Of a DNA stretch of 35,494 nt, positions 1 through 35,494 are shown piece by piece. Origin of the DNA: a virus (taxonomy: Duplodnaviria; Heunggongvirae; Uroviricota; Caudoviricetes); the IMG/VR virus record IMGVR_UViG_2531839180_000004, positions 1 to 35,494 of that record; one strand, given 5' to 3'. Positions within the stretch are counted from its first letter, which is position 1. The number at the start of each line of letters is the position of its first letter. The translations under genes and the position numbers were made by a program. The notes beneath the pieces were generated by a model. The model saw nothing but the letters and a program-made list of their open reading frames with translations. It was not told the DNA's origin and did no database searches.

Positions 1-141
1 TTACTGCTTACACTGTAAGAACGCCGCAAACTCCGCTCCCCAGAAGCTCATCCGTATTTCACACAGCGAACCGTGCAACATCCAGATGATGAGGATTGCC
101 GTCACGCAGAACGTGATGGCCGTAAGCGATTTTTGCGACAT
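1..141 (-). CDS. Hok/Gef-family type I toxin (46 aa, single TM helix)
   Basis: Hand translation of the reverse complement of 1-141 gives MSQKSLTAITFCVTAILIIWMLHGSLCEIRMSFWGAEFAAFLQCKQ. It has a hydrophobic N-terminus plus LCEIR and EFAAF motifs like Hok LCE(V/L)R and E(V/L)AAF. Below the ORF-track length cutoff. Confidence 0.5.
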   Translation of the reverse strand: MSQKSLTAITFCVTAILIIWMLHGSLCEIRMSFWGAEFAAFLQCKQ

Positions 142-271
142 AGCACTTGCTCCTTTTCCGGAGAGGCGCTAACCTTTCACTTGTCAAGGTAATGCGGTTA
201 GGGCCTCGGTTAAACAGAGATGTTTTCCGGGGCCTTTCCACATCTGGCCTTCGGGTATTCCCTCCGACCAT
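59..271 (-). CDS. mok-like overlapping reading frame (70 aa) covering the hok start
   Basis: 70-codon ORF in another frame overlapping the hok-like gene, the same arrangement and size as mok of hok/sok loci. Could also be a spurious ORF. Confidence 0.3.
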   Translation of the reverse strand: MVGGNTRRPDVERPRKTSLFNRGPNRITLTSERLAPLRKRSKCYVAKIAYGHHVLRDGNPHHLDVARFAV

Positions 272-331
272 CAGCCGAAAGGCACCCGCGCGTAATCTAT
301 CGCTTTTTTGTTAATCCGGCAATTCTGCCTG

Positions 332-592
332 TTAGTTCTGAGGTAAAGGCAAACTCATCTGATTGTTTCCCCTGTGTGAAGCTGGCAGCTCATGCCACGG
401 GATACCTTCTGAAGAGTGAACGGCGGAGGCGTGTTTTGATGTGAATTTATGGAAGGCTTCCAGTGTTGAGAAGCATACGCCGCATTCCAGGTTGTTACAC
501 TGGTAATACTTTTGCCGCACGGTGTTTGAATCATTTTCCGGACGACTGGTGCGGATTCGGGCAGATGCGCCACAAAGCGGACAACGGAACAT
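332..592 (-). CDS. ogr: Ogr/Delta-type zinc-finger late-gene transcription activator
   Basis: Internal Met of ORF 332..652 gives MFRCPLCGASARIRTSR...YYQCNNLECGVCF, a C-x2-C...C-x4-C finger like P2 Ogr MFHCPLC...HQCQNVNCS. Start at 592 chosen by homology. Confidence 0.8.
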   Translation of the reverse strand: MFRCPLCGASARIRTSRPENDSNTVRQKYYQCNNLECGVCFSTLEAFHKFTSKHASAVHSSEGIPWHELPASHRGNNQMSLPLPQN

Positions 593-660
593 AGCGACCT
601 CCCTTAAATGTAGTAGTGCTGCTATTCTATGTTGTACTGGTTCAGACTCCAACTGACAGT

Positions 661-690
661 TTGCATAGATACACGGTTAAGTAATTAAAT
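661..690 (+). promoter_or_regulatory. candidate sigma70-like promoter for the cargo gene (TTGCAT ... TAATTA)
   Basis: TTGCAT followed about 15 nt later by TAATTA, 20-45 bp upstream of the ATG at 711. Judged by eye only. Confidence 0.25.
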
Positions 691-710
691 CATTCAAAAT
701 CGGGATAAAA

Positions 711-2147
711 ATGAGCACACATGAAATAGCTAGCACACAAGCACAAGGGCAACTCGTATCAACAGATTTCAATCGATTCGAGCAATTTTTGGAGTCGCTT
801 GGATTACCAAAAGAAAATGTTCTTGCTTCAACGATGGAGCGTCAGGTTGTCCAAACAAACTTTCCTCAGTTTGTGATGGCGTTACCAGAAGACGTTAAGC
901 GTGACTCTAGATATTTGTCCAAATTTGCAGCAGCAAGTGCTATTGGTTTGTTTGATGCTGCCTTGAATTATGTCTGGAACGAAGTTGTACTTAACTTACG
1001 AAGAAAGACAGTTATTTATGGTTTGGAACTTTTTTTTGATGCTGCCGTTGGTGGTAAACATAGAGATCTATTTAGTACTGAAAGTGACTTAAGTGGTATT
1101 AAAGATAAAGTTCTTCTTGATAATTGCGCTAAATTAGAATTGATCTCCGACTCAATTTATAAAAAACTCACCCATATTTTAATTATGCGCAATGATCTTG
1201 GTGCCAGTCATCCTAATGATGCGAAAATCAATGCTTATGAACTGATGGGGTGGTTGCAAACATGTGTTCAAGAAGTTATCAATGACACACCTTCAGAGGC
1301 TGCACTGCAAGTTAAGGCTTTTGTTGAGAATCTGCGAAATCAAACTGAAGTCATCAGTAGCTCTAGTTTGCAGCATATGAAAAATGGGCTCAAACAGCTA
1401 CACACAAGAAATTGTGATAATGTCCTTCAGACAATCTTCGGTATGTATATTGGTGCTGGTGCAAATAACATCCTTAAGAAAAATATATCTGAAATTGCTC
1501 CAACAGTTTGGGAATGTGCAGATAATAATATTAAATATAAACTAGGTGTTGCGCTTGATGGTTATCGAACCAACTTGCACAATGATAAATTTTTAGCAGG
1601 TAACGAGTTTTTCGAATTTTGCTCTGGTAATAAATTTAAAACCCTTGAGGCTAGGGTTATTCTGCTTGATGAATATCTGGATGATTTAAGTTCTGCTCAC
1701 AGCGGTTGGGATAATTTCTATAATGAAGTTCCTCATGCTAGGAAAATGTTAAGTTACATTTCCAATGAATCGGATATTCCTAATGAACGTAAAGAAAAAT
1801 TAATTCGTATAATTCTATCGTGTCGTATTGGTAATGGTGTTTCTTATAACACTGGTGTTTCTCCTTTAGGCAAACCCATATACGATTCAATATTGAATAT
1901 GCTGGGCGATGATAATATCGTTCAAGTTATCATTGCATTCTATAATCAAGAGATTTACCACTTATTATCTAACAAAAACTGTAGAAAACATGCTGTGCAA
2001 ATTCTAACGGATATAAGAACTAATGTTGTTAGTGATAAGCTCAAGCAAATCTTAGATTATCTGATTGTAAATGGTGATACTTTGGAAAAAACTATGAAAA
2101 CCACTGAATTTAAAGCTCTAGCATCAAGTCATATAAAATTTAGTTAA
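711..2147 (+). CDS. hypothetical 478-aa cargo protein, AT-rich, orphan; possible HEPN-like abortive-infection protein
   Basis: Long intact ORF with ATG at 711. Markedly AT-rich compared with the flanking phage genes. No Walker or other enzymatic motif seen except RNDLGASH (R-x6-H). Inserted between ogr and D, which are adjacent in P2. Confidence 0.8.
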   Translation: MSTHEIASTQAQGQLVSTDFNRFEQFLESLGLPKENVLASTMERQVVQTNFPQFVMALPEDVKRDSRYLSKFAAASAIGLFDAALNYVWNEVVLNLRRKTVIYGLELFFDAAVGGKHRDLFSTESDLSGIKDKVLLDNCAKLELISDSIYKKLTHILIMRNDLGASHPNDAKINAYELMGWLQTCVQEVINDTPSEAALQVKAFVENLRNQTEVISSSSLQHMKNGLKQLHTRNCDNVLQTIFGMYIGAGANNILKKNISEIAPTVWECADNNIKYKLGVALDGYRTNLHNDKFLAGNEFFEFCSGNKFKTLEARVILLDEYLDDLSSAHSGWDNFYNEVPHARKMLSYISNESDIPNERKEKLIRIILSCRIGNGVSYNTGVSPLGKPIYDSILNMLGDDNIVQVIIAFYNQEIYHLLSNKNCRKHAVQILTDIRTNVVSDKLKQILDYLIVNGDTLEKTMKTTEFKALASSHIKFS

Positions 2148-2162
2148 TAAATTCTAAGTCTT

Positions 2163-2194
2163 CAAAAAAGGTCACAGATTTGCTATCTGTGGCC
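2163..2194 (-). terminator. hairpin terminator downstream of D (A-run on + strand gives a U-tract on the - strand transcript)
   Basis: GGTCACAGAT-TTGCT-ATCTGTGGCC stem-loop (one G-U position) preceded on the + strand by AAAAAA. Confidence 0.4.
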
Positions 2195-2330
2195 TGAGGC
2201 GGACGCCTTAGTGAGGTGCCACGTACCATAAATATCAAGTAAATCATTACAAATATTTTTTAGCGTGAGTGTATTCTTAAGTCCGGCGTAACTATTCTGT
2301 ATTTATCTTTTTCATGGTATCTATGGTTTA

Positions 2331-3440
2331 TCATTCTGTTTCTGCTATCCATTCCGGGATTTTTGCCTCAAGCTCAAGCTGCGTGGTAAAGCCGCTGTTA
2401 TCAATGGTGTGCTCAGCTTTTGCAATAATCCAGTCCTGATTATCAATCTCGCTTTTAAATCCTGTTACCGTGCCATGCATTTCGGGGTAGAGTTCTGCGC
2501 GTCCGCGTGCCAGTGTGATGGAGAATGATGCGGCTCCGCGTTGTAGCTGCTGCCACTTTGCCGCCGCTGCGCGTCTTGCTGCCTGCTCGTTCTGATAAGT
2601 CTTGCGTAACACAAACACATTGCCTTCCGCGCCTTCCATATAATCACCTTCACGGCTGCTGCTTTTCTCCTTTTTGGGTTTTGGCGGTTTACGGCGTTTC
2701 ACGCTGACTTTTTTCTTTTTCCCGTAATTAAGATCAAGCCAGTAGGCGCGTACCCCCGTATACGCCTCGCGGTCAGCAATGCGGAACTGATGGCGATCGC
2801 CGCTGCTGCGTGTAATGGCGAACGAGGGTAACGGCTGACCCTGTGCGTTCACGCCACCGCCGGGCATGATGAATAACAGATTGCCGCTTTTTACCGTGGC
2901 GATTGCGCCCAGCATTTCCGCCATGCGCGTAAGGAAGGACATGTCGCTTTCTTCGGTCTGGTCGGCGTGGTCGATTTCGATATCCATCAGCATTTCGCTG
3001 ATTTGCGGTTTCAGACCATACCGATGAGCGATGGCGGATACCACACGCTCAACGGTCACATCATGCCAGGACACCTCACGTTTAACGTTAAATTCATCCC
3101 GAAAATCTGCGCTTCTGGCTGAAACAGTCAGCCTGTCCGGCGGTCCTTCGTGAGCGATTTCATCAACAATGTAAGTGCCTTTTTCTGTCAGCGGTTCTCC
3201 TTTCCAGCCAATGAGAACCGTCAGGCGCGCGCCCCGTGGCGGTAGCTGCAACTGACCATCCGCATCATCCAGCGTGATGGTGAGCTGGTCCGCCTCAAAT
3301 CCCCGGTTGTCGGTCAGTGACAGGCTCATCAGGCGCTCTGCCACACCTGACAGCGTTTTACCCTCCGCGAGAATATCAAAATCCGGCATTTTCACGGGGT
3401 CTGTGCCCTGACTGAGCAATTGCATGGTGGTGTCGGTCAT
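2331..3440 (-). CDS. D: tail protein D (late control gene D family, baseplate hub/VgrG-like)
   Basis: 369 aa from the internal Met MTDTTMQLL, preceded by a GGGAGGGA Shine-Dalgarno. Size and sequence fit the Phage_GPD family; the ORF-track start at 3572 would leave only 25 bp to FI. Confidence 0.85.
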   Translation of the reverse strand: MTDTTMQLLSQGTDPVKMPDFDILAEGKTLSGVAERLMSLSLTDNRGFEADQLTITLDDADGQLQLPPRGARLTVLIGWKGEPLTEKGTYIVDEIAHEGPPDRLTVSARSADFRDEFNVKREVSWHDVTVERVVSAIAHRYGLKPQISEMLMDIEIDHADQTEESDMSFLTRMAEMLGAIATVKSGNLLFIMPGGGVNAQGQPLPSFAITRSSGDRHQFRIADREAYTGVRAYWLDLNYGKKKKVSVKRRKPPKPKKEKSSSREGDYMEGAEGNVFVLRKTYQNEQAARRAAAAKWQQLQRGAASFSITLARGRAELYPEMHGTVTGFKSEIDNQDWIIAKAEHTIDNSGFTTQLELEAKIPEWIAETE

Positions 3441-3496
3441 CTGCTCCCTCCCTGTGCGGCATGGTCGCATGTGCGTGCGGAGGGGGTTACTGCTTT

Positions 3497-3520
3497 TTGT
3501 TGTCGCCTGGTCGGGAGAAC
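3497..3520. promoter_or_regulatory. candidate late-promoter activator site (TTGTTGT-N12-AGAAC) in the D/FI divergent region
   Basis: Motif centred about 55-60 bp upstream of the expected FI transcript start. A near-identical motif occurs between O and P at 20405-20429. Confidence 0.3.
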
Positions 3521-3597
3521 GGCGCAGGGGTGAGATTACGCGCGTGGTGGGTGATGATTGTTGCCGAATCATTTAACGGATACAAGGGGCTGAAGCT

Positions 3598-4782
3598 ATG
3601 AGTGAAACTCGTTTTCATGGTGCCCGTGTTACGGAAAGTACCGACCTGGTAACAGCGATTAATGATGTTGATTCCAGTGTTATCGGTATCGTGGCAACGG
3701 CGGATGATGCGGATGCGGAGCTGTTCCCGCTGAACAAGCCCACACTGCTGACCCGCGTCAATGACGTGCTGGGAAAATGCGGAACAACGGGGACGCTTTA
3801 TCGTGCGCTTAAGGCCATCGCAGACCAGGTGAGCACAAAGGTGATCGTCGTTCGCGTGGCTGAACACAAAGAAGAAGACGGAAAAACGCAGGATCAACTG
3901 GTTATCGGTGGTTCTGAATCTGACGGCAGCTATACGGGGATGTATGCGCTGCTTGTTGCAGAGCAGGATGAAAGCATCGGATACCGTCCGCGTATTCTGG
4001 CCGCGCCGGAGCTGGACACGGAGGCGGTAACAAAATCCCTGTGCGTGATTGCGGGTAAACTGCGCGCGTTTGTCTATGCCTCATGTCACGGCTGTAACAC
4101 GATGGCTGAGGCGATTACCTACCGCCAGAAATTCAACGAACGTGAGGTGATGCTCTTATGGCCGGACTTCATCGCCTACAACCCGAAAAGTGGCAAAAAC
4201 GAAACGTTCCCCGCGCCTGCCTATGCGTGCGGCCTTCGTGCGTACATTGACCATGAGCAGGGCTGGCACAAATCGCTGTCCAACGTTCCGGTTAAAAATG
4301 TGCTGGGGATGTCCAGGCATGTGTTCTGGTCGTTGCAGGCCGAAGACAGTGATGCCAACAGCCTCAACAACAAAGAAATCACGACCATTATTCGTCGCAA
4401 CGGGTTCCGCTTCTGGGGCAACCGCACACCGGAAACGAACGCCTACATCTTTGAGGTGTATACCCGAACCGCACAGGTGCTGGCTGATTCAATTGCGGAA
4501 GCGCAGTTTGAAACCATCGACAGTCCACTGACGCCTGCGAACGTGAAAGATGTTATCAGTGCCATCAGGGCAAAACTGGATTCACTGGTTACTGCCGGGA
4601 AACTGATTGGGGCGTCGTGCTGGTATGACGTGGTGGATAACGGCACCACGAATTTACGTCAGGGGCGCGTGCGTATTCGCTACAAATATACGCCTGTTCC
4701 CCCGCTGGAAGACATGGAGCTTTACCAGTCGTTTACTGATGAATTCTTTGGTCCCGCATTTGCGGTGCTGGGAGGTGCCTGA
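3598..4782 (+). CDS. FI: tail sheath protein FI
   Basis: 394 aa; FPLNKP, RPRILA, WPDF, GWHK and RRNGFRFWGNRT blocks align with P2 FI. Confidence 0.95.
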   Translation: MSETRFHGARVTESTDLVTAINDVDSSVIGIVATADDADAELFPLNKPTLLTRVNDVLGKCGTTGTLYRALKAIADQVSTKVIVVRVAEHKEEDGKTQDQLVIGGSESDGSYTGMYALLVAEQDESIGYRPRILAAPELDTEAVTKSLCVIAGKLRAFVYASCHGCNTMAEAITYRQKFNEREVMLLWPDFIAYNPKSGKNETFPAPAYACGLRAYIDHEQGWHKSLSNVPVKNVLGMSRHVFWSLQAEDSDANSLNNKEITTIIRRNGFRFWGNRTPETNAYIFEVYTRTAQVLADSIAEAQFETIDSPLTPANVKDVISAIRAKLDSLVTAGKLIGASCWYDVVDNGTTNLRQGRVRIRYKYTPVPPLEDMELYQSFTDEFFGPAFAVLGGA

Positions 4783-5294
4783 TGGCTGTACCAAAACATC
4801 TTCGCTTTTTTACGCTGTTTGTGGATGGTGAAAACGAAGTGGGTAAGGTGACGTCCGTCACTCTGCCTAAGCTGACGCGCAAAACCGACAGCTACCGGGG
4901 TGGTGGCATGATGGGTGCGGTAAGTATTGATCTCGGTCTGGACGACTCCGCGCTTGATGCGAGCTTTGTCATGGGGGGCGCAGTTCGTGAGCTGTTCCTT
5001 AAGTATGGCGGCACGATTGACGGCACGCTGCTGCGTTTTGCGGGTGAATACTACACCGATGCAGAAAGCGACCTGTATGAAGTCGAAATGCGCGGACGTG
5101 TGACGGAAATTGATATGGGGGAAGCCAAACAGGGCGAAGCCACATCACACACTTACGCCATTAAAAACACCTACTACAAGCTGAGTGTTAACGATCGCCC
5201 GTTGTGGGAGATTGACCTGCTGAACTTCATTTACCGGAAGGACGGCAAGGACATTGTGCCCGATCGCATCCGTTCCGCGCTCGGGCTTGGCTGA
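4782..5294 (+). CDS. FII: tail tube protein FII
   Basis: 170 aa; VTLPKLTRKTDSYRGGGM closely matches P2 FII. The start overlaps the FI stop. Confidence 0.95.
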   Translation: MAVPKHLRFFTLFVDGENEVGKVTSVTLPKLTRKTDSYRGGGMMGAVSIDLGLDDSALDASFVMGGAVRELFLKYGGTIDGTLLRFAGEYYTDAESDLYEVEMRGRVTEIDMGEAKQGEATSHTYAIKNTYYKLSVNDRPLWEIDLLNFIYRKDGKDIVPDRIRSALGLG

Positions 5295-5348
5295 TAAGTA
5301 ATATGCAGGCGGCGCAGTGCGTCGCCTCTGACTGAAAGGAGTTTCCTG

Positions 5349-5714
5349 ATGAAAGAGACGAAAAACATCGATACCGAAAACACGGTAGTTACTGACACTG
5401 TGAAAGAAACCAGTGAGCGTGGCGTAAAACTTACCCAACCAATTGAGCGAGGCGGCGAAAAAATCACGTATGTGGAGATCACCGGGGCTATTGAGCAGGC
5501 TGGATCTCTGCGAGATTTGTCGCTGTCTGATGTGCTGAATCTGAAAGCGGAATCCATGTTTACGCTGCTGTCACGCGTGACATCACCGCGACTGGATGAA
5601 GTGACAATCAAAAAAATGGCATCCCGTGACTTTATTCAGTTATGTGCGGTTGCCGTAAATTTTTTGAGCGGTGCGGACTCTGGCGGGAAGAACGAACAGG
5701 CGACGGAAGCCTGA
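5349..5714 (+). CDS. E: tail assembly chaperone E
   Basis: 121 aa; C-terminal part aligns with P2 E and ends ...AVAVNFLS just after the slippery site. Confidence 0.85.
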   Translation: MKETKNIDTENTVVTDTVKETSERGVKLTQPIERGGEKITYVEITGAIEQAGSLRDLSLSDVLNLKAESMFTLLSRVTSPRLDEVTIKKMASRDFIQLCAVAVNFLSGADSGGKNEQATEA

Positions 5715-5878
5715 TCACGGTTGTGTGCTTTGAGCACATAGAAGACTTTGTGGCGGATATTGCCGCCATTTTTAACTGGTCGCCCGCCGAAATCTTCATG
5801 ATGACGCCCGGCGAAGTGGTTAGCTGGCGTGAGCGGGCGGCACTTCGCAGCGGGAATGCAGACAATGAAGACTCTTGA
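5349..5878 (+). CDS. E': E+E' tail chaperone fusion made by programmed -1 ribosomal frameshift (slip site near 5658-5667)
   Basis: AAATTTTTTG slippery run near the 3' end of E. The -1 frame continues as FFERCGLW...FNWSPAEIFMMTPGEVVSW, typical of E'. ORF-track frame 5642..5878 is -1 relative to E. Confidence 0.7.
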
Positions 5879-8672
5879 TATCCGGGTCGCTTTCAGCGCC
5901 GTTGACAGGCTGACCCGGCCTGCCGAAAACGCCCGCCGCCTGATGGGGCAGTTTGGTGACTCCATCCAGCGAACGCAGGGGGCGATCAAAAATCTCGAGC
6001 GTCAGGCGCGATCATTTGAGCGCGCCCGCGACGCTGTCAGTAAAGCGGATGCGGGTATCGTGAAAGCACGACGCCAGCTTAACGCCCTTAATCAGTTACA
6101 ACGCACGGGTACAGTGCTCAGCGAAAAACAACAAAAGCTGATGCAGCAGTTAAGCAACCGGCTTGAACGCCTGAATGAATCGCGCACACGGGAAATTCAG
6201 AAAATGCGGGAGCTTGGCGGAGAACTGAAACGCCACGGCATTTCCCTGACAGGCAGCGATAGCACCATCCAGCAGGCCATCAGACGCACCGAACAGTACA
6301 ACAACCAGCTTGAACGCGAACGGCAGGCGCTTGCGCGTGTAACACGTGCGCGTGAGCGGTATTCGCGCGCGCAGGAAACCGCGGGAAAACTGAAAACAGG
6401 TGGTGCGCTGGCAATTGGTGCGGCAGCGGCTGGCAGCTATGCTGCCGGGCGTTTTTTGCAGCCTGCGATCGGGTTCGGGAAAGAGATGTCCCGCGTTCAG
6501 GCACTGACGCGAATCGACCAGAACAGCCCGCAGTTTAAGGCGCTGCGTGAACAGGCGTTAAAACTTGGCTCTGAAACGCAGTTCACTGCAGGCGAGGCCG
6601 CCAGTGGGCAGGCATTTCTTGCAATGGCTGGCTTCACACCGCAGGCCATTCAGGCTGCGCTTCCCGGCGTGCTGAGCATGGCAACGGCTGGCGGTATGGA
6701 TCTCGGCGAGACGGCGGATATTGGCTCAAATATCCTGACGCAGTTCGGCCTTTCTGCTGACCAGATGGACCGGGTCGGTGACACACTCACCGCAGCGTTT
6801 ACTCGTACCAACACTGACCTTCGCGCACTGGGCGAAACCATGAAATATGCAGGTCCGGTGGCGGGTAAGCTGGGAATATCGCTGGAGCAGGCCGCAGCGA
6901 TGGCGGGCGTGCTGGCGAATATGGGTATCAGGGGGAGTGATGCTGGTACGGCAATGCGTGCCAGCCTGGCTCGTCTGGCATCACCGCCAAAGGCGGCAGC
7001 AGAGGCGCTGAAAGAGCTTGGCGTGTCTGTCTCGGATGCTGGGGGCAAAATGCGCCCGATGGAGGATGTGCTGGCTGACCTTTATAAAGCTACCCGCAAA
7101 TACGGGGAAGTTGACCGGGTATCGTTCTTTAAGGACATTGCCGGAGAAGAGGCTTTCACATCATTTATGGCCCTCGTTGATGCGGCAGGTGACGGCTCCT
7201 TACCCAAACTGAGAAAAGAACTTGAAGGCGCGCGCGGTGAGGCTGAACGCACGGCAAAGGTTATGGCCAACAACCTTGACGGCGATCTGAAATCACTCAG
7301 CAGTGCATGGGAAGGGTTGCGCATCCGCATTGCAGATCTGATTGACGGTCCGCTGCGTTCTGTCACGCAGTGGCTCACGCGTGTGGTATCAAAGGTGACG
7401 GCGCTGGCGCAGGCCCATCCCGCACTGACGCGCCAGCTACTGATTGCAGGCGGTGCACTGCTGGCAATGACTGCAACGGTTGGCTCGTTGTCGCTGGCTA
7501 TTGGTGTGCTTGCTGGCCCGCTGGCAAAACTGCGTCTTGGTTTTTCCCTCCTGACCGGATCAATGAATGCTGTCAGGGTTCTGCCAGCACTATGGGGAAT
7601 GGTGACGGGTTCCGTTTCTTTACTGGGAGGCGCTATCGGGGCGTTGTTCAGTCCGGTTGGTCTTATCGTGGCTGCGCTTGCCGGAGCTGCCGTTCTTATC
7701 TGGAAATACTGGGATCCCATCAGGGCATTTTTTGCCGGGGTGTTCAGCGGGATTATGGAAAGGCTGACCCCGTTGCGCGAAACCTTTGAACGGTTTGGTC
7801 CTGTTTTTGACGCAATCGGGAGTGGGATCAGCCAGGTGTTTAACTGGTTTAAATCGCTGCTGTCACCGATGGAGTCCAGCAAGGAAACTCTGGATAAATG
7901 TACCAGTGCTGGCGAGATATTCGGTAACGTTCTTGGCGGTGCGTTACAACTTGTTCTGACACCTGCAAAAATGTTGCTGGATACGCTGGCGTGGATACTT
8001 GAAAAGCTTGGTGTGCTTCCGGATGAAGCGGAAAGGGCGCGCAAGAAAATCGAAGACGCACAGCGTGCGGCCATTCTTCAGGACAAGGTTGCCTTGCTTC
8101 AGGGGGACCTGGCGAAAATCAATCCGCCGAAGCCTGTGGAAAATGGCAATGGCACCGGAGGTGATAACCCCAAAGACAATAAACCGCTCACAGATAGCAA
8201 TACCGGTACGCTGCGCAGACTCAGCAAAATTGCTGATAACACAGGTAAGCTGGTTGAGGAGACGAAAAAACGCATTGGCCCCGGCGATATTGTCTTTAAA
8301 AACCTGCCCCGAGCACTTGCTGTTCGTGGGGAGTGGCAGGAGCGGAAGATTGCGCAGGTCAGTAAGCCTGCCCCCGCAATTAATATCACACCCGTGGTCC
8401 CGGCTCCGCTGCCTCCGGCGCTGGTCCCTGTTGTTGCGGCCAGCTCCCGCCCGGTGGCGGAGGCTATACGATCGCCAGTGGCATCAGTTCCTGTAACTTC
8501 CCGTAACCGCGAGCCTGTTGCCTCCGGATTTGGTGGTGAAATTCATGTTCATCTGCATAACGTTGTTACGCAGAATCCCCGCGAACTGGCGAAACTGGTC
8601 GGTGAAATGGTCAGGGCAGAAATGGAACGGCGCGCCCGTGCCGGGCGTGGCAGTTTTTACGATAAAGATTGA
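5865..8672 (+). CDS. T: tail tape measure protein T
   Basis: Long Ala/Gly-rich protein with coiled-coil N-terminus and hydrophobic central segments, in the T position after E'. Start at MKTLDIRV chosen for its weak GGGAA Shine-Dalgarno (ORF track starts at 5829). Confidence 0.9.
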   Translation: MKTLDIRVAFSAVDRLTRPAENARRLMGQFGDSIQRTQGAIKNLERQARSFERARDAVSKADAGIVKARRQLNALNQLQRTGTVLSEKQQKLMQQLSNRLERLNESRTREIQKMRELGGELKRHGISLTGSDSTIQQAIRRTEQYNNQLERERQALARVTRARERYSRAQETAGKLKTGGALAIGAAAAGSYAAGRFLQPAIGFGKEMSRVQALTRIDQNSPQFKALREQALKLGSETQFTAGEAASGQAFLAMAGFTPQAIQAALPGVLSMATAGGMDLGETADIGSNILTQFGLSADQMDRVGDTLTAAFTRTNTDLRALGETMKYAGPVAGKLGISLEQAAAMAGVLANMGIRGSDAGTAMRASLARLASPPKAAAEALKELGVSVSDAGGKMRPMEDVLADLYKATRKYGEVDRVSFFKDIAGEEAFTSFMALVDAAGDGSLPKLRKELEGARGEAERTAKVMANNLDGDLKSLSSAWEGLRIRIADLIDGPLRSVTQWLTRVVSKVTALAQAHPALTRQLLIAGGALLAMTATVGSLSLAIGVLAGPLAKLRLGFSLLTGSMNAVRVLPALWGMVTGSVSLLGGAIGALFSPVGLIVAALAGAAVLIWKYWDPIRAFFAGVFSGIMERLTPLRETFERFGPVFDAIGSGISQVFNWFKSLLSPMESSKETLDKCTSAGEIFGNVLGGALQLVLTPAKMLLDTLAWILEKLGVLPDEAERARKKIEDAQRAAILQDKVALLQGDLAKINPPKPVENGNGTGGDNPKDNKPLTDSNTGTLRRLSKIADNTGKLVEETKKRIGPGDIVFKNLPRALAVRGEWQERKIAQVSKPAPAINITPVVPAPLPPALVPVVAASSRPVAEAIRSPVASVPVTSRNREPVASGFGGEIHVHLHNVVTQNPRELAKLVGEMVRAEMERRARAGRGSFYDKD

Positions 8673-8678
8673 GGAGTC

Positions 8679-9173
8679 ATGGCCATGATGATGATCTACG
8701 GCATGTTTGTTTTTGAGCTGCGCACGCTGCCGCATCAGCAGTTACAGCAAAACAAAAGCTGGCGGCATGTGAAAAATGAACGCGTTAACCGTTCAGCAAG
8801 CTGGCAGTATATCGGTGCAGGTGATGATCGCATCGTTCTTTCTGGTGTGCTTTATCCTGAAATTACAGGTGGCGAAGTGTCGCTGTCGCTGCTGACCACG
8901 CAGGCGTATACAGGACGACCCTGGCCTTTGATTGATGGCGTCGGGCAGATTTACGGTATGTATGTCCTGACCGGAACGAATACGACCCGTTCCGAGTTTG
9001 ATCGCTACGGTAAGGCGAAAAAGATAGAATTTTCACTGACCCTTGAACGCTGTGATGAGGATTTGCGGGAGCGCCTGCAATCCTCATCGTTCAGCGATAT
9101 GCTGTCCGGCTTCAAAGATAAGGTGACATCATCCCTTAACAGCGCGGCCAGTTCAGTAAAAGGGTTGTTCTGA
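8679..9173 (+). CDS. U: tail protein U
   Basis: MMMIYGMFVFELRTLPHQQLQQNKSWRH and PEITGGE...YTGRPWPLIDG align with P2 U. Confidence 0.9.
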   Translation: MAMMMIYGMFVFELRTLPHQQLQQNKSWRHVKNERVNRSASWQYIGAGDDRIVLSGVLYPEITGGEVSLSLLTTQAYTGRPWPLIDGVGQIYGMYVLTGTNTTRSEFDRYGKAKKIEFSLTLERCDEDLRERLQSSSFSDMLSGFKDKVTSSLNSAASSVKGLF

Positions 9174-9180
9174 TTTAACA

Positions 9181-9220
9181 CAAAAACCGCTAATGGTCAG
9201 ATTAGCGGTTTTCTTTTTCC
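9181..9220. terminator. bidirectional intrinsic terminator between U and the invertase remnant
   Basis: AACCGCTAAT-GGTCAG-ATTAGCGGTT perfect stem flanked by an A-run upstream and TTTCTTTTT downstream. Confidence 0.55.
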
Positions 9221-9396
9221 TTAGTCTTCTCAATTGTTTCTTCAGTCTGTATATCGCCTACAGGGTGATAACGATAAATCGTCGATATACTGATACCGTA
9301 AATTATTGCCAGTTGTTTTCTGTCATGACCGTTTTTAATAAGCCTTGCTATTTGAATGTTCACCCAAGGAATGCCTCCCTTAAGAAAGGGGGGCAA
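9202..9396 (-). pseudogene. remnant of a Gin/Hin/Cin/Pin-family DNA invertase (C-terminal HTH only)
   Basis: 64-aa ORF ...LIKNGHDRKQLAIIYGISISTIYRYHP resembles the C-terminal DNA-binding helix-turn-helix of serine invertases; the N-terminal catalytic domain is absent. Confidence 0.65.
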
Positions 9397-9409
9397 CCTT
9401 ACCTACAAA

Positions 9410-12007
9410 TCAGTATTTATAATAACGTCCAGGCAGCACAGGAGAGTTAACATTCCAGAACCCCTGCGGATCGCATGCCAGTATCATCCAGGCTGTATTA
9501 CAGGAGGACGGCCACGGTGGCATATCATCATTATCGGGGTAGTCACACGAATCAATATAACCGTAGCGTGTGCGCAGTGGTGCCAGCCTCGCCAGAATAT
9601 CCATCGCGGTGGTATCATCTCCCAGTCTGCGGGCCAGCAATGCCACGCCTGCACTGCCCTCCACCCAGACTCCACGCTGTTTATTCGGGTAGCCATATTC
9701 CGGATGATAAGGCGTGTACCCTGTCGCATCGTGCGTGGCGTACCAGAGTCTGCCCAGGTAAGTAAAACACCGCCGGGCTTTTTCCATATCTATATTGGCC
9801 ACAAACAGCCCTCCCCAGCTCGCGCAGTCCAGCGGTGAGGCCTTGTCCACCCCGGTAGTCCGCATCCCGGCATAAAATCGTCCTTCGTCCTCCACCCACA
9901 GTTTTTCCATAATGGCATCCGCCAGGGCTTTCGCTTTTTCAGCATAGCCGGTGAAGCCCAACCGTCCCATCAGATCAAACAAAAACCACAGGTCGAACTG
10001 ATGTTCTGACGTGCACCAGTCTGCGTCAAAATCCGGATAAAACACACCATTCAGATACTGTCCGCTACCGGATGTATACAAACCAGAGCGAACATCACTG
10101 CCATCTGTGACCCTGAACATTTCAATCCATTCTGCGCACTGCATCAGTTTATCCCGGGCAACAACGGCCATTTCACCGTCCGGATATTTCAGCAGATAAT
10201 ACGCCAGCGCATACGCCACCCACGCTGCGTTTCCCGTCCGGTAATACTGCGATGATGTTTGTGCTGACATACGGTTCACAAAAAAAGGCACGCTTCCCTC
10301 ACTGCCTCCGCTGCCCACAATCGCACACAACCCGCGAACAAAACGCTCAACCTGACTGTGCCCCTGCGCCATCAGGGCAATGGCCGACACAGCCTGGTCG
10401 TAAGTGTACGTACGGTCTTTCATCACCCTTACCGTTTCGTCTCCGGCATCCGATGGCACCCGGTAAGAGCGGATACACAGCGGGTCTTCCCAGACAGTTA
10501 CCAGACCGTTATTTGATGTACGATACAGTTTAAAAGACTTGGCCCCCGGCCAGCTTCTGGCGAAACTGAACGTGCCGTCACTCTCTAATACTACAGAGGA
10601 AAACTGATATTCCAGAGTTGTGCTGGCACACAGCGCAATGGTGTAGCTCTGCGGATCACCGATACTGCACTGACCTGTGACCGGACCGGTATAGTCCGTT
10701 GTCAGCTCTTCATTTACCGTCAGCGTAACGGATTTGTTGTACACATCAGGGGCATTCAGCGATAAAAGTTCCGCTGTGCAGGTTTCCGCCAGTGTGTAAA
10801 AATTTTCCACCCGGCTGTTGCGTTCGCAGGTTGTGATCTGCGAGTGAAATTTATCAATTATTTCCGTTAATCGAAGGTAATCTAGAACATCCTCAGCACT
10901 GGTCTTACTAATAATTTCACGTCCAACACTTGTTAATGCAGTTAATGCGGCACGATTTGCCCCTGTAAAATAAGGGAGTTTATCTGCTGATGTAGCAAGC
11001 TCCGCCAGCGCCGTCAGGGTGGCATCCTTCGGTTGCTTACCCGCAAGCGCGTCAATCACGGTGGTTGCAAAATTAGGGTCATTGCCCAGCGCCGCAGCCA
11101 GTTCGTTCAGCGTGTTCAGTGCATCAGGTGACGAATCTACAAGTGCGGCAATCGCGGCCATAACGAAAGCTGTGCTTGCGATCTGGGCATTATTAGTCCC
11201 CTGTGGCGCTGTTGGTGTTGTTGGCGTTCCGGTCAGTGCCGGGCTGTTTAATGGTGCTTTCTTGTTCGTTTCATCCATTACCACCTTGACAGCTTTTGGT
11301 GTCGCTGCCAGCGTTTCAGACGTGCTGTTCGTGGCGCTACTGAGCTGAACAATCCCTTTTTGTGTAGTGGTGGCGTTCTGGGCGGTATATTTCCCGTTAG
11401 CCAGGTCATATGCAGCCTTAACCGCTTTCGGTGTTGCGGCCAGTGTTTCTGATTCACTGTTAATTGCACTGCTTAACTGAGTAAAACCTTTTACGGTCAG
11501 CGAGGCGTCCGGGTGACGTCGTGACTGTTCGTGCTCTGATATTTTATCATCCACATATTTGCGGGTTGCCAGAACCACAGACGGGTCGATTTTCAGCGTG
11601 ATGGCTTCAGTGTTCGTGACAACCAGAATCATTCGGATAGTCTGGGTGCGTCCACTGCCTTCCTGCAACTGCGGTTTGTACGTTTCCGGGCAGTTTGCCA
11701 CCGCAATGAGTACACCTTCATCATCATAAAGACCAATCTCACGGATCCAGAATCCTCCCTCGTTTTCAGGGATGATTTGCTCCGCAATAATCTGGCTCTG
11801 ATTGTTAGGGTCAACACTCAGAAGATTCAGCGGTGCAATGCGTTTCTGGTTAATCAGTTTTGTTTGTGCAGGGTCTGGTGTTGGTAACACACCATTTGCA
11901 TCACCAACGGCCATTTGCGTCAGATTCAGCTTACTGCCGAGCATCGTCGCGTTAGCCAGTCGTGCCGCGCCCTGATTAGTCAGAATGGCGTAGTATTTCA
12001 CTGTCAT
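9410..12007 (-). CDS. H: tail fibre protein H with P2-like N-terminus, two fibre repeats and a divergent C-terminal domain of about 435 aa
   Basis: N-terminus MTVKYYAILTNQGAARLANA is P2 H-like, followed by two SETLAATPKAVK repeats. The C-terminal half is aromatic/Asp-rich and cysteine-containing, unlike P2 H. No G (fibre assembly) gene follows. Confidence 0.9.
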   Translation of the reverse strand: MTVKYYAILTNQGAARLANATMLGSKLNLTQMAVGDANGVLPTPDPAQTKLINQKRIAPLNLLSVDPNNQSQIIAEQIIPENEGGFWIREIGLYDDEGVLIAVANCPETYKPQLQEGSGRTQTIRMILVVTNTEAITLKIDPSVVLATRKYVDDKISEHEQSRRHPDASLTVKGFTQLSSAINSESETLAATPKAVKAAYDLANGKYTAQNATTTQKGIVQLSSATNSTSETLAATPKAVKVVMDETNKKAPLNSPALTGTPTTPTAPQGTNNAQIASTAFVMAAIAALVDSSPDALNTLNELAAALGNDPNFATTVIDALAGKQPKDATLTALAELATSADKLPYFTGANRAALTALTSVGREIISKTSAEDVLDYLRLTEIIDKFHSQITTCERNSRVENFYTLAETCTAELLSLNAPDVYNKSVTLTVNEELTTDYTGPVTGQCSIGDPQSYTIALCASTTLEYQFSSVVLESDGTFSFARSWPGAKSFKLYRTSNNGLVTVWEDPLCIRSYRVPSDAGDETVRVMKDRTYTYDQAVSAIALMAQGHSQVERFVRGLCAIVGSGGSEGSVPFFVNRMSAQTSSQYYRTGNAAWVAYALAYYLLKYPDGEMAVVARDKLMQCAEWIEMFRVTDGSDVRSGLYTSGSGQYLNGVFYPDFDADWCTSEHQFDLWFLFDLMGRLGFTGYAEKAKALADAIMEKLWVEDEGRFYAGMRTTGVDKASPLDCASWGGLFVANIDMEKARRCFTYLGRLWYATHDATGYTPYHPEYGYPNKQRGVWVEGSAGVALLARRLGDDTTAMDILARLAPLRTRYGYIDSCDYPDNDDMPPWPSSCNTAWMILACDPQGFWNVNSPVLPGRYYKY

Positions 12008-12612
12008 GCGTTTACTCTCAGATTATCAATTAAATGAATGGCCGGGGCAGGGAAATAATCCCCTTCGGCAATAATGGACTCCGGGGTGTAGGGATAAACC
12101 GTCAGGGCATCGCCGTGATAGCATCCCGTACCAACGAAAATCTTTCCGTTCACACTCAGGCTGATCGCCAGCCCCGTCAGATGGCGACTTACTGGTTTTG
12201 CATCCGCAATAAGGCGCTCAAGTTCCTGATACATTTCATCGGTGATGCCCTGATCAAGTACTCCGACAACAATGCGAAATGTTCCTGGCTCCTCGTTGAG
12301 TTGCCACCACTCCTTTACTTCAATCAGGTAGCCGAGAGGCTCCACGGCTCTTCGCAGTGCGCTGATGGTTCCCTTGTGTCGGTGTATCAGCCATGCATCA
12401 CGAATCACCTGTCGTTTTGTCTCTTCCGGCCAGTTGCGATCCCAGCGGTCAACGGAAAATGCCCAGGCGAGATAAGGCAGCAGATGCACCGGGCAGGTAT
12501 CCGGCGACCACAGCGTGTTGAGGTCTACCGGAATGTCTGTAATGCGTGTTCCGACGGCTTCGGCACAACGCATGAAACTGCTGGCTGATGGCGGTAACAG
12601 TGAATTACTCAT
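12004..12612 (-). CDS. I: baseplate assembly protein I
   Basis: From the internal Met MSNSLLPP; LWSPDTCPVHLLPYLAWAFSVDRWD aligns with P2 I. Confidence 0.9.
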   Translation of the reverse strand: MSNSLLPPSASSFMRCAEAVGTRITDIPVDLNTLWSPDTCPVHLLPYLAWAFSVDRWDRNWPEETKRQVIRDAWLIHRHKGTISALRRAVEPLGYLIEVKEWWQLNEEPGTFRIVVGVLDQGITDEMYQELERLIADAKPVSRHLTGLAISLSVNGKIFVGTGCYHGDALTVYPYTPESIIAEGDYFPAPAIHLIDNLRVNA

Positions 12613-13501
12613 TGCGCCCACCTTCGCTGATGGTAAATGACTCACAGCGCGCCGCCTGTATGTCGCTGATGGCCATATTCTGTGTGGGTTCGATTATCTC
12701 TACGCGTTGCACGCCGTGCACATGAAGTGCGGCAGCAATGGCGGACAACGCCACGTCCTGACCGATAAGCCCCTGTTCAGCCAGCCACTTCCTGAATGAC
12801 GATTCCGCCGCAGCCAGAATAGGTTCGGATTCCGGGCCGGGATAAAAGTACAGTTTTGCCTTCAGCCGCCATGTCACGATTCTGGCGCTCTGTACCGTCA
12901 GGCGGTCGGCCACCGGGCGGGTATCCTCTGCATTCAGAACGGCGCGAACGGTATTAAGCAACGCCTCCGTTGCCGTGCCGTCGCCTTCAGTGGACAGGAT
13001 GGAAACCGTCACATTTGCCGGAGACGGACTGATAGCCCGCGCATCACGCACCAGACCGCTGGCGCTGCGGGCAAAATACTCGTATGCACCTGACGGGCCA
13101 GCAACACTCAGGCCGTCATACGCCCGCTGCGCCCGCAGTCTCAGCGAGGTGTCGCTCTCCATCACCGCGTCGGTGGTATCCGTTGCCGGAGTGATAACCA
13201 GGCGCTTTGTGTTCATATTGCCCGCGAGGTTGTCCAGGTTTGTCCCTGAACCGTGGCTTAACATGCAGGCGCGTGCGCCCTCGTTAACCCGCTGGCGTAA
13301 CAGCATTTCACGAAACGACATGGTTTGAGCGATAACGTTAAGGGGTTCCGATTCCAGCTCCAGCGCGGCGGAAACGGCTTCACGCTGTTCGGCGGGATAG
13401 GACGCAATCATCATGGCCTTTGTGTCAGCCAGAATTGCCTCAAAGTCAGGCTCCGCGATGATGGCGGGGTCCGGTAACTGTGAAAGGTCAACGGCAGGCA
13501 T
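12605..13501 (-). CDS. J: baseplate assembly protein J
   Basis: 298 aa; ESEPL, RQRVNE, GLSVAG, RPVADRLTVQSA and LHVHGVQRVE blocks align with P2 J. Confidence 0.95.
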   Translation of the reverse strand: MPAVDLSQLPDPAIIAEPDFEAILADTKAMMIASYPAEQREAVSAALELESEPLNVIAQTMSFREMLLRQRVNEGARACMLSHGSGTNLDNLAGNMNTKRLVITPATDTTDAVMESDTSLRLRAQRAYDGLSVAGPSGAYEYFARSASGLVRDARAISPSPANVTVSILSTEGDGTATEALLNTVRAVLNAEDTRPVADRLTVQSARIVTWRLKAKLYFYPGPESEPILAAAESSFRKWLAEQGLIGQDVALSAIAAALHVHGVQRVEIIEPTQNMAISDIQAARCESFTISEGGRNE

Positions 13502-13504
13502 GAT

Positions 13505-13855
13505 TTACTCCCTCAGCGTGATGGTTAATTCAACATTCTGCATGGTCTGCATGACAGTGCCCGACAGCGTCACCCCGGCGCGGCCTCCTGCCTTCCAGAC
13601 AACGTCGATAGCGTCCAGGGCAATGCGGGGTTCCCATCGTGTCAGCGCAATCACGGCAGCACTCATGCATTGCAGACGCGTGGTGTTATTCATGGGTTCG
13701 TCAATCAAATCAGGCACAAGGCTGCCATATTCCCGTCGCATAACCCGGCTTGCCAGCGGGGTGGTCAGGATGTCCCTGACTGACTGTTTCAGGTGCTCCA
13801 TATCGTTCAGGTTTCCCGTTCTGTCCGGGTTCATTCCTGTGTAGCGGGTTGTCAC
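13505..13855 (-). CDS. W: baseplate assembly protein W (gp25-like)
   Basis: 116 aa; MTTRYTGMN...VRDILTTPLASRVMRREYGS aligns with P2 W. Confidence 0.9.
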   Translation of the reverse strand: MTTRYTGMNPDRTGNLNDMEHLKQSVRDILTTPLASRVMRREYGSLVPDLIDEPMNNTTRLQCMSAAVIALTRWEPRIALDAIDVVWKAGGRAGVTLSGTVMQTMQNVELTITLRE

Positions 13856-14433
13856 TGCGGGCCTCCTGTCGAATCGCTGCCACCTTTAACGCCACCGTGT
13901 TTATGCGTATGCACTGTGATGCCGTTTGAGGTGAAATTGCCGCCGCTGTGCGTGATATTGCCGCTCATCTTTCCCCCTTTTGTGACGTCAAGCGTCGCCG
14001 TTCTCAGAAGGTCTGTGCATTCCACGACGGGCGTATCCAGTGTCACGCTGACGGATGCCTGCAGGGTGGCTGTTTTCATGCCGCTGGCGCTCAGTGCGCC
14101 TGCGTCCGCGTCGTAGCGGAACACCGCGCCATCCGGCGCGCTGACCACGATTTCTTTCAGGCTTTTGCCGGGGGCCGGAATGGCATCACTCCACAGGCTG
14201 CCAATTATCATGGCGGTTTCCGGGTTGCCGCCAATGCAGGCAATTACCACCTGTTCGCCGGGTGATGGCGGCAGCCACACATTGAAGGCTCCCGCGCGCG
14301 TGGTGTTCCAGCGCAGCCAGCCTGTTTCCAGTTCGCCGCTGCGAACGCGCACGCACCAGGATTCCTCATCAACTTCAGAGATGATCCCGGTACGGATGAT
14401 GTTGCTCAGCAGCCGCATGAGTTCTGCGCTCAC
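13852..14433 (-). CDS. V: baseplate spike protein V
   Basis: 193 aa with a Gly-rich C-terminus, in the V position, P2 V-like. Confidence 0.9.
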   Translation of the reverse strand: MSAELMRLLSNIIRTGIISEVDEESWCVRVRSGELETGWLRWNTTRAGAFNVWLPPSPGEQVVIACIGGNPETAMIIGSLWSDAIPAPGKSLKEIVVSAPDGAVFRYDADAGALSASGMKTATLQASVSVTLDTPVVECTDLLRTATLDVTKGGKMSGNITHSGGNFTSNGITVHTHKHGGVKGGSDSTGGPQ

Positions 14434-15074
14434 CGTACAGCCTCCGCAATCCGGCCCAGCACCGTGTTATAAATCAGGCGCTCATCTGCCTGGCTGATAC
14501 CCAGCAGCTCACGTACCGGGTAATCGGTGAAAATGCCCGGCGCAACCTGATCGCGCTCACCGAACTGATGAACGCGTGCAATACGTGCGGCCACGCCGCT
14601 GTAACCCACCGTCACACCGGAAGCATCTGCACGGGCTTTCAGGTAGCGGGCGGTGCGCAGTTTTACGAACATGGGGACGCGCTTTGTGCTGTCCTGGTTG
14701 ATGCGCCGGGTGCGTATTTCCAGAAAACGGTCGATGTCATCCCGGTAAAACGTGCGGATATTGTTTTTATCCTCATCCCACCCGGTAATGGTTCGCCCGT
14801 ATTTCCCCGTGTCGTGATGCCAGTTTTTCAGCGTGCGTGCTTCGTTATTCCAGATAAAGCGAATGCGTTCCTGTATCCGGGTTACGCGGCGTCTGCGTGG
14901 TGTCCACGCGGTCCCGTCCGGCGCTTTCTGTGACCGGATACGCGCCTGCTGGGCGCGGCGTAAATCCTGTGCCAGCTTTCTGGCGATGTTATTGATGGCC
15001 TGCTGATTCAGGCTGTCGCGGATGGCCTCAAAGGTTTCATCCACGCGGGTGAATGCCTTATCCATCGCTTTCAC
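14430..15074 (-). CDS. S: tail completion / virion morphogenesis protein S-like
   Basis: 214 aa in the S position between R and V; longer than P2 S. Confidence 0.7.
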   Translation of the reverse strand: MKAMDKAFTRVDETFEAIRDSLNQQAINNIARKLAQDLRRAQQARIRSQKAPDGTAWTPRRRRVTRIQERIRFIWNNEARTLKNWHHDTGKYGRTITGWDEDKNNIRTFYRDDIDRFLEIRTRRINQDSTKRVPMFVKLRTARYLKARADASGVTVGYSGVAARIARVHQFGERDQVAPGIFTDYPVRELLGISQADERLIYNTVLGRIAEAVR

Positions 15075-15525
15075 CCCACGTCACATCCTGGAATACATGC
15101 GACCAGTCGCCTTCGGAAGATGGCAGGCGGGGTTTTGGCTCAGGCAGGTGTTCTGCCTGCGGTGTGCCCTGACTGCTGCGCGTGATGCGAACGCGTTCCC
15201 GCAGGGGGAGCGTAAACAGGAGATCGGCGCTGTCATCGTCATTGATAACGGCGGAGAATTTGATGTCCTGATTACGCTCCGGATTGAGCAACAACTGTGG
15301 CTGATTTTCGGATAACCACGCCAGTAGCGGCAGCGTGAGGTCGTCCAGCTCCCCGGCGTAATCCATGACAAACATCACCATCTGATAGCGGTAAACAAAC
15401 GAGGGCGTTTCTCCGGTCGTTTCAATGTTGCCGCTCTCCACGAAAATGGTGAATTTTTCCGGGTTGGCCTGACACCATCGGCATGAACGGGTCATGGCTT
15501 CACGCAGGGAATCAGTTTTCAGCAT
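15058..15525 (-). CDS. R: tail completion protein R
   Basis: MLKTDSLREAMT...LPLLAWLSENQP aligns with P2 R. Confidence 0.85.
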   Translation of the reverse strand: MLKTDSLREAMTRSCRWCQANPEKFTIFVESGNIETTGETPSFVYRYQMVMFVMDYAGELDDLTLPLLAWLSENQPQLLLNPERNQDIKFSAVINDDDSADLLFTLPLRERVRITRSSQGTPQAEHLPEPKPRLPSSEGDWSHVFQDVTWGESDG

Positions 15526-15802
15526 GGTTGTTATCCTCGTTGTTCAGTCGTTGCAGCCTGCGCTGTTCCAGTAATTCAATGGCCCGTTTATCCGCGTTAC
15601 AGGTTTCCAGTGCATCCAGAAGGCGGTCGCCCCATATACCGAGATTTCCCCATGTGGGAGTATCAGGGAAGGGGGGAGGCGTTACCGGTATGGTCAGCGT
15701 CTGCGGTATAAGCCGGACTGACGGCGCTGGCAGTGGCGCGTTCTGCGTGCCTGCGCAGCCTGTCAGTAAAACGAGCGTCAGGCAAAGCGTGGGCGCATTC
15801 AT
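15512..15802 (-). CDS. lysC: outer-membrane spanin lipoprotein (LysC/Rz1-like)
   Basis: Signal peptide with lipobox LLTGC, Pro-rich, starts inside lysB and extends into R as in P2. Start Met (MNAPTL) chosen by signal-peptide logic. Confidence 0.65.
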   Translation of the reverse strand: MNAPTLCLTLVLLTGCAGTQNAPLPAPSVRLIPQTLTIPVTPPPFPDTPTWGNLGIWGDRLLDALETCNADKRAIELLEQRRLQRLNNEDNNHAEN

Positions 15803-16070
15803 CTTTTGCAATATCGTTGCGTAGCTGTTCACGTCTTACCTCTCCGTCCTGATTGCGTTGCTGATTTTCCACGCGGAGTTGCGCCAGCACCTGCTGCATA
15901 TCCTGTACCCCGGCGCTGATGATATTCAGGGTGTCGGCGGTACTTTTCAGGGTGCTGGCCTGCGCTTCGTTTCTGGCGTTCTCCCGGCCCAGCGACCACG
16001 ACAGACGCATGGATGTTCCCCATCCGGCAATCAGAAGGAAAGCGACGCCAAGCGTGGGCCAGAGCTTCAT
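15663..16070 (-). CDS. lysB: inner-membrane spanin (LysB/Rz-like)
   Basis: Internal Met MKLWPTLGVAFLLIAGW gives an N-terminal TM helix then a coiled-coil region. GGAG Shine-Dalgarno upstream; start overlaps the endolysin stop. Confidence 0.7.
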   Translation of the reverse strand: MKLWPTLGVAFLLIAGWGTSMRLSWSLGRENARNEAQASTLKSTADTLNIISAGVQDMQQVLAQLRVENQQRNQDGEVRREQLRNDIAKDECAHALPDARFTDRLRRHAERATASAVSPAYTADADHTGNASPLP

Positions 16071-16459
16071 GCCGGATAGGCTCCGTGTGGTAACTGAAAA
16101 TGCGGTCCGTCTTTCAGAGTCTTCCAGTCGCCTCCCCATTCCACCGGAATATTCAGTTCCCGGCTGGCCTGTCTGAATGCTGCTGCGATTTTTTCGTACA
16201 GCGGCCATTCCCATGACACCTGGCTGCCGATATAAGCCACAACATCCACGGCATGTCCCGTAAGGTGGCGGCTGTTCATGGTCTGGCTCTTACCCGTGGC
16301 CACCAGTTGCTTCTGGCGGTAACGGCTGCGCAACCCTTCGGTGATACCAAAATCCACTTCCGAGATTTCCAGTGCCCGTCGGGTCACTTTCACCAGATCA
16401 GGATTTACGCCCTGCAAATTCTTTTCGCTCCGGCTGCTGAATTTAAATGTGTTGCTCAT
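16067..16459 (-). CDS. endolysin, peptidase M15-type (L-alanyl-D-glutamate peptidase-like)
   Basis: 130 aa with SRHLTGHAVD...HFQ zinc-peptidase signature; it replaces the P2 K-type lysozyme. Confidence 0.8.
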   Translation of the reverse strand: MSNTFKFSSRSEKNLQGVNPDLVKVTRRALEISEVDFGITEGLRSRYRQKQLVATGKSQTMNSRHLTGHAVDVVAYIGSQVSWEWPLYEKIAAAFRQASRELNIPVEWGGDWKTLKDGPHFQLPHGAYPA

Positions 16460-16776
16460 TCGTCCTTCTCCTTCACCCTGCGATTAAAGGCCGCAATAAC
16501 CTTGTCGCGTGCTTTCTCTGCCCCCATAAAACCGATTGATGCGCCGATAAACGTCACGGCATCTTCAGGAAACCCGAAGAAGCGCAACGACCCGGCCACG
16601 GCCATGGCAAGAACGCCGCACGCCAGCGATCCCGTTACGGTCTGAACCAGTGTTCGTCCGTCATAAAGACTCATCAGCGCGGAAATGCTGACCGCCGCGC
16701 CTACTGCATACACCGTTGGCAGGTGGTCAAAGAGCCACGCAATAACCTGCTCTGTGATCCCTGTTTGAATGGTGCT
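16456..16776 (-). CDS. holin (GTG start)
   Basis: Hydrophobic 106-aa product with a charged C-terminus (RRVKEKDE). GTG start preceded by a GGGGGGAG Shine-Dalgarno inside the 3' end of X. The upstream part of the 180-aa track ORF overlaps X and is rejected. Confidence 0.6.
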   Translation of the reverse strand, partial: STIQTGITEQVIAWLFDHLPTVYAVGAAVSISALMSLYDGRTLVQTVTGSLACGVLAMAVAGSLRFFGFPEDAVTFIGASIGFMGAEKARDKVIAAFNRRVKEKDE

Positions 16777-16781
16777 CACTG

Positions 16782-16982
16782 CTACTCCCCCCACAACTGA
16801 ATCATTTCTCGTTTCTTCTTCTCCGGCTCCGGCATCTCCACTTCCTGCCCGGCGTCCAGAAATACCTGCTGACAGAGTCCGGGGTTGGCATCCAGCACCT
16901 TTTCGGTGACGCCCTGCGTCGTGCCGTAGTACCGGAAACAGAGCGAATCCACGGTGTCGCCTTCCAGTGCCTTCACTTTCAT
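16782..16982 (-). CDS. X: tail protein X
   Basis: MKVKALEGDTVDSLCFRYYGTTQGVTEKVLDANPGL aligns with P2 X. Confidence 0.8.
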   Translation of the reverse strand: MKVKALEGDTVDSLCFRYYGTTQGVTEKVLDANPGLCQQVFLDAGQEVEMPEPEKKKREMIQLWGE

Positions 16983-17485
16983 CAGCACAATTCCGCAAAG
17001 ATTCGCGGGCGGCACAGAATGTCAGAGATGGCCCAGCTCACATCGCGCCACAAATCCGATGTCTGTATATCCAGTGCGTCCGCCCGGCGGTCGCCCTTGT
17101 CCGTTGTGTCCGCATCGCGGTAACGCTCCAGAATCAGGGCGCGCGTGGCGGTATAAACAGCATTGCGCCAGTGCCAGAGATTGACGCTTTCTCCGTTAAT
17201 TACGGGTGCCGGAACATCGGCCAGCGTCTGATGGCCAGCTGCCTGCTGTTCCTGCTGCCATGCTTCCAGCTCGCGGGTAACGTGTGCCACAGCCCCGGTG
17301 GCAGTATGCAGCAGGCGGGAGGTGGTCACGCGGCCCGGCAGTCGTACCGCCAGACGCAGCTCGCGCAGCACAATATCCGGCCAGAATGCACCCGCTGAAA
17401 TGCGGGTATCGCCATCATCGGTATCGGTGATGTCGTCCTCTGCGGGTCCGGGTTCAGTTCTGGCAACCATACTCATGGGGTTCAC
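16982..17485 (-). CDS. L: head completion/stabilisation protein L
   Basis: 167-aa ORF in the L position, P2 L-like. The track start is a GTG; the true start may be an internal ATG. Confidence 0.8.
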   Translation of the reverse strand: MNPMSMVARTEPGPAEDDITDTDDGDTRISAGAFWPDIVLRELRLAVRLPGRVTTSRLLHTATGAVAHVTRELEAWQQEQQAAGHQTLADVPAPVINGESVNLWHWRNAVYTATRALILERYRDADTTDKGDRRADALDIQTSDLWRDVSWAISDILCRPRIFAELC

Positions 17486-17578
17486 TCCTGAAAAAAATCG
17501 GGCGGTGGGTGCGCGGTGTAAACGGTCACGGAGTCAAACCGGAACACCGCGCACGCCGCCCGCTGACGGGGTCAGTCG

Positions 17579-18379
17579 TTAACCGCGCTTCGCCTTCTGC
17601 GTCGCGGTGGTTTTTCGTGTTGCAGGCTTCCGCGTTGTCTTTTTACTTTTGCTGCTTTCGTCCTGCGTCTGCTGTGCGCTGGCGTCTTCTGGTGCGGCTG
17701 CGGAATCGGCTTTTTTCAGAGCGCGGGAAAGGGTTGCAATCTCGCGTTTCACACCTGCGTTCGGGTTCAGGTGCATCGCTTCGCGCAGCAGCTTCAGTGA
17801 TGAGGCCATGCTGTCCGCATCGCTCAGGCTACGGCGGGCAAAGGCGCACGCTTTGCATAATTTGGCTCGCACTTCGTCCGGCATATCCTGGTTGGCGACA
17901 ATTTCCCAAAGTGTGTCCAGTGGTTCGATAAAGGCGGACAAATCCGCGTCGGCATCCGTCCCGGCCTGCGTCAGTACCGGGTTGCAGATTTCTTCGGTCA
18001 GTACCGTGGCAGCAGTACGGCCAAAGTTATCCGGCATGATGAGGTTGTGACGGACCACATACGCACCAATACGCAGCGCAAGCGGAAGATCGCCGCAGTC
18101 AATTGCCCACACCATCAGCGTGGCAATCACTTCATCCTGCTGCCCGCCGTCAGCCTCCAGCGTTCCCTCAATCCAGCCGGAAAAGTCCGGCAACAACTCT
18201 TTTTTGATGGCGGCTTTCGCGCTTCTGGCCTGTACGCCCTTAAGTCGGGCCTGTGCCAGACGCAGACGATACAGCACCTCTTCATGCGCGGTACGCGCGG
18301 CGTGGTCCACGCCTTCATTCGCCCGGCCTGCGCGCTGTGCCATCACGTTCTGCCAGTGTTGCTGTGCAGGAGTAATCAT
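17579..18379 (-). CDS. M: terminase endonuclease (small) subunit M
   Basis: 266 aa with a basic Lys/Thr-rich C-terminal tail, in the M position between N and L. Confidence 0.85.
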   Translation of the reverse strand: MITPAQQHWQNVMAQRAGRANEGVDHAARTAHEEVLYRLRLAQARLKGVQARSAKAAIKKELLPDFSGWIEGTLEADGGQQDEVIATLMVWAIDCGDLPLALRIGAYVVRHNLIMPDNFGRTAATVLTEEICNPVLTQAGTDADADLSAFIEPLDTLWEIVANQDMPDEVRAKLCKACAFARRSLSDADSMASSLKLLREAMHLNPNAGVKREIATLSRALKKADSAAAPEDASAQQTQDESSKSKKTTRKPATRKTTATQKAKRG

Positions 18380-18424
18380 TTTTTCTCTCCGTTACAGGCG
18401 GGCATGATGCCCGCCGTGAGTTGA

Positions 18425-19476
18425 TTAGCTGTCGGCGAACTTCAGGCCAGTGACCATCGCGCACTTGCCATAGTCTTCAACGACATAAGCGTCATTGATG
18501 GACTGGTAGGTGGCGATGCGGTTGTATTCCGGCTCGTCTTTCATCAGGCGACGCATTGTTCCTTTCTGCCAGTAAATCGACAGGTTGTTGAACGAGGTGA
18601 TCAGCATCGTTGAATCCGGGAAGAACGGCGCAAGGAATACATCCAGTCCGCCAATGGCGCGCGATGACAGGATGAGCTGTCCGGCAAGTAATTCCGCATT
18701 GGGATTCTGGCCGCTGATGCTGTTCAGCACGGGCAGACGCAGCGAGTTAAACAGGTTGCGCCCCATAATCACCACGAGGTCGTCAGCTTCCTTGTGCCAT
18801 TCATCCAGCAGGGATGAGCGCGCGTCCTGTACCAGTGCATCAGCGTTCGCATACTTACCCGCGTGCGCCACGGTGTTGTCCATGTTGCGGGAGGTCAGCG
18901 TCACGTCATTCATTACGCGCTCGCTGGCGTCGGTTCTGATGTGCTCCAGCCATCCCACGTTAACGTCCTGAAGCAGCTTGTTGGTGCTGAAGTTGGACTC
19001 ATCTGCGTGAGACGTGCCGTTGAAACCGATCATGATGCGGTCAAGCGCCACCTGCCGGGCAATCTGTGTGCTGACGCGTGACTGAAAATCAGGGTGTGCC
19101 GCCCAGGCATCAAGCTGCGGATACGAAATAAACGTGTCGTAGTTCACCTGTTCGCACTGATATTTGCGGTTTTTCAGATCAACCACGTTATTCGGGTTAC
19201 GGCGTTTTGTGCCGTCATAACTGGTATTCGTGCGCGCAATCGGCCCGGTGGTGTCCAGGAGGATTTTTTCGCCTTTCTGGTCGGTCACACCGAACACGTT
19301 AATTTTTTTGTAAATTCAGTGCTCTCCTTTACTGCGTTTTCAAAACGCTGCTGCACCGAGGGTTCCACGGTAAATCGCGATACCAGTGCAGATACCGGGA
19401 TGTTGTTAAGCGACGCCTGCTGCGCCATATAGCAACCCAGCTTGTTGCGGGTAATATCTGACATCACCAGATTCAT
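18425..19476 (-). pseudogene. N: major capsid protein N, interrupted by a frameshift in a homopolymer run
   Basis: N-terminal 63 aa (19285..19476, ...FTVEPSVQQRFENAVKESTEF) and the remaining 290 aa (18425..19297, ...VTDQKGEKI) both align with P2 N but lie in different frames. The junction is an A7 run on the coding strand. Confidence 0.85.
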
Positions 19477-19499
19477 AAAAAATTTGCTCCTTTGTCTTA

Positions 19500-20336
19500 T
19501 CAGAAGTCAGCCAGTTGATCGGAGGCTGCGCCCGTTGCGGTGAACCGGTTTTGCGGATCGCCGTCCTGCGTGCGCAGTTTTTCCTTCAGTGCTGTCAGCT
19601 CTGTGGTCAGTGACGTGATTTTCTGGCGGTCCTGCTGATGGCGGGTTTCCAGCACATTAAAACGGTCGATAATGTCGGCCTGTGACGTTGCGACGCCTTC
19701 CACCGCTTCCTGAATACGGGAGAAACTGGCGTCATCCGCTTTGCGGCCACGACCAATAATCCCCATTACGCGGTTAAACCACTGGGTGCCTTCTTCCTGG
19801 CTTTGTTCTGCCATTTCGATGATTTCAGACTCGATGGCTTTGGAAATGAGCGGTGCTTCACCCTGGACACTGTTGAACGTCATCACCGCCTGACGTTGCT
19901 GTGCCGTGAATTTCAGGCGCTCAGTGCCCAGGCTTGCCGGGGTGTCGGTCATCGCCAGCCCGACCAGATAGGCGCGCCCGTTAACGGAGAACTGCGGGTG
20001 CAGTTCGATACTGGAATAGATTTTCTTGCCGTCCGCGACAAGCTGCTTCATGCGCTCGGTCGGTTCGATTTCTGCATACAGCGCAGTACGTCCGGCCAGC
20101 GGACCTTCCGTAATGTCTTCCGTACTCAGTGCGGTGACATCGCCCATTGCGGAAAATTCGCTTGACGGGCATGGCGAGAGATAGTGCTCAACGTTCACGC
20201 GGGCAGCGTAAACATCCGGGTTGAAGTTCTCGGCGGCTTCACGCAGATGTACCGGGCTGATTTCGCGGCCATCAACAGTTGATCCGGAGACAGCCACGCG
20301 AAACTTTTTGCGGGATGTCTTTTTTTCATTAGCCAT
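19500..20336 (-). CDS. O: capsid scaffolding protein O
   Basis: From the internal Met MANEKK; FRVAVSGSTVDGREISPVHLREAAENFNP aligns with P2 O. Confidence 0.9.
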   Translation of the reverse strand: MANEKKTSRKKFRVAVSGSTVDGREISPVHLREAAENFNPDVYAARVNVEHYLSPCPSSEFSAMGDVTALSTEDITEGPLAGRTALYAEIEPTERMKQLVADGKKIYSSIELHPQFSVNGRAYLVGLAMTDTPASLGTERLKFTAQQRQAVMTFNSVQGEAPLISKAIESEIIEMAEQSQEEGTQWFNRVMGIIGRGRKADDASFSRIQEAVEGVATSQADIIDRFNVLETRHQQDRQKITSLTTELTALKEKLRTQDGDPQNRFTATGAASDQLADF

Positions 20337-20404
20337 AGTTTTTGCCCCTCTGACTGGTTCTTCAGTCATGATGGCAAAGCGTAACAGGCTGATACAAAGG
20401 GCTT

Positions 20405-20429
20405 TTGTTGTAAGAAAACGGCCAGAACA
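20405..20429. promoter_or_regulatory. candidate late-promoter activator site (TTGTTGT-N12-AGAACA) in the divergent O/P region
   Basis: Same motif as at 3497-3520, located in the divergent O/P intergenic region. Confidence 0.3.
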
Positions 20430-20490
20430 GGGGGTTAAGGAGAACAGTTTCGCGCGCGGGTAATCTTCCTGTAATTACTCAGGGGGAGCA

Positions 20491-22242
20491 ATGATTCAGG
20501 ACGCTTTTGTGCGCCAGCGTGCGCGGCAACTTTACTGGCAGGGTTATCCGCCCGCAGAAATATCACGTCTGATGGGAATAAACCCGAACACGATTTATGC
20601 GTGGAAAAAACGCGACCAGTGGGATGAAACGCCACCCGTGCAGCGTGTCACGCAGTCCATCGATGCGCGCCTCATCCAGCTCACTGAAAAACAGAATAAA
20701 ACAGGTGGTGACTTCAAGGAAATAGACCTGCTGACCCGGCAGCTTAAAAAACTGCATGATGGCCAGCCGGATGCGACGGCCACAGGAAAGAAAGGCCGGG
20801 CGAAAAAACTCAAAAATCATTTCACGCCGGAACAGATTGCCGCACTGCGGGAAAAAATCATCAGCAGGCTGGAGTGGCATCAGCGGGGCTGGTTTGACTC
20901 CCTGACCCTTTGCAGGGAAGCCGGGATACGTAACAGGATGATCCTGAAATCCCGACAGATTGGGGCGACCTGGTATTTTGCACAGGAAGCTCTGCTGATG
21001 GCGCTGCGTGACGATGTGGCGCAACCTTACCAGCGTAACCAGATTTTTTTGTCTGCGTCGCGTCGTCAGGCGTTCCAGTTTAAAAGCATTATTCAGAAGG
21101 CCGCGGCTGAAGTTGATGTGGAGCTGAAAGGGGGCGATAAAATCATCCTCTCCAACGGCGCAGAGCTGCATTTTCTCGGCACTTCTGCTGCGTCGGCACA
21201 GTCCTATACGGGCAATTTTTATTTTGATGAATTTTTCTGGGTCAGTCGCTTTGCTGAACTGCGCAAGGTAGCTGGCGCTATGGCAACCCTCAGCGGACTG
21301 CGGCGCACCTACTTCTCCACGCCATCCACCGAAACGCACGAGGCATACGCCTACTGGAACGGCGACCGCTGGAACGAGAAAAAGGCCTCGCATAAACGCC
21401 AGCGTTTTTCTGTGGACTGGAAAACGCTGCATAACGGGCTTATCTGCCCTGACCGGACGTGGCGGCAAATTGTCACGCTGGAAGATGTGGTTAATCACGG
21501 CTGGAAACACACCGATATTGACGAAATCCGTGATGAAAACACCGAAGACGAGTTCCTCAATCTCTATATGTGTGAGTTTGTTCGCGAAGGGGAATCGGCA
21601 TTTAACCTGAATATCCTGATTGGCTGCGGTGTTGACGGATACGACGACTGGAAAGACTGGAAACCTTTTGCTCCCCGCCCGATGGGGAATCGTCCGGTAT
21701 GGATTGGGTATGACGCAAACGGCAGCAGTGGCAACGGCGACAGCGGCGCTGTGTCCGTGGTGGTTCCTCCGGCTGTTCCTGGTGGCCGTTTTCGAACGGT
21801 GGAGACGCGACGCGTTCAGGGGCTGGAGTTTGAAGAACAGGCCAGAGTCATTGAAGAGTTCACGTGTCGCTACAACGTGGAACACATCGGCATTGATGTG
21901 ACGGGCGGGAACGGGGAGGCTGTTTATCAGATAGTGAAGCGGTTTTTCCCTGCTGCTATTCCGTACACCTTCACGCTGTCATCCAAACGGTCGCTGGTAC
22001 TGAAAATGCTGCAAATAATGCGTGCCGGACGCTGGGAATACGATCGCGCCGAACGCGAGCTGGTCGCGGCCTTTAACGCCGTGCGTAAGGTGAAAACACC
22101 GGGCGGCTTTATCACTTACGAAACGGACCGCGCGAGGGGGATCAGCCACGGCGACCTTGCGTGGGCAACCATGCTTGCTGTCATTAACGAACCAATTGGC
22201 GGCGAAGGAGAAAACGAGCGTTTCACGGTTATGGAGTTCTGA
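20491..22242 (+). CDS. P: terminase ATPase (large) subunit P
   Basis: 583 aa with a P2 P-like N-terminus and nuclease region. Confidence 0.95.
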   Translation: MIQDAFVRQRARQLYWQGYPPAEISRLMGINPNTIYAWKKRDQWDETPPVQRVTQSIDARLIQLTEKQNKTGGDFKEIDLLTRQLKKLHDGQPDATATGKKGRAKKLKNHFTPEQIAALREKIISRLEWHQRGWFDSLTLCREAGIRNRMILKSRQIGATWYFAQEALLMALRDDVAQPYQRNQIFLSASRRQAFQFKSIIQKAAAEVDVELKGGDKIILSNGAELHFLGTSAASAQSYTGNFYFDEFFWVSRFAELRKVAGAMATLSGLRRTYFSTPSTETHEAYAYWNGDRWNEKKASHKRQRFSVDWKTLHNGLICPDRTWRQIVTLEDVVNHGWKHTDIDEIRDENTEDEFLNLYMCEFVREGESAFNLNILIGCGVDGYDDWKDWKPFAPRPMGNRPVWIGYDANGSSGNGDSGAVSVVVPPAVPGGRFRTVETRRVQGLEFEEQARVIEEFTCRYNVEHIGIDVTGGNGEAVYQIVKRFFPAAIPYTFTLSSKRSLVLKMLQIMRAGRWEYDRAERELVAAFNAVRKVKTPGGFITYETDRARGISHGDLAWATMLAVINEPIGGEGENERFTVMEF

Positions 22243-23288
22243 TGAGCAGAAAAAATAAAAAAGTGCGCATGAGTTCACGCATTGATCTCGCTGATGCGCT
22301 CAGGAAAGAATCATCGCTCAGTGCATTCACATTTGATGGTCCTTATCGCCTGACCGGGCATGACCTGCTGGACAATATGTACTGTGCTGATAACGGGCGG
22401 TGGTATGAAACCCCGGTAGACTGGTACGGTCTGGCAAGAGCTGCCCGGCAAACGTCCTGGCATCAGTCTGCGCTTTACTTTAAGCGCAATGTATTGCTCG
22501 GCTGCTATATTCCGCACCCGCTGCTTTCCCGGCAGGATTTCTCGGCGCTGGCGCTGGACTGGTTTGTGTTCGGTAACGCATTCCTTGAGCTTCGAAGCAA
22601 TATGCTCGGCGAACCGCTTAAATTACGGCACGCCCTGGCGAAATACATGCGACGCGGAAGCGATCTTGAATCATGGTGGTATGTGCAGGATGGCAAGGAT
22701 GCGTTTCAGTTTCGCCCTGGTAAAGTGTGCCACCTGATGAATCCTGACATTAACCAGGAAATCTACGGCATGCCGGAATATCTTGGCGCATTACTCTCGG
22801 CCAGCCTGTCTCATTCGGCGGACATGTTCAGAAAACTGTATTACGACAACGGATCCCACGCCGGGTGCATCATCTACATCGGTGCAGCGCAGGTAAACCG
22901 CGAAAGCATGGACTCCCTGAAAGAAACGCTACAGGGTGCACGTGGTGGTGGTGCGTTTAAAAACGTGCTCATTCATGCCCCCAACGGTGGCAAAGAGGGG
23001 GTGCAAATTTTGCCGTTCCAGCAGATCACCGCAAAGGATGAGTTCATGAATGTTAAGGCGGCATCCCGTGATGATGTGCTGGCTGCGCACCGCGTTCCGC
23101 CGCAACTGATGGGGGCGATGCCGGGCGAAAAAAGTGCGTTTGGTGATGTGGAGAAGGCCGCGCGGGTTTACGCAATTAACGAGCTGATGCCCGTCATGGA
23201 GGCCATGAAGCACATCAATGACTGGCTTGGCGAAGAGGTGATCCGCTTTAACCCTTACGCACTGTTAGATACCCAGCCCACATCCTGA
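22242..23288 (+). CDS. Q: portal (capsid vertex) protein Q
   Basis: 348 aa, P2 Q-like; start overlaps the P stop (TGATG). Confidence 0.95.
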   Translation: MSRKNKKVRMSSRIDLADALRKESSLSAFTFDGPYRLTGHDLLDNMYCADNGRWYETPVDWYGLARAARQTSWHQSALYFKRNVLLGCYIPHPLLSRQDFSALALDWFVFGNAFLELRSNMLGEPLKLRHALAKYMRRGSDLESWWYVQDGKDAFQFRPGKVCHLMNPDINQEIYGMPEYLGALLSASLSHSADMFRKLYYDNGSHAGCIIYIGAAQVNRESMDSLKETLQGARGGGAFKNVLIHAPNGGKEGVQILPFQQITAKDEFMNVKAASRDDVLAAHRVPPQLMGAMPGEKSAFGDVEKAARVYAINELMPVMEAMKHINDWLGEEVIRFNPYALLDTQPTS

Positions 23289-23312
23289 CGCGCTTCGCTT
23301 GTCTGCTGCTTC

Positions 23313-23341
23313 GCCGGGGCATAAAAAATTTATGCCCCGAC
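23313..23341 (+). terminator. hairpin downstream of Q (GGGGCATAAA-AAA-TTTATGCCCC)
   Basis: Perfect 10-bp inverted repeat about 25 bp after the Q stop, but no clear U-tract. Confidence 0.35.
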
Positions 23342-23710
23342 TCTCCAGCTCCTGTATCAATCAGATAATTTCACGACGCTTTTCTGCTTATTGCCATCAT
23401 CGGCGGTCAGACTCTTACGCAATCCCACCGCGTTGACTGCATGTTATTCGCCGCCTCAGTGCGATTTTGACGGCCTTACCTTTCACCCCATCAAATCAGA
23501 ATCCCTCACGTATTTTTCACGCTCAGCGTGAGAAATACAGCCATTCTGTTGTGTCTCTGCGACATCGTTCAGGGAATGCTATTTACCCCCTGAAACGCGG
23601 GCTGTTCCCCCGTCACCTGCGCGCAGAAAAAGCGCGTTTTTTTGTGCACGCACGGATCCCTGACGGATCCAGCCGCCACGCGGGCCAGAAGGGCAAAAAT
23701 TCGTTCAAAA

Positions 23711-23741
23711 AAATTGTGCAAATTTGTGCACTATTGTGCGC
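23711..23741. promoter_or_regulatory. three direct TTGTGC(A/G) repeats at 10-11 bp spacing upstream of the ATPase gene
   Basis: ATTGTGCA, TTTGTGCA and ATTGTGCG roughly one helical turn apart, about 90 bp upstream of the ATG at 23826. Confidence 0.35.
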
Positions 23742-23825
23742 TAAATCGAATCCCTGTATTGCTTACCAGCTCATTACATGTAAACTCAACAGGTAGCAAT
23801 ATTTACTTCCAAAAGGTGGAACAAA

Positions 23826-25025
23826 ATGGCTTTTACAAAAATCAGAATCGATAATCTGTTTTGCTTTGAAAATAGCATCCTTGACTTAAGCTTCTCCAGA
23901 CCCCCGATCAACAGCTCACTGGAAGGTGAGTACATTGATGGATTTGAAAAGTTCTACTTCAAAAAGGTTTGCATCGTTTCTGGTGCTAATGCATCTGGTA
24001 AAACATCTCTTGGTCGCGTGATGCTTTCTGTGTTGCGTTTTCTCAGTAGTGGTGTTTTCAATCCAGAACCGTTAAAAATTACTGACAAAAGAAAACCTGC
24101 ATATATAGAGGTTGACTTTTTCCAGAGTCATTTAAAATGTTTGTTTAGGGCAGGTGTCTGGCTTAGGGCTATGGATGAGTCTGTTGTTGTAGAAAAAATT
24201 GCAATGGCATCTGTTGATTTAAGAAGCTCGGAATCATGCGCAAAGACGACCAAAAGATTGGATGCTGTGTGGGATGCGCAAAAGTTTGAATTAAATGGTC
24301 AAAATAGATTTTTTTCAACCGAAAACGCTAACTCAAAAGAATTTTCCCAATATTTAGAGGATTTGGACTTTGTTCTTGGTTGGCATTTCATTCTATCTGA
24401 AAACCAAGAGAACACGGATAAAATATCACGAATTAAGAAGAATGTGCTTAATAGCATATTAAAAACCTTTGACAATACTGTTAAATCTGTCTCAGGACTC
24501 ACTCTTAAAGATGATGAGGGAAAGGAGGATTTGCAGGGTTATTCAGTAGTCTTCAATAATGGAGATAGAGTTATTATTGATATGGAAGGTGATATAACAA
24601 ATAAAGATAGACTGTCTCGTGGTACTTATGAGGCAGTAAAAATATCCCATCTCCTGTCAGGAGTGCTTGAAGATAAAATAGAAGAGCGAGAGTTCAATTT
24701 CCCTTGCAGTGGGGTGTACTTTTTGGATGAGAAAATGGCCTTCACTCATACTGAATTAGAAAAAATGATGGTCACGCTGATTATATCTAAGCTTTGCAGA
24801 TATGGTCAATTTATATACACCACACATAATTATGATATCTTGAGCTTAGATCTGCCTACGCATTCATATACTTTTACTAAAAAAGTAGATGGTGTAACCA
24901 CTTTTGTTGAAGCTACCACACATCATAAAAAGAATGATCGCAATCTTTTAAATAAAGTAAAAAATGACTGTTTTGCAACAATACCTGACGTTTCATTAAT
25001 CGAAGAGATGCTATTTGAGGATTGA
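23826..25025 (+). CDS. ABC-type/AAA_21-like ATPase (cargo, candidate defence ATPase)
   Basis: Walker A GANASGKTS, Walker B VYFLDE, H-loop-like TTHN. AT-rich. AAGGTGG Shine-Dalgarno before the ATG. Confidence 0.85.
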   Translation: MAFTKIRIDNLFCFENSILDLSFSRPPINSSLEGEYIDGFEKFYFKKVCIVSGANASGKTSLGRVMLSVLRFLSSGVFNPEPLKITDKRKPAYIEVDFFQSHLKCLFRAGVWLRAMDESVVVEKIAMASVDLRSSESCAKTTKRLDAVWDAQKFELNGQNRFFSTENANSKEFSQYLEDLDFVLGWHFILSENQENTDKISRIKKNVLNSILKTFDNTVKSVSGLTLKDDEGKEDLQGYSVVFNNGDRVIIDMEGDITNKDRLSRGTYEAVKISHLLSGVLEDKIEEREFNFPCSGVYFLDEKMAFTHTELEKMMVTLIISKLCRYGQFIYTTHNYDILSLDLPTHSYTFTKKVDGVTTFVEATTHHKKNDRNLLNKVKNDCFATIPDVSLIEEMLFED

Positions 25026-25027
25026 TT

Positions 25028-25564
25028 ATGGCAGTTAAGAAATTTGCTATTATTCTTGTTGAGGGAGATACGGAAAAAGCATTGTTTCAGGATTTCAAAA
25101 CATTGCTAGGCTATCCTATTAAGAAAATAGTAATTGCTAATTTATGGAATGTTAATATAAATAAATACATGCCAGCATTAACCGAAAATAGCGAAATCAT
25201 AGTGGTTTTTGATACGGATAGGATTGAGAATCTTGATAGATTTAAGAATAATCTCAATCTATTAAAGGCGAAAAAACACACAATCCACCTATTTCAACAA
25301 ACAAGCAATTTTGAGGATGAGCTTGCCAATGCTTGTGGTGTAAGTAATAGAAAGTTGTATTCTTGTTTTTGCCCAAAGATCATTTCTGCAGATAACTTCA
25401 AGAATGAATTCATTGCGCTGCGCAACAGGATGATGAAATTAGATGGACTTGGACTAAATAAAACGTTGCTTTGGAGTAGAGGGATTATCCCCCAATTGAG
25501 AGATTATAATTTTCATGTTTCCTCTCATGATGATTATTTTTATAAAAATAATAGTCCTCATTAA
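25028..25564 (+). CDS. Toprim-like small protein (RloB/DUF4276-like) coupled to the ATPase
   Basis: N-terminal FAIILVEGDTE and VVFDTD acidic motifs match the Toprim/OLD-type pattern. ATG 2 bp after the ATPase stop with a GAGGA Shine-Dalgarno. AT-rich. Confidence 0.7.
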   Translation: MAVKKFAIILVEGDTEKALFQDFKTLLGYPIKKIVIANLWNVNINKYMPALTENSEIIVVFDTDRIENLDRFKNNLNLLKAKKHTIHLFQQTSNFEDELANACGVSNRKLYSCFCPKIISADNFKNEFIALRNRMMKLDGLGLNKTLLWSRGIIPQLRDYNFHVSSHDDYFYKNNSPH

Positions 25565-25675
25565 GATAAACATATTTTAAGACACAAGACCGCCAGCTAG
25601 GCGGCCTTATATCTTTGACGCTCGACTCCTTATTTGTTGATTGTTTTCAGAACTGGAAACCTCCCGTGCAAAGTT

Positions 25676-25987
25676 CTAATCGGGAAATAACGCCCGGATA
25701 TTTCCGGCCATCTGACTGGTTATCTGTGCGGTGGGGGCTGTCTGTAACATGTGGCGTTCTGCCCTGGTTTGTGTCACTGATAACGCCTCATCGTCAGCCC
25801 ATGCAGCCAGTCGTTAAGCCTCTGCCGGATTCATTTTCAGAAGTGCCAGCCCGGCCAGAAAAGCCACGCGTTGGCCGCTTTTGCGGGCTTCTGGTGTAAG
25901 GCTGTCCAGCCAGGCGCATGCTTCGCCTTCGTTCTTGACGGCGGCGGGCTTCAGATAGAAACTTATCCGTCTGGTTGGTGTCGTCAT
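25676..25987 (-). pseudogene. ParR-like partition adaptor interrupted by an in-frame TAA
   Basis: From Met MTTPTRRISFYLKP the N-terminus resembles R1 ParR, then an in-frame TAA. The continuation in the same frame (...ITSQMAGNIRALFPD) resembles the ParR C-terminal region. Confidence 0.5.
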
Positions 25988-25991
25988 TGGT

Positions 25992-26951
25992 TTACTCCTT
26001 GTCCATTGCGTACAAACCATTGACCAGAGCAAACTGTGGCACCCCGTCCGCGATGAAAGTCGCATTAACTCCGCAGGCTTCGCGGATAGCGGGTGCCACA
26101 ATCTCCGCCCCTCCACCGACAACCATCACCCGCCCGTAACCCGAAAAACCCGCCAGCGCGCGGATCACTCGTTGTTTCAGTGTTTCTTCCTTTTCACGAA
26201 TAACCGCCATCAGGCTGTCGTAATGCGCGTCATTGTGGATGTGCTGGCGCAGCCAGGCTTCATCATGGCGATGTTCGATAATGGTATTGGCGATGTGGTG
26301 ACTGGTGCGCATACCGTTAGTGGCCATCACCGACAGTACGGCATCGGCCATCAGAGAAACGCCTACGTGTGGATCGCAAAACACCTGGCTGATACCTGCC
26401 AGTTACCCCTGAACCTTTGCCACATCCAGCGTGGTTCCGCCCAAATCCACAATCAGCAGGGATTCAAACGGACTCATGTCAGCCAGTGCCTTAAAGCCAG
26501 CCGGAATGGATTCAGGCATAACCCGCACGTTACGGATAGTGAATGCTTCGCCGTTCTGGTACTCCACCGGGCGCATAACGTTCGCTTTTTTGCGGTTGAT
26601 GTTGGCCATGTCCGGCTGTGCGTTTGTGTCGAAATACTCGCTCAGTGGCAGGGTGACAACCACATCCACCTCCTGTGGCGTGATGCCTGATTTGACCAGC
26701 GCGTGATGAATGGCAATGACATTCACATCGCTGTATTGGTATTGCGTGTCGGTCGTCTGGACAAAGCGATCGCTGACCGGATCAAAACCATAGCGCACGC
26801 CATCAAGCATGTAGTTCGCGGGCTGCGTGCCACCGAACGGCGCAGACCATTCCGACTTGAAGCTGTTCGGGCTGATGGCGTTGCGGCGTTCGCCGTTCTC
26901 AGTCCATGCCAGCTTGATGTTGGTGGAGCCGTCGTCGATACAAATTTTCAT
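25992..26951 (-). pseudogene. ParM/StbA-like actin-type segregation ATPase interrupted by one in-frame stop codon
   Basis: MKICIDDGSTNIKLAW...DLGGTTLD...VMVVGGGAE is colinear with plasmid R1 ParM. ORFs 26403..26951 and 25992..26384 are in the same frame, separated by a single TAA and six sense codons. Confidence 0.8.
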
Positions 26952-26975
26952 GTCGATTTTCCTTATGTTGATTAA

Positions 26976-27100
26976 TTAATCGTTTACGGGATTCTGAAAT
27001 CCCGCTTTTGCCTGTTTTGTGTGCGCTTCATATATCGCGGCGCGTTTTTTGCTCATTTACGGGATTCGTGAGTCCCGTTTCTGTCTGTTTTTTGTTTCCA
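26976..27100. repeat. two copies of a ~45-bp direct repeat, each with an internal GGGATTC...(A/G)TCCC hairpin, upstream of parM and overlapping the 3' end of A
   Basis: TTTACGGGATTCTGAAATCCCGCTTTTGCCTGTTTTGTGT and TTTACGGGATTCGTGAGTCCCGTTTCTGTCTGTTTTTTGT, about 75 bp apart. Confidence 0.5.
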
Positions 27101-29850
27101 CTGGTCAGGCCACCCCGCAGCAGGTCTGCTTTGCGGCGGGCGCGTTCAGTGGTTTCACTGATTCTCTGTGCGTGCTCTGCGTCGCGGATGGCGCGCAGCA
27201 TGTCAGAAAGCACGGTAACGGGGGTTTTCATGGTGTTCTGGTCCTGCTGAAGTGTGGATGCCAGGCGTGCGGCGGCTTCAGGGTCTGATGCCCCCAGCTG
27301 TGCCAGATAGCTGGCGACCGGGTTATGGCGGATCTCCGTGCTGCTTACGCCGTGATTACGGCTCAGGCGCTGCCAGAGCTGCGTGATTCGGCTGTCCGGG
27401 CGGGTATCCGGTTTGCGTACAATTTCAAATCCCTGCGGTGCAATGATGCTGCCGTCAACGTACAGACTGCCGCCCCGTAACAGGTGCTGCATCTGTTGTT
27501 CACCGATATGCAGGCCGAGAGATTCAGCAGACTCCCGCCATTCTTTAGCGAGTAATTCGTGGTTATCAGGCAAAGGCCGCTGCTGTTTGCGGCTCTGTGT
27601 CCAGCTCTGCATTTCATCACGGCTGTTTTTTGCCTGTTTGTCACGAAGCGAACGTATCAGCGCCCGGCGTTCGTGCCGTTTCAGTGAGCGCATCCATTCG
27701 TTCACTTCAACGCCGTCAGGGAGCTGCGGCCACGGTGCTGGCCGTTCTTCCGGCTGTTCTGTCCCGTTGTTGTCCGTTTCCTGTACACGGGGACAGTTAT
27801 TGCCACGAGTCCAAGGGGCGGCAGGGCCGCCCTGAAGGTCAAAACCATTTTCGCGGGCGCTGTCTTCCGCTTCCGGTTTGCGTCTTACCAGCTTCCAGTT
27901 ATCCGGATGCGTGCACACACGGGAGGATTCCCCGATGAGTGGTGACCAGATCCCGTAAATCTGTACGCTCTGTTCGCCGTAATCGTTCAGCTCATCGGCG
28001 AGGTCGTAGGCGGTGCGAATCAGGTAGTCTTTGCGTGGAACAAGTACGCCGCCCTGTTTCTCTATGTAGGTGGCAAAACATCCGGCATCAGCGGCAGCGA
28101 GTACCGCATCCATTGCGTCATCCTTCAGCCGTTGCGGGCCTTCCGGGTTGCGTGCCATCTGGCTGGCAAGGCGGCGGAGTTCACGCCACACCTGACGGGA
28201 AGGGATGCCAAAGAACTGGAACTGGCGGACCCGGTGAAGGCGCGCCCAGCCGATGGCGCGCTCCACGCTCTCGGCCATTGATTTCCCGGTTTCGTGGTCA
28301 ACGCGTGGTTTGCCCGTTTTCGGGTCGATGCCATCCACGGCGCGGCTGTCCAGGTTTTTTCCGATGTAGGTGGCGATGTAGCTGGTTGGCGTACCTTTTG
28401 AGCCGTCTACGTACTCCGCCTTAAAACGCGGAGTTATGTCATTGCCCAGCTCGTGGCGGTCTTCCTGAATGGCAATATCGCAGACGTGGGACACAATGGT
28501 GTCGATTTCTTCCGGATGTGCAAAGACCATCATGTGCCAGTGCACGGTGCCGTCATGATGAGGCTCCACGGTGCGGATGCCATACCAGCGCAGGCCGTCG
28601 CGGTTCAGTTTTTTGCGGACCGCCGCAAAAAACGTGTTAACTAGGTAATCGCTGGAATCGCGCATGGTGGCCCCGTTCCATTTGGGGTTCGGATGACCGT
28701 TCTCCGTTGTTGCGTGGTATTTTGACGGGCAGGTGACAGTCAGAAACACCGCTCTGTCGCCACGGGCTTCGGCCAGAAGTTCCAGCCCTTTCATGGTGGC
28801 CATCATTTCTGCCTTACGGTGAACCGGGTTACTTACTCCCGCGTAATACACTGTCTCGAGATCAATCGTGAACCCGTCTTCGTTTTCCAGCATGAAACTT
28901 TTCAGGAAATCGCGTGTTTTCTCGCACTGTGCGCGAAACTCGCTTAACGCGTCCTGGCTCAGATAGGGCGATGTTTTTCTGGAAACCAGACAGGCGGCGC
29001 GGAGTTGTTCTTCCCGCCACTCGCAACGTAAAAGCCACAGTTTGCGTTTCCACCAGTCCGCACAGGTCAGGCGAAGAATTGCGCCCGGCAGCAGCTCCGT
29101 GTCTGGTTCGTTCCTCCGGTCTTTGTCTGTTGTCAGTGCGTCATAATGTGGAGGCATGGCGTGCAGGTGTAACGCCATGCGGGCCAGCATCTGATACGCC
29201 TTCAGCGTTACATCCATGGTCAGCTCGCCATCGGTCGCGCCAAAGCCATCGCAGAGTTTTTCGAAGGTGCTGCTGAACATCGCCGCCGTCATGGTGGCCA
29301 GCGTCTGTATCTGGTGTTTGTTGAGCTGCGGCAGGTAAAGCAAATCGTCCAGGCGTTCGCGTCCGGCAAGGGAGCGATAGCCCGGTGTCAGCCAGCGTCC
29401 GTCAGTGCGATCCAGACGTTCGAATATTTTGCGCAGGGTTCCGCGCGCGTAGCGTTCAGCCTGCCAGCTCTTTTTGCCTTTCCGGCGATCGGCTTCCTGT
29501 TTTTTGCGCAGGAAGGAGAGGTGGCGAATAAGCGGATCGCGCAGATAGAACGGCAGCAGGCGGAGCGAGGCCATGGCTTCATCCACCGCGCCGCGTGCCT
29601 GTTTTCTGGCGTCTCCTGCCAGTGTGATGGTTTTGTCCTGTTTTTCCTGTGCGTCCAGGCTTTTATTAATCAGGTTGCCCAGCGGCGTTGCGGAGAACGC
29701 CGCATCAGCCATTTCCTGGCGGCGCTCGTTCTCTACCCGGTAGGCATCCAGCCAGGAGGAAAGCGCGGATTCAGGAGCGGGGATCCCCGCTCCTTCACGC
29801 CCCACTGCGTGGCGCGGTTGTTGCCAGTCCCTGATGTACTCCGTTGACAT
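27028..29850 (-). CDS. A: replication initiation protein A (rolling-circle HUH endonuclease)
   Basis: 940 aa with HUH motif VHWHMMVF and Tyr motif SYIATYIGK; P2 A-like, in the A position. Confidence 0.9.
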   Translation of the reverse strand: MSTEYIRDWQQPRHAVGREGAGIPAPESALSSWLDAYRVENERRQEMADAAFSATPLGNLINKSLDAQEKQDKTITLAGDARKQARGAVDEAMASLRLLPFYLRDPLIRHLSFLRKKQEADRRKGKKSWQAERYARGTLRKIFERLDRTDGRWLTPGYRSLAGRERLDDLLYLPQLNKHQIQTLATMTAAMFSSTFEKLCDGFGATDGELTMDVTLKAYQMLARMALHLHAMPPHYDALTTDKDRRNEPDTELLPGAILRLTCADWWKRKLWLLRCEWREEQLRAACLVSRKTSPYLSQDALSEFRAQCEKTRDFLKSFMLENEDGFTIDLETVYYAGVSNPVHRKAEMMATMKGLELLAEARGDRAVFLTVTCPSKYHATTENGHPNPKWNGATMRDSSDYLVNTFFAAVRKKLNRDGLRWYGIRTVEPHHDGTVHWHMMVFAHPEEIDTIVSHVCDIAIQEDRHELGNDITPRFKAEYVDGSKGTPTSYIATYIGKNLDSRAVDGIDPKTGKPRVDHETGKSMAESVERAIGWARLHRVRQFQFFGIPSRQVWRELRRLASQMARNPEGPQRLKDDAMDAVLAAADAGCFATYIEKQGGVLVPRKDYLIRTAYDLADELNDYGEQSVQIYGIWSPLIGESSRVCTHPDNWKLVRRKPEAEDSARENGFDLQGGPAAPWTRGNNCPRVQETDNNGTEQPEERPAPWPQLPDGVEVNEWMRSLKRHERRALIRSLRDKQAKNSRDEMQSWTQSRKQQRPLPDNHELLAKEWRESAESLGLHIGEQQMQHLLRGGSLYVDGSIIAPQGFEIVRKPDTRPDSRITQLWQRLSRNHGVSSTEIRHNPVASYLAQLGASDPEAAARLASTLQQDQNTMKTPVTVLSDMLRAIRDAEHAQRISETTERARRKADLLRGGLTSGNKKQTETGLTNPVNEQKTRRDI

Positions 29851-29856
29851 GTTGAC

Positions 29857-30222
29857 TTACTCCGCTTTGCCGCTCAGTGCGTCGTGGCAGACGGCAGCCA
29901 GCCGCTGAATTTCCAGTACGGTGTATTCTGTGTTGGCATGGCGGTGTGTGATGCGAACGCTGTCAGCTATCACATCTGCAATTACAGATGACAGTCGCTG
30001 GTAAATGCCAATAACGTACGGATTACCACCTTCAACACGGTAAAGCCTGTAATTGCCCTGGTGGCTGTCAATCATGTAACGACCATCAATAACAATCTTT
30101 CCGTCAGCAAGCTGTGGTGCAGGCAGGGATTTCAGATACATGTCGTAACGCTCACGCACGCGAACGGCAAGATCACGCTCTGTGTTGAGCAGGTATTCAA
30201 GAAAGTCGTTGGCGAGAATCAT
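29857..30222 (-). CDS. hypothetical early protein upstream of A
   Basis: 121 aa from the internal Met with an AAGAGGA Shine-Dalgarno; its stop abuts the A start. Confidence 0.5.
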   Translation of the reverse strand: MILANDFLEYLLNTERDLAVRVRERYDMYLKSLPAPQLADGKIVIDGRYMIDSHQGNYRLYRVEGGNPYVIGIYQRLSSVIADVIADSVRITHRHANTEYTVLEIQRLAAVCHDALSGKAE

Positions 30223-30294
30223 TGCGGCAATCCTCTTGTTACAGATGTGCGAAGGCCTCCCGCCGCAAGGTGCAGGAAAGGCCAAGAACAGGAA

Positions 30295-30525
30295 TTAATG
30301 GAGTTTGTTTTGCTGCTGGATGAGCTGCTGAAGCTCGCGCAGATCATCCGCCAGATAGCTAAAAACAGAGGCGGAATAAGTGTTTGATAGCGCATGACTG
30401 CGCTCATGCAGCATATTGATGTGCATGATTTGCGCGACGCGTGATGCGCGGAAAAGTCTGCGGTTGATTTCAGTCTGGATGTGACGACGCGCAGCGTATG
30501 CGCGCTGTTGTTTGCGGTTTGCCAT
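30295..30525 (-). CDS. hypothetical small basic protein (76 aa)
   Basis: Intact ORF co-oriented with A; function not recognised. Confidence 0.45.
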   Translation of the reverse strand: MANRKQQRAYAARRHIQTEINRRLFRASRVAQIMHINMLHERSHALSNTYSASVFSYLADDLRELQQLIQQQNKLH

Positions 30526-30700
30526 GGGGTGGCCTCTTTGGTTGTAAGTTTTGAAAACTCACCATCCAGAGCTGCGAAACTGTGGGTGGCGAGACGTACG
30601 AGGTTCGCAGTACCGGCAACCAAAGAACCCGGCCCGACCGAAGTCGGCCCCGTACGCCCCACCATAATTCGTGTGCGAAAAAGACGTGGCAATACAGTAC

Positions 30701-30725
30701 GCACAAAAAAACCGCTGGCGCGGTT
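30701..30725 (-). terminator. intrinsic terminator on the - strand between the SPFH operon and the A operon
   Basis: AACCGC-TGGC-GCGGTT stem-loop with an A7 run on the + strand, giving a U-tract immediately after the stem on the - strand RNA. Confidence 0.5.
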
Positions 30726-30862
30726 GTGCGCTTTGGTTGTCAGCAGGCTGCGAAACCCGGCACCCGTTTTATGAGGTGCAGCGGAAATGTAACCTGACTG
30801 ATTGCGGCATGGCAAGCGGTTTTTTTGTGAGAACGGCATACTAAAAAATCCTGATACTGCTC

Positions 30863-30887
30863 CGGCCAGCGATTTTCACTGGCCGGG
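30863..30887 (-). terminator. terminator-like hairpin immediately downstream of the SPFH gene
   Basis: CCGGCCAG-loop-CTGGCCGG 8-bp stem; the U-tract lies about 13 nt away, so it is not canonical. Confidence 0.3.
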
Positions 30888-30892
30888 TTTAA

Positions 30893-31723
30893 TTACTTCA
30901 CCGGAACAAACGGAACAGCGGTATTACTGGTCATGTATTGCGGCAGCGTGCCGTTCCATTTGTTGATAGCTTCCAGCTCCATAACGCCGGGATTCTGGCG
31001 CAGAGCTTCACCACGCAAACGAATGGCATCGGCTTCAGCCTGGGCTTTTGTACGAATGGCATCAGCCTGTCCGGCAGCTTCTGCGCGCAGCATGTTGGCT
31101 TCTGCTTCGCGTTGCTTGACTTCCTGCTCGCGTTGCAGAGTTTTCTGGTTTGCCGTGACTTTGGCATTAATGCTGTCGATAACGGTTGGCGGGTATTCCG
31201 GCTTACCCACATAAGAGAGGCTCATGACCTGAATGCCGATGGGGGTCATCTCTTCCTGAATATCTTTAAGTGCTGAATCCAGTAGTTCAGACTTACCACC
31301 GTCGATAAACTTATCGGTGGTCATTTTGCTGGCCAGTCGGTTGAGTGCATCGGCGATCTTCTGGCGCAGGTCAGTGTCGGTAATGTCATCCACGCCTTTG
31401 CGGTAGGTTTGAAACACTGTAGTAACTTTGGATGAATCAACCTTGTAGGCCACACCGATGTGATAGCCGATGGTTGTGCCGTCACTCATCTGGAAGCTGA
31501 ACGGCTCATCGTAAGTCTTCATTTGTTTGAAGGTCGGGAAGATGTAAACCTCTGTATTCCAGCCTGTCCAGTAGCGGCCAACGCCAACCACTTCACCGAC
31601 GCCTTTGTCGTCGCCCAGTTTGTTGACTTTGATGCCCACATTACCTGGCTCAACGCGATCGCAGCCAACCAGCAGGATGGCTGCAAAAATCGGGAGAATC
31701 TGAAAGAGTTTGAATTTCTTCAT
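30893..31723 (-). CDS. SPFH/band-7 (stomatin/HflC-like) lipoprotein
   Basis: Signal peptide with lipobox LLVGC, followed by a band-7-like core and a Gln/Ala/Glu-rich coiled-coil tail. Confidence 0.8.
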   Translation of the reverse strand: MKKFKLFQILPIFAAILLVGCDRVEPGNVGIKVNKLGDDKGVGEVVGVGRYWTGWNTEVYIFPTFKQMKTYDEPFSFQMSDGTTIGYHIGVAYKVDSSKVTTVFQTYRKGVDDITDTDLRQKIADALNRLASKMTTDKFIDGGKSELLDSALKDIQEEMTPIGIQVMSLSYVGKPEYPPTVIDSINAKVTANQKTLQREQEVKQREAEANMLRAEAAGQADAIRTKAQAEADAIRLRGEALRQNPGVMELEAINKWNGTLPQYMTSNTAVPFVPVK

Positions 31724-31923
31724 TGTTTGATTTCCTTGATGTACTTACTGAAAAGGCGAACAACGCCTGCCGGGTACAGCATGGCAATGAAAATGCCCAG
31801 CAATACCAGGAAGGAGCTGTCTGATGAGATCATTCGGGGGAGTAGTCCTGCATACAGAATGAGAGATATGAGGACGCATACCAGCGCCCACATGTATGCG
31901 CGAAACCAGGTCTTTTTGTTCAT
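31720..31923 (-). CDS. small two-helix membrane protein (NfeD-like partner of the SPFH protein)
   Basis: 67 aa with two hydrophobic segments; its stop overlaps the SPFH start. Confidence 0.6.
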   Translation of the reverse strand: MNKKTWFRAYMWALVCVLISLILYAGLLPRMISSDSSFLVLLGIFIAMLYPAGVVRLFSKYIKEIKQ

Positions 31924-31934
31924 ATCGCGGTCCT

Positions 31935-32234
31935 TTACTGGTTAAGGAAAAAATCAAAAACCTTGTCGATGCGTTGCAGTAGCTCTCGTTGCATTGCTTC
32001 CGGCGTTTCTGGTTCACCAGGCGAACCCAGTGGTGCGCAGAAATCAGCGATTTCATGATGGAGCGTCAGGCGAATGGCTGGAGCCATGGTTCTGGTGTGC
32101 TCCAGCTCATCCAGCAGTGCCAGCACGGCAGATGGCGAGAGCATTGCGCGAAACGCCAGTAATTTTTGATGCGTTGCCATTCGTTGCAGGTCAGTCGCCA
32201 GTTCGCGTAGTTCCTGGTAGTTGATGGTGCTCAT
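31935..32234 (-). CDS. hypothetical early protein (99 aa, acidic)
   Basis: Intact ORF in the early operon. Confidence 0.45.
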   Translation of the reverse strand: MSTINYQELRELATDLQRMATHQKLLAFRAMLSPSAVLALLDELEHTRTMAPAIRLTLHHEIADFCAPLGSPGEPETPEAMQRELLQRIDKVFDFFLNQ

Positions 32235-32476
32235 GCTCTGGCTTCCTTCAGTAGCTGGTTAAACATGTTGGTAAGTGGATTGCCGCACCCGAACGGCATC
32301 GGGTTTATCTGGTAAGAAAAGCGACCGCCTGTTTTGCGCTCTTTTCTTATGACCGAACCGCTACGCCAGAGACGGCGTAACTCCGTGTTAATGGTTGTGG
32401 TTGGGGTATTCAGTGCTGCGGCGATTTCTCCACCGCTACACCCCGGATTGGCGGCGATATAATCAAGAATGGTCAT
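32231..32476 (-). CDS. small winged-helix-like DNA-binding protein
   Basis: 81 aa; GGEIAAALNTPTTTINTELRRLWRSGSV resembles a wHTH recognition region. Confidence 0.45.
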   Translation of the reverse strand: MTILDYIAANPGCSGGEIAAALNTPTTTINTELRRLWRSGSVIRKERKTGGRFSYQINPMPFGCGNPLTNMFNQLLKEARA

Positions 32477-32727
32477 CTGCGTGACTCCTGTACCTGTCGG
32501 ATAAGGTTCACCTGCACCACATTCGTGGCGCAGAAGTAAGTGCCGTCAGTGAGATAGATGTGATGTGCATCCTTTTCTGAACGGTGTTTGTCGATTGTGG
32601 TAATCAGGCGTTCGTCAACTTCGTATTCACGTCCTCTGGAGGTGAAACGAACGACAGGAAAATGCTTAATTGCCATTACGCCTCCTTGGCGTGTGCGAAT
32701 ACCTCCGCGAATGCGGATTGTTTTCAC
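32473..32727 (-). CDS. hypothetical early protein
   Basis: ORF with overlapping stop/start to its neighbour; the true start may be the internal Met MAIKHF. Confidence 0.4.
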   Translation of the reverse strand: MKTIRIRGGIRTRQGGVMAIKHFPVVRFTSRGREYEVDERLITTIDKHRSEKDAHHIYLTDGTYFCATNVVQVNLIRQVQESRR

Positions 32728-32872
32728 ATATTCTTATTTAACCTGGAGTCTTATTTGCGCGGTTATTCTTCAGTGAAAAAGCGTTCAATCTTTTTTACTG
32801 AATTAATAATTCGCATAATTCCAATAGCGCAGGCCACCGAAATAATCAGAACAAGCCATGAGATAAATATAC

Positions 32873-33115
32873 TCATGCAATATTCCCCAGTTTATATGGC
32901 TCAATATGGTCCCCGTTTTCTGCGGCGCAGACGAGTATGGAAAGCTCGTCGAGCGCGTCCGGGTCGTCAATGTAAAAAGCTGTGTCGTATATACTCTTGA
33001 TGGCCCTGGTCAATGACTCTCGGGCTGCGAGCTCAGCATGAGTGCCTGATGCGCTTAAGCGAAAATGAAAGCGCTCAAGTGCTTTATTGACGAGAGTTTT
33101 ATATTCTTTATCCAT
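32873..33115 (-). CDS. hypothetical early protein (80 aa)
   Basis: Intact ORF in the early operon. Confidence 0.4.
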   Translation of the reverse strand: MDKEYKTLVNKALERFHFRLSASGTHAELAARESLTRAIKSIYDTAFYIDDPDALDELSILVCAAENGDHIEPYKLGNIA

Positions 33116-33126
33116 CGCAACGCCCT

Positions 33127-33405
33127 TTAATCTGCCTTCTGAATTTCAGCTTCTGAATCCATGCAGATAATTTCGAGATAGGGTTTATTGCCATTAACCT
33201 GACGTGCTTTTTCAGCTTCGCTAATAATTTCGCATACGTGTTGATATGGAATCTCTACGGTCAGGCGTGTGCCGTTCAGATAAATGTAAGTGGCCGTGCT
33301 CTTATCTACCGGAACCACTCCATCAATAGCTGATGCGCGCAACAACAGCTCACCGCGAAAATCAATAAAGCGGATAAATACACCCTGAGCATGGTCTTTG
33401 GTCAT
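33127..33405 (-). CDS. hypothetical early protein (92 aa from internal Met)
   Basis: Internal start chosen to avoid overlap with the upstream ORF. Confidence 0.4.
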   Translation of the reverse strand: MTKDHAQGVFIRFIDFRGELLLRASAIDGVVPVDKSTATYIYLNGTRLTVEIPYQHVCEIISEAEKARQVNGNKPYLEIICMDSEAEIQKAD

Positions 33406-33415
33406 AAAGCACCTG

Positions 33416-33754
33416 TTATAAATCAGCCTGTTTAATGAAATTCTGTCCGCGCAGCAGACGATCAACCGTGCGCAGAGCTTCGTACAACGTGAAATCCTGT
33501 CCAAACTGATTGTCGCCGTTGCTCAGAGCAAAAATGCGGTTTCCGGTAAATGGGTTGCGTTGGCATCTGTGAACCACGATTCCAGCTTTCTCAATCAGCC
33601 AGGCGTGCTCGCCGATTTGTTTTACTGGGTAGCCATCCGGCGTTGCGTGTGTATCACTCAGGCTGTAGCGGATGTTGCTGCGTGATGCACTGGTAGTGAA
33701 ACGGTTAGCGTGGCGTTCTGTTCCGGTACGAAAATTACGGTGTTGCTTCAGCAT
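33416..33754 (-). CDS. hypothetical early protein (112 aa), second gene of the early operon
   Basis: Starts 15 bp after cox. Confidence 0.45.
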   Translation of the reverse strand: MLKQHRNFRTGTERHANRFTTSASRSNIRYSLSDTHATPDGYPVKQIGEHAWLIEKAGIVVHRCQRNPFTGNRIFALSNGDNQFGQDFTLYEALRTVDRLLRGQNFIKQADL

Positions 33755-33768
33755 AAAATGACACCTCG

Positions 33769-34047
33769 TTATTTTGTCATCTGCACGTATTTTTCTGCGC
33801 TCCTGATTGTTTTCAGGAAAAGAGCGAAGAGATTTACTGTGCGTCTTGAGTTCTTTTCATCCTGGTTGATGGGAATTGAACCTCTGTCAGCCTGTCTTTT
33901 CACTGTGTTAACAGCTTGGTTGGTACGCTTTGCGTAATCTTTCAGGCTTTCTTCAAGTACTGGTAACCCATGCTCATCGCGGTAGGGATAGAACGCTGCT
34001 AAACGCTCAAAGTCTGCCTGTTCGTGTGTGTTCAGGACTTTTGCCAT
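33769..34047 (-). CDS. cox: Cox-like excisionase / early-operon regulator
   Basis: First gene divergent from C, 92 aa. The HTH region YAKRTNQAVNTVKRQADRGSIP resembles P2 Cox FAKLIGKSTGAVRRMIDKGKLP. Confidence 0.6.
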   Translation of the reverse strand: MAKVLNTHEQADFERLAAFYPYRDEHGLPVLEESLKDYAKRTNQAVNTVKRQADRGSIPINQDEKNSRRTVNLFALFLKTIRSAEKYVQMTK

Positions 34048-34085
34048 GTGTGATAACCTGCGCTATCTGTGGTTGTTTGTGACTT

Positions 34086-34138
34086 GGTGTACTTATAAGT
34101 ACACCTTGTGCGCAAGCTTAGTGTACTTATAGGAACAC
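34086..34138. promoter_or_regulatory. immunity-region operator repeats between cox and C (20-bp palindrome plus a direct repeat)
   Basis: GGTGTACTTATAAGTACACC is a perfect palindrome; GTGTACTTATAGGAACAC repeats its left arm about 33 bp downstream. Confidence 0.5.
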
Positions 34139-34146
34139 TGTCAATG

Positions 34147-34452
34147 CTTATCGGTGAAAAAATTAGAGTGATTCGTGAATCAGAGGATTTAACGCGCGAA
34201 GAATTTTGTGGCCTGATTGATGTGCCTATCGGCACTTTGCGTCGTTATGAAACGGGGCGGATTGAAAACATAGGGGGCGAAGTGCTTATCAAGATTGTTA
34301 ATCACCCTCGCTTTTTTAAGTACATGAATTGGCTTATGACGGGAAAAACAAATGAGGCTGCTGGGCAGATCAGTCCGTCTCTCTCCCCTGATGGGCCAAA
34401 AAGCACATCGCCTTCTCAAAAACCCCGCAAGACTGGCACACAGCCCGGCTAA
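34147..34452 (+). CDS. C: immunity repressor C (HTH)
   Basis: From the internal Met MLIGEKIRVIRESEDLTREEF...YETGRIEN...FFKYMNWLMTGK, closely similar to P2 C. Confidence 0.85.
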   Translation, partial: LIGEKIRVIRESEDLTREEFCGLIDVPIGTLRRYETGRIENIGGEVLIKIVNHPRFFKYMNWLMTGKTNEAAGQISPSLSPDGPKSTSPSQKPRKTGTQPG

Positions 34453-34501
34453 TCATGGAGCGCTGGGGGCATGGTGGTCTTGTAACGCTGGGGTTTCACG
34501 A

Positions 34502-35494
34502 ATGAGCATAAAATCAATTCCGGGAGGGTATCTTCTTGACATGCGCCCAGAGGGGCGTAAAGGCAAACGCATTCGAAAAAAATTTAAAACGAAATCAGAT
34601 GCAGTTTTATATGAGCGGTGGGTGCTGGCACAACTGCATAACAATGAGTGGAAAGGAAACTCCATTGATCGCCGTCCGCTGTCAGTGCTTATTGACTTGT
34701 GGTGGAAATACCACGGCCAGCTAATGAAGTCAGGGCATAACACGCGCCTTAAATTGCTGCGCTTGAGTGAGGCAATGGATGACCCGTGCGTGCATAAACT
34801 TAATACAACGATGCTCACCGAGCTACGTGTGTCCAGGATAGAGCAGGGGATACAGCCCAGCACCATAAATCGAGAGATTGGGGCGTTAAGCGCGATGTTT
34901 ACCGCACTCATCTCATCCGGCCATTTTCTTAACGATAACCCCATTCAAGGCCTGAAAGGAATGAAGGTTAACGAACGCGAAATGGGATATCTGAGTAAGT
35001 CTGAATGTGTTCAGTTGCTGGATGCACTGGCTGAAAATCCCGATGAGCGGCTGGCTGTTGAAATCCTTTTATCGACCGGGGCGCGATGGGGCGAGGTAGC
35101 GGCACTGGAGCAGCGCCGCGTTCTTCATTGTCGAATCACTTTTTCAAAAACGAAGAACAGCAAAAACCGTACCGTTCCTATTTCTGAAAGCCTGTTTGAA
35201 AAGATCAAAAAACGGGGCGGGAAACTGGTGTTTCCGACGCTGGATTATTCATTGGTTCGCGATGTCATCAAAACGGTCGCACCTGATGTTCCTGACGGCC
35301 AGGCTGTTCATGCGCTGCGCCACACCTTCGCCAGTCATTTCATGATGAACGGCGGCAATATTCTGACGCTCCAGAAAATTCTGGGGCACGCAAAGATTCA
35401 GACAACGATGATTTATGCCCATCTTGCGCCGGATTACTTGCAGGATGCGGTGAAATTTAATCCTCTTGGAGAAACCGTATATGAAGCCTCTTAA
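34502..35494 (+). CDS. int: tyrosine integrase (P2 Int family)
   Basis: From Met MSIKSIPGGYLLDMRPEGRKGKRIRKKF; catalytic region ARWGE...HALRHTFASHF...ILGHAKIQTTMIYAHL is P2 Int-like. The stop codon is the last triplet of the window. Confidence 0.9.
   Translation: MSIKSIPGGYLLDMRPEGRKGKRIRKKFKTKSDAVLYERWVLAQLHNNEWKGNSIDRRPLSVLIDLWWKYHGQLMKSGHNTRLKLLRLSEAMDDPCVHKLNTTMLTELRVSRIEQGIQPSTINREIGALSAMFTALISSGHFLNDNPIQGLKGMKVNEREMGYLSKSECVQLLDALAENPDERLAVEILLSTGARWGEVAALEQRRVLHCRITFSKTKNSKNRTVPISESLFEKIKKRGGKLVFPTLDYSLVRDVIKTVAPDVPDGQAVHALRHTFASHFMMNGGNILTLQKILGHAKIQTTMIYAHLAPDYLQDAVKFNPLGETVYEAS

Follow-up and report, generated by a model that had tools for sequence, protein, structure and literature searches.

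A mobile phage cassette pairing a predicted SPFH lipoprotein with a small membrane hairpin protein, beside a separate antisense RNA switch, in a P88-like prophage

The window (the whole 35,494-nt stretch of DNA analyzed here) derives from a P88-like prophage and carries in its early operon a segment that, judged from alignments with related phages, appears to be a mobile two-gene accessory cassette. The first gene encodes a 67-aa membrane hairpin protein, and the second, which overlaps it, encodes a 276-aa SPFH/band-7 protein with a predicted lipoprotein signal peptide. The explanation that we favor as a whole, to which we assign a probability of roughly 55%, is that the two products build a ring or cage facing the periplasm and serve an early function at the cell envelope, and that the antisense RNA switch next to the pair is a separate element.

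Layout of the gene pair

Both genes are encoded on the minus strand (Table 1), where an ATGA overlap, read directly from the sequence, joins the two open reading frames and an AAGGA Shine-Dalgarno sequence precedes each of them; the two genes are translationally coupled. An earlier, sequence-only reading of this DNA had described a two-helix protein coupled to a lipoprotein, and the overlap, the two hydrophobic segments of the smaller product, and the L-V-G-C lipobox of the larger one all agree with that description. Directly 3′ of the SPFH stop codon lies a GC-rich hairpin, which is not a canonical terminator because the T-run that follows it (30843 to 30848) begins 13 nt beyond the stem. This hairpin falls inside the segment that is missing from phage P88_4B11 and so travels with the insertion, and it is conserved only among the P2-like copies of the pair.

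Table 1. Features of the gene pair, the inserted segment, and the adjacent RNA cassette (window coordinates)
Feature	Coordinates	Strand	Evidence
Partner gene (67-aa two-TM hairpin protein)	31720..31923	-	Open reading frame; ATGA overlap
Predicted SPFH/band-7 lipoprotein gene (276 aa)	30893..31723	-	Band_7; PHROG 200; AlphaFold2 (AF2); Foldseek
Lipobox codons L18-V19-G20-C21, then Asp22	31661..31672	-	Sequence
SPFH domain (residues 23-209)	31097..31657	-	Pfam envelope; beta-rich SPFH1/2 plus helices in model
Single 65-residue Ala/Glu/Gln/Arg-rich helix (residues 178-242)	30998..31192	-	AF2 secondary structure
GC-rich hairpin directly 3′ of SPFH stop codon	30862..30886	-	Fold -21.8 kcal/mol, z -4.9
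Inserted segment (approximate)	30836..31932	-	Three-way alignment of window, P88, and P88_4B11
Promoter-like TTGCCA-N18-TACATT, just 5′ of IsrK and just 3′ of insertion	30786..30815	-	Consensus match only
IsrK-family RNA (equivalent of P4 seqA)	30705..30779	-	Rfam RF01394, 65.9 bits vs gathering score 50
Target sites within IsrK-family RNA	a1 30748-30754; b1 30731-30739	-	Covariation with C4 loops
IsrK 3′-end terminator hairpin AACCGC-GCCA-GCGGTT plus T-run	30710-30725	-	Terminator scan
Promoter-like TTGCCA-N17-AATTAT before C4	30664-30692	-	Consensus match only
C4-family antisense RNA (equivalent of P4 CI RNA)	30582..30669	-	Rfam RF01695, 82.8 bits vs 45
C4 loop b′; single-stranded a′	b′ 30617-30625; a′ 30604-30610	-	Covariation
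Downstream target sites	30536..30578 (a2 30572-30578; b2 30536-30544)	-	Pairing with C4 loops
Predicted 76-aa derepression (P4 epsilon-like) gene	30295..30525	-	PF25738 "Derepression," 30.9 bits vs 27

The larger product as a predicted SPFH lipoprotein

The 276-aa protein matches the Pfam family Band_7 (PF01145; E = 2.5e-30; 106.3 bits against a gathering score of 23.6) over residues 23 to 209, covering positions 2 to 176 of the 176 in the profile, and also matches PHROG 200, "lipoprotein," at E = 1.9e-111. In its AlphaFold2 model, computed for the monomer (pLDDT 89.8), the SPFH domain is followed by a single long helix, then by a short helix and a conserved K-W-N-G-x-L-P tail, in which W255, G257, and P260 are invariant or nearly so. 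The best Foldseek matches to this model are HflK/HflC, prohibitin, erlin, stomatin, and QmcA (from QmcA-YbbJ), at E values of 1e-14 to 1e-8 over 260 to 290 columns; the match probability is 1.00 for HflK/C, prohibitin, erlin, stomatin, QmcA, and flotillin over 245 to 300 columns, and the long helix (residues 178 to 242) falls on the wall helix of SPFH proteins that form cages. The predicted full-length architecture matches that of ring- and cage-forming SPFH proteins such as HflK/C. The sequence-only reading had proposed an SPFH/band-7 lipoprotein and had named a failed Band_7 search as what would overturn the proposal; the search found its match, and the modeled fold and the structural matches uphold the assignment.

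Public annotations of this gene are in conflict, calling its product variously a "serine protease," a "lipoprotein," or an "SPFH protein." We rejected the first of these, which has been propagated from phiP27: Band_7 is the sole Pfam match, no protease domain was found, and a weak PHROG "protease" match (E = 4.6e-4) falls on the helical tail.

The N terminus of the protein reads MKKFKLFQILPIFAAILLVG followed by C (Cys21), that is, a signal peptide ending in the pattern [LVI][ASTVI][GAS]C, which we took as the mark of a lipobox; the large product is best described as an SPFH protein with a predicted lipoprotein signal peptide. A lipobox-like pattern occurs in at least 69 of 86 diverse relatives; among the 17 that the pattern misses, several have a Cys in a lipobox-like setting, and several, without such a Cys, have a TM anchor at the N terminus. 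The residue at +2 of Cys21, Asp22, is conserved in four enterobacterial lineages, across which the stretch C-D-R-V-E-P-G is kept behind unrelated signal peptides. According to the "+2 rule," an Asp at this position signals inner-membrane retention in Enterobacteria, and such retention can be tuned by the +3 residue, which is Arg in the 276-aa protein; outside Enterobacteria, the +2 residue of SPFH relatives varies (T, S, G, and others). The relatedness to HflK/C, the kept C-D-R-V-E-P-G stretch, and the existence of TM-anchored relatives together point to a probable inner-membrane, periplasm-facing location. Purifying selection on the mature SPFH domain is very strong, with dN/dS values of 0.01 to 0.06.

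HflK and HflC come closest to the phage protein in sequence when solved structures and NCBIfam models are searched. The Escherichia coli proteins (PDB 7VHP/7VHQ, 7WI3, and 9CZ2) share with it the SPFH domain, the long wall helix, and a C-terminal cap region, as well as a placement of the SPFH domain on the periplasmic side of the inner membrane, which for the phage protein we infer. They differ from it in that identity is only ~17%, far below equivalog level (TIGR01932 scores 25 bits where 134 are required, and TIGR01933 scores 23 where 159 are required), and in that HflK and HflC form a heteropair with N-terminal TM helices, whereas the phage protein is the product of one gene with a lipobox signal peptide and predicted lipid anchor and, unlike HflK/C, has a separate 67-aa hairpin partner.

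The small membrane partner

The two hydrophobic segments of the 67-aa protein are predicted, from the positive charges at both ends, to adopt an N-in/C-in topology, and a conserved motif, L-L-P-x-M-I-S-S (in its wider form, P-x-[LM]-[IV]-S), closes TM1. The protein matches PHROG 1130, "membrane protein," at E = 6.9e-23; Pfam holds no family for it, and Pfam searches with it and its homologues returned only subthreshold TM-hairpin noise (for example, RseC_MucC at E = 0.02). The partner had been taken for NfeD-like in the sequence-only reading, an identity that we reject: the NfeD profile was not found at E ≤ 10 in the partner or in three of its homologues (four proteins in all), there are two TM helices only, and 67 aa leave too little room for an NfeD soluble domain.

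QmcA faces the cytoplasm, unlike the phage SPFH protein, which is predicted to be exported. Operons of the SPFH-NfeD type (QmcA-YbbJ, PDB 8Z5G, and YqiK-YqiJ) resemble the phage pair in that an SPFH gene is coupled to the gene of a small membrane protein, and QmcA also matches the phage SPFH protein in fold. The phage pair departs from these operons in that its partner lacks an NfeD domain, which combines TM helices with an OB-fold at the C terminus, and is encoded upstream of the SPFH gene.

In 158 of 163 related loci, the SPFH gene is directly preceded by a small TM open reading frame, so that the small membrane partner of the earlier description is upheld and proves to be conserved. The strict motif is present in this upstream frame at 146 of the 163 loci, with variants of it in most others, and in the one locus inspected among the five exceptions, the small TM frame is located one small gene away from the SPFH gene. 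In N-terminally extended distant relatives, the motif pattern is found in 8 of 14 and variants recognizable by eye in four more, and one relative carries the hairpin motif as a C-terminal extension. Metagenomic hairpin-SPFH fusions serve as linkage evidence only, because merged calls of open reading frames or recoded stops could produce them. In the most distant subfamilies (Felix O1-like phages and Bruynoghevirus), the partner is missing or different and, thus, may not be obligatory. Partner and signal peptide are, moreover, swapped as a unit while the mature SPFH domain remains ~97% identical, such that a highly sequence-specific interface between partner and SPFH protein is not evident.

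The closest described counterpart of the pair is gp11/gp12 of Escherichia phage P88 (NC_026014), which represents the same module with gene order and overlap unchanged and is 97% (partner) and 99% (SPFH protein) identical. Coliphage N4 (NC_008720) carries gp19/gp20 in the same order and with the same kind of overlap, with gp20 being 62% identical to the SPFH protein and gp19 28% identical to the partner (E = 2e-8). Unlike the window phage, N4 is a virulent podovirus, and its pair is located in the left arm, after the RNAP II genes. Both records annotate the pair only as "membrane protein" and "lipoprotein," and a literature search returned no published function for P88 gp11/gp12 or N4 gp19/gp20. 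By these comparisons, the hairpin partner accompanies the SPFH gene in both temperate and virulent phages, down to N4.

Insertion, transfer, and distribution

Alignment of the window with P88 and P88_4B11 resolves a clean insertion of ~1.1 kb, with a clean junction, in a P88-like (Xuanwuvirus, P2-family) prophage; it is located between an Ead/Ea22-like gene and an RNA immunity cassette. Sister phages such as P88_4B11, like the majority of P88-like E. coli prophages, lack the pair, which occurs at this site in 145 E. coli genomes versus 874 that have the neighboring RNA cassette. Three sampled E. coli prophages have empty sites, in which the Ead-like gene abuts the RNA cassette and there is no other cargo; in this small sample of three empty sites plus P88_4B11, there is no sign of a multicargo hotspot, an idea that we set aside. 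The insert has no compositional anomaly (GC of 0.505, versus 0.521 for the window). At the DNA level, the pair is 92% identical to copies in Stx2 lambdoid phages and 87% identical to copies in P1-like phages. Together with the absence from sister phages, these identities sustain the view of the sequence-only reading that the pair is accessory cargo inserted into the early operon.

The SPFH gene is present in 535 of 5,426 complete E. coli genomes (about 10%) and in 384 sequenced phages from many hosts, N4 included, and the two-gene module accompanies it in most relatives examined. Its neighborhoods in several phage types are of an early or replication kind: the P2 early operon, the SSB-PolA interval, positions after RecA and beside ban, and the N4 location given above. 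In P1-like phage-plasmids, the pair occupies a variable site between ban and upl/plp. The mature SPFH domain has passed among phages of the P2-like, lambdoid, P1-like, and SSU5-like types. Strictly virulent phages, too, have the family, and commonly so; this speaks for a function in the infection cycle proper.

An antisense RNA switch separate from the pair

The 367-bp interval that follows the SPFH gene (30526 to 30892), previously described as a noncoding gap, is no such thing: it holds an IsrK-like RNA and a C4 RNA (fold of -44.9 kcal/mol, z -4.1) ahead of a P4 epsilon-like gene, whose 76-aa product is 33% identical to P4 epsilon (E = 1e-8). The C4 loops covary with their target sites over multiple specificity types. 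At the downstream sites, pairing with the C4 loops holds in 99.0% of 576 cells, and compensatory changes occur in 10 of 16 pairs (slid controls, ≤47%); at the upstream sites, within the IsrK-like RNA, the corresponding values are 99.5% and 11 of 16 (slid controls over both sets, ≤50%). The downstream site b2 overlaps the Shine-Dalgarno sequence of the epsilon-like gene.

The order isrK, C4, and epsilon-like gene is the same as in P4, and the interval thereby resembles the P4 immunity region (seqA, CI RNA, seqB, and epsilon). It likewise resembles the immI region of P1/P7 (c4, icd, and ant), in that the loops are complementary to upstream sites and to a downstream ribosome-binding site and in that the types covary as in P1/P7 heteroimmunity. 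The window phage differs from P4 and P1 in having a P2-type, helper-like genome, with orf142 and the rolling-circle gene A downstream in place of an alpha primase; a homology search linking orf142 to P4 orf151 found none. Public records call a spurious open reading frame of 205 or 206 aa in this interval, annotated as "ash family protein" or "transcriptional regulator," and recent surveys of P2-like phages make no mention of an SPFH gene or of a derepression/antisense cassette.

The sequence-only reading had assigned the pair a terminator of its own, placed after the SPFH gene and before the gap. A hairpin with a T-run does exist, but it is positioned ~170 nt past the stop codon, in the middle of the interval, and it is the 3′ end of the IsrK-like RNA. 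The RNA is present in P88_4B11, which lacks the pair, the terminator is identical in phages without the pair, and both lie outside the inserted segment, as does a promoter-like sequence just 5′ of IsrK that is identical in the window, P88, and P88_4B11; we therefore rejected the terminator as a part of the pair. Terminator and "gap" instead belong to a P4/P1-type antisense RNA immunity switch outside the cassette. By its pairing pattern, this switch is predicted to gate the epsilon-like derepression gene and, by position, probably also orf142 and replication gene A. The earlier suggestion that transcription into A is gated was, thus, right in spirit, with the gate being a known kind of RNA switch and not a terminator of the SPFH pair.

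Expression of the pair

Only 8 bp separate the pair from the upstream gene, and a consensus scan of the minus strand between 31924 and 32500 found no promoter-like site, although a promoter inside the Ead-like gene may exist despite that scan. A pair with no promoter of its own would depend on transcription reading through from the early promoter once infection or induction has occurred and would not be expressed in a quiescent lysogen. In an SSU5-like lineage (L111), the pair has its own promoter and is flanked by terminators. The label "moron" in the sequence-only reading, therefore, fits in part: the pair shows presence/absence polymorphism and transfer between unrelated phages, as expected of mobile cargo of this kind, but the promoter and terminator of its own that a moron should have are lacking in the window and occur only in the L111 lineage.

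Possible roles

Under the explanation that we favor, the SPFH protein would be exported and lipidated at Cys21, and Asp22 would keep it at the inner membrane on the side of the periplasm. There, covering a patch of membrane, it is predicted to oligomerize into a ring or cage resembling that of HflK/C. The hairpin protein would be the TM component, in the part that their own N termini play for HflK/C and NfeD plays for QmcA. In the P88-like prophage, the pair would be expressed early, by read-through, and would act on the envelope to the benefit of the infecting phage. An early-expressed envelope function that aids the infecting phage is the most likely role, offered as a committed guess.

As to the specific activity, one tentative proposal is that the inner membrane is barred to the DNA of superinfecting phages; superinfection exclusion and lysis timing were the candidates already named in the sequence-only reading. 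The superinfection-exclusion factors T4 Imm and Sp, T5 Llp, phi80 Cor, TP-J34 Ltp, and P22 SieA are small phage-encoded envelope proteins, in many cases lipoproteins, in many cases made early, and in many cases variable cargo, and in this general way they resemble what is predicted for the pair. Unlike the pair, none of them is an SPFH protein; neither sequences nor profiles show similarity, and PADLOC gave no match. Against PADLOC-DB v2, the SPFH protein has no match and the partner has only a chance-level one (E = 0.008 over 20 residues), on which grounds we rejected a known defense system, leaving a defense function as such standing. The literature on prophage SPFH/HflC lipoproteins, defense, phiP27, and N4 gp19/20 gave no function for the SPFH family, its mentions being mostly at the level of annotation. 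A bolder version, in which the hairpin and SPFH cage sequesters FtsH or a phage DNA entry channel and thereby blocks superinfecting phages or membrane-acting abortive-infection effectors, is on the speculative side. Capture or modulation of FtsH-type membrane proteolysis is a somewhat unlikely activity, stabilization of the membrane or timing of lysis is to be viewed with similar doubt, and the remaining probability goes to some other activity.

Several of these possibilities amount to rival explanations of the pair. The FtsH idea takes its sharpest form in a mimic of HflK/C, whereby a ring of the phage SPFH protein vies with host HflK/C for the periplasmic domain of FtsH, or takes its place there, and so alters the FtsH-dependent turnover of membrane or regulatory (including phage) proteins. 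HflK and HflC being the closest proteins both by sequence and by fold, with the same inferred periplasmic orientation, speaks for such a mimic, which has also been suggested at the annotation level for another prophage SPFH protein (PMC4936722). It is nevertheless rather improbable, given scores far under the equivalog cut-offs (25 bits versus 134 to 660), a single SPFH gene in place of a K/C pair, a lipid anchor where HflK/C has the TM helix that contacts FtsH, and the spread of the family over phages whose regulatory circuits are unrelated and over virulent phages, which make no lysis-lysogeny decision. We are equally doubtful of a membrane stabilizer or lysis-timing factor that guards the integrity and energization of the inner membrane during the latent period, or restrains the holin, for later lysis and a larger burst. 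Expression alongside early and replication genes suits this function, as does the presence of the pair in virulent phages, among them N4, which is known for very delayed lysis and large bursts, a behavior that we treat as a lead only; but in none of the loci examined does the pair adjoin a holin, endolysin, or spanin gene, and it is dispensable in most P88-like prophages.

Two further explanations fare less well. A lysogenic-conversion lipoprotein, expressed from the prophage and aiding the bacterial host (in fitness, envelope stress tolerance, or virulence), would accord with the self-contained promoter-terminator cassette of the SSU5-like lineage, with the presence/absence polymorphism, and with the variable ban-upl/plp site in P1-like phage-plasmids. 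It may have a precedent in an HflK/C-like, perhaps unrelated, protein of a Pasteurella multocida prophage, reported as a virulence factor signaling through TLR1/2 (PMC9872710). We regard it as improbable, since the copy in the window has no promoter of its own and sits in a repressed early operon and since the family is common in strictly virulent phages. Very improbable is the explanation nearest to the sequence-only reading, in which a classical NfeD/SPFH scaffold operon is closed by a strong terminator of its own that insulates gene A from the early promoter. SPFH genes do typically come with a membrane partner, and the hairpin with its T-run is real; however, the NfeD domain is absent, the terminator is that of the IsrK-like RNA, outside the insertion and identical in phages without the pair, and read-through of the IsrK terminator is part of the design in Gifsy-1 (PMC4825925).

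Implications

The rereading of the interval downstream of the pair matters for annotation, as it places an antisense immunity switch before an epsilon-like gene and the replication gene of a P2-family phage. The pair itself is an unstudied variant of a known SPFH kind, in which the mature SPFH protein is almost frozen by selection while its gene hops between unrelated phage types. If the sequestration of FtsH or of a DNA entry channel by a cage were true, the pair would define a new, SPFH-based class of phage exclusion or counterdefense, spread over temperate (P2-like, lambdoid, and P1-like) and virulent (N4-like and rV5-like) phages. The present view of SPFH cages is drawn from HflK/C, QmcA-NfeD, prohibitin, and flotillin; an assembly that faces the periplasm, is anchored by lipid, and has a minimal partner other than NfeD would widen it. 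In N4 and the P88-like phages, the pair offers a compact and genetically tractable system.

An SPFH lipoprotein gene and its hairpin partner

The sequence-only reading described a small two-helix membrane protein coupled to a band-7-like lipoprotein, and this account of the two genes (Table) is borne out by their ORFs, ATGA overlap, lipobox, profile matches, structural model, and structural relatives. The 67-aa protein is basic at both ends, contains two hydrophobic segments, and has a match to PHROG 1130 (“membrane protein”; E = 6.9e-23). The N terminus of the 276-aa protein, MKKFKLFQILPIFAAILLVG-C, is a signal peptide with a canonical lipobox, and Asp is the next residue. The protein matches PHROG 200 (“lipoprotein”; E = 1.9e-111), and its SPFH identity is confirmed by a Pfam Band_7 match over residues 23 to 209 (106 bits; cut-off, 23.6); the outcome set beforehand as refuting the reading, absence of a Band_7 match, thus did not occur. 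An AlphaFold2 model computed from an alignment of 86 diverse relatives (mean pLDDT, 89.8) consists of a beta-rich SPFH domain, a single 65-residue helix (residues 178 to 242), a short helix, and an extended tail. Whole-chain Foldseek alignment of this model recovers SPFH proteins that build cages or rings (HflK/HflC, prohibitins, erlins, stomatin, QmcA-YbbJ, and flotillin), and the best sequence match among solved structures is HflK (E = 1e-4). The protein is a predicted exported lipoprotein of the SPFH type, and its modeled architecture is that of these cage-forming relatives.

Features of the gene pair and the adjoining RNA cassette
Feature	Coordinates	Strand	Remarks
Partner ORF, 67 aa	31720-31923	-	AAGGA ribosome-binding site; TGA stop overlaps next ATG as ATGA
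SPFH lipoprotein ORF, 276 aa	30893-31723	-	AAGGA ribosome-binding site
Hairpin straight after SPFH stop codon	30862-30886	-	-21.8 kcal/mol, z -4.9; belongs to insert
IsrK-family RNA	30705-30779	-	Rfam, 65.9 bits, over gathering score
C4 antisense RNA	30582-30669	-	Rfam, 82.8 bits, over gathering score

Among 163 related viral loci with sufficient upstream sequence, 158 have a small transmembrane ORF whose end coincides with the SPFH start or lies within a few bases of it; in 146 of these 158 ORFs, the first helix ends with the motif P-x-[LMFIV]-[IVL]-S, and most of the others have clear variants (such as PTMLNSS and PTMMSS). The five apparent exceptions are all rV5-like contigs, and in one that was inspected the partner sits one small gene farther upstream. 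The partner measures 67 to 70 aa in the window's lineage; P1-like phages have a 78-aa version (44% identical), and the 62-aa version of Stx2 phages is alike in design and shows no BLAST similarity to that of the window. Motif-bearing hairpins also lie beside a 53%-identical SPFH gene in a replication module (flanked by SSB and PolA genes) and beside a 42%-identical SPFH gene. As for fused forms, the motif pattern occurs in 8 of 14 N-terminal extensions of distant SPFH relatives (with variants, judged by eye, in 4 more), and one relative bears the hairpin as a C-terminal extension; because such extensions may be merged ORF calls, they are counted as linkage evidence only. The proposed likeness of the partner to NfeD has to be abandoned: no NfeD match appears at E ≤ 10, and the soluble domain of NfeD would not fit into 67 residues. 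The most distant subfamilies differ: the gene ahead of the SPFH gene encodes a soluble product in Felix O1-like phages and a protein with a single transmembrane helix in Bruynoghevirus. The partnership is thus a trait of the closer subfamily (down to identities of roughly 40%) and does not extend to all phage SPFH lipoproteins. The pair is a variant of the SPFH-plus-partner theme that is present in public annotation (P88 gp11/12, N4 gp19/20), and our literature search found no functional study of this phage family.

Insertion into the early operon of a P88-type prophage

The prophage in the window is a P88-type member of the P2 family (genus Xuanwuvirus): over interval 30200-32300 it is matched at 94.9% by phage P88, and E. 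coli STEC388 carries a pair 100% identical to that of the window. The early operon, on the - strand, is ordered cox, small ORFs, a MarR-like wHTH gene, an Ead/Ea22-like gene, the pair, the RNA cassette, a 76-aa gene, orf142, and gene A. Sister phages, including P88_4B11 and vB_EcoM-569R5, match both flanks and lack the pair, and three-way alignment places the indel at ~30836-31932, with one edge a few bases past the Ead stop codon and the other just ahead of the conserved CACAAAAAAACCGCTTGCC. The orf142/76-aa gene/RNA cassette block is found in 874 of 5,426 complete E. coli genomes, and only 145 genomes have the pair at the same place; the empty sites sampled (n = 3) hold no other content, and the insert does not stand out in base composition. 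The view of an SPFH lipoprotein with a conserved partner as inserted cargo thus holds.

In the window, the partner ATG follows the Ead stop codon at a distance of just 8 bp, and no promoter-like site was found upstream of the pair (- strand, to 32500); from this arrangement, the pair would most simply be part of the early (Pe) transcript, repressed in the lysogen. The hairpin that follows the SPFH stop codon was rejected as a canonical terminator, its T-run beginning 13 nt later. The label “moron” is apt for the cassette elsewhere: the SSU5-like lineage has a self-contained unit (upstream terminator, TTGAAA-N17-TATCAT, partner, SPFH gene, canonical terminator), a strict architecture that is absent from the window.

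Elsewhere in the window, two overlapping genes at 23826-25564 (+ strand), one with an AbiLi match (399 aa; E = 1e-27; AAA_15 ATPase) and the other AbiLii/OLD-like with a TOPRIM domain (180 aa), make up an anti-phage pair of the AbiL type that apparently occupies the old/tin cargo position of P2, close to gene A. An actin-like segregation gene of the ParM/StbA kind, unusual in an integrated P2-type prophage, lies at 25992-26951 (- strand); it is apparently split into two ORFs of 182 aa (StbA_N) and 130 aa (ParM C-terminal half) and is probably a frameshifted pseudogene.

A probable antisense RNA switch between the pair and gene A

The interval between the pair and the genes leading into A (30526-30892) had been taken for a noncoding gap preceded by the pair's own terminator; it contains IsrK-family and C4 RNAs, and the hairpin in question (30710-30725) corresponds to the terminator stem in the IsrK model. 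P88_4B11, a phage without the SPFH pair, has this hairpin unchanged, and the inserted segment does not reach it; the terminator therefore does not belong to the pair. The order of elements matches that of satellite phage P4 (isrK-like, C4-like, then epsilon), in which the seqA and CI RNAs have been equated with IsrK and C4 RNAs (Barquist et al., PMC3632133), and the 76-aa gene has a Pfam “Derepression” match and 33% identity to P4 epsilon (E = 1e-8).

The C4 b′ loop and single-stranded a′ are complementary to two site pairs: a2/b2 downstream, with b2 overlapping the Shine-Dalgarno sequence of the 76-aa gene, and a1/b1 upstream, inside the IsrK-like RNA. Across 36 distinct P88-like versions of the region, 99.0% of cells are paired between C4 and a2/b2 (compensatory changes at 10 of 16 pairs) and 99.5% between C4 and a1/b1 (11 of 16 pairs); sliding the pairing partner by 1 to 3 columns reduces paired cells to 24 to 50%. 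Read by eye, the alignment contains ~12 b-types and 5 a-types, variously combined, a pattern of heteroimmune specificity as in the P1/P7 c4 system. Judged by sequence, 30526-30840 (- strand; compared loci L001, L002, and L005 to L060) would constitute a P4/P1-type antisense switch within a P2-family phage, preceding the P4-epsilon-like gene, orf142, and replication gene A; our literature search found no paper on such a switch in P2-like phages. Given the promoter-like hexamers ahead of the IsrK start and ahead of C4, and the partial read-through of the IsrK terminator that belongs to the mechanism in Gifsy-1 (PMC4825925), the earlier suggestion that transcription into A is gated is reasonable, with the amendment that the gate is of a known RNA-switch type and independent of the SPFH pair.

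Two further observations concern this cassette. In one P88-like variant (L053:4913-5203), the C4 b′ loop is of the UGUAGUUG type and the b1 and b2 targets are of the CAACCAAAG type; it could be a recent recombinant having escaped or lost that arm of control. A 205/206-aa ORF (window 30219-30839, - strand; L002:2520-3137), publicly annotated as “transcriptional regulator” or “ash family protein,” spans the cassette and the 76-aa gene in another frame and is probably a spurious call masking the RNAs.

Spread and selection of the SPFH gene

The mature SPFH coding region of the window shares 92% DNA identity with that of Stx2-converting lambdoid phages (adjoining int/xis), 91% with phiP27, and 87% with P1-like phage-plasmids (ban and upl/plp flanking). 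The gene occurs in 535 of 5,426 E. coli genomes, and 199 of its places are plasmid-borne. DNA similarity between lineages ends at the boundary of signal peptide and mature protein: the signal peptide and the version of the small partner differ lineage by lineage, and C-D-R-V-E-P-G directly follows the signal peptide in all four. Over 240 mature codons, dN/dS between lineages is 0.023, 0.010, and 0.058 (dS, 0.4 to >2); the mature protein, mobile among unrelated phages, is under strong purifying selection. A mosaic joint (window 31661-31723; loci L003, L004, and the SSU5-like L111) falls exactly at the same boundary, with partner gene and signal peptide swapped between lineages as one unit and the mature SPFH domain ~97% identical throughout. 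One widespread plasmid-borne variant (P0115; a cluster on 175 contigs of ~110 to 250 kb) has Tyr for the lipobox Cys (…GIIGYDRVEPG…) and would lack lipidation; its uncleaved signal peptide may remain as an anchor.

An exhaustive profile search returned 216 clusters (50% identity level) at E < 1e-30, and 384 of 50,697 phage records contain the protein by tblastn, including those of strictly virulent groups: N4-like, rV5-like (PVP-SE1), Felix O1-like, Bruynoghevirus, phiCbK-like, crAss-like, and Lak phages. Coliphage N4 has the same overlapping arrangement, its gp20 being 62% identical to the SPFH protein (E = 5e-127) and its gp19 28% identical to the 67-aa protein (E = 2e-8). In N4-like phages (N4, L175:1669-3093; Moo19, L172:2388-3834), the pair lies directly 3′ of a gene annotated as “superinfection exclusion, similar to P22 gp17.”

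Proposed role of the pair

Going by the Asp at position +2 and by relatives that have an N-terminal transmembrane anchor and no lipobox Cys, Cys21 would be lipidated and the protein kept in the inner membrane. There, the SPFH lipoprotein may oligomerize into a periplasm-facing, HflK/C-like ring or cage, of which the hairpin protein would be the transmembrane element. PADLOC contains no model matching the pair. As to what the pair might do, shutting out superinfecting DNA at the inner membrane is put at a probability of about 0.3; stabilization of the membrane or timing of lysis is rated somewhat lower, modulation of FtsH is on a par with it, and other roles take up the remainder. The pair is found in early or replication gene neighborhoods and is carried by temperate and virulent phages alike. 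The family's frequency in virulent phages and its co-location with early genes lead us to favor a role in the infection cycle proper rather than one in lysogenic conversion.
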